NCBI GenBank assembly: GCA_963790475.1
Contig: CAWBOS010000006.1
Location: 640,001 to 704,000, forward strand
DNA length: 64,000 nt
Direction: 5' to 3'
DNA from: an uncultured delta proteobacterium
GTDB taxonomy: Bacteria; Desulfobacterota; RBG-13-43-22
Position 1 is the stretch's first letter. Each line of letters begins with the position of its first letter. The position numbers and the translations under genes are program-made. Shown one piece after another: positions 1 through 64,000 of this stretch. A model generated the notes under the pieces. The model ran no database searches. It was not told where the DNA came from and saw nothing but the letters and a program-made list of their open reading frames with translations.

Positions 1-105
1 TTGACCTACTTGGTCGGACAGAAAGTAAGTCTGGAAGGCCATCAGAATGATCATGGCCAGGACAAAATACCAGATTGAAAAATGGGTCTTTTTTTCTATG
101 GGCAT
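1..105 (-). CDS. ftsH: ATP-dependent zinc metalloprotease FtsH, N-terminus only (runs off window)
   Basis: Manual translation from ATG at 105: MPIEKKTHFSIWYFVLAMIILMAFQTYFLSDQVGQ. The KKTHFSIWY motif plus TM helix resembles FtsH N-termini; only 35 aa visible. Confidence 0.65.
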   Translation of the reverse strand, partial: MPIEKKTHFSIWYFVLAMIILMAFQTYFLSDQVGQ

Positions 106-136
106 AAAAAGGGGGTCCTTTAGTTTGTTCGAAAAT

Positions 137-203
137 GGGGTTCAAGGGGTCAAGGACCCAAGTGAAAGGCGTGGAAGGTACAACCCTTGAATCCTCGAAT
201 CCT
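137..203. repeat. Inverted pair of degenerate 8-mer tandem repeats (GGGTTCAA-type / TTGAATCC-type)
   Basis: ggggttcaaggggtcaaggacccaag ... cccttgaatcctcgaatcct, intergenic between dedA and ftsH. Confidence 0.6.
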
Positions 204-220
204 ATTTTTCAACTGTTATA

Positions 221-793
221 TCAACGGGAGCGAAGCCAGTAATCAATAACTCTTCGCCCGATGACGGCGACAAAAAACCCTGTGACCAGGATGATAAGAA
301 TGGCCCATTCTATATTTTTAACAATCCGTTCACACGAATCTCCGACCCAATAGCCCAAGGTGGCAAAAAGAATGGCCCAGACGGTACAGCTGATCAATTG
401 CAGGGAAACAAACTTGGTGATTTTCATATCCAGGATGCCGAAAGCCAGGGCGCTGGCCAACCGTAACCCGAAGACATACTGGGTAATGAACAGACTGGTG
501 GTTTCATGACGGCGGATGAGGACCTCAGCCTGTTGTATCTTCCGTTGAAACTTAGGAAACCTGAACAAAATCCAGGGGGAGGCAGATTTTCCCAAGGAAT
601 AAAAGACCAAGTGACCCAGATAAGAGGCAAAAACGGAGGTGGCGATGACTTTCCAAAAGTTGAGATGCCCCTGATGGGAGAGCAAGCCGCCCAGAACCAA
701 GGTGGTTTCTCCTTCAAAGAAAGTCCCGGCAAAAATAATCAAATAACCATATTCCTGGAAAAGGTAGACCAGTTGTAAGAATTTTACAGACAC
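221..793 (-). CDS. DedA family membrane protein
   Basis: YGYLIIFAGTFFEGET, G-x-H-L-N-F and FITQYVFGLR motifs; hydrophobic 190 aa. Confidence 0.9.
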   Translation of the reverse strand: MSVKFLQLVYLFQEYGYLIIFAGTFFEGETTLVLGGLLSHQGHLNFWKVIATSVFASYLGHLVFYSLGKSASPWILFRFPKFQRKIQQAEVLIRRHETTSLFITQYVFGLRLASALAFGILDMKITKFVSLQLISCTVWAILFATLGYWVGDSCERIVKNIEWAILIILVTGFFVAVIGRRVIDYWLRSR

Positions 794-998
794 CCCAAGC
801 CCTCTTTCATTTCCGGTCCCCCTCCAATGAAAAAAATTCCCAGGGTTTTGGGTAAAAAGATTTTATGAAAAAGCCTTCTCCGGTGTCCCGGCTTAGCGCT
901 CCAGATAAATTCCCCGCTAATCGATAGATCCTTTTATCATAAAATATCCATCGGGGGCAAGTTAAGGTTGTTTCATAAAACAGCGAAACAGAAGATAC

Positions 999-1028
999 TT
1001 GACACGGCTTGATATTTTTTACTAAAGT
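999..1028 (+). promoter_or_regulatory. Putative sigma70 promoter of epimerase
   Basis: TTGACA (999-1004), 18 nt spacer, TAAAGT (1023-1028), about 50 nt upstream of ATG 1081. Confidence 0.4.
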
Positions 1029-1080
1029 ATTATATACTTGTAAAACACTTTTTTCATCCCAATGCAACAAGAAAGAGTCC

Positions 1081-2094
1081 ATGTCCTCTAGGATATTAGT
1101 CACCGGCGCTGCCGGGTTTATCGGTTTCCATCTTTGTAGGCGTCTCCTGGCAGACGGGAATCAGGTGATCGGTCTGGATAATCTGAATGAATACTACGAT
1201 GTCCGGTTGAAGCTGGATCGTCTGGGGCGGATTAAGGACCATGATCATTTTCATTTTTTTCAAATTGACCTCTCCGATCGAGAGGCGATCGCGCGCCTTT
1301 TCGCCGAGCAGGGATTTGATAAAGTGGTCAATCTGGCCGCTCAGGCCGGGGTACGTTATTCCCTGGTCAATCCCTACGCCTATGCCGAAACCAACCTCAT
1401 GGGGTTTTTAAATATCCTGGAAGGGTGCCGGCATCACCGGATCAAGCACTTGGTCTTTGCCTCGTCCAGCTCGGTTTATGGGGCCAATACCCGGATGCCT
1501 TTTTCCGTACACGACAACGTGGATCACCCGGTTTCTTTATATGCGGCCACCAAGAAGGCCAACGAACTGATGGCCCATACTTATGCCAGTTTGTTTAAAT
1601 TAGCTTGCACCGGTCTTCGGTTTTTCACGGTCTATGGTCCCTGGGGCCGGCCGGACATGGCCCTGTTCCTTTTTACCAGGGCTATCCTGGAGGGAAAGCC
1701 CATTGACGTTTTCAACTATGGTAAGATGCAGAGGGACTTCACTTACATTGACGACATCGTCGAAGGAGTGGTTCGGGTTTTGGACAAGATTCCTGAACCC
1801 AATTTGGAATGGAACGGCCGACAGCCGGATTCGGCCACCAGTTACGCCCCCTACCGAATATACAACATCGGGAATAACCACCCGGTTGAACTATTGTACT
1901 TTATCAAAGTCCTGGAACAATGTCTTGGGAAAAAAGCCCAAAAGAATCTTATATCCATTCAACCTGGCGATGTACCGGCCACCTATGCCGATGTAGAGGA
2001 CCTGAAGAACGAAGTGGGGTTCAAACCGGCCACTCCCATTGAAAAGGGAATCCAGAACTTTGTGGATTGGTATCGGGAGTATTATCAGGTATAA
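1081..2094 (+). CDS. NAD-dependent epimerase (UDP-glucuronate 4-epimerase-like)
   Basis: TGAAGFIG Rossmann motif, [30 protein letters not shown]. Confidence 0.95.
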
Positions 2095-2278
2095 TAGGCT
2101 GAAGGATAAGTTTCTGGTGTCCGGCGACCATCATCATCCTTAACAATGCCGGTAACAGGAGATGATCCGGAAACGATTCGATTCTTTGTTGTTGGTTGTT
2201 TTCCTTTTTTTCTTAGGAGGAGAATCCGCTCTTTCTGAAGACTCACCTCCGTATGGACCCAAATCAAGGAGGCCTGCC

Positions 2279-3670
2279 ATGACACAAGATATCAGAAAAT
2301 CCATCATTGCCGGCAGTTGGTATCCCGGGACATCGGAAACCCTGCGTTCCCAGATCCAGGGTTTCATCAAAGCAGTTCCCGATAGGCCGGAAATAACCGG
2401 AGAACTGATCGCCCTGATCGTCCCTCATGCCGGCTATGTTTACTCAGGCGGGGTGGCTGCCCATGCCTATAAGCTCTTATTAACCCGACCTTTCCCCGAG
2501 GTCGTGATTATTGCCCCCAGCCACCGCCACCCTTTTAAAGGGGCCTCTATCGACCTGAAGACCGCCTATGAAACCCCTCTCGGCCTCATCCCGGTAGATC
2601 GGTTATCAGCCCAGTCCCTTTTCGAAAAAAGCTCGATTTTTAAATACGTCCCGCAAGGACATGATCAGGAACATTCCCTGGAAATACAGCTTCCTTTTTT
2701 GCAGGAAACTCTTGGGAAATTCTCAATGGTACCCATCATTCAAGGTTCCCAGGATCTGTCTACCTGTGAAGAAATGGCCCGGGCCTTGGCCGAGGTTCTC
2801 AAAGGGAAAAAAGTCCTGTTGGTCGCCAGCAGCGATCTATCCCATTTCCATCCTTACGAACAGGCGAAAGCTCTGGACAAGAAAGTCTTGAGACGGGTGG
2901 AGGCTTTTGATGAGCGGGGCTTAATGCAGGATATGATCCAGGATCAGGTGGAAGCCTGCGGTGGCGGGCCGATCGTTACGGTGATGAAAACAGCCCGACT
3001 CCTTTCTGCCGATCGGTCATTGGTATTGAACTATGCCAACTCCGGGGATGTCACCGGTGACCGCTCCGGGGTGGTGGGTTATATGTCGGCGGCTATTTTT
3101 AAATCAAGCCCGGAGAAGGGAAAAAACAAGGAAAATGGTTTTTCCAGGGAGGAAAAAGATTTTTTGCATCGGCTGGCCCGAGGAGCCATTGAACACCATC
3201 TCTTGGGCAGCCTTATGCCCACCCGTGAGGGGGAACCCCGAAGATTATCTGAAAAAAGGGGGGCTTTCGTAACCCTGAAGACCCACGGCCAGTTGCGGGG
3301 CTGTATCGGCCATATCCAGGCCCTAAAGCCCCTTTCACAAACCATTATCGATATGGCCCAAGCCGCCGCCTTTCAGGACCCGCGGTTTCCGCCCCTTTCC
3401 AAGCGGGAGCTCAAAGACCTGTCTATAGAAATCTCGGCCCTGACCCCATTACGTCAGATACAGGACACCAAGGAAATTCAGGTGGGAAAACATGGACTGT
3501 ATATCGAACGGGGATTTAACTCCGGACTTCTCTTGCCCCAGGTGGCCACCGAATATGGCTGGAACACCCAAACCTTTTTGGAGCAGACCTGTCAGAAGGC
3601 CGGTCTCCCCAAGGATGCCTGGAAAGATAGCAAAACAAAAATCCAAATCTTTTCGGCCGAGATATTTTGA
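2279..3670 (+). CDS. AmmeMemoRadiSam protein B (MEMO1-like) fused to protein A (AMMECR1 domain)
   Basis: AGSWYP, PHAGYVYSG, EHSLEIQLPFLQ, SSDLSHF (MEMO1), then GAFVTL..LRGCIG, DPRFPP, LLPQVA (AMMECR1). AGGAGG precedes ATG 2279; the ORF track start at 2162 is probably too long. Confidence 0.92.
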   Translation: MTQDIRKSIIAGSWYPGTSETLRSQIQGFIKAVPDRPEITGELIALIVPHAGYVYSGGVAAHAYKLLLTRPFPEVVIIAPSHRHPFKGASIDLKTAYETPLGLIPVDRLSAQSLFEKSSIFKYVPQGHDQEHSLEIQLPFLQETLGKFSMVPIIQGSQDLSTCEEMARALAEVLKGKKVLLVASSDLSHFHPYEQAKALDKKVLRRVEAFDERGLMQDMIQDQVEACGGGPIVTVMKTARLLSADRSLVLNYANSGDVTGDRSGVVGYMSAAIFKSSPEKGKNKENGFSREEKDFLHRLARGAIEHHLLGSLMPTREGEPRRLSEKRGAFVTLKTHGQLRGCIGHIQALKPLSQTIIDMAQAAAFQDPRFPPLSKRELKDLSIEISALTPLRQIQDTKEIQVGKHGLYIERGFNSGLLLPQVATEYGWNTQTFLEQTCQKAGLPKDAWKDSKTKIQIFSAEIF

Positions 3671-3684
3671 TATGAAAATCCCTA

Positions 3685-4413
3685 TTATTTGGGTCCAAAG
3701 ACCGGCTGAGTCGGTGAAGGAGCCGCGGCGGGAGCGGGAGGAGACCTCTTCTTAGTTTTTTTGGTTCGAACAGGTTGGCTTTCGACTGCAGAAACGGCTG
3801 GGCTTACCTCTGCAGCGGGAGGCAACGATTTTTCCGTGAGGGCATTCAGAAATTCCTGGTCGGAAAAAAGCTTATCGATAAGGGAGGTCATGGAGTCACT
3901 GATGCTTTCATCATAATTAGTATCGCTAAGGCTTCGGCCTCTGTTTTTGCCGACACCGGCATAGGTGCGGCTGTAGTGGACACGCCCGTTTCTGTCTTTC
4001 ACGTCGATCTTTAACTGGGTTTGGGAATCATAAGTGGACGTTTCTACGGTCCAGAATTTAATCAGGGTTCCAGAGATAGTTTTTGCTGCCGCTCCGGCAC
4101 TATCCTCAACGGAAAATTTCTTCTGTCGAAACTCTCTGACCAGGACCGACCGGACAAAACCAGCGGGCTCATTAGAAGCCCTAATAGTAACTCTTTGATC
4201 CTTATCTTCCAGATTTTCTCCAATCGTTCTGGGATTGGACCGGGCATCTTGAATAGATTCAAAAAATATCCTGCTTGCCGGAACGTTTTTGGGATAAACT
4301 TTTACACTTTCTCTGGGTTTAAATTCAAGATCGACCGTCAGGCTGTCTGATTTGGCATAGAGTGTAAAAGGGATCAGCAAACAGAAAAGAAATACGTACA
4401 TGGTGTTTTTCAA
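3685..4413 (-). CDS. Secreted hypothetical protein, possibly YajG-like
   Basis: Signal peptide (LFCLLIPFTLYA), IQDAR motif, Pro/Ala-rich tail. Confidence 0.6.
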   Translation of the reverse strand: MKNTMYVFLFCLLIPFTLYAKSDSLTVDLEFKPRESVKVYPKNVPASRIFFESIQDARSNPRTIGENLEDKDQRVTIRASNEPAGFVRSVLVREFRQKKFSVEDSAGAAAKTISGTLIKFWTVETSTYDSQTQLKIDVKDRNGRVHYSRTYAGVGKNRGRSLSDTNYDESISDSMTSLIDKLFSDQEFLNALTEKSLPPAAEVSPAVSAVESQPVRTKKTKKRSPPAPAAAPSPTQPVFGPK

Positions 4414-4603
4414 TGGAAGACCTCTGTTATGTTGGCAATTCTAAGAATACTAATAAACTTCAAGAAAGGGAATCATTATTGGGCGAATTATAAAAGGGGT
4501 TCCCAATTTGGTCAAGGGAAAAACAGAGGGGATTTTTTTTGTTCAACCTCTTATAAAGAGATCTTAACTTCAGCAACGCGTAAAATCCAATGGAGGGATT
4601 CCA

Positions 4604-6181
4604 ATTCATTTAGCCGAGCTTCTATTTAAAGCAGCCCGAGGTTATCCCCAAAAAGAGGGGGTTTGCTGTCATCAGGGGGTGTTCACTTATGAACAGTTTT
4701 CTCAAAGGGTCTTCCGACTGGCCCATTTTCTGAGAGACCGGGGTCTGGGGCCGGGCCGTCAGGTGGCGATTCTGCAATACAACTGTCATGTCTTCCTCGA
4801 ATCCTACTTTGCCGCCGCCCTCATCGGTGCGGCTTTGGTCCCCCTCAATTATCGTCTTTCATCCAGGGAAATAGGCTATATTCTCAACGACTCTGAATCC
4901 GATTTGATCATTCTCCATTCGGATTTCTTCCCCAAAATAGAATCCCTAAAGAATCTTAAAGTCACGCCCTCCAATATCCTGGTGGTGAATCACGGTGACC
5001 GCACTCCCTTGCCAGGGTTGGATTACGAGACCGTCCTTAGGTTCTCCTTTCCGGAACCTGTCCTGGATTGGGGTCCGGGAGTTGAGACTACGGCCCAGAT
5101 CTATTATACCAGCGGGACCACCGGCCGCCCCAAAGGGGTTATGCTCAGTCATAAAAATTGTCACCTTCATGCCCTGGGTACGATTGCCGAACTTCATTTG
5201 ACGGATTCCGATGTCTGGCTGCATGTGGCCCCCCTCTTCCACTTGGCCGATGCCTGGGCCACCTGGGCCGTGACCTGGACCGGCGGCACTCATGTCCTGG
5301 TCAAGGAATTCGATCCTCTTGCGGTTCTGGATACGATGGTCCGAGAAAAGGTCACCCTGACCAATATGATTCCCACCATGCTCAACCAGTTGATCCATCA
5401 CCCGGCTTTCCCGAACTATGCCTTTCCTCATCTTCGAGTCCTATTGAGCGGTGGAGCCCCGATTGCCCCGGAAGTGGTCCGAAAGATCATGCAAGGATTC
5501 GGTTGTGACTATATCCAAACCTATGGGATGACGGAGACCAGTCCTTTTCTGACCTTTTCCATATTGAAAGGGCATTTAAAAACCTTGCCGCTGGAAAAAC
5601 AGTTTCAGTTCAAGGCCAGGACCGGCCGGGCCTTCATCGGGGTTTCCCTTAAAGTGGTGCGGGAAAACGGCGAAGAAGTCAGGCCGGACGACCAGGAGGT
5701 CGGAGAAATCATTGTTCAAGGGGATACCATTACCCAGGGATATTGGAAACTACCTGAAGAGACCCGGAAGGCTATCAAAAACGGATGGCTTTATACCGGA
5801 GATCTGGCCGTAATGGATGAGGAAGGGTATGTCAATATCGTGGACCGGAAGAAAGACATGATTGTCACCGGAGGCGAGAATGTCTATTCCACTGAGGTTG
5901 AAAATATTCTCTATCAAATTCCCCAGATACTGGAAACCGCGGTCTTCGGGATCCCGGATGAAAAATGGGGTGAAGCCGTCCATGCCGCTGTGGTTTTGAA
6001 AGAAGGGCAGCAGGTCTCGGAAGAAGAAATCATCCAGTTTTGTAAAATGAACCTGGCCCGGTATAAGGCCCCCAAGTCAATTTCTTTCCTCGCCCAATTG
6101 CCCCGGACCGGTTCCGGCAAGCTTTTCAAAAAAGGCCTTCGAGATCCTTTCTGGGAACAATTTGATAAAAAGGTCCAATAA
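4604..6181 (+). CDS. Long-chain fatty acid-CoA ligase
   Basis: YTSGTTGRPKG, YGMTET, GWLYTGD, DRKKDMIVTGGENVY. The family-like N-terminus extends in frame upstream of GTG 4679 to an ATT at 4604 behind GGAGGG. Confidence 0.92.
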   Translation: MHLAELLFKAARGYPQKEGVCCHQGVFTYEQFSQRVFRLAHFLRDRGLGPGRQVAILQYNCHVFLESYFAAALIGAALVPLNYRLSSREIGYILNDSESDLIILHSDFFPKIESLKNLKVTPSNILVVNHGDRTPLPGLDYETVLRFSFPEPVLDWGPGVETTAQIYYTSGTTGRPKGVMLSHKNCHLHALGTIAELHLTDSDVWLHVAPLFHLADAWATWAVTWTGGTHVLVKEFDPLAVLDTMVREKVTLTNMIPTMLNQLIHHPAFPNYAFPHLRVLLSGGAPIAPEVVRKIMQGFGCDYIQTYGMTETSPFLTFSILKGHLKTLPLEKQFQFKARTGRAFIGVSLKVVRENGEEVRPDDQEVGEIIVQGDTITQGYWKLPEETRKAIKNGWLYTGDLAVMDEEGYVNIVDRKKDMIVTGGENVYSTEVENILYQIPQILETAVFGIPDEKWGEAVHAAVVLKEGQQVSEEEIIQFCKMNLARYKAPKSISFLAQLPRTGSGKLFKKGLRDPFWEQFDKKVQ

Positions 6182-6246
6182 ATTAATCCGGATCGACATT
6201 GCCGTAAACAATTTTTCTCCTTCTCAAGGTGAGGGGGCACCCCTTT

Positions 6247-7629
6247 CTATTGATGAGGGACCGAGCCCAAAACCGAAATATCCAACCAGCGTTCCACCTC
6301 CTCAGCCGATTTAAAGGTGGGATCGATATATTCCAATACGAAAGCCAGACCCAATCCCAGAATCGCTCCGGCCAACATCCCGATAATTGTATTCAAAAAC
6401 AGATCCGGTCTGACCGGGATGGTAGGGACATCGGCCTTGTCAATAAATTCGATATGAGCCAAGGGGTAGGCGTTCATGGCTTCGGAAAATCGGGTCTTCT
6501 CAATCTCGCGCAGGAGGTCACGGTATCCCTCTTCCTGCAGTTCAAAACTCCCCACCCGTTTTGAATATTCAAATTGTTTTTGAGCCAAAGTCGAATACCG
6601 GTCCAATATTTCCTTAAAGGTCTTAACGCGGGCTTCCAGGACCGCCATATCCACAGAACGTCCGTCGAGATCGGATTTAATTTCTGTGTTGAGAAGCTGT
6701 CGATGATGGTCGATCTCCTTCAGGATCATCCCATTTTCGGGAGAGCCCTCGGTATATTGAGACCGGAGAGCGGCCAATTGACTTTCCAGTTTGACCAGCT
6801 GGGTTTTTATGGACGACAAGACCGGATTCTCCCGGACCAATTTTTGAGGGACAAACCCTTTGCGGACCATCTCCCGAAGTCGATTTAAATAATCCTCGGC
6901 CTCTTTTAGGGCCATCCTGGCATTGAGATAATTGTTGTTATAGGTGATTAACTCAATATTGGCCCCTTGCTGTTTGACGGTGGAAATTAAAAAAGCTATT
7001 TCAGGTCCGGACAGGCCTTCGAAATTCTTCATCTGTTCTTCTGCCCGTCTCATTTTTTCCAATTGGGCCTGAGACTGCTTCTCCAAAAAATCAATGGTTT
7101 GTCGAGCGGTCTTTTCCTTCTGTTCCCGGGTGTAGGTCATACACTCCTGAGGCATCAGGTTGGCGGCTTCAGCCGCCCTAACCGGATTGCCGTCGGTAAC
7201 CTGAATGATGAGGACATCTGAACTGCTCAAATCAAATCCCTCAGGTGAAAAGACCCGGATATTTTGCTGAAAAGATTTGATTTGCTTAGAGGATATCTCC
7301 TTTTGATCCGGGAACAACCGGATCAGGACCCGCCGGGCGACTTCATCACTTCGGAGAATTTCCGCTTGGGATTGAAGGAAGGTCATCCGCTCTGTTCGAA
7401 AATCGTAATAGGGCAGCCCCTGAAGGGGTGGGTTGATCTTCCGTTCTTTGACCAGGATTTTGGCGGAAGTTACATATTTCGGCGGGAGAAGCCAACTGGA
7501 AATAAAACCCAGCCCGGTCAAAGCCAAAAAAGTGAAGAGGATTACCAAGGATCGTGAAGAAAGAATCCTCAAAAAATCTCTAAAAAAAGACCTTCTCCTG
7601 TAGGGGCGAATCAAAGCAGAGCTCTCCAT
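6247..7629 (-). CDS. Polysaccharide chain-length determinant / co-polymerase (Wzc/GumC membrane part)
   Basis: Two TM helices flanking a long coiled coil; P-x-Y-x-x-S-A-x-I near the N-terminus, IDKADVPTIPVRP, EVERWLDISVLGSVP. Confidence 0.88.
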   Translation of the reverse strand: MESSALIRPYRRRSFFRDFLRILSSRSLVILFTFLALTGLGFISSWLLPPKYVTSAKILVKERKINPPLQGLPYYDFRTERMTFLQSQAEILRSDEVARRVLIRLFPDQKEISSKQIKSFQQNIRVFSPEGFDLSSSDVLIIQVTDGNPVRAAEAANLMPQECMTYTREQKEKTARQTIDFLEKQSQAQLEKMRRAEEQMKNFEGLSGPEIAFLISTVKQQGANIELITYNNNYLNARMALKEAEDYLNRLREMVRKGFVPQKLVRENPVLSSIKTQLVKLESQLAALRSQYTEGSPENGMILKEIDHHRQLLNTEIKSDLDGRSVDMAVLEARVKTFKEILDRYSTLAQKQFEYSKRVGSFELQEEGYRDLLREIEKTRFSEAMNAYPLAHIEFIDKADVPTIPVRPDLFLNTIIGMLAGAILGLGLAFVLEYIDPTFKSAEEVERWLDISVLGSVPHQ

Positions 7630-7657
7630 TTTAAGAACTTTCCCCTAGGACCCAGAA

Positions 7658-8509
7658 TTATTTCCGTCTCTGATATCGAAAACGGGGAATATGTTGTTTC
7701 TTTTGATTGAAAACGACCCCCAAAAACGCCCGGTGACCGATGAACCTTTCCGCTGCCCGCCTAACGACTTCTTTCCGGGCAGCCCGGGCCTGGATGATCA
7801 GAACCGAGGCCTCCACCCAAGGGAGGATCATTTCCGCTTCAGGGCTTTCCAAAATGGGGGGGAGATCCAGCAGGATAAAATCAAACTCCGCTTTAAAAGC
7901 GTTCAATAATCCTTCCATCCCTTCAGAACCCAATAAAGGCAACGGCTGCTGAAGAGGCTGCCCGAAAGGAAGAATATAGAAATTTTTAATATCACTGATT
8001 CGAAGGGCATCTTCCCAGAGTATTTTACCCAGTAAGACGTCGGTTAACCCCGGAAGGGGGTCCAAATCGAACAGGGTATGGATTTCCGGATGCCGGGCAT
8101 TCCCATCCAACAGCAATATATTCCCAGTGCAGATTTTGGCCAGAGCCAAAGACACATTGGAACAGACGGTGGTTGTGCCCTCACCGGACACCGAAGAAGT
8201 AAACAGAATAGCCCCTTTTTTCCCCTCCCCCATTTGCATTCTTATGTTGAGTGCAATAGAATCGATCTCTTTGGACCGCCATAATAAGTGCTCGGTTTCA
8301 CCGGGGGGAAGAGCCTTTCTCGAAAAATAATTTCCTGGAACGGTATTCATCCTGACGGTAAAAGACCGCGGGGACGGCTTCTCCCCATCTAGTGGAAGGG
8401 TCCCATCCAAGGCCTTCCGGACCGCTTCTTCCACTGCCTGTTGCAGGTGTCGATCAATCCCCACCTTTTGTTCTCTGGCCTTTTTCAAGGCCTCTTCTTT
8501 GGTACTCAA
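7658..8509 (-). CDS. CpsD/CapB family BY-kinase-like protein (degenerate Walker A)
   Basis: TSSVSGEGTTT, LLLDGNARHP, FDFILLDLPP. Confidence 0.85.
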   Translation of the reverse strand: MSTKEEALKKAREQKVGIDRHLQQAVEEAVRKALDGTLPLDGEKPSPRSFTVRMNTVPGNYFSRKALPPGETEHLLWRSKEIDSIALNIRMQMGEGKKGAILFTSSVSGEGTTTVCSNVSLALAKICTGNILLLDGNARHPEIHTLFDLDPLPGLTDVLLGKILWEDALRISDIKNFYILPFGQPLQQPLPLLGSEGMEGLLNAFKAEFDFILLDLPPILESPEAEMILPWVEASVLIIQARAARKEVVRRAAERFIGHRAFLGVVFNQKKQHIPRFRYQRRK

Positions 8510-9756
8510 CGAGATGCTCCCCTGGGATTGACTCCGGACCCTTCCGGTTCCGGATACATCTTATTGAGCCTTTTCCTTGGCAGAAGGGGATCGGAGCGAC
8601 TGTCTTTTTCCATTTCAGTCAAGGGAATTTTTATGGTATTGGCCGGGGAAGAGGTCTCGAAACCCTGATTCTCTTTTCTCCACTCCGTAAAAGCCGCCAT
8701 AGAACCCAAACCTGCGACAGTGACCGCCAAGACTACCAGCAGGGCAATCAGGGCTCGTTTTGATTTTTCTGCCCGGCGGGAAAATTTTTCTTCCGAAACT
8801 GAACCTCCTCCCGGCTCGGGTTCTTCAAAAGAACCGGCCTTGAATTGAATTTCTTTGACTCCGGATGTCTGCACCCCCCTTCCCTGGTTCTCATTAATTT
8901 TCCCAGGAAACCTTTGCTTCCTTTCCTCGTTCAGTTCTTCTGCGGATCTGGTCCCTTCGATTTCCTTTTGAGCCCTCCTAACCAGAAAGGGATCTATGAT
9001 CCAGGCTTCGGCCACATAGGCATGGATCAGACAGGAATCACACAAGAAATTGATTAGCCGAGGAATTCCCTTGCTGAATCGGTAAATGAGATCCATGGCT
9101 TCGGGGGTGAAGCGTAGGGACGGTTTAGGTTGGACCTTATTCAAACGGAACACCACATAGCCGTGGGTCTCCGCCCTGGTCAAAGGCCCCAGGTAGAAAC
9201 TTCCGGCAACCCTTTGTCTGAGTTGGACCATATCCGGTCTTTCCATATTTCTCGCTAATCCCGGCTGGCCTACAAATACAATTTGGATCAATTTTTCCCG
9301 GGGGGTTTCCAGATTGGAAAGCATCCGTATCCCTTCCAGGACCGAAGGTTCCAAGTTTTGGGCTTCATCGACGATCAAGACTACCTTACGATTCTGACCA
9401 TAAGCCTCAATCAAATAGTGTTTCAAGGCCTTCAGGAGGTCCCATTTTTGCTGCCCTGGAGATGATATCCCCAGTTCCTCGACCACTTCCCGTAAAAATT
9501 CACAAAAATCCAAATTGGTATGAATAATGTGGACGACGGTAATCTTTTGAGCATCCAAGCGATCGATAAGCGCCCGGCACAAGGTGGTCTTCCCTGTTCC
9601 CACCTCTCCGATGAGGACCGAGAACCCCTTCCCATCCAAAATATTAAACTCCAAATGGGCCAATCCTTCCCGGTGCCCGACGGAAAGATATAAAAACTCG
9701 GTATCAGGAGTTTCCGCGAAAGGTTTTTCCGAAAGCCCGAAATATTCTTGATACAT
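8506..9756 (-). CDS. ExeA/GspA-like AAA ATPase with C-terminal TM anchor
   Basis: MY..YFGL.EKPF..TPD, GEVGTGKTT, LIVDEAQNL, GIPRLIN.LCD. Confidence 0.9.
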   Translation of the reverse strand: MYQEYFGLSEKPFAETPDTEFLYLSVGHREGLAHLEFNILDGKGFSVLIGEVGTGKTTLCRALIDRLDAQKITVVHIIHTNLDFCEFLREVVEELGISSPGQQKWDLLKALKHYLIEAYGQNRKVVLIVDEAQNLEPSVLEGIRMLSNLETPREKLIQIVFVGQPGLARNMERPDMVQLRQRVAGSFYLGPLTRAETHGYVVFRLNKVQPKPSLRFTPEAMDLIYRFSKGIPRLINFLCDSCLIHAYVAEAWIIDPFLVRRAQKEIEGTRSAEELNEERKQRFPGKINENQGRGVQTSGVKEIQFKAGSFEEPEPGGGSVSEEKFSRRAEKSKRALIALLVVLAVTVAGLGSMAAFTEWRKENQGFETSSPANTIKIPLTEMEKDSRSDPLLPRKRLNKMYPEPEGSGVNPRGASR

Positions 9757-9912
9757 TTTGCTCCTATTGTTTCGGAAATCGGTTTATAAGAAAGGGGAGT
9801 CCTCTAAGGTCATCGTCGACCCATCGGAAAGGGACAGGGAAAAGGCAAAGACGGCAATAAGCCGGAAAAGAAACGGCCGGGATAAGTTTAAAATCCTTTT
9901 CGAATTTCCTGC

Positions 9913-10311
9913 TCATCGTGACAAGGATTTTTTGATCATCTTTTCCTGTTCACCGCCGCTTCTGGACAGAAAATTAAAAATAGCCGCCCGGAAAATTTCC
10001 ACCTTGGAACGTCTTAAACTTTTAGATAGTTCATTTAAACTGATTAACTGACTTTCCGATAAAGTGGTGGTGAAGGGCCTTAATTGACTTTTTTCCATTT
10101 TATTATAGGTAGTTAAAATGATACTTTCCTGATCTTTTTCCGGAAGGCCCAAAAATATATTTAAGGAGGTACGAACCCAGTCCGCCTTTTTTCGATGAAG
10201 GGCCGTGGCCGCTTCCTGAAGAGAATCCCTTAGTCCTTTAGGCAACGAGGTGGAATACATTACCTTTCTATCCTTGCCTTTCGGTTTATCATCTTCCAGA
10301 AAAATTTTCAT
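9913..10311 (-). CDS. Putative DNA-binding protein with two tandem ribbon-helix-helix units
   Basis: Internal repeat YSTSLPKGLRDSLQEAATALHRKKADWVRTSLNIFL / FTTTLSESQLISLNELSKSLRRSKVEIFRAAIFNFL fits the RHH strand-helix-helix pattern. Confidence 0.7.
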   Translation of the reverse strand: MKIFLEDDKPKGKDRKVMYSTSLPKGLRDSLQEAATALHRKKADWVRTSLNIFLGLPEKDQESIILTTYNKMEKSQLRPFTTTLSESQLISLNELSKSLRRSKVEIFRAAIFNFLSRSGGEQEKMIKKSLSR

Positions 10312-10381
10312 AGGCGTTTGTTTTAGATATAATTCTCTTAATGGTTTTATATTTTATTAAATTTTAGAAAGTGATAAACTC

Positions 10382-10410
10382 TATATATCAGAGGGGCGGT
10401 CTTATGTCAA
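10382..10410 (-). promoter_or_regulatory. Putative sigma70 promoter of the RHH-ExeA-CpsD-Wzc unit
   Basis: Minus strand TTGACA (10410-10405), 17 nt spacer, TGn-TATATA; overlapped by inverted repeat ATGTCA-N14-TGACAT (10404-10429). Confidence 0.45.
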
Positions 10411-10591
10411 CATAAAAAATTAATGACATTTAATTTTTTTTATTGTTATTTAATTAGAATGGATTATAATTAATGAGAGATAATCGACCATATTTTTTAT
10501 TTCTTGTATATAACTGATTAAATTTAAACCAATAAATTGCCTGATTCTATCCACTTGACGAAAAGGTTTAGTATTAAGCTAAGGAGGCAAT

Positions 10592-10696
10592 ATGGTCCTA
10601 TTCATCTTAGGCTTATTTGTGGGATGCAATTTAGGGGTTTTTCTAATTTCTTTGGTGGTAAAATCCAAAGAAGCGACGAGGCCTTCGAACTTGTAG
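10592..10696 (+). CDS. Small single-TM protein (34 aa, DUF3789-like)
   Basis: AAGGAGG then ATG: MVLFILGLFVGCNLGVFLISLVVKSKEATRPSNL; below the ORF-track cutoff. Confidence 0.65.
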   Translation: MVLFILGLFVGCNLGVFLISLVVKSKEATRPSNL

Positions 10697-10774
10697 TCCA
10701 ATAATCTCCGGCAGTGCCGGAATCCTAAAAGGGGCCAGATTGCCAGCCAAAATCCTTAATTAAATCCTTCCCGG

Positions 10775-11998
10775 TCAGGAGAGTTCAGAAATGGTCAGTT
10801 CCAGAAGGGAATGAATCACCTGGGGATTAAAATGCTCGTCCAAATTGGGGATGATCTTCTGTTCATAAAGTTTCCCTTCTATTTCTTTCTTGAGCACTTT
10901 GAAAAAAGCGGTAACAATCTGTTTTTCAAACTGGATATTGACGTTTTTTCGAATTTCTTTTAGTGTCTTTTCAAAACTGAGACGATGGCGATAGGGACGA
11001 TGGCTGGTCATGGCATCAAAAGCATCGGCCAGACAGATGATCTTAGCCCCTCTGGAGATTTGATCCCCTTTTAAACCATCGGGATACCCATGGCCGTCTA
11101 ATTTTTCATGGTGGGATTTGGCCATGAGCGGTACGTCGGCCCAAGGGAAACGGATCGTCGACAATATCTGATAGCCCGCCTTGGTATGTTCCATAATTTC
11201 CGTGAACTCCCTGGAGGTGAGGTGTTTTTTCTTATTGATGATATCTCGATCGACTACAATTTTTCCGACATCGTGCAGCAGACCGGCTACATAAAAACCC
11301 TCCAGGACTTCTCCCGATAAACCCATTTCTTTCCCGATAGCCACGGCATACTGGGCCACCCGGTTGGAATGGCCCCGGGTGTAAGAATCTTTGGCATCGA
11401 TTGCTGCGGCAAAGGCCCGTATGGTATCGTCATAAATAAACCGCAGGTTCTCCACCATTTTCTGATTTTCATTCACTTTCAGGTTTAAGGCTTCGAGTAG
11501 ACTTTGGCTGTAAAGGGCATTGGCAATAGGATGTCCGAGCAAGGCAAGAACGTTTTTATCCATCGGGGTGTAAGGGGCTTCATCCAATTTGGCCCCCAGG
11601 CAAATCAGTCCGATCAATTCTCCTTTAACCTGTAAGGGGACACCCAAGACCACTTTTAATCGGGAGAAAAGAGGCAAATTGGAGTCGTAAAAACGACGGA
11701 TCTCCGTTCTTCGTCCCCCAAAGGAAAAAATTCCGGGATTCGCTCTGAGATAGACCTCGGTTTCAAGGGGAAGCACCAGTTTCGCAAGCTCGTCTTTATT
11801 TAATCCTTTGGCGGCCAACAAGCCCAGGCATTTTTTTGTCTCCTCCAGGGCAAAGATTCCCCCCCGGGTAATGGAAAGGGTCCCTAAAATCATGTGCAGA
11901 GAATTCCGGATGGAAAGCTGAAAATTCCGGGCCGACCGGACTTCTTCCCCCAACTCAGAAAGGGTCGAAAAGACATAAAAGAGCTTTTTGTAATCCAT
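10775..11998 (-). CDS. GAF + HD-GYP cyclic-dinucleotide phosphodiesterase
   Basis: VPLQVKGELIGLICLG (GAF); HSNRVA, LHDVGK, HHEKLDGHGYP, ADAFDAMTSHRPYR. Confidence 0.92.
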   Translation of the reverse strand: MDYKKLFYVFSTLSELGEEVRSARNFQLSIRNSLHMILGTLSITRGGIFALEETKKCLGLLAAKGLNKDELAKLVLPLETEVYLRANPGIFSFGGRRTEIRRFYDSNLPLFSRLKVVLGVPLQVKGELIGLICLGAKLDEAPYTPMDKNVLALLGHPIANALYSQSLLEALNLKVNENQKMVENLRFIYDDTIRAFAAAIDAKDSYTRGHSNRVAQYAVAIGKEMGLSGEVLEGFYVAGLLHDVGKIVVDRDIINKKKHLTSREFTEIMEHTKAGYQILSTIRFPWADVPLMAKSHHEKLDGHGYPDGLKGDQISRGAKIICLADAFDAMTSHRPYRHRLSFEKTLKEIRKNVNIQFEKQIVTAFFKVLKKEIEGKLYEQKIIPNLDEHFNPQVIHSLLELTISELS

Positions 11999-12348
11999 TA
12001 GCCCTTTTTTAAAAATTCAAACGCCTCTGAAGTGGAGGCGAAGGTAGCCGAATATTTCTTGAGTCCCACCATCTCAAAAAGTTCATCGTTGATTTTGGAT
12101 AAAGAAGTAAAGCAAACCTTGAGGGTCTTTTCCCGGGTAGCCTCGATAATGCCGACTAAAAAAGACACTCCGATACTATTGATATAGGCGATCTTGCCAA
12201 AATCGATAATAAATTTTTTATAGCTTTCTTTTACCTTGGTCTTAAACAACTTTTCAATCTCTTCTCCTCCCAAATCGTTCAGATATCCCTGAAGTTTAAA
12301 AAGGATTACATCCCTCTGCTGTTCTTGAGTTACCTTAAAATTTCTCAT
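11998..12348 (-). CDS. STAS-domain anti-anti-sigma factor (RsbV/SpoIIAA-like)
   Basis: LQGYL, FIIDFGKIAYINSIGV with the phosphoacceptor-position Ser, ELFEMVGL. Confidence 0.92.
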   Translation of the reverse strand: MRNFKVTQEQQRDVILFKLQGYLNDLGGEEIEKLFKTKVKESYKKFIIDFGKIAYINSIGVSFLVGIIEATREKTLKVCFTSLSKINDELFEMVGLKKYSATFASTSEAFEFLKKG

Positions 12349-14062
12349 CTTCTCTCACACCCTCTTGCCGGATTAATTTTTTGGTCATGAAAAGCCTGGT
12401 TCCGATTTCGGTTTTCTCGAAACGGACTTCATCCATCATTTCTTTGATTAAAGCAAAGCCACGGCCCCTTTTTTGTGAAAAGGGGACCCCCTCTCGAATG
12501 ATCCTGGCCTGAACGGCTACCGGATCAAAGGCCTGTCCCCGATCTTCAACCAGAATTTCGATCGCTTCCGGTCGAACCGCGAAATAAATGCGAATCTTTT
12601 TTTCAAAGCTTTGGCTGTGTTCGCCGGCGTTGATGCAGGCTTCGATAAGGGCGACCTTGATCTTTTCAACACTGGCCTCATCCAAATCTGAATAAGTGGC
12701 AATCTGCTCCAGAGCCCGTACCGCCACCAGCTCAGATTCCGAGTTTACAGGTAGCACCAAACTAAATTGCAATCCATTTTCGCTTGAAAGGGGAGACGAT
12801 GCCCCTTCTTCTTCAGATTTTGAAAGTCCCTCCTCGATCTTCTTTCCCAACTGTTCGATAATTTGGCCAAGATTCTCTCCCCGGAAGTGTTTTCTTACCA
12901 GCACTTCCACCCAATCCCGAAGAACCCGGTTGTTCTCCAATCCGATATTTCCAAAACGTTCCCAAACAAGACCGGCCCGTTCCAATAATCGAATTAGAGA
13001 TTGGCCCTTCTTGGAAGGCGAATCGACCGTCCTTGATAAATCGGTCATAGTAATTCCGGCCCCCTCTGATTTCAAAAGTTGACCTAAGATCTTGAGAAGT
13101 AAGCGTCCATCCCAGGGGTCCATCCCCGAAAAATCATAAAGCCGGTTTTCAAATACCCGCCCTAATCCCCCCTGCCAGAGGGACTTCAGGTATAACTCAA
13201 CAAATCTTCGATGGCTTTCCAATTCAGGGGCTTCCAGTCGGGCCTCCCGTATCAGAAAAGTGAAAAACCCGGGATTGGATTCCAAATAAAGAAACCAAGT
13301 AGGACTCAAGTCTTTGGCAATCTTGACCTTAAAAGTTTTTTCCAGAAAAAGGCGCAGTTCTTCCTCGGCCTCCTCCGGGAAAGGAGATAATTCAATAACC
13401 GGTATATCAGGAGGGCCAAAAGAAGGAAGAAGGTGTTTGAGCAAATAGCCGGGAGGCTCTCCCGAGAAAAGATGCGGGGCCCAGGGGGAGGCTATCGCTT
13501 CCCGCCATAATCCGGCAATACCCTTCCCGGTTATCGAGAAGGCCTCAATGAATTGAATATGATCGACCATCACCCAGACCGGTTTATTCGATGCCTGGGC
13601 AATACGCCCGGGGGCGGCCAAAGCGTTTAACAATCCTTTTCGTTCGTCTCTGGTCCTGACCGCGCGGTGGTGTGCCAGAATTATTTCCTCAATAATTTCT
13701 TTTCCCTGCCTCTCGGCCTCTTGCTTAAGGCCGGAGAAAGAAAACGAAGACTGACCCCGGGTAGCGATCCGTTCTTTTCGGTCAAACAAAAGGATTTGGC
13801 TGAAAACGGAGACCAGATACTCTTCGGCAAAATCCAAAGGATCGATAAAGTCCCGGGGAAAAGAGAAATAAACGGGAATGACCTCTTCCTGGCCCCAAAA
13901 CAGTATCTCCTTCAGCTTCTTTAACAGGGCGCTTTTCCCTCTTCCCCAGGGAGAGATCAAAAACGAATCCTCTCCCCGGCCCTGAGCGACTTCCTCCCCC
14001 TTTTTTTTGAAAAGGTCCAGTTCGAAATGACGATTGATAAAGGGGTTCTCTTCTATTTTCAC
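12335..14062 (-). CDS. P-loop (STAND/archaeal-ATPase-like) domain fused to RsbW-type anti-sigma Ser kinase
   Basis: N-term FINRHFEL, SPWGRGKS, VMVDH and a wHTH-like segment; C-term ALIEACINAGEH, VEDRGQAFD, RGRGFALIKEMMDEV. Confidence 0.85.
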   Translation of the reverse strand: MKIEENPFINRHFELDLFKKKGEEVAQGRGEDSFLISPWGRGKSALLKKLKEILFWGQEEVIPVYFSFPRDFIDPLDFAEEYLVSVFSQILLFDRKERIATRGQSSFSFSGLKQEAERQGKEIIEEIILAHHRAVRTRDERKGLLNALAAPGRIAQASNKPVWVMVDHIQFIEAFSITGKGIAGLWREAIASPWAPHLFSGEPPGYLLKHLLPSFGPPDIPVIELSPFPEEAEEELRLFLEKTFKVKIAKDLSPTWFLYLESNPGFFTFLIREARLEAPELESHRRFVELYLKSLWQGGLGRVFENRLYDFSGMDPWDGRLLLKILGQLLKSEGAGITMTDLSRTVDSPSKKGQSLIRLLERAGLVWERFGNIGLENNRVLRDWVEVLVRKHFRGENLGQIIEQLGKKIEEGLSKSEEEGASSPLSSENGLQFSLVLPVNSESELVAVRALEQIATYSDLDEASVEKIKVALIEACINAGEHSQSFEKKIRIYFAVRPEAIEILVEDRGQAFDPVAVQARIIREGVPFSQKRGRGFALIKEMMDEVRFEKTEIGTRLFMTKKLIRQEGVREDEKF

Positions 14063-14065
14063 GAT

Positions 14066-15694
14066 CTAATCTCCATCCGCTTTCTTTTCTAATTCTAAAA
14101 TTCTCAAAGACAGCTCGTTGGAACATGGGCCGTTTTTCCCCTTGTATTTATTTAATAACCCGATGGCCTTCTCTCTCTCCCCTTTTTTTTCTAAAATGAC
14201 CGAGGCCAGCATAAAAGCCTTTTCAAACCCCGAGTTTTTCTTAATAGCCTCATTGACACAGGACAGGGCCGACTCCCAATCTTCCTCCGCCAGATAAATT
14301 TCAGCAAGATCCAGGTAAACGTCCGGGAATTGGATGCCCTGTTCCATCAAGATCTCCAACTCATTTTTGGCCCTCTCCTGCATGTTAATCTTCATAAAGA
14401 TATGATAGAGATTGATACGGGGTTTAAAATAATAGGGATTGATTTCCAGAGCCTTGGAAAAGGACTTAATCGCCTTATCCCAATCATCCATTTGATCATA
14501 AATCTTTCCCAATTGATAATGGAGATCCGCATAATTGGGTGTCTTGGTGATCGCCTCTTCATAAACCCGGATCAGGGTGGTTAACAGGGGGCGATCCCAT
14601 TTGGAACCGAACTTCTCCAATATTTCAATATAATCCGGGACGATGGATAGTTGTTGGGGAAAAATTTGTAACACCGCTTCCAGATAATCTTCCTGCAGGA
14701 GATCCATTTGGGCCATGACAGGCTCCTGGCCCTCGGCCGGCACCATTTTTTTTCTTCTATCCAAACGATCCAATATTTTTATGGCGAACGAACGCTTCGG
14801 TTCTTCCAAATCGAGATCCAGGGCCTTTTGAATTTCTTTCTCCGCCTTCTCAGGCTCATTATTTCTCAGGAATAAGATCCCCAGAATAAAACGAGGATTG
14901 GCATAGTTCTCGTTGACCTCCAGGGCCTTCCGGATACAGTCTCCGGCTCCACTCCAATCTTTTTTTGCCGCCCGGATCAAGCCGGCGTGATAATGGAGAT
15001 CGGGGAAGTTTGGTTTTTTCTTGATTAGTTCATTGAGTTTCTCCAGGGAAGAGTCATAGTTGCCCTGGGCGGCCATAATCAAAGATAACTGGATCCTGGC
15101 TGAAAGATAATGGGGATTCAGGTCAACGGCCTTGGAAAAGGCTTTTTGGGCCTGATCAAATTGCCTCTGGTGGGCATAAACCATCCCCAGGTGATAATGG
15201 AAGTCGGCAAATTTTGGATTCAATTCAACCAGGTGCTGCATTTCTTCCAAGGCTTCTTCATATTTCCTTAAATTATATAGAACAATAGCCACCTTATAAC
15301 GCAAAGAAAGGAGATCGGGGGCCACTTCCAGGACCTTGGAAAAGGCGGTCATGGCTTTTTGATATTTTTTCCAGTTATTGTAGGCAACTCCCAAATAATT
15401 ATAGATTTCGTAATGCGTCGGATTAAATTCCAGGGCCAGGTTAAAATGGGCGATGGCCTCCGGGTAATCCCCTTTATGCAGGAAGAGCAATCCAAGGTTG
15501 CGGTGTATTATCCCGCTGTAAAGCGAGGCCAGGTTATAATGCAAACTGTTTTCGTCCTGACCAAATGCGGTTATTTTTTTAAATTTTTCCAGGGCCTCGA
15601 GGAAAAGACCCTGGTTGTAGAGTTCGATTCCTTCTTCGTAAAAAGTTTCCTTTCCGAAGGTGATAATTTTCTTGATGGTATTTTTTAGTTCCAT
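14066..15694 (-). CDS. Tetratricopeptide repeat protein (cytoplasmic, many TPRs)
   Basis: Repeated NP-x-[YF]-A-D-x-HY-x-LG units; no signal peptide. Confidence 0.92.
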   Translation of the reverse strand: MELKNTIKKIITFGKETFYEEGIELYNQGLFLEALEKFKKITAFGQDENSLHYNLASLYSGIIHRNLGLLFLHKGDYPEAIAHFNLALEFNPTHYEIYNYLGVAYNNWKKYQKAMTAFSKVLEVAPDLLSLRYKVAIVLYNLRKYEEALEEMQHLVELNPKFADFHYHLGMVYAHQRQFDQAQKAFSKAVDLNPHYLSARIQLSLIMAAQGNYDSSLEKLNELIKKKPNFPDLHYHAGLIRAAKKDWSGAGDCIRKALEVNENYANPRFILGILFLRNNEPEKAEKEIQKALDLDLEEPKRSFAIKILDRLDRRKKMVPAEGQEPVMAQMDLLQEDYLEAVLQIFPQQLSIVPDYIEILEKFGSKWDRPLLTTLIRVYEEAITKTPNYADLHYQLGKIYDQMDDWDKAIKSFSKALEINPYYFKPRINLYHIFMKINMQERAKNELEILMEQGIQFPDVYLDLAEIYLAEEDWESALSCVNEAIKKNSGFEKAFMLASVILEKKGEREKAIGLLNKYKGKNGPCSNELSLRILELEKKADGD

Positions 15695-16033
15695 AAAGTA
15701 TCGCGGTGGCCCATTACCTTGAACCTCGGCCGGAAAGCACTGCCGGGATGGTACGGATTAAAATATTTTTTATCATATTCTATCAGCGAACACAACCGGT
15801 TCTTAATATTTGTTTTTTGCTATCCCGGACAAAACACGGGGTTAATATCAAAGCAGCCCCACCCTATTGTTCGAAACTGGCGCAGGGACCGGAGGTCCTC
15901 CCGGCCTGGCTCTGGTCACTCTTAGCCATTCGGGCCGGATTAGAAGCATAATCACCCTTTGAAAAGCTCTCGAAACAAGCCCCCCCTTCGACCAGCCCCC
16001 CAAAATTGAAAGACAAATTTCAAATATCATCCT

Positions 16034-17245
16034 TTAGATTTTCGGGCGAAACCTTCGGTCATATCCGGTCATTTCCACATATCCGTTCCCGGTCACGGTC
16101 CGACCTTTATAGATTCCCTTCACTTTTACGATACCTTCCCAGTAAGTGATGCCGGTACTTTTGGGGGTCATCAATTCTTGATCGGTCATCAAGGGAACCA
16201 GTTCCAGCCGTAGATCGTGCTGCGGAAAATAAACCTCCCAGGAAGCAGGATAGGAGGCGCCGCTACGGGAACTTTTCCAAAAGTTTAATACCCGGAGATC
16301 GAAATCAGATAATAAAAGATGAATAGGGCGGTAATCAGGTCCGGCCATGGTCCCGCTGGAGTTCGGGTCCACCTGGCCATCCTCATGGCGCAGCTGATAA
16401 ATCATCAGATCCATCCCATTATCAAGCTGAACGGAGAACCAGTCCCATCCGATTTGTGTATCCTGAAGTTGATTACTGCCGAACTCATGGTCCATCCAGC
16501 TAATTCCGGTGACCGGAATTTCTTTCCCCTTGATTTTTAAAATCCCCTTGGTTTCCATTCGGGTCATGGAATAATAATGGGAGGCCCGGCCGGCCCCGGA
16601 CCCTTTCTGGACAACTCCATTAATCCCGTGAATCAGGGGAGGGCCGGTCGGGATAATTTTGAGGGAAACGGAAAGATCAGCATCACCGGCCTGTATATGA
16701 TGTCCTTTTCCCTCTTCGATCACTTTCCAGTTTTCCACCCAGATCCGATATTGATCGGCATCCGCCCCGGCCAATCCTAAATTGCCCCGGTCGGCCTTTT
16801 CCTGATAAAGGAATTTTTTATTACTAATGTCGGAAACTGCCAGATGGGCCAAATAGACATCCCGGATGCGCCAGCGGGAGCCTTCCGGCGGCAGCGGACC
16901 CGGGATCAATCCCACCCGGAAAAAAGTGACCTGATACCCGAAGCTCTCTCCTCCAGGACCCTTGAGATACCCGTTGTAATACCACCATTCAGTCTTGAAT
17001 TCCCGGTGCACCCGGTGATCTCTGGGAAATTCATACTTCCAACCGGGGAGGGCCGGTTTGAAGCCGGGCATTTCGCCGGCAATGGTCCGGGAGGCGACTA
17101 TCAACAAGAAAAGAATGATAAAAAGGAAACGGAGATGCGGAGACGCGGAGACTCGGAGAGGGTCATTCCCCGTTTCTCCCCTTCTCCGTTTCTCCCCTTC
17201 TAAGAATCGCCCCGTCTTCGTGTTATTCTTCGTCATGCCATTCAT
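16034..17245 (-). CDS. AttH/CrtC-like secreted lipocalin-fold protein
   Basis: FPRDH..H..F.TEWWY, SWMDHEFGS, GWDWFSVQL, YWEG, GYVEMTGY. Start is 17245 or 17236. Confidence 0.88.
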   Translation of the reverse strand: MNGMTKNNTKTGRFLEGEKRRRGETGNDPLRVSASPHLRFLFIILFLLIVASRTIAGEMPGFKPALPGWKYEFPRDHRVHREFKTEWWYYNGYLKGPGGESFGYQVTFFRVGLIPGPLPPEGSRWRIRDVYLAHLAVSDISNKKFLYQEKADRGNLGLAGADADQYRIWVENWKVIEEGKGHHIQAGDADLSVSLKIIPTGPPLIHGINGVVQKGSGAGRASHYYSMTRMETKGILKIKGKEIPVTGISWMDHEFGSNQLQDTQIGWDWFSVQLDNGMDLMIYQLRHEDGQVDPNSSGTMAGPDYRPIHLLLSDFDLRVLNFWKSSRSGASYPASWEVYFPQHDLRLELVPLMTDQELMTPKSTGITYWEGIVKVKGIYKGRTVTGNGYVEMTGYDRRFRPKI

Positions 17246-17292
17246 CTCCCCGTCACCGCCTCTCTCCCTCTCCGTGTCTCCGTGTCCGCCCC
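17129..17292. repeat. Inverted 8-mer tandem repeat arms (ACGGAGAC-type), no enclosed gene
   Basis: acggagatgcggagacgcggagactcggag ... ccccgtttctccccttctccgtttctcccc ... catctccccgtcaccg ... ccgtgtctccgtgtc. Confidence 0.8.
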
Positions 17293-17293
17293 C

Positions 17294-19870
17294 TCATTCC
17301 TCCCGGATCATTTCCCGGGTACTCTTCCGTGCGGCCATGGCGGCAGGAATCCAGCCGGAAAGTAGGGAACCCAGGACTATGATGCCCAGGGTTTGGAGAT
17401 AAATCAGCCAGGACCAATGAAAAGGGATGGTCCAACCAAAGGATTGTTTATTGATAACATAGATCAGGATCAGCGACATAAATGTTCCGGCGATCCCTCC
17501 CCAGATAAAGCTGAAAAGACCCATCAGGGTAGTTTCCGTCAAGATCATCCGACGGATTTGGCCCGGCAAAGCCCCCAGGGCTTTAAGTATCCCCAATTCC
17601 TTCTCTCGAAAAAGAATGGAAATGGAACTGGAATGGAGGATACCCAAAAAGGCCACCAGGATGGCAATGGCCTCCAGGACATAGGTGATCTGGAAGGTTT
17701 GATCAAAAATATTCAGGATCTGGTCTCTCAACTCCTTGTTGGAAATGATCACCAGGGAAACCCGTCCGGCAAATCTTTTATTAATCGACTCCCGAACCTG
17801 ATGGATCCGGGCCGGGTCTTTCAGATAAACGCGCACCCCGTTGATCCGAGGATCCTTCCAATATTTAAGGAAAAGATGCCGATCCATCCAGACCGCCCCC
17901 CCCTCGGTCCGGTAATCATAAAATATCCCGGCCACCAAGAAAGGACGAGGCCCTTCGGCGGTCATCAGTTTAAGCCTGGCCCCTTGCTTCAGGCCCAGTT
18001 GGTTGGCCAGGACTTCGGAGACAAGGATGTCTTCTCCGGTCAGGGTTTTTTGAAAAATCTCTTCACTCTTTCCCCCGGTGAAAGCCAGTCCCCCATGACG
18101 CTCAATGACCGCCAGATCCCCTGACCAGAGTCGTACCGGAAAACCCTTCAACTCGGTGATCATTCCCCGGTATTTGTAAATCTCATCAATTTCTTTTATG
18201 CTTTCAATTTCCCGAAGGACCTCCGGCTGCAGGAACTGGGAAAAGGCCTGATTGGAAAGAGACACCGGTCCGACAAATAGATCGCCGCTGACCGATTGGC
18301 CGATCCAGTTATCCACCGCCTGCCGGAAGCTTCGGATCATCAGGCTGACACTGATCAGCATGGCAATGGCAATCATCAAGGCGGCCATGCCCACGGCCAT
18401 CCGACTCAAGTAACGGTTTATATAATTCACTCCCAGCCAGGCCGACAGTAAATTATTTTTCCCATGAAAGCCCAAAGATAAAATCCGGTTGATTCCTCCC
18501 CGAACGAAATCGGGCAATAAAAAAGAAAATCCCAGGGTCAGGGCCAGTGTGGCCGAGAATCCTCCGACAGGCCAGTTATTCCAAGGCGGAAGCCCGGTCA
18601 AAAGAAGGGCCAGACCGAGCAATCCCAATCCCCGGTAGAGATTTTTCCGGTTTCGTTTTCGTCCCAGATCGATCAACCCCGGTCTCTGATAAATAACCTC
18701 ACGGGGTTCGAGTTTGGCCGCTTGCCTGGCCGGAATATAGGCCGAGGCCACGGAAAAGAGCATGGAAAAGAAAATCATTAACCCGGCTTCCCAAAAAGAG
18801 AAAGGGATTGCCCTGACTCCGATCAGGACATACAAGTTGGTGATGGTTCGGGAGACGGTTTCCAAAAGAAGCCCGGCCAGCAAGGTCCCTCCGCCAACGC
18901 CTATCAGTCCGCCGATCAGTCCAAAACCCGCGGCTTCAAGAAGGACCAAAAGCAGGACCTGTCCGGGCAGCATCCCGAGAGATCTTAAGATCCCCAATTC
19001 CTTTCGCCTCCGGACTACGGAAAGGGAAGCGGTATTGTAAATAAGATACATACTGACCAGCACGGCAATAAAACTCAAAGCCGTCAGATTCAATTGATAA
19101 GAATGGATCATTCGTTCCGTCCCTTTTTCCCGATCGGCCGGCTGGATCAGACGGACCCCCCGGGGAATGACTTTTTCCAGTTCCCGAATCTGGTTACTTT
19201 CTGTCCCCCCTTCCTTCAACAAAAGGTCAATGCGATCCAGGACTCCGATTTTTCCAAAAATCTCTTGGGCCTGGGCGATATCCATGAGACCAAAATGGCC
19301 TTCCAAAGCCTGAGCCGGCCCTTCGGCTTCCATAAGCACGGCAACCGTCAGTTTTTTAGGAAGTCCATTGACCAGGATGGTCAAGACGTCCCCTTTTTTG
19401 ATTCCATAACGCGCGGCGAAAACTCGGGTAAGGCCGATGGACCGGGGGATGGTCAACAAAGACAGCAACTCCTCTCCCTTTAATGAAGAAAGGGAATCGG
19501 AATAGCGGCGGATTCCGGCTTCGGAAAAGAAATCCACCCCCATGATCCAGATCATTTGATCAGGCCAACGGGACAGGGAGGCCTTAAACTCGACCACCGG
19601 GGCGGCTGCCTGAATAACCGGGTGTGTTTTTATGATCGGGAAGAGGCGCTCATCGATTTCTCTCCCTTCCTGAACAAGCTGCCACCCCGCCTTCCCTGAA
19701 AGGGCCTGAACCGTATTTTTAAAAGACTTTATGGAGGCGCCCACGGTAAGATGGATACTGACAAAAACCGAAACCCCTAAGGCCAGACCCAAAATAATCA
19801 AAAGGGATTGGCGCCAGGACTGGAGATAGTGGCGAAAAATAAAAAGGGAATAGACACGTGGGGAAGCCAT
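17294..19870 (-). CDS. FtsX/MacB-like ABC transporter permease (AttF/G-like, duplicated)
   Basis: Two permease halves; SVVRRRKELGILRSLG and FREKELGILKALG. Confidence 0.92.
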   Translation of the reverse strand: MASPRVYSLFIFRHYLQSWRQSLLIILGLALGVSVFVSIHLTVGASIKSFKNTVQALSGKAGWQLVQEGREIDERLFPIIKTHPVIQAAAPVVEFKASLSRWPDQMIWIMGVDFFSEAGIRRYSDSLSSLKGEELLSLLTIPRSIGLTRVFAARYGIKKGDVLTILVNGLPKKLTVAVLMEAEGPAQALEGHFGLMDIAQAQEIFGKIGVLDRIDLLLKEGGTESNQIRELEKVIPRGVRLIQPADREKGTERMIHSYQLNLTALSFIAVLVSMYLIYNTASLSVVRRRKELGILRSLGMLPGQVLLLVLLEAAGFGLIGGLIGVGGGTLLAGLLLETVSRTITNLYVLIGVRAIPFSFWEAGLMIFFSMLFSVASAYIPARQAAKLEPREVIYQRPGLIDLGRKRNRKNLYRGLGLLGLALLLTGLPPWNNWPVGGFSATLALTLGFSFLLPDFVRGGINRILSLGFHGKNNLLSAWLGVNYINRYLSRMAVGMAALMIAIAMLISVSLMIRSFRQAVDNWIGQSVSGDLFVGPVSLSNQAFSQFLQPEVLREIESIKEIDEIYKYRGMITELKGFPVRLWSGDLAVIERHGGLAFTGGKSEEIFQKTLTGEDILVSEVLANQLGLKQGARLKLMTAEGPRPFLVAGIFYDYRTEGGAVWMDRHLFLKYWKDPRINGVRVYLKDPARIHQVRESINKRFAGRVSLVIISNKELRDQILNIFDQTFQITYVLEAIAILVAFLGILHSSSISILFREKELGILKALGALPGQIRRMILTETTLMGLFSFIWGGIAGTFMSLILIYVINKQSFGWTIPFHWSWLIYLQTLGIIVLGSLLSGWIPAAMAARKSTREMIREE

Positions 19871-19980
19871 GGGTTATAGCCAAAAGGGAATGATGACTGA
19901 CCTAAGAGACCCGATGCCAGATGAATCCCTCCAATTCGCCAAATAAAATCTTGGCATCAACCATTTTCTTTCATTGGGCA

Positions 19981-20655
19981 TCATGAATCTTGAATTTTCC
20001 CATCCTTCAACTTGATGATTCGATTGGCCAGGGCATCGGCCTCCCGGGAATGGGTGGCGATGATAATCGTTTGTCCCTGTTTACGATTTAAATCCTTCAT
20101 AACCGAAAGTACTTGTAAACCGGTCTGGGAATCGAGGTTTCCGGTAGGCTCGTCGGCCAGGATGACCTTTGGTGAATTAATCAAGGCTCGGGCGATGGCC
20201 ACCCGCTGCTGTTCTCCTCCCGATAATTCATGGGCACGGTGGTTTCTCCGATGGCTCAGTTCCACCTGCTTCAAAAGATTTTCAACCTTGGGACGGACAT
20301 CCTCCTGAGGAAAGCCATCCAACCAGCGAGGCAGGGCAATATTTTCTTCCACCGTCAGCATGGGAATCAAATTAAAAGACTGGAAGATGGTTCCCACCTC
20401 CCGCCGCCGGAAAAGGGTCCGTTCCTTTTCTGAAAGGGGGCATATATTTTTCCCTCCCACCCAAACCTCTCCAGAGGTAGGCTGGTCCAAGGCCCCGATC
20501 AGGTTTAACAAGGTCGTTTTCCCGCAGCCGCTCTTCCCGGAAAGGATGATCATTTCTCCCGAATCAACGCACAGATCGATCCCCTGCAAGGCCCGTACTT
20601 CCCCGGCCTCGGTGGGGTAGGATTTGGAAACGTTCTTAAGTTCAATCAACGACAT
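19981..20655 (-). CDS. ABC transporter ATP-binding protein (LolD/AttE-like)
   Basis: [33 protein letters not shown]; likely start MSLIELKNV at 20655. Confidence 0.95.
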
Positions 20656-20665
20656 AAAAAAACCT

Positions 20666-20726
20666 GTGACGGGTAACGAGTGACGAAAAAAATGACACGG
20701 AGACACGGGGATTGGGTGACACGAGG
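20666..20726. repeat. Downstream 8-mer tandem repeat arm of the four-helix-bundle gene
   Basis: gtgacgggtaacgagtgacg...gacacggagacacggggattgggtgacacgagg. Confidence 0.8.
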
Positions 20727-20787
20727 AAAACTTCCTTCCTCGTCTCCGGGTCCTCCTGTCTATTCCCTTTCATCAAATTGTAACTTT

Positions 20788-21165
20788 TTATCCAATCTTC
20801 CAATGCTCGGGATTGGAAATCATCTTTACCAATTTGCCTTGAATCTGGTCATAAATCCGATCTATTTCTTTGAAAAATATATTATCAATGTAACCACATC
20901 GGAAACAAAATTCAAGCCAGACTTGCGTTTCCGCAGCTTCCGCCTCGGCATCACTCAGTTTGCTGACGAAAGCATTCGGGTAACGCCTTTTTCGCCAGGC
21001 TTCAGCGATGTTTGCACATACGGAACGTGATGAACGTCTTATCTGATCCGTGAGTGAATATCTTTCTTCTATTGGGAAACTTTTGCTGGTCTCAAAAATT
21101 CTCAAAGCCCCCGCTCTGGCCAACAGATAAACCTCTAATTCCCTAAAGTGACGAATAGTTGTCAT
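20788..21165 (-). CDS. Four helix bundle protein (23S rRNA IVS protein / bAvd-like family)
   Basis: FRELEVY, FPIEERYSLTDQIRRSSRSVCANIAEAW, EAAETQVWL. Confidence 0.93.
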   Translation of the reverse strand: MTTIRHFRELEVYLLARAGALRIFETSKSFPIEERYSLTDQIRRSSRSVCANIAEAWRKRRYPNAFVSKLSDAEAEAAETQVWLEFCFRCGYIDNIFFKEIDRIYDQIQGKLVKMISNPEHWKIG

Positions 21166-21167
21166 TT

Positions 21168-21210
21168 CCCTCCCCCTCCCCGCATCTCCCCGTCACCGTG
21201 TCTCCGTGTC
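21168..21210. repeat. Upstream 8-mer tandem repeat arm of the four-helix-bundle gene
   Basis: ccccgcatctccccgtcaccgtgtctccgtgtc; 21196-21210 is the exact reverse complement of 20694-20708. Confidence 0.85.
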
Positions 21211-21233
21211 TTTCTATACACGGGAAACTTTTA

Positions 21234-22220
21234 TCAAACCATCCATCTTTTGAATTCTTCTTTGGGTGTCTTGGTCACATAAACCTCCCACTCCCGATCC
21301 CCTTGTCCCAATCGGACCGAAACAATCCGGTCTCCGGGGGCGTCGCTATAGGTCAGGCAGAGGTTGGCCAGCTTTTCCCAATCTTCCGGCCTTGCAATTT
21401 TTCCTATGGCCAGGGCCATGGGGCCGGGATGACCCATCACGCGGGCCCAGCCGTCTTCAGGATCAACCCATTTTTCGATAAATTCATTTTCTTTTTGGTT
21501 TCTCCCGATAATCACTTTGTTCTTGGAATCCAAACGAAAATGTCGGCCGGCTTTTAGAAGCTCCACTTCCCTTAAGGGAGGGTCCGGAGCGTGGGAAAAC
21601 AGTTCTTTCAGCCGGATGGAGAAGATGGGATCGGTTAAAAGACATCCCCCGGCCGGAGCAGGATAATCATTTAGTCCATACCCTTCGGCCAGGGCCATTT
21701 GCCGCTTTCGAGACCGTCCATGGATATCTAATAACCGGGAACGGTCCACCAAGCCTTCCTGCTCCGGCTTCGTTTCTTTTAGAAGGAGGGCGCTCAGGGG
21801 CCGAAGAATACGGTCAAGATGGCCGGATTCCTTTTCGACCGCCCGCAGAGATGGTTTGGTTTGAGAAAACGGTCTTTGTCCGAGGACCTCTCCGGTAAAA
21901 ATAAAATCAGCCTGAATTTCTTTCAAGTACTCTCCGGCTTTTCGAACCATGAGGGCATGGCAATCGATACAGGGGTTCATCCCCTTCCCGTAGCCGTATC
22001 GGGGCGACTTAAGCATCCCCCAATGGTCCCGGGTGATATCCAGGACCTTCAAAGGAATTTTCAATTGCTCCGCCGCCCGCATCGCCTTTTCCGCCCCGAA
22101 GAAAAGAGTGACAAAGGAAACCCCTGTGACCTGAATCCCCTGATCTAAAATGACTCGGGCGGCCAGCATACTATCCAGGCCGCCCGAGAGTAAGCCGATA
22201 GCAGTTATCGAACGTTTCAT
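21234..22220 (-). CDS. ThiI/MnmA-like PP-loop tRNA thiolation protein lacking THUMP domain
   Basis: SGGLDS, NPCIDCH, GEVLGQRPFSQ, AGGCLLT. Confidence 0.85.
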   Translation of the reverse strand: MKRSITAIGLLSGGLDSMLAARVILDQGIQVTGVSFVTLFFGAEKAMRAAEQLKIPLKVLDITRDHWGMLKSPRYGYGKGMNPCIDCHALMVRKAGEYLKEIQADFIFTGEVLGQRPFSQTKPSLRAVEKESGHLDRILRPLSALLLKETKPEQEGLVDRSRLLDIHGRSRKRQMALAEGYGLNDYPAPAGGCLLTDPIFSIRLKELFSHAPDPPLREVELLKAGRHFRLDSKNKVIIGRNQKENEFIEKWVDPEDGWARVMGHPGPMALAIGKIARPEDWEKLANLCLTYSDAPGDRIVSVRLGQGDREWEVYVTKTPKEEFKRWMV

Positions 22221-22238
22221 GTTTTCCTGTTCATAGAT

Positions 22239-22637
22239 TCACGCCCTCACCGATACCAGAATACATCGGCAACCGATATGCATGATCGTTTCATTAAGGA
22301 GATCGTATTCTCCAAAGGAAAAGATACGATTTTCCATCTTTTGGCAGTCCGGACAAACCAGGTTATCGCTTCGGGTCTCCCAACGAAGTCCGGCCAATTG
22401 TGTCCTCCGGGCATCGTATATTACCCGGCGCCAGACAGCTCTTTTCTCGATTTCCAGGCTTTTGGCTTTTTCCAGGGACATGGCACCCTTATAAGGCAAG
22501 TGATAATACCATTGCGGGTCCCGAACCATCAAACCTTCCATCTCCAAATGGGCGGCTTTCAAAAAATCCTGAAAATTTCTATTGCCTCCGGCGGATTTTT
22601 TTTCTTTTTTTTCTTTATCTCTTTTCCAAAACGGCAT
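22239..22637 (-). CDS. Hypothetical protein with MuF/phage head morphogenesis-like Cys/His motif
   Basis: W-x-T-x-x-D-x-x-VCPDC ... HIGCRC. Confidence 0.65.
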   Translation of the reverse strand: MPFWKRDKEKKEKKSAGGNRNFQDFLKAAHLEMEGLMVRDPQWYYHLPYKGAMSLEKAKSLEIEKRAVWRRVIYDARRTQLAGLRWETRSDNLVCPDCQKMENRIFSFGEYDLLNETIMHIGCRCILVSVRA

Positions 22638-22646
22638 GGGGCCTCC

Positions 22647-23096
22647 TTAAAAAAAACCGGCTTTCTTTTTCTTTTCTAAAAACCTGATATCCAACTGATC
22701 CTCAGGACGATTGGCCCTTTTTTTGCTTTCCAGTAAATCATTCCCGGAAAGACATTTGACCGGGGTCCCATTCTCAGTTTCATGAATAACCGAACGGGTT
22801 TCTGCCAAATCGAATTTAGGCAATCCAGGTCCTCCGAGATGAAATTGGAGGATACCCCATCGAGTCTGATAGGTTTGAATAAAATTTTCTCCTTTTTCCC
22901 CAAGAGGCAGCAATGGTAGATCCAAATCATCCTTAAACAATTCATTAATTTTTTCGATATTTTGTAAGTCCTTTGGTGGGATATAAAAATCCCAGTCCAT
23001 GGAAAATCGGGGCATTCCCTCAAAACGTATGGCTTGACCGCCGATAAGCAGGTACCGGATTTTGTATTGATTGAAGAGCTTAATCAGCTCGTCCAT
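22647..23096 (-). CDS. Minimal nucleotidyltransferase-fold protein (DUF6036-like)
   Basis: YLLIGGQA..G.PR.S.DWD, LLESKK.ANRPEDQLDI. Confidence 0.85.
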   Translation of the reverse strand: MDELIKLFNQYKIRYLLIGGQAIRFEGMPRFSMDWDFYIPPKDLQNIEKINELFKDDLDLPLLPLGEKGENFIQTYQTRWGILQFHLGGPGLPKFDLAETRSVIHETENGTPVKCLSGNDLLESKKRANRPEDQLDIRFLEKKKKAGFF

Positions 23097-23278
23097 TTGG
23101 CACCACCTTTTTCAGCGATCTCTTCCAAGTAGCTTATTTTCCAAAGATTCATTTCTTCATAAGATTGAAACTTTTTTGCCTTGAATTTTGGTAAGGCCGC
23201 TATCCGGGGCAGAGGATTTACTCTGGGGTTATTGACCCACAAATCAAGTTTTCCAAAATAATCATCGGTGATTTTCAT
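23084..23278 (-). CDS. Small hypothetical protein overlapping the nucleotidyltransferase (putative partner)
   Basis: 64 aa, 13-nt overlap with the downstream gene, KKFQSYEE..W motif. Confidence 0.7.
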   Translation of the reverse strand: MKITDDYFGKLDLWVNNPRVNPLPRIAALPKFKAKKFQSYEEMNLWKISYLEEIAEKGGAKWTS

Positions 23279-23496
23279 AAGTTTCTTCTTTCAATACGCC
23301 CTAAAATCTTACCGGGGAGTATAACCAATGACTAAGTCCGGGTCAAGAAATCCCTTTGGCCCCTCGGAAATTAATCCCCTTTTTTTCGGCAACATGTTAT
23401 GATTAAAAACAAATTAACAGGGGATAACCCGTGATCACTAATTTGTCTTGAAACCCGTGAGGAGATTGAAAAAACATTCATAGGGGACGGCAAAAG

Positions 23497-26400
23497 ATGA
23501 ATAAAAAAGAGAGCGCCCAAAAACAGAGAACCAAAAAGGAACTCCTTGATGAGTTGACCGCCCTGCGGCAAGAGTTGGAAAACGTTCAATCGACCCAGGC
23601 CGAGATGAAGAAAGACAAGGAGGCTCAGGAAGAAAAGGGGAAATTCTTAACCCATATTTTTTCCAGCATCCCGGAAGGGATCAACGTCCTGGATCCCGAA
23701 ATGAATATCCTCTTCGTCAATCCCACCATGGAACGCTGGACTCCTCATGTCCGGCCATTGGTAGGCAGAAAATGTTATGAGGCCTACCACGGAAGGAGTC
23801 AACGCTGTGAGGTTTGTCCCTGCTATGAAACCTTTCAGACCGGCCAAGTGGCTAATGAAATAATTCCCGTTCTGGATACTAAGGGTGAAATCTCCGGGTG
23901 GTCCCATCACTTTAGTTTCCCTATGCTGGATCTGGAAACAGGCCGGATAAGCAGTGTGATTGAGTATATTCGTAACATTACCAAGGGAAAGCAGGCCGAG
24001 GATGCCCTCAAAGCTTCCGAGGAGAGATATCGTTCCATTCTCGAAAATCTTGCTGATGGGTATTATGAGACGGACCTGGCCGGTCATTTCACCTTTTTCA
24101 ACGATCAATTGACCAAAATATTCAGCTATACCAGAGATGAGTTGATGGGGATGGATAATCGGCAATATGCCGATGCCGAAAATGCCAAGAAGATTTATCA
24201 AGCCTTTAATCGGGTTTATCGGACAGGAGAACCGGCTATTGGTTCCCCGTTTGAAACCATTACCAAGAATAAAACCAGGCGAAATGTGGAGCTCTCCATT
24301 TCTTTAATCAGGGATGCTTCAGGAAAACCGGTCGGGTTCCGAGGCATTGCCCGGGACATCACCGATCTCATAAAAATACAGAGCGATTTAAGAGAGAGTG
24401 AAGAAAGATACCGCACCATTATCGAAACCATGGAAGACGGGTATTATGAGGTAGATCTGGCCGGCAACTTCACTTATGTAAACGAGGCCATGGCCCAGCT
24501 TACCGGCTATTCCGCTAAGGAATTGTTAGGCATTCGCACCAGCACACACACCATGCAATATACCGATGCGGAGAATGCTAAAATATTATCCCAGGCCTTC
24601 ACGCAAATTTACCGGACCGGAGAACCCTCCAAAGGGATTATTTACCGGGCCTCACACAAAAATGGGGAATGGAAAACCATATCCACTTCGGCCACTTTGA
24701 TCCGGGACGAGCAAGGTAACCCTAAAGGATTCAGGGGTATTTCCAGGGACATCACTGATCTCATATTGATTCAAAACGCTTTAAGAGAGAGCGAGGAGCG
24801 ATACCGGACCATTATTGAAACTATTGAAGACGCCTATTATGAGATGGACCTGACCGGCAACTTCACCTTTTTTAATGCAGCCATGTTTCGAATAATGGAA
24901 TATCCGATGGATGAAATGCTGGGCTTGAACTATCGGCAATTTACCGATGCCGAAAATGCCCAATTGCTATTTGAGGCCTTTAACCAGGTATATCTAACCG
25001 GGGAACCTTGCAAGAGTCTTCAGTTCAACGCCTTCAACAAAAATGGAGTGATGAAAAGCATTATAACCTCGGTATCGTTGATCCGGGATGGATCAGGGGA
25101 ACCGGTCGGGTTCCGGGGTATATCCAAGGACATTACCGAACTCATACAGATCCAAACCGATTTAAGAGCTAGCGAAGAGCGATACCGGACCATTATTGAA
25201 ACTATCGAGGACGGTTATTATGAAGTGGACCTGGCCGGCAAGGTAACCTTTTTAAATGATGCCCTGGCACGGATCAACGGCTATCCAAAGGAAAAAATGA
25301 TAGGAATGCACGCCCGTGAGTATACCGATGCCGAAAATACCGAATTATTAGATCGTGAATTTACCCAAATTTATCGTACCGGAAAACCTTCCAAAGGAAT
25401 CCTTTACGAAGTGATTACTCAAAATGGAGAAAGGAGAAGGCTTGAGACTTCTGTATCCTTGATCAGGGATTTTTCAGGACATCCGCTTGGGTTCCGGGGC
25501 ATTTCCAGAGATATTACTCCCCTCATCCAAATTCAGGAGGATTTGAGGAAGAGCGAAGAGCGATACCGGACCATTATTGAAACTATTGAAGACGGATATT
25601 TCGAGGTGGACCTAGCCGGAAACCTGACCTATTTCAACGATACCCTGGTTCGGATCCATGAGTATCCCCGGGCCGAAATGGAAAGGATGAATAACCGGCA
25701 TTATACCGATGCCGAGAATGCTAAGATATTATATAGGGCCTTTAATAAAGTTTATCGTACTGGAGAGCCCTCCAAAGGCACCCATTATGAAATCATTACC
25801 AAGGGCGGGGGAAGAAAAAATCTGGAGTCCTCGGTATCTTTGATCAGGGATTCGAATGGAAATCCGGTCGGGTTCCGGGGCATTGTCCGGGATGTCACCG
25901 AACTCAGGCAAGCCCAGAGGGCACTGCAATCCAGCGAAGAACGGTTCCGGATCGCCGCTGAAAGCACCAATGATTTTATTTATGAATGGGATCTCCAATC
26001 CGGTCAAATCGATTGGTCCGGCATGTCCGGTGCGAAATTGGGTCATATTTTAGGTGAACTCCCGCTCACGGCGGGTGAGTATGAAAAACGGATTCATCCG
26101 GAGGACCAGGAACGTTTCTCCAAGGCCGTCATAAACCATTTAAGGCAAGGAGACCCGTATCAGGAAGAATACCGGATGATAGGGAAAGAGGGGAATATTA
26201 TCCACCTGAGCGTTGCCGGCACGGGTCTGCGAGATGGTAAAGGGCGGGTCAATAAATGGATCGGGGTCATTACCGACATTACGGAGCGCAAGAATGCAGA
26301 GCAGGCCTTGCTGCGCAGTGAAGAACGGTTTCGGATCGCCGCTGAAAGCACCAATGATTTTATTTTTGAATGGGACCTCAAATCAGGTCGATTAGAATGG

Positions 26401-27318
26401 TTCGGCAATGTAGTTGAGCGGCTTGGTCATCTGTTAGGTGAAATCCCCAAAGACATAAGCACCTGGAATAAATTAACCCATCCTGAGGATCTTGAACGGC
26501 TATCAGAGGCAGTCAGAAGGCATTTAAGGCTAAGAGAACCCTATATGGAAGAATACCGGATGATCGGGAAGACTGGGGATATCATCCATGTGAGAGGGGC
26601 CGGAATGTGTCTGCGAGATGAAACAGGAAGAGGTTATAAATGGGTCGGGGCCTTGAGCGACATCACCCAACAGAAAAAAACCGAGGAAGAACTCAAGCAG
26701 AGCTTTGAAAAAGTACGCAAGGCCATGGGGGGTATCATCCAGGCCATGGCCTTGACCGTGGAAAGCAAGGACCCCTACACCGCCGGGCATCAACAGCGGG
26801 TATCCAACCTGGCCCGGACGATTGCCCAGGAAATGGGCCTGTCCAAAGACCAGGTGGAGGCGGTCCGCCTGGCCGGGGTGGTCCATGATCTGGGCAAGAT
26901 ATCGGTGCCGGCCGAAATTTTGAGTAAACCTACCAAACTCTCCGATCTCGAATTCAGCCTGATCCAAGGTCACTCACAAACCAGTTATGAAATCCTGAAA
27001 GATATCGATTTCCCCTGGCCGATTGCCCGGATCGCCCTTCAACATCATGAACGACTGAACGGTTCCGGCTACCCTGCCGGTCTTAAAGGAGATGAAATCC
27101 TTATAGAGGCCCAGGTCCTGATGGTGGCTGATGTGGTCGAGGCCATTGCCTCTCACCGGCCTTACCGGGCTGCCAGGGGGATAGATTTGGCCCTGGAGGA
27201 AATTGAAAAAAATAAAGGGGTGCTATACAACCCGACCGTGGTCGAAGCCTGTTTAAAGCTTTTCAGGGAAAAGGATTTTTCTTTGGATAGATCCCTTCTT
27301 ACTGCCGTCGGTCCATGA
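23497..27318 (+). CDS. Multi-PAS (8 PAS) HD-GYP phosphodiesterase
   Basis: One Cys-rich PAS, five SEERYR-initiated PAS-PAC repeats, two SEERFRIAAES repeats; HDLGKI, HHERLNGSGYP, HRPYR. Confidence 0.95.
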   Translation: MNKKESAQKQRTKKELLDELTALRQELENVQSTQAEMKKDKEAQEEKGKFLTHIFSSIPEGINVLDPEMNILFVNPTMERWTPHVRPLVGRKCYEAYHGRSQRCEVCPCYETFQTGQVANEIIPVLDTKGEISGWSHHFSFPMLDLETGRISSVIEYIRNITKGKQAEDALKASEERYRSILENLADGYYETDLAGHFTFFNDQLTKIFSYTRDELMGMDNRQYADAENAKKIYQAFNRVYRTGEPAIGSPFETITKNKTRRNVELSISLIRDASGKPVGFRGIARDITDLIKIQSDLRESEERYRTIIETMEDGYYEVDLAGNFTYVNEAMAQLTGYSAKELLGIRTSTHTMQYTDAENAKILSQAFTQIYRTGEPSKGIIYRASHKNGEWKTISTSATLIRDEQGNPKGFRGISRDITDLILIQNALRESEERYRTIIETIEDAYYEMDLTGNFTFFNAAMFRIMEYPMDEMLGLNYRQFTDAENAQLLFEAFNQVYLTGEPCKSLQFNAFNKNGVMKSIITSVSLIRDGSGEPVGFRGISKDITELIQIQTDLRASEERYRTIIETIEDGYYEVDLAGKVTFLNDALARINGYPKEKMIGMHAREYTDAENTELLDREFTQIYRTGKPSKGILYEVITQNGERRRLETSVSLIRDFSGHPLGFRGISRDITPLIQIQEDLRKSEERYRTIIETIEDGYFEVDLAGNLTYFNDTLVRIHEYPRAEMERMNNRHYTDAENAKILYRAFNKVYRTGEPSKGTHYEIITKGGGRKNLESSVSLIRDSNGNPVGFRGIVRDVTELRQAQRALQSSEERFRIAAESTNDFIYEWDLQSGQIDWSGMSGAKLGHILGELPLTAGEYEKRIHPEDQERFSKAVINHLRQGDPYQEEYRMIGKEGNIIHLSVAGTGLRDGKGRVNKWIGVITDITERKNAEQALLRSEERFRIAAESTNDFIFEWDLKSGRLEWFGNVVERLGHLLGEIPKDISTWNKLTHPEDLERLSEAVRRHLRLREPYMEEYRMIGKTGDIIHVRGAGMCLRDETGRGYKWVGALSDITQQKKTEEELKQSFEKVRKAMGGIIQAMALTVESKDPYTAGHQQRVSNLARTIAQEMGLSKDQVEAVRLAGVVHDLGKISVPAEILSKPTKLSDLEFSLIQGHSQTSYEILKDIDFPWPIARIALQHHERLNGSGYPAGLKGDEILIEAQVLMVADVVEAIASHRPYRAARGIDLALEEIEKNKGVLYNPTVVEACLKLFREKDFSLDRSLLTAVGP

Positions 27319-27321
27319 AGA

Positions 27322-28251
27322 TTATTGTTGGGGGACCAACCGGATCTCGAACAATTTCGGCCAATATTTTCCGGTGACTAAGATCCGGTCTTTCCGGGCA
27401 TCGTAGGCGATGCCGTTCAAAACGTCTTCTTTCCCAGTGCGATCTTTGGCCGGCAATAACCCCTGCAGATCGATCCAACCGGTAACCCGGCCGGTTTCGG
27501 GTGAAATTCTGACAATTTTATCGGTCAGATATACATTGGCAAAAATCTCCCCCTTAATATATTCCAATTCATTGAGCATGGTGATAGGAAACCCGCGGTC
27601 CCGGACTTCAATCCGCTTGACTTCTTTGAAGGTGTGGGGATCCCAAAAATACAAAAACGACGTCCCATCACTCATAATCAATTGTTTTCCGTCCTGGGTG
27701 ATACCCCAGCCTTCCAAAAAATATCTGAATTTTTTTAGCAATCGAAACGTCTTCCGGTCATAGACCAGACCGATTCCCGACCTCCAGGTCAGTTGGATGA
27801 TCTTGTCTTCCCAGAGAGTGATCCCTTCCCCGAAAAGCTGATCAGGTAATGGCACCAGTTTAAGAATACGTCCGGTCTCCGGATCCACTTTACGCAATGA
27901 TGATTTTCCCAGGAGGCCCGTTCCTTCATATAGGACCACGTTGTGAAACACCAGACCCTGGGTGAAGGCCTCGGGGTCATGAGGAAAGACTTTGATCACC
28001 TTGTAGCCAAAGACCGGCACAGTTGTTTTTAAACTATCGGTCTGTTGCCCAAGGACAAAGGGGGAAATCAACAGGCTCCAACAGAGCGTCAATCCAAAAG
28101 CAACAATTCCACGGGAGAGCGACGATGTCCTCTTCTTGTCATTCCGGCGAAGGCCGGAATCCATCGCGCCTTTGGCGGGACCGGCTTTCGCCGGGGTGAC
28201 GGAGTGAGGACTTTTTACGATACTAACCAAAAGAAAAGCCTCAAGCGTCAT
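27322..28251 (-). CDS. Glutaminyl-peptide cyclotransferase (bacterial/plant type)
   Basis: PHDPEAFTQGL, FGEG, EGWG, MSDG, LNELE, VLNGIAYD, VTGKYWP. ATG 28251 overlaps the ade stop (ATGA). Confidence 0.92.
   Translation of the reverse strand: MTLEAFLLVSIVKSPHSVTPAKAGPAKGAMDSGLRRNDKKRTSSLSRGIVAFGLTLCWSLLISPFVLGQQTDSLKTTVPVFGYKVIKVFPHDPEAFTQGLVFHNVVLYEGTGLLGKSSLRKVDPETGRILKLVPLPDQLFGEGITLWEDKIIQLTWRSGIGLVYDRKTFRLLKKFRYFLEGWGITQDGKQLIMSDGTSFLYFWDPHTFKEVKRIEVRDRGFPITMLNELEYIKGEIFANVYLTDKIVRISPETGRVTGWIDLQGLLPAKDRTGKEDVLNGIAYDARKDRILVTGKYWPKLFEIRLVPQQ
28138..28202. repeat. REP/RPE-like palindromic element inside the 5' end of the glutaminyl cyclase ORF
   Basis: GTCATTCCGGCGAAGGCCGGAATCC...GACCGGCTTTCGCCGGGGTGAC double hairpin. 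Confidence 0.85.
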
Positions 28252-30053
28252 CTCTTCCGCCTCACGCCTTGTCCCCATCCATTATAGAGAATTTTTCCTG
28301 TTTTGACCTCGTAGACCCCTGAAAAAGTAATCCTTAATTCTATCAAGGAAGTAAATGAGAGAAAACCAAGGGTCCACAAGGGATCTTCAAGGGGGCACCC
28401 CAGTCTTTTTAAGTGGTTGCCGACCCGCTCCAATTCCCCGGCCAATCGCGGGACCTTTAAAGCGGACATAATCCCGCCGATCGGCAAAGAAAGCCGGGTT
28501 GATATTTTTCCTTTTTTGACAATGACGATCCCGCCCTTCATTTTGATGACCTGGTTAACCGCCAGGGCCATATCCTGATCATTAAAACCCAAGACCATCA
28601 GGCTGTGGGTCTCGTGGGCAATGCTGGAGGCTATGGCTCCGATCCGGGCCCCGAACCCGGAAACCAAACCCATCCCGGCCCGGCCGCCCTGACGCGGAAT
28701 GAGGGCGATCTTGGCCAGATCTTCTTCAAGATCAGACTGAACGAGCCCGCTGGAATTCTGGACCAGCCGGTCCACCCGGCGAGTCAGCGTTTTGTCCCTG
28801 ATGGTCAGGATGGGGATGGGCTTTTGGTCCGGGACTTGAAACTGAAAAAATTCAGGCCGGAGTGGGGAGAGAGAAAAAGGATGATCATAGGTTCCGGGGG
28901 GAAAAGAAGGCCGGGCAGGGAAAATCCGCCGCCCTTCCCGTACGATCCATTTCCCTCGGGACAAAACAGAACCCGGAGTGGGCTCCGACAAATCCGATAA
29001 AAATAATATATCCGCCCTTCGCCCGGGGGCCAGGGCCCCCTGTTCCTGATCCAGTTTGAAATATCGCGCCGGATTGATAGTGACCATCTGAAAAGCCCGA
29101 ATTGGATCTATTCCCAATTGAATAACCTGTTTGAGTAAATAATCCAGATATCCGAATCGGGCCATTTCTCCAGGGAAGAGCCCGTCGGGCGTCAGCATGA
29201 TACGGGAGGTATCATATTCCGAAAGTTCCCGAACAGCCTTCATCAACTGGGGGAGATCGTTTCTGATGGATCCCCCGCGGCACATGACCGATAGACCTAA
29301 ACGAAGACGTTGTTTAACATCTTCAGCGGTGATAGCCTCATGGCAGGAGGTAAGCCCGGCGTTGATCAGGGCGTTAAGTTTGTCATGACTGACCCCGGTA
29401 GTATGACCCTCCACGGTTTTCCCTAATTTTTTAGCCTGGATCAGAATCTTAAGCAAGCGAGGTTCCCTGTTGAGGATTCGGACAAAGGCGGTCATTTCGC
29501 TCAATCCCAGGGCCTCCGGCTTCTTCAGGAGATGAAGAATTTCCTCAACGGAAAATACCTCTTGGCCTTCAAACCGGGGGAATGGGGGGGAGGATGAAGG
29601 GACGCCGAGATAATAAGTAATCGGGTACCCGGGAGCATCTTTCAAAACCTGCCTAATCCCGGAAAAGCCCAGGGCATTGGCCAGGTCGTGCATATCTGAA
29701 AAAATTGAGGTCGTCCCGGTTTGGACCACCTGGTCGGAAAAGGCTGCCGGATTATAGAACAAGTCGGTGTGGGCATGGGGATCCATATAACCGGGAACCA
29801 GGATTTTCCCTTGGGCTTCCCAGACCCGGGTCATTTTCCCGATCATCTTTTCCGAGGGGCCGACATAGGCAATCCGGTCCTCGTAAACCGCAATATTTTC
29901 TTTCAGGAGTTCCCCGCTATAAACATTGAGTATCCGGCCGCCTTTGATATATTGACCCGCCGATTTTTCCCCAAGGGAGATTTCAATCAGGGACTTGCGG
30001 ATATTGAAGGCCCTTTCTATCGGGGTTTGCTCTTTGCTGAGTCTTCCTGCCAA
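28248..30053 (-). CDS. ade: Adenine deaminase family amidohydrolase
   Basis: VPGYMDPHAH, HDLAN, EGH, SCHE, GAIASSIAHETH, LPIGGIMS. Confidence 0.85.
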   Translation of the reverse strand: MAGRLSKEQTPIERAFNIRKSLIEISLGEKSAGQYIKGGRILNVYSGELLKENIAVYEDRIAYVGPSEKMIGKMTRVWEAQGKILVPGYMDPHAHTDLFYNPAAFSDQVVQTGTTSIFSDMHDLANALGFSGIRQVLKDAPGYPITYYLGVPSSSPPFPRFEGQEVFSVEEILHLLKKPEALGLSEMTAFVRILNREPRLLKILIQAKKLGKTVEGHTTGVSHDKLNALINAGLTSCHEAITAEDVKQRLRLGLSVMCRGGSIRNDLPQLMKAVRELSEYDTSRIMLTPDGLFPGEMARFGYLDYLLKQVIQLGIDPIRAFQMVTINPARYFKLDQEQGALAPGRRADILFLSDLSEPTPGSVLSRGKWIVREGRRIFPARPSFPPGTYDHPFSLSPLRPEFFQFQVPDQKPIPILTIRDKTLTRRVDRLVQNSSGLVQSDLEEDLAKIALIPRQGGRAGMGLVSGFGARIGAIASSIAHETHSLMVLGFNDQDMALAVNQVIKMKGGIVIVKKGKISTRLSLPIGGIMSALKVPRLAGELERVGNHLKRLGCPLEDPLWTLGFLSFTSLIELRITFSGVYEVKTGKILYNGWGQGVRRKR

Positions 30054-30243
30054 ACTATTCCCTCCTGGTTAGATTCTTAACCCTTCAAATTATCAACCCG
30101 CTTTACCCTAACAAAAATAAGACCAAATGTCATCTTTTGGGATTTATTCTAAAAATATGCAGTTTTTCTAAAAAAATGGTATAAGAGATTGATTTATTAA
30201 AAAAGATGATAATACTTATCACTATTAAAAAAAAGGAGGTCTT

Positions 30244-30738
30244 ATGAGCAAAACCGAACAGAACTTAAAGGAAGCCTTTGCCGGGGAATCCCAAGCCAAC
30301 CGCAAATATTTGGCCTTTGCCAAACAAGCCGATCAGGAGGGGTACCCCCAGGCGGCTAAATTGTTCCGGGCCGCGGCCGAAGCCGAAACGGTCCATGCCC
30401 ATGCCCATTTGCGTGTCCTGGGCGGAATAAAAAAGACCGTAGAAAACTTGAAGGAAGCCATCTCTGGTGAGACCCATGAATATACAAAGATGTATCCGGG
30501 AATGATTAAGACCGCCAAGGAGGAAGGGAATAAGGCGGCTGAAATGAGTTTTGCTAATGCCAATGCCGTGGAAGAGGTCCATGCCAATCTTTATCAGAAG
30601 GCCCTCGACAGCCTGGGAAATTCGAAGGCAGTCGATTATTATGTCTGCTCGGTCTGTGGTAATACCGTTGAAAATGAACCGCCGGAAACCTGCCCGATTT
30701 GCGGTTCCAAGGCCAAGGCCTTTTTCAAAGTCGATTAA
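30244..30738 (+). CDS. rbr: Rubrerythrin
   Basis: AFAGESQANRKY, ETVHA, EEVH, C-terminal CSVCG...CPICG; AAGGAGG RBS. Confidence 0.95.
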   Translation: MSKTEQNLKEAFAGESQANRKYLAFAKQADQEGYPQAAKLFRAAAEAETVHAHAHLRVLGGIKKTVENLKEAISGETHEYTKMYPGMIKTAKEEGNKAAEMSFANANAVEEVHANLYQKALDSLGNSKAVDYYVCSVCGNTVENEPPETCPICGSKAKAFFKVD

Positions 30739-30782
30739 TCAATTTCAAGTAAGCAGGGCGAAGGAAAACCTTTTTAGAACTT

Positions 30783-31880
30783 ATGCGGCTACAACTGATC
30801 ATCTTCGTTTCCATCGCCCTGCTGGTTTATTTTGGACTCCATTCTCTTCTTTTCTTCCTACTATCCAAATTTTTCAGCCCGAAAACCAGGTCGGCCCAAT
30901 TCGGATTGGCCCTCGTTCTCCTTATTCTGGCCTTAAGTTTCATTACGGCCTTTATCTGGACCCAATTCAGCACCAATAAGTTTTTGCAGGAGTTCTACTA
31001 TGCCTCGGCCATCTGGCTCGGAACCTGGGCCAATCTATTGCTCATCTTCGGTGCCGGGTTTTTGGTCATTGTCGTCTTGGAGTGGTTTTTCCCGGGGATT
31101 GAACGGAAAACCTTTGGTCTCTTCTTGCTGGGTTTTGCAGTACTGTACACCTCCTACGGTCTTTATCATGCCGGTCAGTTGAAAACAAAATTTCTTTCCG
31201 TCCCCATTAAAAACGTCCCTAAGGAATGGCAAGGCAAAAAGCTCGCCCAGGTATCGGATGTCCATCTGGGTCTCATGAACGGAGAGGATTTATCCCGGAG
31301 GATTGCGGCCATAATAAACGAACAAAAAGTCGACTTTGTCTTTATCACCGGAGATCTCTTCGACGGGATCGGTGACGACCTCTCCCAATCCATCAAACCC
31401 TTTGACCGGATAGAGGCGCCGATCTATTATATCACCGGCAATCACGAAACCTATCTGGGAATCGATAAAGCCCTGTCGGCCATTGAAAAAACAAAAATAA
31501 AAATTTTGCGTGATGAAATCGTCGATCTTGGCGGGGTCCAGTTGATCGGCATCGATTACCCTCCAAGGGGTTGGAAGAAAGATATCCGGCCGGTCTTGGA
31601 AAGAATGGATCGCGCCAAACCGGCTATCCTCCTCTATCATGAACCGGCTCAGATTGAAACGGCCCAAAGATTCAAAGTCTCTTTACAGCTTTCCGGCCAC
31701 ACCCATAACGGACAGATGTGGCCCATGAAAATCTTCACCTCTCTGCTCTATAAAGGATTTGACTACGGCCGGCATCAAATGGGCGATTATGTGATTTACA
31801 CCACCAGCGGGGCCGGTACCTGGGGCCCGCCCATGCGGATCGGCAGCACGGCCGAGATTGCCATCATCACCATTCAATGA
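30783..31880 (+). CDS. Membrane-anchored metallophosphoesterase (YkuE/YaeI-like)
   Basis: SDVHLG, TGDLFD, GNHE, LSGHTHNGQ, GTWGPPMRIG. Confidence 0.93.
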   Translation: MRLQLIIFVSIALLVYFGLHSLLFFLLSKFFSPKTRSAQFGLALVLLILALSFITAFIWTQFSTNKFLQEFYYASAIWLGTWANLLLIFGAGFLVIVVLEWFFPGIERKTFGLFLLGFAVLYTSYGLYHAGQLKTKFLSVPIKNVPKEWQGKKLAQVSDVHLGLMNGEDLSRRIAAIINEQKVDFVFITGDLFDGIGDDLSQSIKPFDRIEAPIYYITGNHETYLGIDKALSAIEKTKIKILRDEIVDLGGVQLIGIDYPPRGWKKDIRPVLERMDRAKPAILLYHEPAQIETAQRFKVSLQLSGHTHNGQMWPMKIFTSLLYKGFDYGRHQMGDYVIYTTSGAGTWGPPMRIGSTAEIAIITIQ

Positions 31881-32001
31881 CCGCAAATGGCCTGGACCCA
31901 GGCCTCAATGAATCTGGCCATCAATAACCATGAAGATTTCCCCGCCATATTTCCTTTTCCGGATGCCCTGAGCCCTTGAGGGGGCAAGGGCTAAAAAAAT
32001 A

Positions 32002-32046
32002 TTGACAAGGCTCATCCCAATTCGTTATTGTATTTATATCGAATAC
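32002..32046 (+). promoter_or_regulatory. TA operon promoter with palindromic operator
   Basis: TTGACA (32002), 18 nt spacer, TATTGT; GTATT-N7-AATAC palindrome (32030-32046) overlaps the -10. Confidence 0.55.
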
Positions 32047-32068
32047 CATTAAATACGGAGGAATATAG

Positions 32069-32299
32069 ATGAGAGTATTAACCGTGAGGTTGCCTGAAGT
32101 TGTAGAAAAAAAGGTGCGGTTAAAGGCCAAACTGGAACACAGATCGGTGTCAGAACAAATCAATAAATACATTCATGACGCCATTATTTGTGAGGAAAAT
32201 TCCGATTTGCCTTATTCCTTTATCAAGGAAACCCTTCAGGCCAAAGCGGAAATTGAGGCGGGACTGGGGAGTGAATATCCATTCGGGATATTAAAATGA
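32069..32299 (+). CDS. ParD-like RHH antitoxin
   Basis: VRLPE..KA..EHRSV..QI, EENSDLPYSFIKE; ATGA overlap with the toxin. Confidence 0.85.
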   Translation: MRVLTVRLPEVVEKKVRLKAKLEHRSVSEQINKYIHDAIICEENSDLPYSFIKETLQAKAEIEAGLGSEYPFGILK

Positions 32300-32574
32300 T
32301 CAATGTTATTGCTTCCAATCAAGTTCTAAAATTTAAAAAGAAGGCTTCTTCCAAGTTTCAGTTGGAAATAGATAAACAGGTAAAGACCATCATGGAAAAT
32401 CCCGAGATAGGCCGATTAAAAAAAGGGGATTTGAAAGGAATACGAGTACTAAAATTCGAATATAATCGGCAAGGCTATCTTTTATCCTATGAAATAAAGG
32501 GGAATATTTTAGATTTATATCTGATCGGCAGCCATGAAAACTTTTATTCAAAATTAAAAAAGTATTTGCGTTAA
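32296..32574 (+). CDS. RelE/ParE family toxin
   Basis: NPEIG..KKGDL.GIRV.KF, IGSHENFY. Confidence 0.88.
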   Translation: MINVIASNQVLKFKKKASSKFQLEIDKQVKTIMENPEIGRLKKGDLKGIRVLKFEYNRQGYLLSYEIKGNILDLYLIGSHENFYSKLKKYLR

Positions 32575-32614
32575 AATCAGGTAAGCTCCGATTATGAGTT
32601 AATTTAAATTTCCA

Positions 32615-33515
32615 GTGGCCTTAGCCTCTCTTGAACATTCTACTGGTGCCTTTTTGATCGGGATACTGATATCCACGAAACTAATCAGTTTCCGGAGCCT
32701 GGTGGTTATTACTTTTTTCGGAGGGATTGTCAATGCCATTGACTCCCCGACCCGAATGGCCTTTATCGTCGAATTGACAGACCTGAGGTCTTTAGGAAAT
32801 GCGATCGCCTTGAATTCTCTCGGATTTAATATCGCCCGGGTGATAGGACCGGCCGTGGGCGGGTATCTGGTCGGAGCGATCGGAACAGACATGTGTTTTT
32901 ATCTGAATGCGGTTGCTTTTATTCCTGCTATTCTCGGGACCTATCTTCTCAAGGGTGACTTTTCCGCAAAAGTTACCAGGGGGAATTCCGTCAAAGAGGC
33001 CTTATTTGACGGAGCCCGATATGTCCGAGCCAATAAAAAAGTTTTTTATTCCCTTTTGCTGGTGGCCACCTCTTCCACCTTCGTCATGCCCTTCGCGGTA
33101 TTAATGTAATCCCCGTATATGCCAGAGATATCCTGAAAGCGGGGCCTCAGGGATTGGGGACTTTATTCTGTTGGCCGGTTCGTTATTGTTTTTCGGCTTC
33201 TCTACCAATTTCGCCTGGTCCTGCCTGTTTCTGGCCATGTTGGGTCTGGGTATCGTTGTGCAGGTGGCCTCAATAAACACCTATATTCAAAGCGTGGTGC
33301 CCAATGAATTAAGAGGAAGGATCATGAGTTTTTATACCTTATGCTTCATGGGCTTCATGCCTATGGGGGCCTTTCAGGCCGGCCTTGTCGCCCATTTCAT
33401 CGGCGCCCCGTTATCCCTGACCTTGGGGCGGTCATCTTGCTGGTTCCGATTTTTGTCATGCTGTTTCGAAAGAAATAAGATTCATGTTGGACCCAACTTT
33501 ACCTTTAATAATTAA
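32615..33515 (+). pseudogene. Fragmented MFS transporter (DUF894/MFS_3 family)
   Basis: NAIALNS..FNIARVIGPA and LRGRIMS in separate ORFs; N-terminus missing, stop at 33107-33109, frameshifts. Confidence 0.85.
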
Positions 33516-33538
33516 CAGGATTGGAATAATTTATTTTC

Positions 33539-33696
33539 CACAGGTTGCTCAAAAAGATCCAGATACAAGGCGCCCGAAATCCTGAGGAATGAGGCGTAGG
33601 TGAAGTACGTCGCAATTAGCCTGCCCCGCTGAAAAACGGGGAGGGTGAGGGCAATCCCGCCAAGGCGGGTAGATGGGCATTTTTCAGCAACCTGTG
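33539..33696. mobile_element. 158-bp MITE-like element
   Basis: Terminal inverted repeats CACAGGTTGCTCAAAAA / TTTTTCAGCAACCTGTG (16/17), internal hairpins, no ORF. Confidence 0.75.
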
Positions 33697-33697
33697 A

Positions 33698-34537
33698 ATG
33701 ACGACTATGGTTGAAATCATCTTAATGGGCGGGATAGATGAATCCTTTCTCCGGGAGGTTCAAAAATGGGCGGGAACGGTTATTGGGAAAACCGGACCCG
33801 GCGTGGCCCCGGACCGTATTTCCGTTTACCTCTGGGAGAAAGAAAAAGATTTTCAGGAATTCGACCTTCGGGAAAAAACGGAGTTGGGGATTGTCACCGG
33901 TGATGAATCCAACTTTCTGGCCACCCACGAGGCCTGGAGGGGTTACCCCAGGATTCATATATCCCTGGAAAAGATCCGGGGTATTCCTGAAGAAATAATC
34001 CAGGGTGTAGTTCAACATGAGATCGGCCACGCCCTGCTGCACGGTAAGCCGGAATTTTATCGTTTCCTTTTTTCCGAACACCTTCAGGAAACCGCCAGGT
34101 CCAGGGGCCTGGAAATGCCCTTGCTCCAGCAGTTGGTTTATTTGCTTTCTGTGGCTCTGAAAGACGAAGAGGTGGTCAGGCTGTTAAATGGGTGGGGACT
34201 AGGGCTTTATCAAAATCGGTTACTGGAATATTTAACAGAAGATACCGGGGAGGAACAGCAGATTTGGGAACAGATTAAGGATCTACCGGCCCTGAGAAAA
34301 ATAGCCTGGGCTGTTTTTTTAAAAACCCTTCTGCCGATTGAAACTCTGGCCGCATCAAGCGATCCGCAGTCCAGTTCTTTGATAGACCGATGGGAGAAGG
34401 CCTATCCCTGGCTTACCAGCCGGGAAAGGAGCGACCTAAGGGCTTATGCCCGGTGGGTCATTGACCGGCCCTTCAGAAATTTCCAAGATCGATTGGAGCA
34501 AGCCGTTTTGGAAATGATCAGCCATCCTTCGCTGTGA
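33698..34537 (+). CDS. Hypothetical protein with HExxH zincin motif
   Basis: GVVQHEIGHALLH; 279 aa intact ORF. Confidence 0.75.
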   Translation: MTTMVEIILMGGIDESFLREVQKWAGTVIGKTGPGVAPDRISVYLWEKEKDFQEFDLREKTELGIVTGDESNFLATHEAWRGYPRIHISLEKIRGIPEEIIQGVVQHEIGHALLHGKPEFYRFLFSEHLQETARSRGLEMPLLQQLVYLLSVALKDEEVVRLLNGWGLGLYQNRLLEYLTEDTGEEQQIWEQIKDLPALRKIAWAVFLKTLLPIETLAASSDPQSSSLIDRWEKAYPWLTSRERSDLRAYARWVIDRPFRNFQDRLEQAVLEMISHPSL

Positions 34538-34643
34538 TTCTATATAAAATGTCATTGCTGTCCAAAATGGGTTAAGCTTTTTGATCGTCGCTTTGATTTC
34601 ATCTAGCTTTTTGACTTGCTGAGGCCTTTTTCAAAACATGGTA

Positions 34644-34837
34644 CACCGCAGAGACACAGAGGTCACAGAGCAGAAACTTTTTTTATGAAGAAACGGGAGA
34701 TACCGTTTCTTCATATCCTGCCAGCCTGCGGCACCTTGAAAACCACACCATCGCGTAGCGACAGAATTCTTTGCTTTGTGGGTATCTCCCCACAAAGCAA
34801 AAATAGTCTTCTCTGTGTTCTCTGTGTCTCTGCGGTG
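34644..34837. repeat. Inverted 9-mer repeat arms (CACAGAG-type), no enclosed gene
   Basis: CACCGCAGAGACACAGAGGTCACAGAG ... CTCTGTGTTCTCTGTGTCTCTGCGGTG. Confidence 0.85.
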
Positions 34838-35043
34838 AAAATTATTTTTTGGATAAGATTGAAAAAATAGATGAAAAAAATGATCGATAAACAACAGGAT
34901 CCCTACATCAACGAAATAAAAATAATCCGTAGTCCCAAAAGGAAAAGGACCATAAGTGCCCAGCTGACCAAGGGGGTATTATCGGTCAAGGCCCCGGCAG
35001 GCATTTCCGACCAGGATCTTGAAAAAACAATTTCCAGACTCAA

Positions 35044-36575
35044 CCTAAACGTTGCAAAAGAAATCGCCAAATTTTGAATTATGCTGCCATTTTAAAAGTA
35101 TCTAAGAATTTGAACAAACCATGTTTAACGACTTCATTACCACTCATAGTAAGAGTCAGGTTACCCTGGGGTGCTGTGAGTCTTCCTGCTCTTTGAATAT
35201 AACGATGGCGGATCCATTTTAATTCATGAAAATTCCAAAGCGGGGTTCTTTTCTCGGAGGTTCCTCGATCTCTATCCCGGGTAGCCATTTGTAATTCCCG
35301 GTTCAGGTTATGGGCAAAAATAGCCGCTATCATGTAACATTGGTTTCCTGAAAGTTTCTTAACCGCAATATAATCCAGTTGGCTTTGGGATTTCAATTCC
35401 CCAAAGACACTCTCCTGACTTCCTCGACCATTGTGAAAGACCAGGATCTTTTTAGCAGAAATCCTCTTGTTGGTTACGATGACCTTATACTCGTACCCAT
35501 ATTCTAAAGGGATAAAGAGATCCAATTGAATCGGGGCTTTTTGGATTTGCTTGCATCGTTGTCGTATAAAAACAAAACGGAACTTTACCGGCCATTTTTT
35601 CGGTTTCCAGGGGGTTTCAAAATACGACCAGCGATTATTTAAATGACGCCAACGCACTCGATTTTCAATCATCGATTTTAATTCGGCAAAGCGTTCAAAA
35701 GGAACGCTGAGGGTAAATTCGATGGATTCCTGGTCTAATAAGGCAACTATTTCCTGGCTGAAAAAAGCGCTATCCATCCGGACCTCAAGCGTAATACCCG
35801 GCAGTTCTTGTTTGAGCCAGCTAAGGCATTGATGGATAAACTCACTGGCCCCATTCGAATCATGGACATTGCCGGGGCGATGATAGAAATCAAATACTTG
35901 TCCGGTTTGGGCAATGGTACAAAAAAGGGGATAGTAACTTCGGGCTCCCTTCTTTTTCTTGTTAAATCCAACCGCCGTGCCTTCGGCTTTTCGGGATGTA
36001 GATAAAACTGATCCATCAAAGTCAACGGTTAATCGACTCAGACCAGTTTTTTGGAGACGTTCGATAACCATCTGGCGGTTCAGTTCTCGGATTTTTTGGA
36101 TGGCTTTTGGATCGGTACTTTTTAAGGCGCGACAAACCGTAGAGACATCCGGGAGGCGTTTCATTCCTAATAGTCTTTGAACCAAAGGATCATCTTTATA
36201 ATAGTCCATATCCCGGAGTCTTCGAAAGCCCAAAAGAATATGGATAATCAGCAGCATCATAATTACATGATGTCCTATAATTTCCGAGACGTGCAGGTGA
36301 CGAAAACACTGGCGCAGTCGTTCTTTCAAACCCAGTTTCTGAAACAAAGGATGAAAAATTATCAAACCTGAAAAGGATGTAAGTTTCTGATCTTCAAATC
36401 GGATCTGAGGAGTTTTATATGCTCGACTAAAAAAATGCCTTTTGCTATACTTCACCTTAGGTGGCCTCCAGTGACGGAAAATTGTGTGATGTGCTAATCT
36501 CACTTTAACCAATACTGGAGCCACCTTTCAAGCTCTTTATTACTTTTATTACACTTTTTTTATGCCACTATAGAG
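35044..36575 (-). mobile_element. IS1380-family insertion sequence (1532 bp)
   Basis: Imperfect ends CCTAAACGTTGCAAAA / TTATGCCACTATAGAG; TCAA duplication at 35040-35043 and 37585-37588. Confidence 0.9.
35079..36455 (-). CDS. IS1380-family DDE transposase
   Basis: VDFDGSV, YYPL, RPGNVHDS, VRMDSAFF, HNGRG.QE..FGELK; GTG start (MKYSKR) after GGAGG. Confidence 0.9.
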   Translation of the reverse strand: MKYSKRHFFSRAYKTPQIRFEDQKLTSFSGLIIFHPLFQKLGLKERLRQCFRHLHVSEIIGHHVIMMLLIIHILLGFRRLRDMDYYKDDPLVQRLLGMKRLPDVSTVCRALKSTDPKAIQKIRELNRQMVIERLQKTGLSRLTVDFDGSVLSTSRKAEGTAVGFNKKKKGARSYYPLFCTIAQTGQVFDFYHRPGNVHDSNGASEFIHQCLSWLKQELPGITLEVRMDSAFFSQEIVALLDQESIEFTLSVPFERFAELKSMIENRVRWRHLNNRWSYFETPWKPKKWPVKFRFVFIRQRCKQIQKAPIQLDLFIPLEYGYEYKVIVTNKRISAKKILVFHNGRGSQESVFGELKSQSQLDYIAVKKLSGNQCYMIAAIFAHNLNRELQMATRDRDRGTSEKRTPLWNFHELKWIRHRYIQRAGRLTAPQGNLTLTMSGNEVVKHGLFKFLDTFKMAA

Positions 36576-37584
36576 TAAAAACAAAACGGAACTTTACCGG
36601 CCATTTTTTCGGTTTCCAGGGGGTTTCAAAATACGACCAGCGATTATTTAAATGACGCCAACGCACTCGATTTTCAATCATCGATTTTAATTCGGCAAAG
36701 CGTTCAAAAGGAACGCTGAGGGTAAATTCGATGGATTCCTGGTCTAATAAGGCAACTATTTCCTGGCTGAAAAAAGCGCTATCCATCCGGACCTCAAGCG
36801 TAATACCCGGCAGTTCTTGTTTGAGCCAGCTAAGGCATTGATGGATAAACTCACTGGCCCCATTCGAATCATGGACATTGCCGGGGCGATGATAGAAATC
36901 AAATACTTGTCCGGTTTGGGCAATGGTACAAAAAAGGGGATAGTAACTTCGGGCTCCCTTCTTTTTCTTGTTAAATCCAACCGCCGTGCCTTCGGCTTTT
37001 CGGGATGTAGATAAAACTGATCCATCAAAGTCAACGGTTAATCGACTCAGACCAGTTTTTTGGAGACGTTCGATAACCATCTGGCGGTTCAGTTCTCGGA
37101 TTTTTTGGATGGCTTTTGGATCGGTACTTTTTAAGGCGCGACAAACCGTAGAGACATCCGGGAGGCGTTTCATTCCTAATAGTCTTTGAACCAAAGGATC
37201 ATCTTTATAATAGTCCATATCCCGGAGTCTTCGAAAGCCCAAAAGAATATGGATAATCAGCAGCATCATAATTACATGATGTCCTATAATTTCCGAGACG
37301 TGCAGGTGACGAAAACACTGGCGCAGTCGTTCTTTCAAACCCAGTTTCTGAAACAAAGGATGAAAAATTATCAAACCTGAAAAGGATGTAAGTTTCTGAT
37401 CTTCAAATCGGATCTGAGGAGTTTTATATGCTCGACTAAAAAAATGCCTTTTGCTATACTTCACCTTAGGTGGCCTCCAGTGACGGAAAATTGTGTGATG
37501 TGCTAATCTCACTTTAACCAATACTGGAGCCACCTTTCAAGCTCTTTATTACTTTTATTACACTTTTTTTATGCCACTATAGAG
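36576..37584 (-). mobile_element. Tandem 1009-bp partial duplicate of the IS1380 (truncated transposase)
   Basis: Appears identical to 35567-36575 (offset 1009); the ORF ends at FRFVFTL at the junction. Confidence 0.92.
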
Positions 37585-37977
37585 TCAAGAAAAGAATTAT
37601 CAATAGAAAGCTCAAAAGGGATTTAAATGTCAAAGATGACCTGAAAGAAGTGGCGGAAAGGTTGAATCGGAAATATTTCGGCGGGCGATTGAAAATCGAT
37701 TCAATTGAATACTCAACCAACCAGAACAAGAGATTCGGCTGTTGCAACTTCAAAACCGGAAAAATTCTCATTTCCCACAGGCTGGCCGGCATGCCCGATT
37801 GGGTAAGGGATTATGTGATCTTTCATGAATTGGCCCACCTGATCATCCCCAACCACAGCCGGGCTTTTCAGGCCTTGGCCGCAAAATACAGCCGGAAAGA
37901 AAGGGCCATCGGCTATTTAATGGCCAAGGGATATGAGGAAGAGGAGCCGGACACCGATGAATAAACCTCGAGGTAGC

Positions 37978-38020
37978 AAGGAGATTCATGGCCCGGTTCC
38001 ATATCTCAAAGGATCCACCC
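37978..38020 (+). repeat. 43-bp direct repeat, copy 1
   Basis: AAGGAGATTCATGGCCCGGTTCCATATCTCAAAGGATCCACCC; 42/43 identical to 42857-42899. Confidence 0.9.
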
Positions 38021-38092
38021 AAGCAACCAGGCCTTGCAGTTCCGACCCAATGCCGGTTGACGTCGTCCCCTATGTCCCCCTGGTCTGTCGCC

Positions 38093-38770
38093 TTACCAAA
38101 TGAAGGGCACAAGACGGTAATGCACCTTCTGACGATAAGCATCATAGCCGCTCAAGTTTGTTGCGAGATATTTCTCTTCCTCAAGTAGTCTGACCGCCAC
38201 GACGAGTATCAAAGGCAGGGGACAAGCGATCGCCACCCAGGACCCTAGAGCCGGCGGCGTAAACATCAGTAAGAGGATAGCACCCGCATACATGGGATGC
38301 CGAACCACACGATACGGCCCACTGGAGATCACCTTTTGCTCTTGGGACACTTCGATTACGGCGCTGGTATAACTGTTTTCCCGGAAGACCAGAAAAACAA
38401 TCAGAAAACCAAGCGCCACGAACCCATCGGAAATCAAGCTCACCACCGTCGGCACCTCCGACCAGTGAAAACGAAAATCCAAACCGGGTACGATGAACAG
38501 ACCGACAAAAAACAAACTGGCCAGGCTCTGAATGATTCGCTGACTCTTTTGGGTTTCGGCGGTCGGACCGGCCTTCAGGCGACTGGCTAACAATTTTGGA
38601 TCATATTTGATCAAATAAGCGGTGATGAAGATCGTACAGACTGAGAAGACGGCTAAGTAGGCCCATGCTTGCCAGAAGCTGAGTGTTCCGGCTGGCAAGA
38701 AAAGTGAGAGAAATAGGACCAGCATCAAAAAGGCAAATCCCATAGTGGTTTTCGCAAGTAATGTGCCCAT
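38093..38770 (-). CDS. Isoprenylcysteine carboxylmethyltransferase family membrane protein
   Basis: VISSGPYRVVRHPMY, EEKYL...L.GY..Y...V.YRLVPFIW. Confidence 0.92.
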   Translation of the reverse strand: MGTLLAKTTMGFAFLMLVLFLSLFLPAGTLSFWQAWAYLAVFSVCTIFITAYLIKYDPKLLASRLKAGPTAETQKSQRIIQSLASLFFVGLFIVPGLDFRFHWSEVPTVVSLISDGFVALGFLIVFLVFRENSYTSAVIEVSQEQKVISSGPYRVVRHPMYAGAILLLMFTPPALGSWVAIACPLPLILVVAVRLLEEEKYLATNLSGYDAYRQKVHYRLVPFIW

Positions 38771-38824
38771 TTATATCTCCGTCTTTTTGTCTCGCCATTC
38801 GACTTGATGGCCCAACGGCCCTTT

Positions 38825-39500
38825 TTATCGAGGTGAAGGCACAATCCCAGTGGCGAAGCCCGCCAGCGCGCGCTTCCGGTCTGTTTCCGGACCGAAGTTG
38901 CGCTGCTCCTCCAGCGACAGGCCGCAAGATTTGAGGAACGCCGCAACTCGCTCTCTCACCGGCGGCATGTTGTCGATCCCGAACCCCCGGAATGGCTCGC
39001 CGGTGGCCTTGAGAACGGCTCTGGCGTAGCGCATAAAGAGTGATCGCGACTTGATGATCTCAACCGAGAAGTAGTCGAAGGCGACGACACTGCCGGTAGC
39101 GGTTCCGGCGATCTTGCGCAAAGTACCCTCGACCGCCTCCCGGTCCAGGTACATCGTCACGGACTCCCAAAGGAAAAAGCTTGGCTTGTCCGGCTCAAAA
39201 CCCGCGGTTACAAGCTTCTCGAGCCAATCCTTTCTTAGGAAATCAGCAGGCATGTACCTGACCCGTGTCGTGTCTACGCCTGCCTTCTTCAGCATCTCGC
39301 GCTTGAACTCTTGAGTCTTTGGTCCGTCGATCTCAAAGCATGGGACTCCCGCTTCCGGTCGCAGTCGATATGAGCGGGTGTCGAAGCCCGCGCCGAGAAA
39401 GACGAGCTGGTCGATGTCGGCCAGGTGCCGCTCCAGAGCCGCATCATAAAAGGTCGTCCGGGAGGCGGACTGATGTCTCATCGGGGGCACACCCTCGTAG
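38825..39500 (-). pseudogene. 5'-truncated LCM-family SAM-dependent methyltransferase
   Basis: RTTFYD, QLVFLGAGFDTR, FLWESVTMYL; no RBS or complete N-terminus, abrupt shift to AT-rich DNA at about 39505. Confidence 0.75.
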
Positions 39501-39988
39501 GAGCGTAAATAAGGCCGTTGAAAAAAACAAGCATTATCACCAGGCAGAATAAGAAGACCTTCGAGTTTTTCTTCATAATACCCCCCGAAGTTGCATAAAA
39601 AATGATCAGATGTGGTAATTCTATTTTAAAAAACCCAAGCTATTCTAATGAGTTCAAGAGAGGAGTCAAAAGTCACTCCAGGTGTATTTTGGGATTTACT
39701 AAAATATCAATCATTTTTTACCCTTCGGGAAAGCCGTCTGATGCCGTATCTCCTTTGTTGGCAAGGGTTCGCAGTACTTAAGTACAGCTTCACCCTTGCC
39801 GCCTCGGATCTATAGCATCCTGCGCTTTTGCAGCATTCGGGTATTTTTACCCAATATGGTGCTCACCGGCGTGGCCAGCCCTTTTGCCACGTCTGAGGCG
39901 CCGGCTTTTTGCAGGGGGACCTTTTCTCTTGACTGTGGCCTTTTGACGGGTGAACCCACCCTACCCCACCTTATAGAAATTCCTCTGA

Positions 39989-42517
39989 CTAATTCAAACG
40001 ATACCCTTTTTCCCTGAAAAGCATCAGGCAGGCATCCACAACGTCGGGATCATAGAGGATGCCTTCATTTTTCGAGATTTCTTCCAAGGCCTTTTCAATC
40101 CCATAGGCCGGCCGATAGGGTCGGTGGGAGGCAATAGCCTCAACCACATCGGCTACCGCCAGAATGCGGGACTCCAAAAGAATCTCTTCTCCCTTAAGAC
40201 CTCGGGGATATCCGGATCCATTCATCCTTTCATGATGCTCCCAGACCATTCTGGATATAGGCCAGACGAATTGAATATCTTTTAGGATGTCATATCCTTT
40301 CTGAGGATGAGCCTTAATTAGACCGAATTCGATGTCTGACAATTTTGTGTGCTTGCTCAAGATCTCTGCCGGAACCGAAATCTTGCCCAGATCATGGATC
40401 ACCGCGGCTAACCTGATACCATCAACCTGCTCTGCCGGGAGGCCCATCTCCTGGGCAATGGCCCGGGCCAGCTCAGACACGCGCTGTTGATGTCCGGAAG
40501 TAGAAGGATCTCGGGCCTCTACGGTCGCTGCCGTAACCTTTATAACCTCCTCCATGGCCTTTCGGAGATTGGTCATGGTTTGGTGAAGCTCTTCTTCAGT
40601 CCTCTTACGCATGATAATACCCGCCAAAGTATTGGCATATGCTATTAAAAACTCCTCTACGTAGAATTGAGCGGCATAGCCTTCTTTTATATATAAATTT
40701 AATACTCCGAGGACTTGTTTTAAATATAGAATAGGAACACAGTAATGACCGTGAGGTCTCATTCCCTTATAAGAAATATCATGGCGATCATCGATGCAAT
40801 TTGCATATTCTATCTTCCCATTCTTGGCCGCCCTCCCGCAAAGACATTTCCCAAAAGGGACCTGTGCACATGCAGTCCATAGGGGTTCGGCTAATCCTTG
40901 TTGGGATTTCAGGACCAAGATTTCAGGTGCTTTCTCAATAATAAAAATGCAACCCTTTGCTTCAAGAGCCAGCCAGGGGAGGGAAAGGATCAATTGAAGG
41001 GAACGCTCCAGGGTTTCTTGAAGGGAAATATCTTGTAAAGAAAAGCTCAGTAGGGAGTTGATCACTCCTTGTATATCATGATTTCGCTTAAGCTCTTCTT
41101 CCGCCTGTTTGCGTTGGCTAATGTCTCGAATAAGGCCGGTGAAAAATATTTCATTTCCGGCTGTCCATTGGGCCAAAGAAAGTTCCATAGAAAATTCTGC
41201 CCCATCTTTTTTTAATCCAAACAGTTCAGAGGTCTTTCCAATTAAACGACCCTCTCCACCGGATTGGATTTGTTCCATTCCCTTTAGGTAGGCTTCCCGG
41301 TACCGTTCCGGCATGAGTATAGCCAGGGACCGCCCCAGAACCTCCTCCTCTTGATAGGCAAACATATTGGCCGCCGCAGGGTTCCAGAAATTAATCTTTC
41401 CCGAGGAGTCACTGGAGATCATGGCGTCGTTCACCGATTGGGCCACGGAATAAAACTTGGCTTCCGACTCCATGCGTGTGCGGGCTTTTTCCAGATCAAT
41501 AATTTTCTGTTGGGCCGTGGTCAACTGATTTTCAAACCGCACCAGGAAATAACGGAATAAAAAAAAGAGCACTCCTCCCAGGGAAACGGTGAAAATGGCT
41601 ATAACCCGCATAGTGGAATAAAGATTGGTGGCTTGGCTGGTTACATCGATCAGGACAATCATATCGCCCACTTCCACACCTTGAACATCTTGAATAGCCA
41701 AAAATCGATACCGATATCGCCGATTTTGTGAGAGTATTTCTTCATCAAGGGCCCCAGGATGATGAGATCCTTCATGAAAAAATTTGGTCAGGATCTCCGG
41801 GTTTACCGGTAAAGTCTGTTCCAGTAAGACGACATCCGGAAACCGGTCCCAGTCATAGGTCCGGCCCATCATTTTCATTCCCGCCTCCCAACCTGGACGA
41901 TCAAGAAATTTTTTGTGGAGATGGACTATGAGGTCTACTCCAACAGTTTTTTTCAATTTGGCGATAATGTGGTAGAGATCCTCACCCAGTTCTACAAAAC
42001 CAATCCTTTTGCCATTTATGATCATCGGGGCCACGACCCTCAAGGTCAAGGTCCCCATGGGACCCAACTCCAGTCCGTAAGCGATCTTTCCGGTCTTTTC
42101 TGCTGTTAAGGTAGTAAGGCGGTCGATTCGATCCCCGTATTGGTCGGGTTGATGGACCCGGAGAAGGTTGATCCGCTGGGCATTACTGAAATACAAATGA
42201 GTTACAGGGTATTGGAAAGATATTTTTTTGAATAAGGGAGCGGTATGGGAAAGCAAGGCCTTGCGATCTTCGGCCTTTAAGGCCGTTTGAATGGCCCGGT
42301 CATTCATAATCGTTTCCAGCATGCCGCTGAAAAGGTGGGCGTCATTCTCCAATTGGGAATAGAAAAAGTGCTCGGTCGAATTAAACTGGCGATCAACCCT
42401 TTGTTTGATATTATTTCGCTCGATCCAATAGAGACTGGCCAAAAAAACGATCAGGAGAAAGAATAATCCAAGGGTTAAGGGTATAAGAATCCGATCTTTT
42501 AGGGAGGTTTTCATCAT
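39989..42517 (-). CDS. Membrane Cache-like sensor + PAS + GAF + HD-GYP phosphodiesterase
   Basis: Two TMs around LLRVHQP..YGD; PAS WNPAAANMF; GAF GKCLCGRAA..HGHYCVP; HDLGKI, HHERMNGSGYP. Confidence 0.92.
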   Translation of the reverse strand: MMKTSLKDRILIPLTLGLFFLLIVFLASLYWIERNNIKQRVDRQFNSTEHFFYSQLENDAHLFSGMLETIMNDRAIQTALKAEDRKALLSHTAPLFKKISFQYPVTHLYFSNAQRINLLRVHQPDQYGDRIDRLTTLTAEKTGKIAYGLELGPMGTLTLRVVAPMIINGKRIGFVELGEDLYHIIAKLKKTVGVDLIVHLHKKFLDRPGWEAGMKMMGRTYDWDRFPDVVLLEQTLPVNPEILTKFFHEGSHHPGALDEEILSQNRRYRYRFLAIQDVQGVEVGDMIVLIDVTSQATNLYSTMRVIAIFTVSLGGVLFFLFRYFLVRFENQLTTAQQKIIDLEKARTRMESEAKFYSVAQSVNDAMISSDSSGKINFWNPAAANMFAYQEEEVLGRSLAILMPERYREAYLKGMEQIQSGGEGRLIGKTSELFGLKKDGAEFSMELSLAQWTAGNEIFFTGLIRDISQRKQAEEELKRNHDIQGVINSLLSFSLQDISLQETLERSLQLILSLPWLALEAKGCIFIIEKAPEILVLKSQQGLAEPLWTACAQVPFGKCLCGRAAKNGKIEYANCIDDRHDISYKGMRPHGHYCVPILYLKQVLGVLNLYIKEGYAAQFYVEEFLIAYANTLAGIIMRKRTEEELHQTMTNLRKAMEEVIKVTAATVEARDPSTSGHQQRVSELARAIAQEMGLPAEQVDGIRLAAVIHDLGKISVPAEILSKHTKLSDIEFGLIKAHPQKGYDILKDIQFVWPISRMVWEHHERMNGSGYPRGLKGEEILLESRILAVADVVEAIASHRPYRPAYGIEKALEEISKNEGILYDPDVVDACLMLFREKGYRLN

Positions 42518-42782
42518 CACCCTGACTTTTATTCGAAAATGAGGTCTATTTTTTATCCGCCGTATATTCTTAAGGGATTTTGAAGTGTAAATCAATTTTA
42601 TTAATTCTTAGGGTCTATTTTATTCCATAAAATATTAAGCACCTTCTGTTGATTAATGGTAGAACTCTTCAAGACCTGCCCCCCGATCTCCACATCCTCA
42701 TATTCAGTGAGAACCCCATCCCCGTTGGCATCCATAAAATCTATTTCTACACAAAAGGATTAGGGTATTTTTTAGAGAATTC

Positions 42783-42810
42783 TTGACAAATTAGCCGGTT
42801 ATGTTATTCT
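42783..42810 (+). promoter_or_regulatory. Putative sigma70 promoter upstream of 43-bp repeat copy 2
   Basis: TTGACA (42783), 16 nt spacer, TGn-TATTCT. Confidence 0.45.
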
Positions 42811-42856
42811 AATTTGTAATATTTTTTGTCTTACACCCATTCATCCACGAGATCTT

Positions 42857-42899
42857 AAGGAGATTCATGGCCCGGTTCCATATCTCAAAAGATCCACCC
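42857..42899 (+). repeat. 43-bp direct repeat, copy 2
   Basis: See 37978-38020. Confidence 0.9.
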
Positions 42900-42916
42900 G
42901 ATAAAACACCCATTGC

Positions 42917-43075
42917 TTTACCGACGATGCTCGAAAATATGTTTCTCAAATTGGGAGCAAAATCGTCTTAATTGATGGGGAGCAGCTCACCAGTTTTATG
43001 ATCGAGCATGACGTTGGAGTTTCTACTGTATCCATGTATCCTGTGAAGAAAATTGATATTGACTATTTTGATTAA
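42917..43075 (+). pseudogene. mrr: Mrr restriction endonuclease C-terminal remnant
   Basis: Manual translation FTDDARKYVSQIGSKIVLIDGEQLTSFMIEHDVGVSTVSMYPVKKIDIDYFD*, the typical Mrr C-terminus. Confidence 0.85.
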
Positions 43076-43121
43076 CTGAAAATTACACCTGATCGCAGAC
43101 AAAGCAGCCTCCCGAAGGGAT

Positions 43122-43179
43122 AGGGCCAGACCTATTTTTTAGCATTTTGATTCAGTGACAAGGAAATAGACCTGACCCC
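43122..43179. repeat. REP-like palindrome (GGGTCAGGTCTATTTT family)
   Basis: AGGGCCAGACCTATTTT...GCATTTTG...AAATAGACCTGACCCC; relatives at 43318-43372 and 44416-44472. Confidence 0.7.
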
Positions 43180-43317
43180 GCAGGTTTTATTGGAAGATGT
43201 CATGTGCGATCCGGGCGCTGGAGTCGTGCCGCAAGACGGCTAAAGATCCCGGTCTTGCTCATTGGCGGGGAGTCCAGCCCGCAATCCTGGGAAGCGGCCG
43301 AGGATGCAAGAAGGGGC

Positions 43318-43372
43318 GGGGTCAAGTCTATTTTTATGGCATTTTGCTTAAAAAATGACAAATAGAGAGCCC
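43318..43372. repeat. REP-like palindrome, same family
   Basis: GGGGTCAAGTCTATTTTT..GGCATTTTGC..TGACAAATAGA. Confidence 0.65.
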
Positions 43373-43468
43373 TTATTTTGCCCCTGCAGAGAAAATAGGG
43401 ACAGCTGTCCCTACTTAAAACGTAAAACTTTAGAGAAACTTGTTGGCCGGCACTATGGGAGAGAAAAT

Positions 43469-44353
43469 TTGAACCAAGGAACCTGGTATGCTGTGGGGGC
43501 TTATTTAATCTGGGGGTTGTTTCCGTTGTATTGGAAGGAAATCCAGCATGTCCCCGCGCTACAATTGCTTGGCCATCGCATTTTGTGGTCTTTTCTGATC
43601 CTGGTGGGTATCCTCCTATTTACACACCAGTGGAGGACCTTCCGCGCCACCGCTCTTCCGCGGTCAATTGTTCGCATTTACAGTGCCGCCGCATTGCTGA
43701 TCGGTTTTAATTGGCTCGTTTATGTTTGGGCGGTCAATGCCGGTTTCATCATTGAGGCCAGCCTGGGCTATTTCATCAACCCCCTTATCAGTATTCTTCT
43801 GGGGGTAATTTTCTTTCGCGAACGCCTTCGTCCCTGGCAATGGATCTCCATTGGATTGGCGACGATTGGCGTAATCTATTTAAACTTCACTTACGGCAGG
43901 TTGCCTTGGATCGCCCTGACCCTAGCTCTCTCTTTTGGTCTCTATGGCATGGTCAAAAAGGCCGCTCCCCTGGGTTCACTCTATGGCTTGACCTTGGAGA
44001 CTGGCCTCCTGTTTTTACCGGCTTTGCTCTACCTTGTATATTCCGACCAGGTCGGTCAAGGGGCTTTCCTGCATACGGGCGCCGGTTCAGATCTACTAAT
44101 GGTTGGAGCGGGATTGGTGACGACTGTTCCGCTCCTTATGTTTGCATCCGCTGTGCGGCGTATCCCGCTCTCCCTGGCAGGAATTCTCCAATACATCACC
44201 CCAACATTACAATTTCTTTGCGGTGTATTGATCTATAGAGAACCGTTCTCTTCTGCTCAACTCGTTGGCTTTGGGATTGTATGGGGGGCACTGATTATCT
44301 TTGTAACGGAAGGATTCCTTGCCATTCGCCGGTCACTGGTAAGGGATACCTAA
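43469..44353 (+). CDS. rarD: EamA family transporter RarD
   Basis: AY.IWGLFPLYWK, HRILWS, ASLGYFINPL, LQYITPT; TTG start 43469 after GGGAGAG. Confidence 0.92.
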   Translation: MNQGTWYAVGAYLIWGLFPLYWKEIQHVPALQLLGHRILWSFLILVGILLFTHQWRTFRATALPRSIVRIYSAAALLIGFNWLVYVWAVNAGFIIEASLGYFINPLISILLGVIFFRERLRPWQWISIGLATIGVIYLNFTYGRLPWIALTLALSFGLYGMVKKAAPLGSLYGLTLETGLLFLPALLYLVYSDQVGQGAFLHTGAGSDLLMVGAGLVTTVPLLMFASAVRRIPLSLAGILQYITPTLQFLCGVLIYREPFSSAQLVGFGIVWGALIIFVTEGFLAIRRSLVRDT

Positions 44354-44415
44354 CAACCATCTCAACACCAACTCGGAGCTTTGGAAAAATCCGGGGACAT
44401 CCATGCCTATTTTTT

Positions 44416-44472
44416 AGGGCCAGGTCTATTTTCTTGTCATTACAGCAAAATGCCAAGAAAATACTCCTGACC
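44416..44472. repeat. REP-like palindrome, same family, opposite orientation
   Basis: AGGGCCAGGTCTATTTTCTTGTCA..GCAAAATGCC..AAAATACTCCTGACC. Confidence 0.7.
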
Positions 44473-44515
44473 AGGGTGGTGCGAGCACATTGATCGGAAC
44501 GATGAGAGCCCTGAG

Positions 44516-44884
44516 ATGCCCGACGTGAAATTTGTAGATCATGGTGGTAAAAAAGTCCTCCTAATGGATTTTTCAAATGCCAAAGACGGTCGAGAAATAG
44601 TTGAGACAGCCGAAGAAGCCATGCGACTTGTCCGGTTAATGAATCAGCAACGGTCCATTCGAGGATTGCTTGATCTTTCCGGTACATCCTTTAATAAAGT
44701 GGTGAGAGAAACCATGATGAAAATGTCTAAGAACAATGGACCCTATATGAAATCCGTTGCTTTTGTTGGGCTTGGTGTCCTTTTGTCTCCCTTGTTTAGG
44801 GGATTGTTGTTTATGACCGGAAGATCAAATCACAAGGTGTTCAACACAAGAGGCGACGCCCTCGACTGGCTGGTCAAGAATTAG
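44516..44884 (+). CDS. Hypothetical STAS/SEC14 (SpoIIAA-like) protein
   Basis: H.GKKVL.MDFS, L.DLSG, AFVG, F.TR..ALDWL. Confidence 0.7.
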   Translation: MPDVKFVDHGGKKVLLMDFSNAKDGREIVETAEEAMRLVRLMNQQRSIRGLLDLSGTSFNKVVRETMMKMSKNNGPYMKSVAFVGLGVLLSPLFRGLLFMTGRSNHKVFNTRGDALDWLVKN

Positions 44885-44924
44885 ATAGATTAAAGGGAAC
44901 GGTTCTCTTTAAGGCGAAATAATC

Positions 44925-44979
44925 TGTGAAAGTCAGGATTTGACTATAGGGACATTGTCAAATTTAATGGTGACTTCCT
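44925..44979 (+). repeat. 55-bp direct repeat, copy 1
   Basis: TGTGAAAGTCAGGATTTGACTATAGGGACATTGTCAAATTTAATGGTGACTTCCT; 52/55 identical to 53318-53372. Confidence 0.9.
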
Positions 44980-45200
44980 TCCTGAAATCTTCGCTTCTCA
45001 AAGTTTCAAATTTGTTATATATTACAAACCGAAATTGAGGTTGATCAGCCTTCTGGACTCTTACAAACTTTCTTATTTATGCAGGGCTTTTATTCTATTC
45101 TGGGCTCTGATCTCATCCTGCCACCCGGTGTTTGAGCACTATTTGTTATTCTTGTCCTCCAAATGGCAGGGAGAGACTATGAGTATAAAGGAGGTTTGAA

Positions 45201-46829
45201 ATGGGAACTTTGATCTTAAGCCATGGGAAAATAATTGATGGTCTCGGAAATAGGCCATTCGTTGGCCATGTCCTAATCAAAGGCGACCAGATCGGGGCTG
45301 TCTTGAAAGAAAACGAAGCGCTCCCTCCTTCGGATACGATCATTGATGCCAGTAACTATGCCATTGCCCCAGGCTTTATCGATATGCACTCTCATGCGGA
45401 TTGGGTGCTTCCATCTACTAATCATCCAAAACTTCTAAAGTGCCTACTTGAACAAGGTATAACAACGATAGTAGCTGGCAATTGCGGCATATCTCCAGCA
45501 CCACTCAACCATGAGAGATTACAATCTCTCATGTGGCACAACGTTGCCAACTTGTGCATTGATGAACCTCTCAATTATACATGGTATTCTATGGATGAAT
45601 TCCTTGATAAGACTGAACAACTCCAGCCGGTGGTTAATCTGGCCCAATTAGTGGGTCACGGGGCTATCAAAAGCTCGGTAGCTAATACCCCCAATGCGCC
45701 GATGAATTCAGAAGAAATGAAGATTTGTCTAAATGAACTACGTAATGCCCTCGATCAGGGGGCATGTGGACTGAGTTTTGGTCTTGGTTATTCTCCCGGC
45801 ATGTATTCACCGATCGAAGAAATCGAGGCTTTCTGCCGCGTTGCAAAAGCCAGCGAAAAACCGGTGGCGGTACATTTGAAGTCTTATACAAAAATATCCG
45901 CTTTATATCCTGCGACCATTTTTTCCAAGTCACATAATCTAAAGGCACTCAAAGAAATGTTGGATATTGCCCGTCAAACAGGAGTGAAGCTACAGGTCTC
46001 CCATGCCATGTTCGGTGGACGCAAGGCTTGGCCAACTGCAGAAGACTGGATAAGGATGATCGATGACGCCCACGATGAAGGGATAGATGTCATGTTTGAC
46101 GCTTATCCATACACATACGGTAATACATCTATAGATGTTTTGCTGCTCCCAAGATTTATTGAAGCAATGCCGGCGAGTTTCAGAAGCCGATGGGCTCGCA
46201 TGAAACATCATTATCTGGAAGAGATAGCTTTTAGAATGCACGGTATGTCCTATAAAGACTTACAACTGATGGATGCTGCCATCGAAGGATGGGAAGATCT
46301 AAGCGGACTGACAATCTCTGACATAGCACGGAAGAGAAATATATCTCCATTTAACATCGTGCTCACGTTGAGTGAGGCCAGCAAGGGTGCTGCCCTGATC
46401 CTTTATCATGCACTCAATTCCGATCAGATAATTGAGCATGTCCTGCCTCATGATCTATGCCTTTTCGAAACGGATGCGGCGATAAAAAGCAGAGGTTATC
46501 CTAACCCGGCAGCCTTGGGGACATTCCCCAAGATACTTGGCCAATATGTACGCGAAAAGAAGCTCTTAAGTATTGAAAAGGCTATCCAGCGGATGACATC
46601 TGCCAGCGCACAGCGCTTTGGAATTAAAGATAGAGGCGTTTTGGCGCCGGGTAAAGCTGCCGACATCGTGATATTCAATCCTGAGACTGTGTCTGAGACA
46701 CCTCCGCTGAATGACAAGCCTGCTGGCAAGCCAAATGGCATTCTACATGTGTTTGTGAATGGCATCCAAGTCGTCAAGGATGGTAATTACATAGATTCGG
46801 CCAGGGCAGGGCGGGTCCTTAGACTATGA
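45201..46829 (+). CDS. N-acyl-D-amino-acid deacylase family amidohydrolase
   Basis: PGFIDMHSHAD, QGITT..GNCG, DAYPY, GTFP..LG.YVRE, DRG.L..G..ADIV.F. Confidence 0.92.
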   Translation: MGTLILSHGKIIDGLGNRPFVGHVLIKGDQIGAVLKENEALPPSDTIIDASNYAIAPGFIDMHSHADWVLPSTNHPKLLKCLLEQGITTIVAGNCGISPAPLNHERLQSLMWHNVANLCIDEPLNYTWYSMDEFLDKTEQLQPVVNLAQLVGHGAIKSSVANTPNAPMNSEEMKICLNELRNALDQGACGLSFGLGYSPGMYSPIEEIEAFCRVAKASEKPVAVHLKSYTKISALYPATIFSKSHNLKALKEMLDIARQTGVKLQVSHAMFGGRKAWPTAEDWIRMIDDAHDEGIDVMFDAYPYTYGNTSIDVLLLPRFIEAMPASFRSRWARMKHHYLEEIAFRMHGMSYKDLQLMDAAIEGWEDLSGLTISDIARKRNISPFNIVLTLSEASKGAALILYHALNSDQIIEHVLPHDLCLFETDAAIKSRGYPNPAALGTFPKILGQYVREKKLLSIEKAIQRMTSASAQRFGIKDRGVLAPGKAADIVIFNPETVSETPPLNDKPAGKPNGILHVFVNGIQVVKDGNYIDSARAGRVLRL

Positions 46830-46988
46830 AATCTTTCCATTATAGAGAGGACAAATAATCAGGGCCGCCCCCTTTAATTCTTTCTTTTTTTACCGTGCGT
46901 TATTGAGGTTCTCCCCGTGCGCATCGTCTGTTCCCTACCATTGATTTTACTCCTGGTGCTTGTCAAAACAGGGTCGGGCCTAATGCCG

Positions 46989-48348
46989 TTAACTTAAGAG
47001 AAAAACTCTGTCTTTACTATCCTTTATGGTTTCGGATTTAATAACAATATCCGGATTTGAGGTATACATACGTGCAGGATTACGTCTTCGTCCTGGACGG
47101 CGTTTCTCGACGACGCCACGGCTTTTTTTTCGATATATCTGTCGGTCACGGGGAAAGTGCCGGTTAGGTTTGCATTGGACACGATGACGAGAGCAACATA
47201 GCACAAAGGCTGCGTAGAGGGAAGACCAGAGTGAAACCTCGGGCGTAGACAATAAAAGTTTTAAAAATAAACGGGTCTCCGTGAGCGCACGGGAAAAGCT
47301 AAGTTGAGCGACGGAGAGGTTGGCCAAACAACTGGCTTCGAGCATGGCCAGGCGGATGAGGCACAGGGCAATCATGTGCACCAGGAGTTCCTGATGAAAA
47401 GAGGTGGGAGATTTACAATGCCAGGAAGTGGCTTTCAGAGTGTGTTTAAAATCGCGATAGAAGGTCTCGATGTCCCAACGCAGGTGGTAGAGGTTGGCCA
47501 GTTCTGAAACGGGGAAAAGGAAGGGGTCTAGAAGAGAGGTGAGCAGACGTCGCCGGCGAAAGCCGTTTCGATAAACAAAAACAACACGGACGGTAAGAGT
47601 AGTATTAGCGGTGGAGTCGGTGATCTGGCAAAGATAATCTCCTGGGCCAAGGGCTTGGATTACTTGGGGACGGTTAGTCGTCTTAGTGGGCATGATGAAG
47701 TGGGCCTGCCGCGAGAGGATTTTGTTGAAGGTGGCGTGGTTGTAAAAGCCGGTGTCTAACAGAAGCAGATCCCCCTTTTTAAGGTATGGGATGAATTTGC
47801 GGATGAGCTTGTGCTCCGAGGTACAGATTTTGTCGAAGACGAATCGAAGGGGAGCACGACTGATCAGATCAAAGAGACAACAAAGTTCGACGGCAATCGG
47901 CCCCAATCCCTGCTGGCCTTTGTGGGCGCCGAAACATTGGTAAAGGGATTTTGATTCGGGTAAGGCGAGAGTGGTCTTGTCGCTGGCCAGCAGGCGCAAC
48001 CCATGCCAACGACGGTGTTGGTCCTTACCGGCATTTTGGAGACGGGAAACCAAAACGCCATAAACCCAAGATAGAGCCTCCAGGGGAAAAACGGGACCGG
48101 GCTTTGCAGAAAGCGGCTACGGAAATGGACCAGGGGATGCCGAGCTGTCCGGTAGCCAAGCGGAGGATCTCGTGAAGGCCGGATCGATGAGTATCCAAGG
48201 AGACGGCCAACATCAGCCAAAGCGTTTCTAATGTGGCCAACTTGCGATGACGGACCCATTCATTTTTCAAATACCGTCGGTCTTCCAGCCCGGACACCAG
48301 AGCTGGATCGAGCCATTGAGTAAGCAATCGCAGATCAGGTTTTGACAT
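46989..48348 (-). CDS. IS4-family transposase split by a +1 frameshift at TTTTTCCCC
   Basis: MSKPDL...FCKARSRF, then PLEAL...ASDKT, LLLDTG, YHLRWDIETFYRDFK (YREK motif); stop lies inside the IR. Confidence 0.85.
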
Positions 48349-48700
48349 GGGTTTTCTCCTTTCCTTTGATGAGGGAAAATGTGGCTGGTGCGGTCTGTTT
48401 AAGCAAAATGCCCTGGCGAGCCTTTTTAGCCAAGGCACTGGACAAGGTGTCCCGGTCGGTGAGACGTCCGAAACGTTGCTGAAGAAATTGGACGAGCTCA
48501 TTGACATGTAAGGGTTTCCGATGTTCAGTAAGTAAATTAATGGACAAATCGACAAGAGACTGACGTCTTCTTCCCTTTCGAGGGGAAATGACCGGCTCAA
48601 TCTCAGTTTTTCCTTGAAGCTGACGAATGGCCCGTAACTGATAATCAAGCTGAAGTTCAATGACTTGAAGAAAGACTTCTTTAAGATCCTCTTTTTTCAT
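48335..48700 (-). CDS. IS-borne accessory protein, HARE-HTH-like winged helix
   Basis: GGAGG + ATG 48700; N-terminal helix then LL.EHRKPLHVNELV..L...SAL.K. Confidence 0.7.
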   Translation of the reverse strand: MKKEDLKEVFLQVIELQLDYQLRAIRQLQGKTEIEPVISPRKGRRRQSLVDLSINLLTEHRKPLHVNELVQFLQQRFGRLTDRDTLSSALAKKARQGILLKQTAPATFSLIKGKEKTHVKT

Positions 48701-49366
48701 GGAAAGAACCTCCAAGGGATAAGGAATTGAAAGCAAGTAAGTTGTTTTACAGTATTACTAATTAATAAACTGACATTTGTCAAGAAATAAATCGGGGACT
48801 CCAGAGAAAACAAAAAGGATTGAGGGAAAAAGGGGAAGTGATGGGTAAGTCAGAAAATAATATAACTTATTGTAATTAAAGTGCTTATCCTTAAGTTAAT
48901 GGCATTGGGTCGGGCCACGGGAACCAATTGATCTGATATGAGATACTGTCAATTCTGACCCCTAAAATTGGCCTATATTACGTTTTTTAAGGCCCAAAAG
49001 GCCGTTATTGAAGGAAGAAATGTAAAAGATAATGGCGGAGAACATAGACTCAGGGAAGGGGCTGCTTCCTAATAAGATTCTTTTCGGGGCTAAAAAAGGC
49101 GATATAAGTCTTTAAAAACTGGTTTTCTGATGCATTAATTTTTAATTATCAATAAATTGTCGTGGCCCTCAAATGGATTTATCTTAACCTTCCCGTTGAC
49201 AAAAGAAGTCGCTGGAACTTATAGGGGTTATAAGGGAAAGGCGCATAAAAGAGGCCTCCCTCCGACAAGGTATTACAGACAAACTCCTTGGCCGTACTTC
49301 TAAAATGAGCTGAACTGGAATATTGGCCTTAGGAAAAAAATTTTTCATCGAGGAGGAGATAATTGC

Positions 49367-50475
49367 ATGGCTGAGACAAGATCTTATTTCCCGGGGCGGG
49401 GCACCTGTAAAAAAATCGAACCAAAGGAGGCTGGATTCGATCCTGATCACTTACAATTGGCGGTCACTTATGCTATTGAATCCGAAATTAAATGGCCCCA
49501 TGACATGAATGTAATCATAGGTGCCATCGATCGTCCTCCCCACAATATACCCCTCGGACCGGTAAAGGAGCGCGGCCAGGCAACAGGATTGATTGTAAAG
49601 AATGGTTACCTGGTAGCATCCTGGGGGGATCCTGAACGGGCTGACATGACCTTCAGCGCAACCAAAAGCTTTATTTCCATCCTGATAGGGCTGGCCGTGG
49701 ATAGAGGTTTGATCAAAAGTGTCGATGATTGGGTGATCGATTATGTCCGGCATGATTCATTTGATACCACCCAAAACAGAAAGATAACCTGGAAGCATCT
49801 CCTGCAGCAAACCAGCGAGTGGGAGGGAGAATTGTTCGGTATTCCGGATACGGTTGATCATAATCGATCAGTGCAAGGCGGGGCTGATACGACTGTAAAA
49901 AAGGGAGACAAGCGGGCGCTGCTTACACCGGGAAGCTATTGGGAATACAATGACGTGCGTGTAAACGCTCTGGCTTTGGCCGCCCTTTACGTTTTCAAGG
50001 AGCCCCTGCCTCGGGTGCTGGCACGAGAAATTATGCAGCCTGTCGGAGCCTCCGATACCTGGGAATGGCATGCCTATAAAAATGCAGAAGTTACCATCGA
50101 GGGGAAGAAGATGTATTCGGTACCGGGGGGCGCTCATTGGGGAGGGGGCTTTTCATCAGCACGTTAGATCTTGCCCGAACAGGATATCTAATGCTCCGCC
50201 GTGGAAACTGAAACGGGCAGCAGTTGATTTCCGAAGACTGGATCGATCAGTCCTTGACTGCCGGTCAACTGAATCCTGGATATGGATATATGTGGTGGCT
50301 GAACATCGAGAACCGGATGTTCGGAAGTGCCTCGGATAAAGCTTTTGCCGCCGTGGGAGCTGGCGGGAATGTTGTCTTTATGGACCCAAAATATGACCTG
50401 GTTATCGTTACCCGGTGGACACAGAATCATGGGAATGTCATAGATCGGATTGTCCGTTCGCTTAACAACAGCTAA
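49367..50475 (+). pseudogene. Serine hydrolase (beta-lactamase/AmpC-like) pseudogene
   Basis: FSATKS, WEYND, HWGGG; frameshift in a G-run near 50145 and in-frame TGA at 50208 (RRGN*NGQQ). Confidence 0.88.
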
Positions 50476-51089
50476 GTTGGAATAGTTTAAACTTACTCTG
50501 CCCTTCCCTCTATAGGTCTTCTGCGGCCTTCGCCTCCCTCCCAGGGGAAAAGAGGCCGTGGAAAACCTGGCCCGCTCAAGTGTGCCTGGGAATAATCATT
50601 TATTTGCCCAAAGTGGGACAAAATTTGTTCGATTATAGCAATTTAATACTATCTTTCCCGCTCGATCTTGATCTTCCATAATTTCTTATTAACCGTAACC
50701 TGCCAAACTAATTATTATTTCTCATTCAAATCCTTTGAAGGTCTGGTAATTGCAGTTATGCAAACCGAATCTAAGCAGTAAGTTTGGCCTTTCGGCTTTT
50801 TACCAGAGAAAAGAATTTCTGTGAGACATTTCAGGCATGAGGTTTTGAAAGCAGTTGATGGGTCGAGGTGGCTGAAATAACTGTTCCCGGAGTCGACTTA
50901 TTGAAAATTTTTGGTTGAGAAGAGAAAATGCAAACCGGCAATCATAGTTGCAGGAGCCGGCAAAAACAGAGGTCGCTACTTGATGATAAAGTCTATGAAA
51001 CTGTAGTCATAAAGAAAGAAGACCTAAAGCCCATCTCAAATTGAAGAGATGTCCTGGCCAGACAATAACAACTTAAAGGAAGAGTCCCT

Positions 51090-52376
51090 ATGAAAAAGAA
51101 TAAGAGATCATTTCTAAAATGTTTTGCGCTCATTTTGTTCATTTTTTTATCTTCAGCCGTTTTCGCTTCCGACAATCCTCTTAAGGTAAACCCAAATCCC
51201 TGCCGACAGCAGCCCAACCAACATTGCGGAAAAGATTGTATTAATAAAATTCAAGAAATGGTGGACACCTTTAGAAAAGAATCGGACATCCCGGGGATGC
51301 AGCTCAGTTTGAATTTCTTTAAACAACCCCTGCAAGTCTATTGCAGCGGCAGCACCACCATGGAAGGCCAGGACCCGATCACCCCAAAAACCAAATTCAC
51401 CATCGCCAGCACAACCAAGTCCTATACGGCCGCCATAGTACTGCAATTGGTACAGGAAGGTAAATTGAGTCTCGGTGATAAGTTGGGAAAATGGTTTGGC
51501 AGCGGGCCCAAAGGTGAATATCCCCAATGGAGTGAAAACACCGTTTTCCAATTATTGCACATGACCAGCAATATCGGCGATTATTTCGATGGTGACAATG
51601 GCCGATTTCAAAAAGTCTATGAAAGCGATCCCACCCATAATTGGTCATTAAAGGAGCTATGCGATTATGTTTACAACGGCAACACCCTTTGTAAGCGTGT
51701 GGATGCGAACTCTCGATTCTGCGCTGAAAAACCCGGAGAAGGTTGGATGTACTCCAACACCAATTACCTTTTGTTGGAAAGGATCATTGAAAAGGTTACT
51801 CAAAAGTCCTTGAAAGATCTGATCTATTCCCGCATATTTAAGCCGCTTAAACTATCGGATAGTGTATTTCTTCCGGATGAAAACCCGGCCACCATCAAAA
51901 ATATTTCCCATGCCTACAACAACGATCCTAAAGGTCTTTTCTACCTCAAAGACGTCATTCACTTCAGTCTATCGGCGGCCCGGGGGGCAGGAGCGGTGGT
52001 CTGTACCACCGGTGATTTGGCCAAGTGGATAGAGAGTCTGTTCGGCGGAAAAATGTTTAACGAGAAATACATGAAAAAATATATGAAAGAAGTAGTATGC
52101 GTGAAGGACAGTGAGGAGTGCAAGGCCGGGGAGATAGCGCCAGATGAAAGCAAAACACCGGCCTATGGTTATGGGATGATGAGGTTGTATGATGAGAAGA
52201 CAAAAAACACTATTTGGTTTCATCCCGGAGGATCGGAGGGGATGGGAACATTGTTTATGTATGATCCGAAGAACAATTTTACCTTAAGCTATTCGATGAA
52301 TAAGACCCCGCTCGCCAATGCCAGAAATTTTCAATCTGAAGTATATGCCTACATCGTAAGCCAACTTAAAAAATAG
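51090..52376 (+). CDS. Secreted serine hydrolase (D-Ala-D-Ala carboxypeptidase / class C beta-lactamase fold)
   Basis: Signal peptide, ASTTKS (SxxK), YSNTNY, HPG. Confidence 0.9.
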   Translation: MKKNKRSFLKCFALILFIFLSSAVFASDNPLKVNPNPCRQQPNQHCGKDCINKIQEMVDTFRKESDIPGMQLSLNFFKQPLQVYCSGSTTMEGQDPITPKTKFTIASTTKSYTAAIVLQLVQEGKLSLGDKLGKWFGSGPKGEYPQWSENTVFQLLHMTSNIGDYFDGDNGRFQKVYESDPTHNWSLKELCDYVYNGNTLCKRVDANSRFCAEKPGEGWMYSNTNYLLLERIIEKVTQKSLKDLIYSRIFKPLKLSDSVFLPDENPATIKNISHAYNNDPKGLFYLKDVIHFSLSAARGAGAVVCTTGDLAKWIESLFGGKMFNEKYMKKYMKEVVCVKDSEECKAGEIAPDESKTPAYGYGMMRLYDEKTKNTIWFHPGGSEGMGTLFMYDPKNNFTLSYSMNKTPLANARNFQSEVYAYIVSQLKK

Positions 52377-52394
52377 TGCTCCTGCCCCGTCGGA

Positions 52395-52660
52395 ATGTAT
52401 GAGCTTCAGCAGACCAATGCTACCCAAAATCTTTTCGGTATATGGCTGGAAAGGAGTGATCGGTCCGATGGGACTTTGCGGGTTCCTTCCCTACTGGGCG
52501 GCTCTCTTGGTCATGCTGGCGACCGCTCATTCATCCTGCAAAAGGCTGGGGGATTACAGCGGATCTTCAGCTATATCGCCTTCGCGCCAATGCGGGGCGT
52601 GGCGGTTTTCATCGCTATCAACAAATTCGAATTCGCTGCCGCTGCGGCCCTGGCTGAAGG
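52395..52660 (+). pseudogene. AmpH-like serine hydrolase C-terminal remnant
   Basis: ILQKAGGLQRIFSYIAFAPMRGVAVFIAINKFEF. Confidence 0.65.
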
Positions 52661-52923
52661 CTCGTTTCCTCAGGTCTTTGCTTTCTCATTGACCCTGTCT
52701 CTTTCTCGTTTTATACTGCCTTCTAAGAAAGCAAGTCTTATCAAAAATTGGGTAAAGATTGCAGGAGAATGAATTTATGGGCGGGGAGTAGTTGGGTTTT
52801 TACGAACAGAAAGATAAAAGAAGTAGGATTTGACGTAGTTTATCACGTAGCCGATTACGTTCCCTCCGGGGTGGAAGCAATCAATAAGAATTTCGCCACT
52901 AAAATTAGTATTAGGAGGGCTTG

Positions 52924-53271
52924 ATGAATAACTGGGCCGATAATATAGAGATGACCGTAATGCATTGCGATACCGAAGGCAGGGTTACTTACATGAACAA
53001 GAAGTGTGGAGAGATGTTCGAAAAGTTTGGTGGCCTGGAGCTCATGGGCAAGGACATCTTCGACTGTCACCCCGAGCGAGCAAAGGCAAAGCTTAAGGAG
53101 ATCATGGACAGGAGGGTTTCACACTCTTATTCGATAGAAAGGGATGGACGGAAAACCATGCTCCACTCATTTCCGCTGTTAAACGATAAGGGCGCATATA
53201 TAGGTTTTGGGGAAATAACTTACGACATCCCTTATGATATGCCGCATTTTGTAAGAGATAAGAAGCGCTAA
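52924..53271 (+). CDS. Stand-alone PAS domain protein
   Basis: CDTEGRVTYMN, LMGKDIFDCHP; AGGAGG RBS. Confidence 0.85.
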   Translation: MNNWADNIEMTVMHCDTEGRVTYMNKKCGEMFEKFGGLELMGKDIFDCHPERAKAKLKEIMDRRVSHSYSIERDGRKTMLHSFPLLNDKGAYIGFGEITYDIPYDMPHFVRDKKR

Positions 53272-53317
53272 AAAAGTAAGTTATAGTTGCCGGCGCTCGT
53301 TTCTGACTTTACTGGTT

Positions 53318-53372
53318 TGTGAAAGTCAGGATTTGACTATGCGGACATTGTCAAATTTAATGGTCACTTCCT
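53318..53372 (+). repeat. 55-bp direct repeat, copy 2
   Basis: See 44925-44979. Confidence 0.9.
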
Positions 53373-53604
53373 ATAATCCTCTTGGGCTTCTTTCAGGCTC
53401 CAAAGGGAGAAAGGTGGATGGAGCAGGATGGTGTCAAAAGTACAAAGTCCTTCCACACAGAATAATTTTTTGGTGTTCATAATCGAATTATATAAATTAT
53501 GCTGTCTAAGTTCCATAATTAGTAGGAATATCATAGCTGAAAAAATGATTTATGATGAATGTTAAGGTTTGGAGCATGAATAACATTCTTGTCGAGATGG
53601 GACA

Positions 53605-54879
53605 TCATATTTTCCGGATGTCTTCGGAGGCAATGCCACTCATTAGTGCCAATACCAGAGCAACTATGCTGAAGGAGGCGATCGTATGTGGCGTACCAAT
53701 TAGATGGCTGGCAACAATCCCCATGGCCAGGCTACCAAAAGGACTCAACCCCATCACCAGGGAGTAGAAGGCTAGCACTCTCCCCCGGTACTCGTCGTCG
53801 ACATGGAGCTGCAACAGCGTCTGATTAAACGAGGAGAAAATAACCAGCGCCATGCCGCCCAGAATAAGAAGGAACAGAGAAAGTACGTAGATGCGCGAGA
53901 ATGAGAAGGCCAAGATCATCGTCATGTAAATAGCCAATGCGATACTGGCAATCGCCCCTTTCTTGGGCCTTCTGGAGAAGTAGGCCACCAGGAGAGCGCT
54001 TATCACCGATCCGATCCCGACGCCGGTCTGCAGCCAGCCGTATCCCAGGGCGCCGACGTGCAGATAGTTCTTGGCCATAAGTGGCATGAGTTGTAGGTAA
54101 GGGAAGACAAGCACCGTCGGGATTAGCTGCAGGATAATTAGACGTAATAGCACGCGATGACGAAATAGATAACTTGCTGCTGCACGAGTGCTGGCGAGCA
54201 TTGATTCGCTCATCGACGGAGCTGCCTGAGTCAGCCGCATAGAGATCAGACTCAGAGTCGCGATGGTGAAGAAGATTGCTTCCCCGAAGAACGCCGCGGA
54301 AATGCTGAAGCCGATTATGAAACCGGCCAGCCCCGGCCCGACAGTCCGGGCCGCATTATTGGCCATTGAGTTCAAGGCAATCGCGTTGGACAATTGGTCA
54401 TTGGGCACCGAGTCATAAACCAGATATTGCCGTACCGGATTATAGATGCTGCCCGACAATCCACCAATCGACGATGCTACATAAATCTGCCACATTTCCA
54501 CCCCGTGGAAAACCAGTAGCAGAGCAATTGCCAATGCCGAAAGCCCGTTTACCATCGACGCGACGCCGGCGAGCACCCTCCGGTCGATGCGATCAGAGAG
54601 CCACCCGACAAACAGGGAAAACGACACGTAGGTTACCCCGCGGATGAACTGTACCAGACCGAGCTGGAACGCCGAGTTCGTAAGCTGCGCGACCAGCCAG
54701 CCCTGCCCGATTTGCTCCATCCACATCGCAAAGCTCGCGGCAGCAGTGCCGCTCAGCAGAAAGCGAAAATTATGGCTGCGGAGTGAACTGAACGTCCCCA
54801 TCAAAAGCCCCGAAGGCCTTGAAGAATAGGGAACCCTAACGGATTTTGATTTTGTTCTGGGAAAATATTTCTTAATCAA
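53605..54879 (-). CDS. MFS transporter (DUF894/MFS_3 family)
   Basis: FSSLRSHNFR, GWLSDRIDRR, NAIALNS, YRGRV; start uncertain. Confidence 0.9.
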   Translation of the reverse strand: MIKKYFPRTKSKSVRVPYSSRPSGLLMGTFSSLRSHNFRFLLSGTAAASFAMWMEQIGQGWLVAQLTNSAFQLGLVQFIRGVTYVSFSLFVGWLSDRIDRRVLAGVASMVNGLSALAIALLLVFHGVEMWQIYVASSIGGLSGSIYNPVRQYLVYDSVPNDQLSNAIALNSMANNAARTVGPGLAGFIIGFSISAAFFGEAIFFTIATLSLISMRLTQAAPSMSESMLASTRAAASYLFRHRVLLRLIILQLIPTVLVFPYLQLMPLMAKNYLHVGALGYGWLQTGVGIGSVISALLVAYFSRRPKKGAIASIALAIYMTMILAFSFSRIYVLSLFLLILGGMALVIFSSFNQTLLQLHVDDEYRGRVLAFYSLVMGLSPFGSLAMGIVASHLIGTPHTIASFSIVALVLALMSGIASEDIRKI

Positions 54880-55331
54880 ATGACTAAAGACCTCCTCTAT
54901 CGAACTAAGAATTGTACCCTTTCTTGGTGGCTATGGCGAAGAGACCAAACCCGTTTCTATTTCGAACACAATACTTAAGCCCTTCTGCGTTGATGCTACT
55001 GCCTCGGCAATCCCCTTGCCTCTATTTTTTCCTTTGATAGTGTCTTTCTCGTCTTATGTTATTTCCATCAAAAAGGAAATAAAAAAAGCCCAAAAAAGTA
55101 ATCAAGGAACCAAGGGGTTATTGACCTAAAGGTTCAAAAAAAATTATTTTCCGTAATCCTTAGAACTATTCAACGGGACGTAGAAATTCCATTTTTTCGA
55201 GATTTGACGGCTGGCCAAAATCCATATCCTTAAACTCCTCTCCTACTGATCCGGTAAAAGCAATTTTAACTTTGTCAGTCTTCAGTCGACTTGGTAAAGA
55301 ATTGAAGTATCTGAACAGGTGATGAGCTGGC

Positions 55332-56672
55332 CTAAGAGGATTTTCTTGTCCCGGTGTATAGTGAAACACCCCGGAGAGACTTCGGCGGTATAGCAAAGAA
55401 AACGGCCACAATAGCCGATAGACTGGCAATCCCAAAGATAGTGAAGGCAATCCCGTAATCCTGAGTAGCGTCAAAAATAAGGCCGGCGATGGTCGGGCCG
55501 AAAGAAGACCCCATTTGGGTGAACAACCCGGAAAAACCGATAATCGTGCCGAAGGAAACCATGCCGAAACAATCGCCGATCAAAAGAGACTGCATCATAA
55601 CGATTCCGCCCATGGTTAGACCGAAGACAAAGGTCCCGATATAAAGAACCACCACCTGGTGGAAGTGGGCCATAAAAAGAACGGCTATTCCCTGGAGTAA
55701 AAAACAAAAAATGGCCACGAACCGCTTATCAAAACGGTCGGCAATCGATCCAAGAAACAGACGACTGACAACACTGGCTCCGGTCGTAACGCTCACCGCC
55801 TTGGCCGCCGCCCCGGCCGTACCCAAGGTTTGGGTCAAGAAAGACACCTGGTGAACGAGAAAGGCGAGCTGGCCGGTCTGGGCCAGCAAAAAACCTATGA
55901 CAATAGCCCAGAAGGCGGTGGTATGCATCGCTTCAACCCGTGTCCAGACGCGCATCTGCGGAGCGAAGGAGATTCGTCTGTCCAATATGTCTAAGGATAA
56001 GGGAGGCGGCCGTTGGCCATCGGGAAATTGGCCCACATCCGCCGGATGTTGTTTGATAACAAAAAGGGCTATCGGAATGATCACCAGGCAATAAATACCC
56101 CCCAAGGTGGGTAAGGCCGTCTGGAGACCCCAGTGGGAGATCAGATAGACGGTAAAAGGCACCATGATCATCCCGCCCAAGCTTAGACCACTCATGGTCA
56201 ATCCCATGGCCAATCCCCGCTTGAAGACAAACCAGTTGGCGATCAGAGCGCTAATGGTTAGCGTGGAAGCACAACTCGTTCCAAAAGACAGGAGCAAGTA
56301 GACCGCAAATAATTGCCAGAGTTGGGTAATCCGGCTCAAAAGAAAGAATCCGATTCCGAAAATAATAGAACCCAGGATGAGAAGAGGTTTTGAGCCGAAC
56401 CGATCAACGGCCCGCCCCACCACCATACCCAAGACGCCGGTGGCGGCAAAATACATAGTCAGCGCATATGAGATAATTCCCTTGGACCATCCATAATGGA
56501 CCCGCAGGGGATCCAAAATAGCGCCGTGGCTGTAAAAACCAATGCCGCAGGAAAAAACCAGGGTAATCATACTTCCGGAAACGATCCACCAGCCATAAAA
56601 ACCTCTTCGGGACCTTTCAGGGGATGGAACGACAGACAGCATTGAGGATGAATTCTTATCAGATTCAGACAT
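55332..56672 (-). CDS. MFS transporter (OFA/MCT-like)
   Basis: FYGWWIV, GRAVDRFGSK, WF..KRGLAMG, G.IFDATQDY. Confidence 0.9.
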   Translation of the reverse strand: MSESDKNSSSMLSVVPSPERSRRGFYGWWIVSGSMITLVFSCGIGFYSHGAILDPLRVHYGWSKGIISYALTMYFAATGVLGMVVGRAVDRFGSKPLLILGSIIFGIGFFLLSRITQLWQLFAVYLLLSFGTSCASTLTISALIANWFVFKRGLAMGLTMSGLSLGGMIMVPFTVYLISHWGLQTALPTLGGIYCLVIIPIALFVIKQHPADVGQFPDGQRPPPLSLDILDRRISFAPQMRVWTRVEAMHTTAFWAIVIGFLLAQTGQLAFLVHQVSFLTQTLGTAGAAAKAVSVTTGASVVSRLFLGSIADRFDKRFVAIFCFLLQGIAVLFMAHFHQVVVLYIGTFVFGLTMGGIVMMQSLLIGDCFGMVSFGTIIGFSGLFTQMGSSFGPTIAGLIFDATQDYGIAFTIFGIASLSAIVAVFFAIPPKSLRGVSLYTGTRKSS

Positions 56673-56715
56673 AACCCAATCAATTACCCACTTTCTGGTA
56701 TCAATCTGGTGAAAT

Positions 56716-57177
56716 TTATGATTTGGTCGTATCCGGGGCACAACTGTTTTTTGTAATAACGAGCACGGGTTGCGATGACTTTTTTATCACTATCTTTGAG
56801 ACAGATCTCCAGAGCAATCGTTTAAAAATATTTTTCCCATAAGAACCGATAATGATCAAAGAGATATTTTCTTTTTGTGTTTCTTCTAATATTTCTTTCC
56901 AAATGATTCCTGTCGCAACTTTTGCTTTAACCTTAAACCCTTGGTCTAACAATTCAAGGGCCACCATTTCCAAATTTCTTTTAGCCTCTTTTATCGATCC
57001 TTCGATAAGTTTTTGTACTAGTTTAGGATCGTCAGCCAGCATATCTAAATATTTGTCTTCAACTGCTGCTAAAACGACTACTTCTTCCGTCCCCGAATTT
57101 CTTAACAGTTTAATATATTCAAGGGCCTTTTTTGCTACCTCGGAAAAATCAGTAAGGAAAAGAATTTTTTTGAACAT
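56716..57177 (-). CDS. Universal stress protein
   Basis: MFKKIL..TDFSE, LIIIGSYG, PVLVI. Confidence 0.9.
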   Translation of the reverse strand: MFKKILFLTDFSEVAKKALEYIKLLRNSGTEEVVVLAAVEDKYLDMLADDPKLVQKLIEGSIKEAKRNLEMVALELLDQGFKVKAKVATGIIWKEILEETQKENISLIIIGSYGKNIFKRLLWRSVSKIVIKKSSQPVLVITKNSCAPDTTKS

Positions 57178-57599
57178 CTTTATTACTCCTAAAAGGAGGA
57201 ATATTTAAGAGTAACCCTCATAACTTACATAAAAATGGTTTTGGACTTGCTTCAAGGTATTTTCCCAAACCATAGGACCATGAAGGACGGGCTCCAACCC
57301 ATCCACTTTCCAAAAACAAATCAAACGTCTGTTTTCGTTTGTTCATATTTTGATTAGAATTTTATCATAGAGGTCCAATATAAAGCACAAAGCACCAGAA
57401 AGATCCAGGCGAGCGGAAATAAACTAATAAGAATTAATTTTTTCATGGCCGAATCCTTCATTCTTATCACCTTACTCTTCATGCTTAATGACCAGCTACA
57501 GCTTTGCCGGTTTAAGTTTTGATAAAGAATGTGAAGGGTTTAATATGATTGAATCGATATTTCGGCTTTTTTATGACCATCCTTTTCCAACCCTTCTCT

Positions 57600-58182
57600 C
57601 TAAACGTTCCCTGTTTTATCGGTCATGGTCTTAATGGTAAAATGATCCAAGATGGATCCAGGGGCATTATGGACCATTTTCAGACTTGCTTCTCTGTTGC
57701 AAAAAACCCAATCAATGGCCACGTCTCTATGGATGACCTGCCCACATTCTCTGGCCCATATGGCCCCTGTGCCACATCTCCGGCCCCACATCCCAACCTG
57801 TGAGGCCTGCTCCGGGGTGAGATAACTCCTGGCTTCCAACCGAAAATCGATGGCTTTTATTTTTAATTGGGTGGTCAGACCTATAAGTTCCTTTTGTTTG
57901 TCTATGATTTTGTCTTTGTCCGGCTTAGGGACAATCCACAAGATTTTGAGCTCCAGCCGTTTAACCCTGAGGTCATTGCGTAGAAACACCGTTTCTTTCC
58001 GGAAATTCTCCCTCAAGACCTGGAGCTTGGTTTTTTTGTTCCGGGGTAAGATTCAATAGGGTATGGTGATGAGCCTTAAATCCTTCTCTTGGTCCTCCAT
58101 CTCCTGGGACCATGGCATAAACGCTGCCGGTCATTAAAAGTAAAGCCAACAAAAACACCAAGATTTTAGTTTGACTGATCAA
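57600..58182 (-). pseudogene. Spy/CpxP/ZraP-like periplasmic protein, frameshifted
   Basis: Signal peptide and two LTPEQ motifs in different frames; shift at an A7 run (58031-58037). Confidence 0.8.
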
Positions 58183-58674
58183 TTCTTCTTCCTTCCGTAG
58201 TTTTGTTTTTAATTAAAAGGTTACTTTAGTGGCTTCCTGTGTCTCAAAATCTAAAAACCCTTTAAGATTGGTGAACTTATAGCCTACCCCCTGTTTCTAT
58301 TTTTCTCACCGGGGTCTTTCTTTAAAAGGCCGACCTAATTTATTGGGATTGTTTTTTTAGACAGAAGGAATTTTGTTTAGTTAAAAAAAATTATTGATTT
58401 AAGAATTAGTTAAGTCGTTTCAGAGAAGAGTTAAAAGTTAATTTTAACCTTGTGAGCACCTTCAAACCCAAAGTTTCTTTACCGGGCCAAATTTCGAATT
58501 TTACTTTGAAGCAGGCCTACAAACAAGCCCGAAATAGGCTTGGGTCCTTATCTACTTAGCCGTCCGGGCCGGCATAGGGCGATGAGTTACCTTTTGGACA
58601 ACCCCAAAAAAGAAAACTCCCCGGTCCCTGGCGGTAAAATTTGGTTTTATTATTTAAGACCCTTAATAAAAAAT

Positions 58675-59148
58675 TTATTCCTGGATGGAATTCACCTTAA
58701 AGGCCCAGAGCTTGCTTCCCAGGAAATTACTTATAGTCGTCATAAAAATTGCCGTCAATTGGGCCAGGACCTTGTGCCAATGCCAGAAATCGACCAGGAT
58801 CCACAGGACTACGATATTGATTCCATAACTGATAACAGTAACCGACGCATATCTTAAGTATTGGTCCCCAATCGCCCTCAATCCCTGGCCGTGGGTTTTA
58901 AAAGTCCAGCGTAAATTCAAGATGAAGTTGCCGGTCATGGCCGTCACAAAGGAAATAGTGGCGGCAATCAGGTAATGAACATAAAGCAAATAAATCAAGC
59001 TTGAATAAACAGCGAGATTGGTAAAGACCCCGCTGCTGCCCACCAGGGCGAAGCGGACAAACTGATTTCCGGTACGTCCGCTGGTCTTCACGCTGTTGAT
59101 GATATAAGCCCAACGGAGCTTTTTGGAATAGCCTTTGAACGGATTCAA
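58675..59148 (-). CDS. GtrA family protein
   Basis: QFVRFALVG.SG, NF.LN..WTF, NFLGSKLWAF. Confidence 0.92.
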   Translation of the reverse strand: MNPFKGYSKKLRWAYIINSVKTSGRTGNQFVRFALVGSSGVFTNLAVYSSLIYLLYVHYLIAATISFVTAMTGNFILNLRWTFKTHGQGLRAIGDQYLRYASVTVISYGINIVVLWILVDFWHWHKVLAQLTAIFMTTISNFLGSKLWAFKVNSIQE

Positions 59149-61466
59149 CGGCCCTCCAAAAACGGGGCTAAATGGGCCTGCAACCGTTGCTTGTTTTTTT
59201 CCAGAGACAAATCCTTGATCCTTTCCTTTTGACCGCTAATAATGTTTTCTCGAAGCTCGTCATCCTCCAGGACCAGAGCCATCATTTCGGCTATCTGTTC
59301 CAGGCTTTTTTGGGCCAGCCCGATACCGGCTCCCCCCAAAGTTTCCGCGATGCCCCCGGTCAAATACGCCATAACCGGAAGACCGAAAAACATGCTTTCC
59401 ACCAGGGGGACACAGAACCCTTCGTGCTCGCTCAGACAAAGATAGAGTTGGGAGGCGTTATAATAGGTGATCAGTTCCCGGAAAGAAGCAAAACCGGCAA
59501 AAAGGACTTTTTCAGTTAGAGCCATTTCTTCAACCATTTTTTTTATGGCTCGGCTGTAGTTGCGCACCCCGCTGTCCGTGCCGACCAGAATCAGGCGGCT
59601 CTCGGGAAAAAGACGTTTCTGGAATAGATAAAAAACCTTGATCAGGTCTTCGATCTTTTTCTGGGGAACCAGCCTGCCCACATGAAGGATATTGATCTTT
59701 CCGTCCTGGAGGGATTTTTTCAGGTTCTCATCTTGAACGATATAGTAATTATTGAAATCGATAAAAATCGGTAACACCCCGGTTTTCCGAAATCCTGCCC
59801 GTTCCAAATCCTGACGGTTAAAGTCCGACACTCCCAGGCCCAGGTCGAAATGAGGGGCCAGCTTTTTTAATTCTTCATAGCCCCAGTCACAGCGCCTTTC
59901 CACCTCGGCATTGATCCCTTTGAAGAAGTGTGCCGGGGTGATGTTGTGATAGATCAGAATCTTTCGATCCGGGAGTCGTTTGACAAACTCGGAAAGTTCA
60001 GAGCCGATGGAGAAATGAAAGATCAGGATATTATCGGGACGACTGACTTCCTTATATTCCTGAAAGGGACGGGCCCCACCGGTTAATTTGGAGTGGACGT
60101 GCTGGGCGTAAATTTCGGAATCATAGCCCCAGTCCCTTAAGACTTTTTGGATCCCCAGGACATCATTGCCGATGGCGTCGCCATAACTGAAATCAGGAAG
60201 CATCTGGTGAATCGAAGTTTCAGGATTTCTCCGACGGCTTTTCATGGAGTTCTCCTTTTGACCGGAGTCCCTGGGGCTTTCTTCCGGAATCGGCTGGGTC
60301 TTTTGGATCAATTGGATGTACCGCTGGCTAATCAAATCCCAATGAAAATGGGACAAGACATAGTTCCGGCCCTTTCTAGCCAATTCCCTGGTCATCTCCG
60401 GGTGGTTTTTCATTTCCAGCAGGCATCCTTCAAACTCCAGATAATCTTTAAAAAATAACCCTCCCTGACTGTTCTGACAATGTTCGACCGTCACCGGACA
60501 ATGGGCGTTGACCAGGACCGGAGTCCCGCAGAGCCAGGATTCCATGATGACAATGGAAAAGCTTTCCATGACCGAAGGCTGGCAAAATAGTTCAGCTCCG
60601 CCATAGGCATCATATTTATCCTGTCTGGAAACAAAACCCAAATCCAGAATGTCCTCCTGCCAATCGAGGGGGATTTTAACCGGCAAATTGCCGATCAAAA
60701 GAAGTCTGAGGTTGGAAGGGTGCCGTTCTTTAAAGAGGGCAAAATAATTCATCAACAAAGGGGTGTTCTTCCCGGTGTCCCTTCTTCCGGCATACAGGAG
60801 GTAGGGATCTTTTATTGGGAACTTTTGGCGAAATCTTTCCGGGTCGGAATGGATCTCGGTATCAATTCCCTCGCCGAAAAGATGGGTTTGATTCTCAGTC
60901 AGGCCATACAAACGCTGTCCCAGATTCATCTCGAACCGGGTATGGAAGATCATGCCCCGCACCCGGTGGAACAATTCACCCAGAATTTCCAAATGGGCAT
61001 AGCCTTCATCATGAAGGCAGGGGATAATAAAAGAACGGCCCGGAAAAATCCGGGCCCCATAATAGGTGGTACTGAAAAGATAGGGGATAAAAAATAACAG
61101 GGTTTCCGGGCCCTGAAGCCGGATGTACTGATAGAGCAAGGGGCTGTCGATCATGTGCTGAAAGAAAAGGTCTTCTTCCGGACGGGAAAGCTTTTCCCCG
61201 GAAAGGATTCGCCGGTTCAGGGAACTGAAAAGCTCTCCATTTCTGGGGCCGACCGGAAATCGTCTGACCAATACTCCATTGACCTCGTAATCCCCGGCCG
61301 GATAATAATTGCGCCCCCAATCCCCTTCAAAATCTTTAACGCAAGTTGTCCAGACCTCCACCGGAATCCTTCGCTGATGAAGGTTCTCTACGGTTCTCCG
61401 GGCCTCGGCTTCAGCTCCTCCAGGGATATCCGCCCCATACCAGGGGCAGACAAAAGCGATTTTCAT
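59145..61466 (-). CDS. Double GT4 glycosyltransferase (two fused GT-B domains)
   Basis: GGAE, ESFSIVIMESW (domain 1); GDAIGN, YHNITP, HEGFCVPLVESM (domain 2). Confidence 0.92.
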   Translation of the reverse strand: MKIAFVCPWYGADIPGGAEAEARRTVENLHQRRIPVEVWTTCVKDFEGDWGRNYYPAGDYEVNGVLVRRFPVGPRNGELFSSLNRRILSGEKLSRPEEDLFFQHMIDSPLLYQYIRLQGPETLLFFIPYLFSTTYYGARIFPGRSFIIPCLHDEGYAHLEILGELFHRVRGMIFHTRFEMNLGQRLYGLTENQTHLFGEGIDTEIHSDPERFRQKFPIKDPYLLYAGRRDTGKNTPLLMNYFALFKERHPSNLRLLLIGNLPVKIPLDWQEDILDLGFVSRQDKYDAYGGAELFCQPSVMESFSIVIMESWLCGTPVLVNAHCPVTVEHCQNSQGGLFFKDYLEFEGCLLEMKNHPEMTRELARKGRNYVLSHFHWDLISQRYIQLIQKTQPIPEESPRDSGQKENSMKSRRRNPETSIHQMLPDFSYGDAIGNDVLGIQKVLRDWGYDSEIYAQHVHSKLTGGARPFQEYKEVSRPDNILIFHFSIGSELSEFVKRLPDRKILIYHNITPAHFFKGINAEVERRCDWGYEELKKLAPHFDLGLGVSDFNRQDLERAGFRKTGVLPIFIDFNNYYIVQDENLKKSLQDGKINILHVGRLVPQKKIEDLIKVFYLFQKRLFPESRLILVGTDSGVRNYSRAIKKMVEEMALTEKVLFAGFASFRELITYYNASQLYLCLSEHEGFCVPLVESMFFGLPVMAYLTGGIAETLGGAGIGLAQKSLEQIAEMMALVLEDDELRENIISGQKERIKDLSLEKNKQRLQAHLAPFLEGR

Positions 61467-61469
61467 TTC

Positions 61470-61632
61470 GGTTGGTCTGGTCAATTCGGTCAATTCAGTC
61501 TATTTGGTCTGTCTGGTCTGTTTGGTTTTTTGGGTTTAACGTGAAGCCTGAAACGTAAGGAGTAAGGAGTGAGCATTATTTTTTTGCAACCCTAGCCTAT
61601 AGCCTTACGCCTCTGCCTCTGGCCTCTTGCCT
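61470..61632. repeat. Intergenic 9-mer and inverted 7-mer tandem repeats
   Basis: tctatttggtctgtctggtctgtttgg; cgtaaggagtaaggagtgag ... gccttacgcctctgcctctggcctcttgcc. Confidence 0.7.
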
Positions 61633-62908
61633 ACTTATACCCCAGCACTGCATAATCCTGAAATCCATATAACAGGGCATTGAGGCTCCGGACGTTTTCG
61701 TTCAATATTCGGGCCATTTCATCCTCATAAGAATCATCCTCCCGCCGGACCATCTCTTTGAGTTTCATCTCTTCAGGAAAAGGAGAGACAAAGAGGATTT
61801 CCGCCTGCCGGAATCCGTATGATTCCCACAGATAACGGGCGGCCTCGGGATGAATCGGATTTTTGTGGGAGAGATCCAGATAGAAGGCCCCGCTGAAGGT
61901 GCTCAGACATTGGGGATTTATGGTTTCGGCCAGCAGGATACCTCCGGTACGCAGTTTGGCAAAACCGACCCTGACCAATTCCCGAAGCAATTCAGGATCC
62001 AGATGTTCAATGACCTGGGATAGAAAAACCCCACCCAAACTCAGGTCCGGTAAACTTTTTAAATAGGCCAGCCCGTCACCCGAACTGGCCTCTAAGCCCT
62101 TAGCCCGGCAATGAAGGATAAATTCCTGATTGGTGTCTACGCCCGAGGCCTGGATTCCGGCTTCTTTTAAAAGCCCCAGAAATTCCCCCCGGCCGCAGCC
62201 GATATCCAAAACCGGCCCCCGGTCTTTGAAATAGGGCAGATAGTTTTTCTGCTTCCACTTAATAGCCTCTTCGCTGCCGCGATGCCGGTCTTCAAAGCGC
62301 ATATATTCCGGCTCCCGGACCCTTTCTTTCAGTTGGCCTAGGGGGAGGCTCCCTTCCATCGCAGGAGCCGGGACCTCTTTGATCCGGTTCAACACGTCCT
62401 CAAAAACATTTTTTTGGGCCTTAAGTTCCTGGGGGATGGCTTCCAATGACCGGGTCATCTGATCCCCTTTTTCTTCCAGACCAGCCAGTTGTTTTTCCAG
62501 AGCTGACCAGCGAAAACGAAAATCCAGGGCCATCTGATTCAGCAGACGCACCAGTTCCACGTTGAACTCCACCTGCTTTTTAAGGACCATTTGAATATAA
62601 GGGTCGGTCAGTTTCCGGATCACCTTTTTGAATCCTGTAACCAGGGGCCCCAAGACCTTACGGTGTGAAGAAATTTCCGGAGGTGTTCGAGTGTCGCACA
62701 GATAATTTATTTGGGATAAACGATACTGAATATCCCCTTCCTGGGAATCCGAATCTTCGGATTGTATCTGAAGGGTCATCCGTTCAATCTTTTCCAATTC
62801 TTCGGGGGAGTAAGTCCCGTTTTGTTTTTTCTCCTCGATACGGGAGCGGACGCGCTCCATAATACGGCCCACATCCACTTTTGGTTTCTCCTGGTTTTCT
62901 TGCTCCAT
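61631..62908 (-). CDS. Coiled-coil + class I SAM methyltransferase (glycan chain-terminator-like)
   Basis: Q.EFN..L coiled coil, FEDRHRGS, LDIGCGRGEF, QVIEH, ETINP, QDYA. Confidence 0.88.
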   Translation of the reverse strand: MEQENQEKPKVDVGRIMERVRSRIEEKKQNGTYSPEELEKIERMTLQIQSEDSDSQEGDIQYRLSQINYLCDTRTPPEISSHRKVLGPLVTGFKKVIRKLTDPYIQMVLKKQVEFNVELVRLLNQMALDFRFRWSALEKQLAGLEEKGDQMTRSLEAIPQELKAQKNVFEDVLNRIKEVPAPAMEGSLPLGQLKERVREPEYMRFEDRHRGSEEAIKWKQKNYLPYFKDRGPVLDIGCGRGEFLGLLKEAGIQASGVDTNQEFILHCRAKGLEASSGDGLAYLKSLPDLSLGGVFLSQVIEHLDPELLRELVRVGFAKLRTGGILLAETINPQCLSTFSGAFYLDLSHKNPIHPEAARYLWESYGFRQAEILFVSPFPEEMKLKEMVRREDDSYEDEMARILNENVRSLNALLYGFQDYAVLGYK

Positions 62909-62958
62909 AAAAGATCTTTCACTTAGGATTTTATAAATTTATTTCTAACACAATCCCT

Positions 62959-63039
62959 GTTACGAGTTGCGGGTTACGGGTTACGGGTTGGGAAATCAAA
63001 TTCTTTTTTGTCCTCAACCCGTAAGCCGCAACCCGCAAC
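62959..63039. repeat. Inverted 7-mer tandem repeat arms (GTTACGG / CCGCAAC)
   Basis: gttacgagttgcgggttacgggttacgggttg ... caacccgtaagccgcaacccgcaac. Confidence 0.85.
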
Positions 63040-63067
63040 AAGATTTAATATTCTATTTTGCAAACCC

Positions 63068-64000
63068 CTATTCGACAATCCACCGGTGGGGGATTCGATA
63101 AATCCCGGTATCTTTTCTGGCCGACCGGACGACAAAGGAAACGCAGCCGCTCCGGTAATCGTAATTATGACCATCCCGGGCATGAACAGCCACGTCCAGA
63201 AAATAATTTCCTTCTATCAAATGGACCTGTTCCAGCTTTATCGCGATTCGACCGTTTTCTTGCAGGGGAGGAAGCACCATTTCATCCAGGTCGGTGTTGG
63301 TCCCATAGCAGCAGGTCCCTTTCCCATCAAAAACGGCAATACCGAAAACGGCATCCGGGTTGGGCCGATGAACCTGAAAATTCATTTCGATCAGCAGGTC
63401 CTCCCCGTCCTGAAAAACGTGTCTTTCCTGACCTTGGCTATCCAATAACCGGACTTTATTGATTTCGATGTCCCCGTTGCCATAACGATCTTTGGAAATA
63501 ACCCTTTCCAATCCGTCGCAGGTTGCGGTCGATTCTTCTGTTTTATATCGGGCGTCATCCCTTCGGGCCACCTCCTGCCGGTAGGCATCTATCACCTGAC
63601 GGGGATCACCGAGGGCCTGAATGCATCCCGAGTCGAGCCATAGGGCCTGATCACAGAACCGTTCTACAGTGGGGAGGTCATGGGTTACCAGGACAATGGT
63701 CTTTCCGGCCTTTTTAAAATTCGTCATCCGGTCAAGACATTTTCGGGAAAAAGATTCGTCTCCCACGGCCAGGACTTCATCCACCAGCAAAATATCCGGA
63801 TCGACATTGACGGCCACCGAAAAACCCAAGCGCACATACATCCCCGAGGAATAGGTCCGAACCGGTACATCGATAAAGGATTCCAGTTCGGCAAAACGAA
63901 CGATTCGGTCAAACCGTTTTTCAATTTCTTTGCGGTTTAATCCCAGGATGGTCCCGTTTATGAAAACATTTTCCCGGCCGGTGAATTCCGGATGAAAGCC
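63068..64000 (-). CDS. wzt: Wzt polysaccharide ABC exporter ATPase with C-terminal carbohydrate-binding domain (5' end off window)
   Basis: GFHPEFTGREN, YSSGMYVRLGFS, VDEVLAVGD, RYGNG.I.I (Wzt_C). Confidence 0.93.
   Translation of the reverse strand, partial: GFHPEFTGRENVFINGTILGLNRKEIEKRFDRIVRFAELESFIDVPVRTYSSGMYVRLGFSVAVNVDPDILLVDEVLAVGDESFSRKCLDRMTNFKKAGKTIVLVTHDLPTVERFCDQALWLDSGCIQALGDPRQVIDAYRQEVARRDDARYKTEESTATCDGLERVISKDRYGNGDIEINKVRLLDSQGQERHVFQDGEDLLIEMNFQVHRPNPDAVFGIAVFDGKGTCCYGTNTDLDEMVLPPLQENGRIAIKLEQVHLIEGNYFLDVAVHARDGHNYDYRSGCVSFVVRSARKDTGIYRIPHRWIVE

Follow-up and report, generated by a model that had tools for sequence, protein, structure and literature searches.

The gene designated here FHB-A and its cognate inverted repeat arms make up a discrete cassette, which was inserted en bloc between two protein-coding genes that otherwise abut and is polymorphic and exchangeable within its genus. 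The cassette was analysed in a stretch of 64,000 nt (the window) that corresponds to positions 640,001 to 704,000 of contig CAWBOS010000006.1 of an uncultured delta proteobacterium, and the coordinates given below are those of the window.

FHB-A is an ORF of 125 aa on the minus strand (20788-21165). Its product matches the Pfam family PF05635 (23S_rRNA_IVP) with an E value of 8.8e-29 and a score of 100.3 bits against a cut-off of 33.8, covers positions 1-105 of the 106 positions of the profile, and has no other Pfam match. It is also similar in sequence to the PDB entries 2rld (E 3.2e-8) and 2gsc (E 7.6e-8), for each of which five chains were deposited. FHB-A is predicted to be a four-helix-bundle protein of the 23S rRNA-IVS/Avd-like family. 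The upstream neighbour (21234-22220, minus strand) encodes a thiI-like PP-loop ATPase with matches to NFACT-R_2 (1e-19), ThiI (3.2e-10) and tRNA_Me_trans (9.6e-8); the RNA-binding domain NFACT-R_2 is located at the C-terminus, and the orthologues in 18 relatives of the same family are 67-87% identical. The downstream neighbour (19981-20655, minus strand) encodes an ABC transporter ATPase (PF00005, 6.5e-37) and is followed on its 3' side by the gene of an FtsX/MacB-type permease (17294-19870, minus strand; FtsX 8.1e-35, MacB_PCD 2.3e-14). Both the thiI-like gene and the ABC ATPase gene are co-oriented with FHB-A, and the Pfam matches of the three products agree with the original prediction, made from the bare sequence, of a 125-aa four-helix-bundle gene between two co-oriented but unrelated genes. 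That prediction had placed the element at 20666-21210. The whole insert is larger: it is bounded on the left by the thiI-like stop codon and on the right by the ABC ATG (20655-20653), extends over 20656-21233, and gives a thiI-ABC gap of 581 nt. No transposase was recognised within the 581-nt insert, as had been stated.

Degenerate 8-mer arrays in inverted orientation had been proposed to flank the gene, and the repeat search and TRF agree on them. The repeat search returned an inverted pair of 37-nt arms (20691-20727 and 21177-21213) with 449 nt between them, and TRF a period-8 array at 21192-21211. The arms are just 78% complementary, and the stem that they can form is imperfect. A 15-mer in the arms, GACACGGAGACACGG (20694-20708, plus strand), had been claimed to be the exact reverse complement of 21196-21210, and direct reading of the sequence bears this out. 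The 5' arm of the cassette (21177-21213, minus strand), seen as part of the inverted pair and by TRF, repeats a purine-rich 8-nt unit of the GACACGGA type about 4.5 times and decays at its end into GGAGGG, a putative Shine-Dalgarno sequence 3 nt ahead of the FHB-A ATG; the ribosome-binding motif that the upstream arm was said to supply is thus in place. The 3' arm (20691-20727, minus strand), recognised from the inverted pair and by reading, is an array rich in pyrimidines that complements the 5' arm, and is followed by seven T on the gene strand. The arrays, with about 4-5 copies each, sit near the start and stop codons of FHB-A, and the purine-rich arm is the 5' arm whichever DNA strand carries the cassette. 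With up to two mismatches allowed, the motif GAGACRCGGAGAC occurs 12 times in the window, compared with a mean of 1.38 in shuffled sequences, and none of 100 shuffles reached 12.

Other structures lie next to the arms. At the 5' edge of the insert, a small local hairpin (21203-21224, minus strand) appears in the MFE fold, and as a stem-loop on the plus strand in the terminator scan; in this hairpin the first repeat units pair with a short complementary stretch directly after the thiI-like stop codon. A short internal hairpin (20718-20746, minus strand), with 11-nt arms that are 91% complementary and a loop of 7 nt, is present downstream of the stop codon, ahead of the 3' arm, in both the MFE and the centroid structures. 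Beyond the 3' arm, alignment of the junctions by eye revealed an outer remnant (20656-20690, minus strand) in which the complement of the 7-nt unit GTGACGR occurs two to three times, with a second run of seven T after it that abuts the ATG of the ABC gene. The 3' edge at 20663-20685 is the remnant of an arm whose 7-nt unit is unlike the 8-nt unit of the FHB-A arms.

Inverted flanks were scored by aligning locally the 200 nt ahead of a gene with the reverse-complemented 200 nt that follow it, and taking the best alignment. As the control, 3000 random placements in the host genome were scored in the same way; their mean was 16.7, and their 99th and 99.9th percentiles were 24 and 29. The FHB-A locus scored 34. 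Chance or generic repeat DNA was ruled out, since only 1 of the 3000 random placements reached this score. The host genome (6.34 Mb, 20 contigs) contains 13 PF05635 matches, and a survey of arms around all four-helix-bundle genes, which the original prediction had called for, showed that the paralogs are armed too: 10 of the 13 have inverted flanks scoring at or above 24, the 99th percentile. One of the three failing loci has degenerate G-rich/C-rich flanks and the other two are distant family members. The paralogs are 13-30% identical to FHB-A, and every one has its own unit, for example GGCTATAG, AGACCAAAC, AGTTCGG, AGGACTG, GATTGAT or CTGGATA. Because the units differ, the cassettes are not copies of one transposon with common ends; a single transposon family with common termini, such as an IS or MITE, was accordingly excluded. 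What recurs, with differing sequences, is the repeat-armed PF05635 architecture. Among 13 genus relatives and a phylum sample of 150 genomes, 37 of 51 usable loci scored at least 24 and 30 at least 29, by a threshold that was set on the host genome and applied to genomes of other base composition; 4 further loci with short flanks were left out.

The thiI-ABC junction was compared in relatives, as a site that might be filled in some genomes and empty in others. Forty relatives were searched with the thiI-like protein, and thiI, the ABC ATPase and FHB-A were located in the 30 loci returned. In four relatives (G004, G013, G009 and G001) the junction is empty and the genes abut with a gap of 3-4 nt; in G003 they abut with a gap of about 4 nt and the ABC gene is truncated. 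Other genera of the family (G014, G016, G017, G018 and G019) also lack an insert, with gaps of -4 to 66 nt. Besides the host genome (G000; gap 581 nt), FHB-A occupies the junction in G012 (gap 638 nt), where it is 78% identical and a TGG codon has become an in-frame TGA. The junction of three relatives is occupied by FHB-B, a different, weaker PF05635 member (E 7e-10 to 8e-10; gap 496-581 nt), which is intact in G011, has an altered C-terminus in G007 and is split by another small insertion in G006. In G010 the site contains an ORF-less hairpin of yet another unit (gap 154 nt). The comparison thus yielded the presence/absence polymorphism that had been looked for and, in addition, an exchange of cargo. 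As the gene is broken in three of the five other filled junctions, by a stop in G012, a frameshift in G007 and an insertion in G006, the cassettes decay readily.

A maximum-likelihood tree of the single gene thiI (984 columns, midpoint root) placed genomes with different contents of the junction in one clade with support of 97/99, namely G000 (FHB-A), G010 (ORF-less hairpin), G004 (empty), and the sister pair G011 (FHB-B) and G012 (FHB-A). Precise loss, repeated insertion and homologous exchange mediated by the flanks would all be compatible with this single-gene tree, and homologous recombination via the conserved flanking genes could equally produce the pattern of gain and loss. No target-site duplication was visible when filled and empty junctions were compared. 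By-eye alignment of six junction sequences (L014, L015, L016, L018, L023 and L025) showed that a remnant of the GTGACGR complement with a T-run beside the ABC start is common to all filled sites and G010. In FHB-B cassettes GTGACGR arms stand at either end; FHB-A cassettes have 8-mer arms of their own, placed inside the GTGACGR remnant. The position of FHB-A within the remnant reads as a nested or successive occupation of one site.

The relation between protein and repeat unit was analysed in 80 loci of FHB-A relatives with 56-69% identity, found by scanning one genome per species and derived from Chloroflexota, Verrucomicrobiota, Cyanobacteria, Acidobacteriota, Bacteroidota, Gemmatimonadota, Planctomycetota, Nitrospira and others. 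After 6 loci with short flanks were left out, 58 of the 74 usable loci had inverted flanks scoring at least 24, and 49 of these 58 had a dominant period of 8 nt in both arms. A mixed PF05635 sample with 47 armed loci had a period of 7 nt in 33 and of 8 nt in 8. The phase-aligned logo of 106 period-8 arrays reads G (.79), G (.84), N, G (.88), A (.66), N, N, S; the core GG.GA occurs 0.60 times per 8 nt in FHB-A-type arrays, compared with 0.25 in shuffled arrays and 0.09 in arms of other subfamilies. FHB-A-type arrays have a median of 4.4 copies, or about 34 nt. Protein identity and unit similarity were correlated in a Mantel test (r -0.196; 0 of 2000 permutations), although such tests of subfamily against unit overstate independence because protein and arms are co-inherited among relatives. 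Neutral flanks would be expected to be randomised at about 60% protein identity across phyla. At the level of sequence, the type of repeat unit was shown to follow the protein subfamily across phyla, and part of this link could be due to inheritance of whole cassettes.

The two arms of a locus covary. The mean cyclic distance between units was 1.77 within the same locus and 3.24 between loci in the FHB-A set, and 1.40 and 3.52, respectively, in the 7-mer set, values that were reached in 0 of 5000 permutations in either case. Within a subfamily, loci differ at the variable positions of the unit, whereas the arms of any one locus agree there. Between the host genome and G012 both arms have changed, from GACACGG/CCGTGTC to GACGCGG/CCGCGTC.

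The 578-nt sense RNA of the insert has a predicted MFE of -184.9 kcal/mol, compared with -157.1 ± 5.9 kcal/mol for shuffled sequences (z -4.7), and none of 100 shuffles was as stable. In both the MFE and the centroid structures a long-range stem of the 5' arm with the 3' arm and the outer remnant closes the ORF; within the MFE fold the outer remnant pairs with GUGACGG of the 5' arm. The notion that arms and ORF form a self-contained element that folds into a long stem-loop and may be excised, processed or mobilised is in part supported by these predictions. The loop is about 450 nt long. Seven T stand 3' of the 3' arm and again 3' of the outer remnant, and in relatives the left arms have A-runs before them. 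No sigma-70-like promoter was predicted inside the cassette, where the scan counts were not above those of shuffles. No Rfam family and no rRNA model matched within 16800-21600, and a location inside rRNA was likewise not found in the host genome for the other 12 PF05635 paralogs, none of which has an Rfam rRNA match within 1.5 kb.

We consider the chances about even that 20656-21233 is an IVS-type cassette in an mRNA operon, the transcript of which would form an RNase III-type stem and the protein of which would recognise the repeat. Transcription would be by read-through from the operon, since no promoter of its own was predicted. Pairing of the arms in the transcript would give an imperfect stem, about 35 bp long, which would enclose the FHB-A mRNA and mask its Shine-Dalgarno sequence, and this stem may be a substrate of RNase III, by analogy with the intervening sequence of Coxiella 23S rRNA; an RNase III gene is encoded in the host genome. 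The FHB protein is expected to be pentameric, judging from the five chains in 2rld and 2gsc (Lin et al. 2006, cited in the available part of PMC4990558), and the pentamer probably recognises the repeat unit, with roughly one unit per subunit. Such recognition would give FHB control of its own processing and translation, and would also account for the uniformity of the arms.

An RNA-specific pairing signal, that is, an excess of G:U, was absent among the arm mismatches of 47 loci, where the sense strand has 41 G:U compared with 50 A:C (p 0.40) and 98 transversions. As G:U would be expected under selection for a stem in the sense RNA, these counts argue against a purely RNA-level reading. The duplex energies of whole flanks lean weakly to the sense strand (31 vs 16, p 0.04), but they are not arm-specific, at about -100 kcal/mol for 200-nt flanks.

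The missing G:U bias suits a structure at the DNA level, as in an explanation resembling the REP/RAYT system, which we regard as unlikely: FHB would bind its cognate DNA hairpins in trans and spread copies with and without the ORF by means of host enzymes, and the cassette would be the master copy. Copies without an ORF are indeed numerous. TRF found 3485 short arrays in the host genome, most commonly of period 7 (1148 arrays); when arrays within 1.5 kb were paired, 116 pairs were inverted and 57 direct, and they included 83 non-overlapping ORF-less hairpins with loops of at most 160 nt. These counts rest on TRF-based array pairing in place of a genome-wide scan for the unit over 16 nt (up to two mismatches), which gave 161 arrays compared with 174 in shuffled sequence and in which only the longer inverted pairs stood out. 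The purine-rich arm comes first in 69 of the 83 hairpins, as it does in the cassettes. The unit AGTTCGG, present in one FHB copy, has at least 12 ORF-less copies, the 8-nt unit of FHB-A has about 6, and some units that are only ORF-less in the host genome flank FHB genes in genus relatives. One ORF-less hairpin with the FHB-A-type 8-nt unit (17126-17289, minus strand), found by array pairing and the motif scan, lies in the same operon as FHB-A, 3.4 kb downstream, between the permease gene and the gene of a CrtC-type lipocalin. The 5' arm of this hairpin is homologous to that of FHB-A (alignment score 52, shuffle maximum 34). At this intergenic site, different hairpin types replace each other in the 10 genus relatives examined. 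The ORF-less hairpin at 17126-17289 gave only sub-threshold, miRNA-like Rfam matches. Against spreading by a DNA route stand the absence of any detected nuclease, recombinase or HUH motif in FHB-A, with PF05635 as its sole Pfam match; the degeneration of the ORF-less copies of one unit, which argues against a recent burst; and the lack of a visible target-site duplication at the junction.

The same hairpins could alternatively have no functional tie to the protein, being terminator-like or REP-like intergenic structures in whose loops PF05635 genes merely land or survive. This we find quite unlikely, although ORF-less hairpins far outnumber cassettes and are mostly located between co-oriented long ORFs (64 of 83, with 7 convergent and 7 divergent), a T-run follows 24 of the 83 compared with 9% of random positions, and what surrounds FHB-A at this junction is left over from an older element with GTGACGR arms. 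However, FHB-A carried its own 8-mer arms into this site with the older 7-mer arms, and the period and the GGNGA core track the protein subfamily across phyla despite the divergence of the proteins. Nor does the terminator scan favour it: the scan predicted no canonical terminator within the cassette, listed none that spans the arms, and found terminator-like sites in the region to be no more numerous than in shuffles.

Retro-mobility, in which the RNA bounded by the stem would be excised and copied by a reverse transcriptase in trans, with FHB as an Avd-like cofactor, and the cDNA would integrate at hairpins or junctions, seems very improbable. According to the available part of one report, PF05635 is homologous to Avd, an accessory protein of DGRs that retrohoming requires (PMC10053308). 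The host genome has 9 RVT_1 matches, and the insert reaches exactly from stop to start without target duplication, which would suit such a route. However, none of the 13 PF05635 matches has an RT gene in its vicinity, so that membership in a DGR was excluded; none of the 9 RVT_1 matches is near 660 kb on contig C6, and the closest pair of RT and PF05635 on the same contig is about 60 kb apart. Four of the RT matches have identical scores and an open frame of 488 aa each, which reads as a multi-copy element, perhaps a group II intron. No sequence mark of an RNA intermediate was found.

Beyond the IVS-type reading of this one locus, we put forward a wider proposal, which is tentative and which we consider rather unlikely. 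PF05635 proteins may be sequence-specific readers of tandem repeats, with a unit for each subfamily (here GGNGA every 8 nt) and about one unit per pentamer subunit. The cassette would then be the autonomous form of widespread, transposase-less structured repeats; its ORF-less derivatives would explain the excess of 7-8-nt repeats and hairpins in bacterial intergenic DNA, and the 23S IVS would be one landing site among others.

Structures have been solved for the large family PF05635, which to our knowledge has no known function outside DGRs. A gene and arms that behave as one cassette, gained, lost and swapped in ordinary operons, link this family with the rRNA intervening sequences and the abundant 7-8-nt repeats, and make binding of the repeat by FHB and cutting of the stem by RNase III testable questions. 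Since the insertion separates genes that abut or overlap in relatives (-4 to 66 nt), it probably rewires the expression of the downstream ABC transporter.

The cassette shares features with several known systems. In the REP/RAYT (REPIN) system, an HUH (IS200-like) transposase gene is accompanied by inverted cognate repeats and dispersed ORF-less copies. FHB-A likewise lies between inverted cognate repeats, with ORF-less hairpins dispersed in intergenic DNA, but it encodes a four-helix bundle without an HUH transposase domain, and in place of a single palindrome each arm has 7-9-nt units in tandem, with many different such units in one genome. Cyanobacterial STRRs are heptanucleotide short tandem repeats in intergenic DNA and resemble the intergenic 7-nt arrays seen here (1148 of 3485 in the host genome are of period 7); we know of no published link of STRRs to PF05635 genes or to inverted pairing. 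Integron cassettes, also considered, have an attC hairpin on one side of the ORF, unlike the two-armed FHB-A cassette. The accessory protein bAvd of DGRs, to which PF05635 is homologous by sequence and structure alignment in the available part of the report (PMC10053308), is a small helical protein as FHB-A is, but is encoded beside a DGR reverse transcriptase with template and variable repeats, whereas FHB-A has no adjacent reverse transcriptase and no pair of such repeats was seen; inverted repeat arrays around Avd genes are not mentioned in that part.

The closest resemblance is to the intervening sequences of 23S rRNA, the ORF-bearing forms of which are located at helix 9, 25 or 45. According to the available part of the report on Coxiella burnetii (PMC4990558), its 23S rRNA contains in helix 45 an IVS of 428 nt with the S23p ORF, closed by a 28-bp terminal stem that is cut in vitro by RNase III, and 2-3 tandem heptamers (GACAGAT), variable in number among strains, lie just upstream of the S23p start. 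The cut removes the AG-rich ribosome-binding region; S23p is probably not produced, and the RNA is unstable once excised (PMC4990558), so the processing is not necessarily of use to the protein. The same source also mentions 23S IVSs for Leptospira, Brucella and Xanthomonas, and terms rRNA intervening sequences selfish elements of unknown origin (PMC4990558). As far as this account goes, the FHB-A cassette and the 23S IVSs have in common a PF05635 protein, an ORF in the loop of a stem formed by terminal inverted repeats and a similar total size of about 430-580 nt, and with the Coxiella IVS in particular the cassette shares tandem short repeats directly before the start codon and an AG-rich ribosome-binding region within the arm. 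They differ in that the FHB-A cassette lies between protein-coding genes and not in 23S rRNA, in that the unit is 7 nt in Coxiella and 8 nt in the FHB-A arms, and in that RNase III cutting, seen in vitro for the former, would apply to the latter only by analogy. For Coxiella the heptamers are reported upstream; whether both arms are arrays is not stated in the available part (PMC4990558). Within the literature covered, which leaves subscription journals largely outside, no PF05635 cassette with repeat arms is described beyond rRNA. We rate the FHB-A cassette as an element of the rRNA-IVS type living in mRNA operons, with a layout that the literature covered describes for rRNA intervening sequences only.

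The longest ORF of the gene coding for the CrtC-type lipocalin (window 16034-17289) starts inside the ORF-less hairpin (window 17126-17289, minus strand), an inverted pair of short-repeat arrays that is built from the same type of 8-nt unit as the arms of FHB-A, the 125-aa PF05635 gene of the window, and that lies between this gene and one coding for an FtsX/MacB-type permease. The ATG of the longest ORF is preceded by a GGAG of the repeat, and the hairpin arms code for roughly the first 40 residues; a putative signal peptide appears to follow these hairpin-encoded residues. An ATG resembling this start is found at the same position in two genus relatives, G004 and G012. The repeat may be the source of the start site of the lipocalin gene downstream.

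Comparison of the permease-lipocalin intergenic site among genus relatives (loci L180-L189) showed that the type of inverted short-repeat hairpin varies by species, the units including GGAGACRC, GTGACGR, TGCGGATT and GATGATTGA, and that in some cases two or three hairpins are arranged in series.

Short-repeat arrays were also observed elsewhere in the window and in its genome of origin (G000). Six inverted array pairs with an 8-9-nt unit, CGCAAAGG, are located in G000 at C1:215365, C10:462449, C11:2392, C11:239137, C12:284585 and C13:501597, and their loops are highly uniform in size (126-147 nt). These pairs appear to form a dispersed element family of their own. Within the window, 5.4 copies of a 9-nt unit, TGGTCTATT, form an array at 61478-61526, and this unit is of the complement type of the arms at the PF05635 paralog C6:181088. 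The array at 62959-63039 is a GTTACGG/CAACCCG hairpin whose loop measures 25 nt. The PF05635 genes themselves are clustered in G000, where two pairs lie each within about 2-3 kb (C6:181088-183182 and C6:235797-238838), and six PF05635 matches were found in about 55 kb of contig C31 in the relative G010.

Upstream of the thiI-like gene, a 132-aa ORF (window 22239-22637) gave a weak match to Phage_Mu_F, with a score of 25.3 bits, which is below the cut-off of 29.6. Four reverse-transcriptase matches with identical scores, each in an open frame of 488 aa, were obtained in G000 (C10:897222, C13:44206, C13:214776 and C15:64698), and these are probably copies of a multi-copy group II intron. A small element distinct from the cassettes, with ends of the type cgtcattcccg...cgggaatgacg, interrupts the ORF of FHB-B, the different PF05635 gene occupying the thiI-ABC junction in some genus relatives, in G006 (L025), and is also located within the GATGATTGA hairpin of G009 (L186) and G013 (L189). 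This element resembles a MITE that inserts into these short-repeat hairpins.
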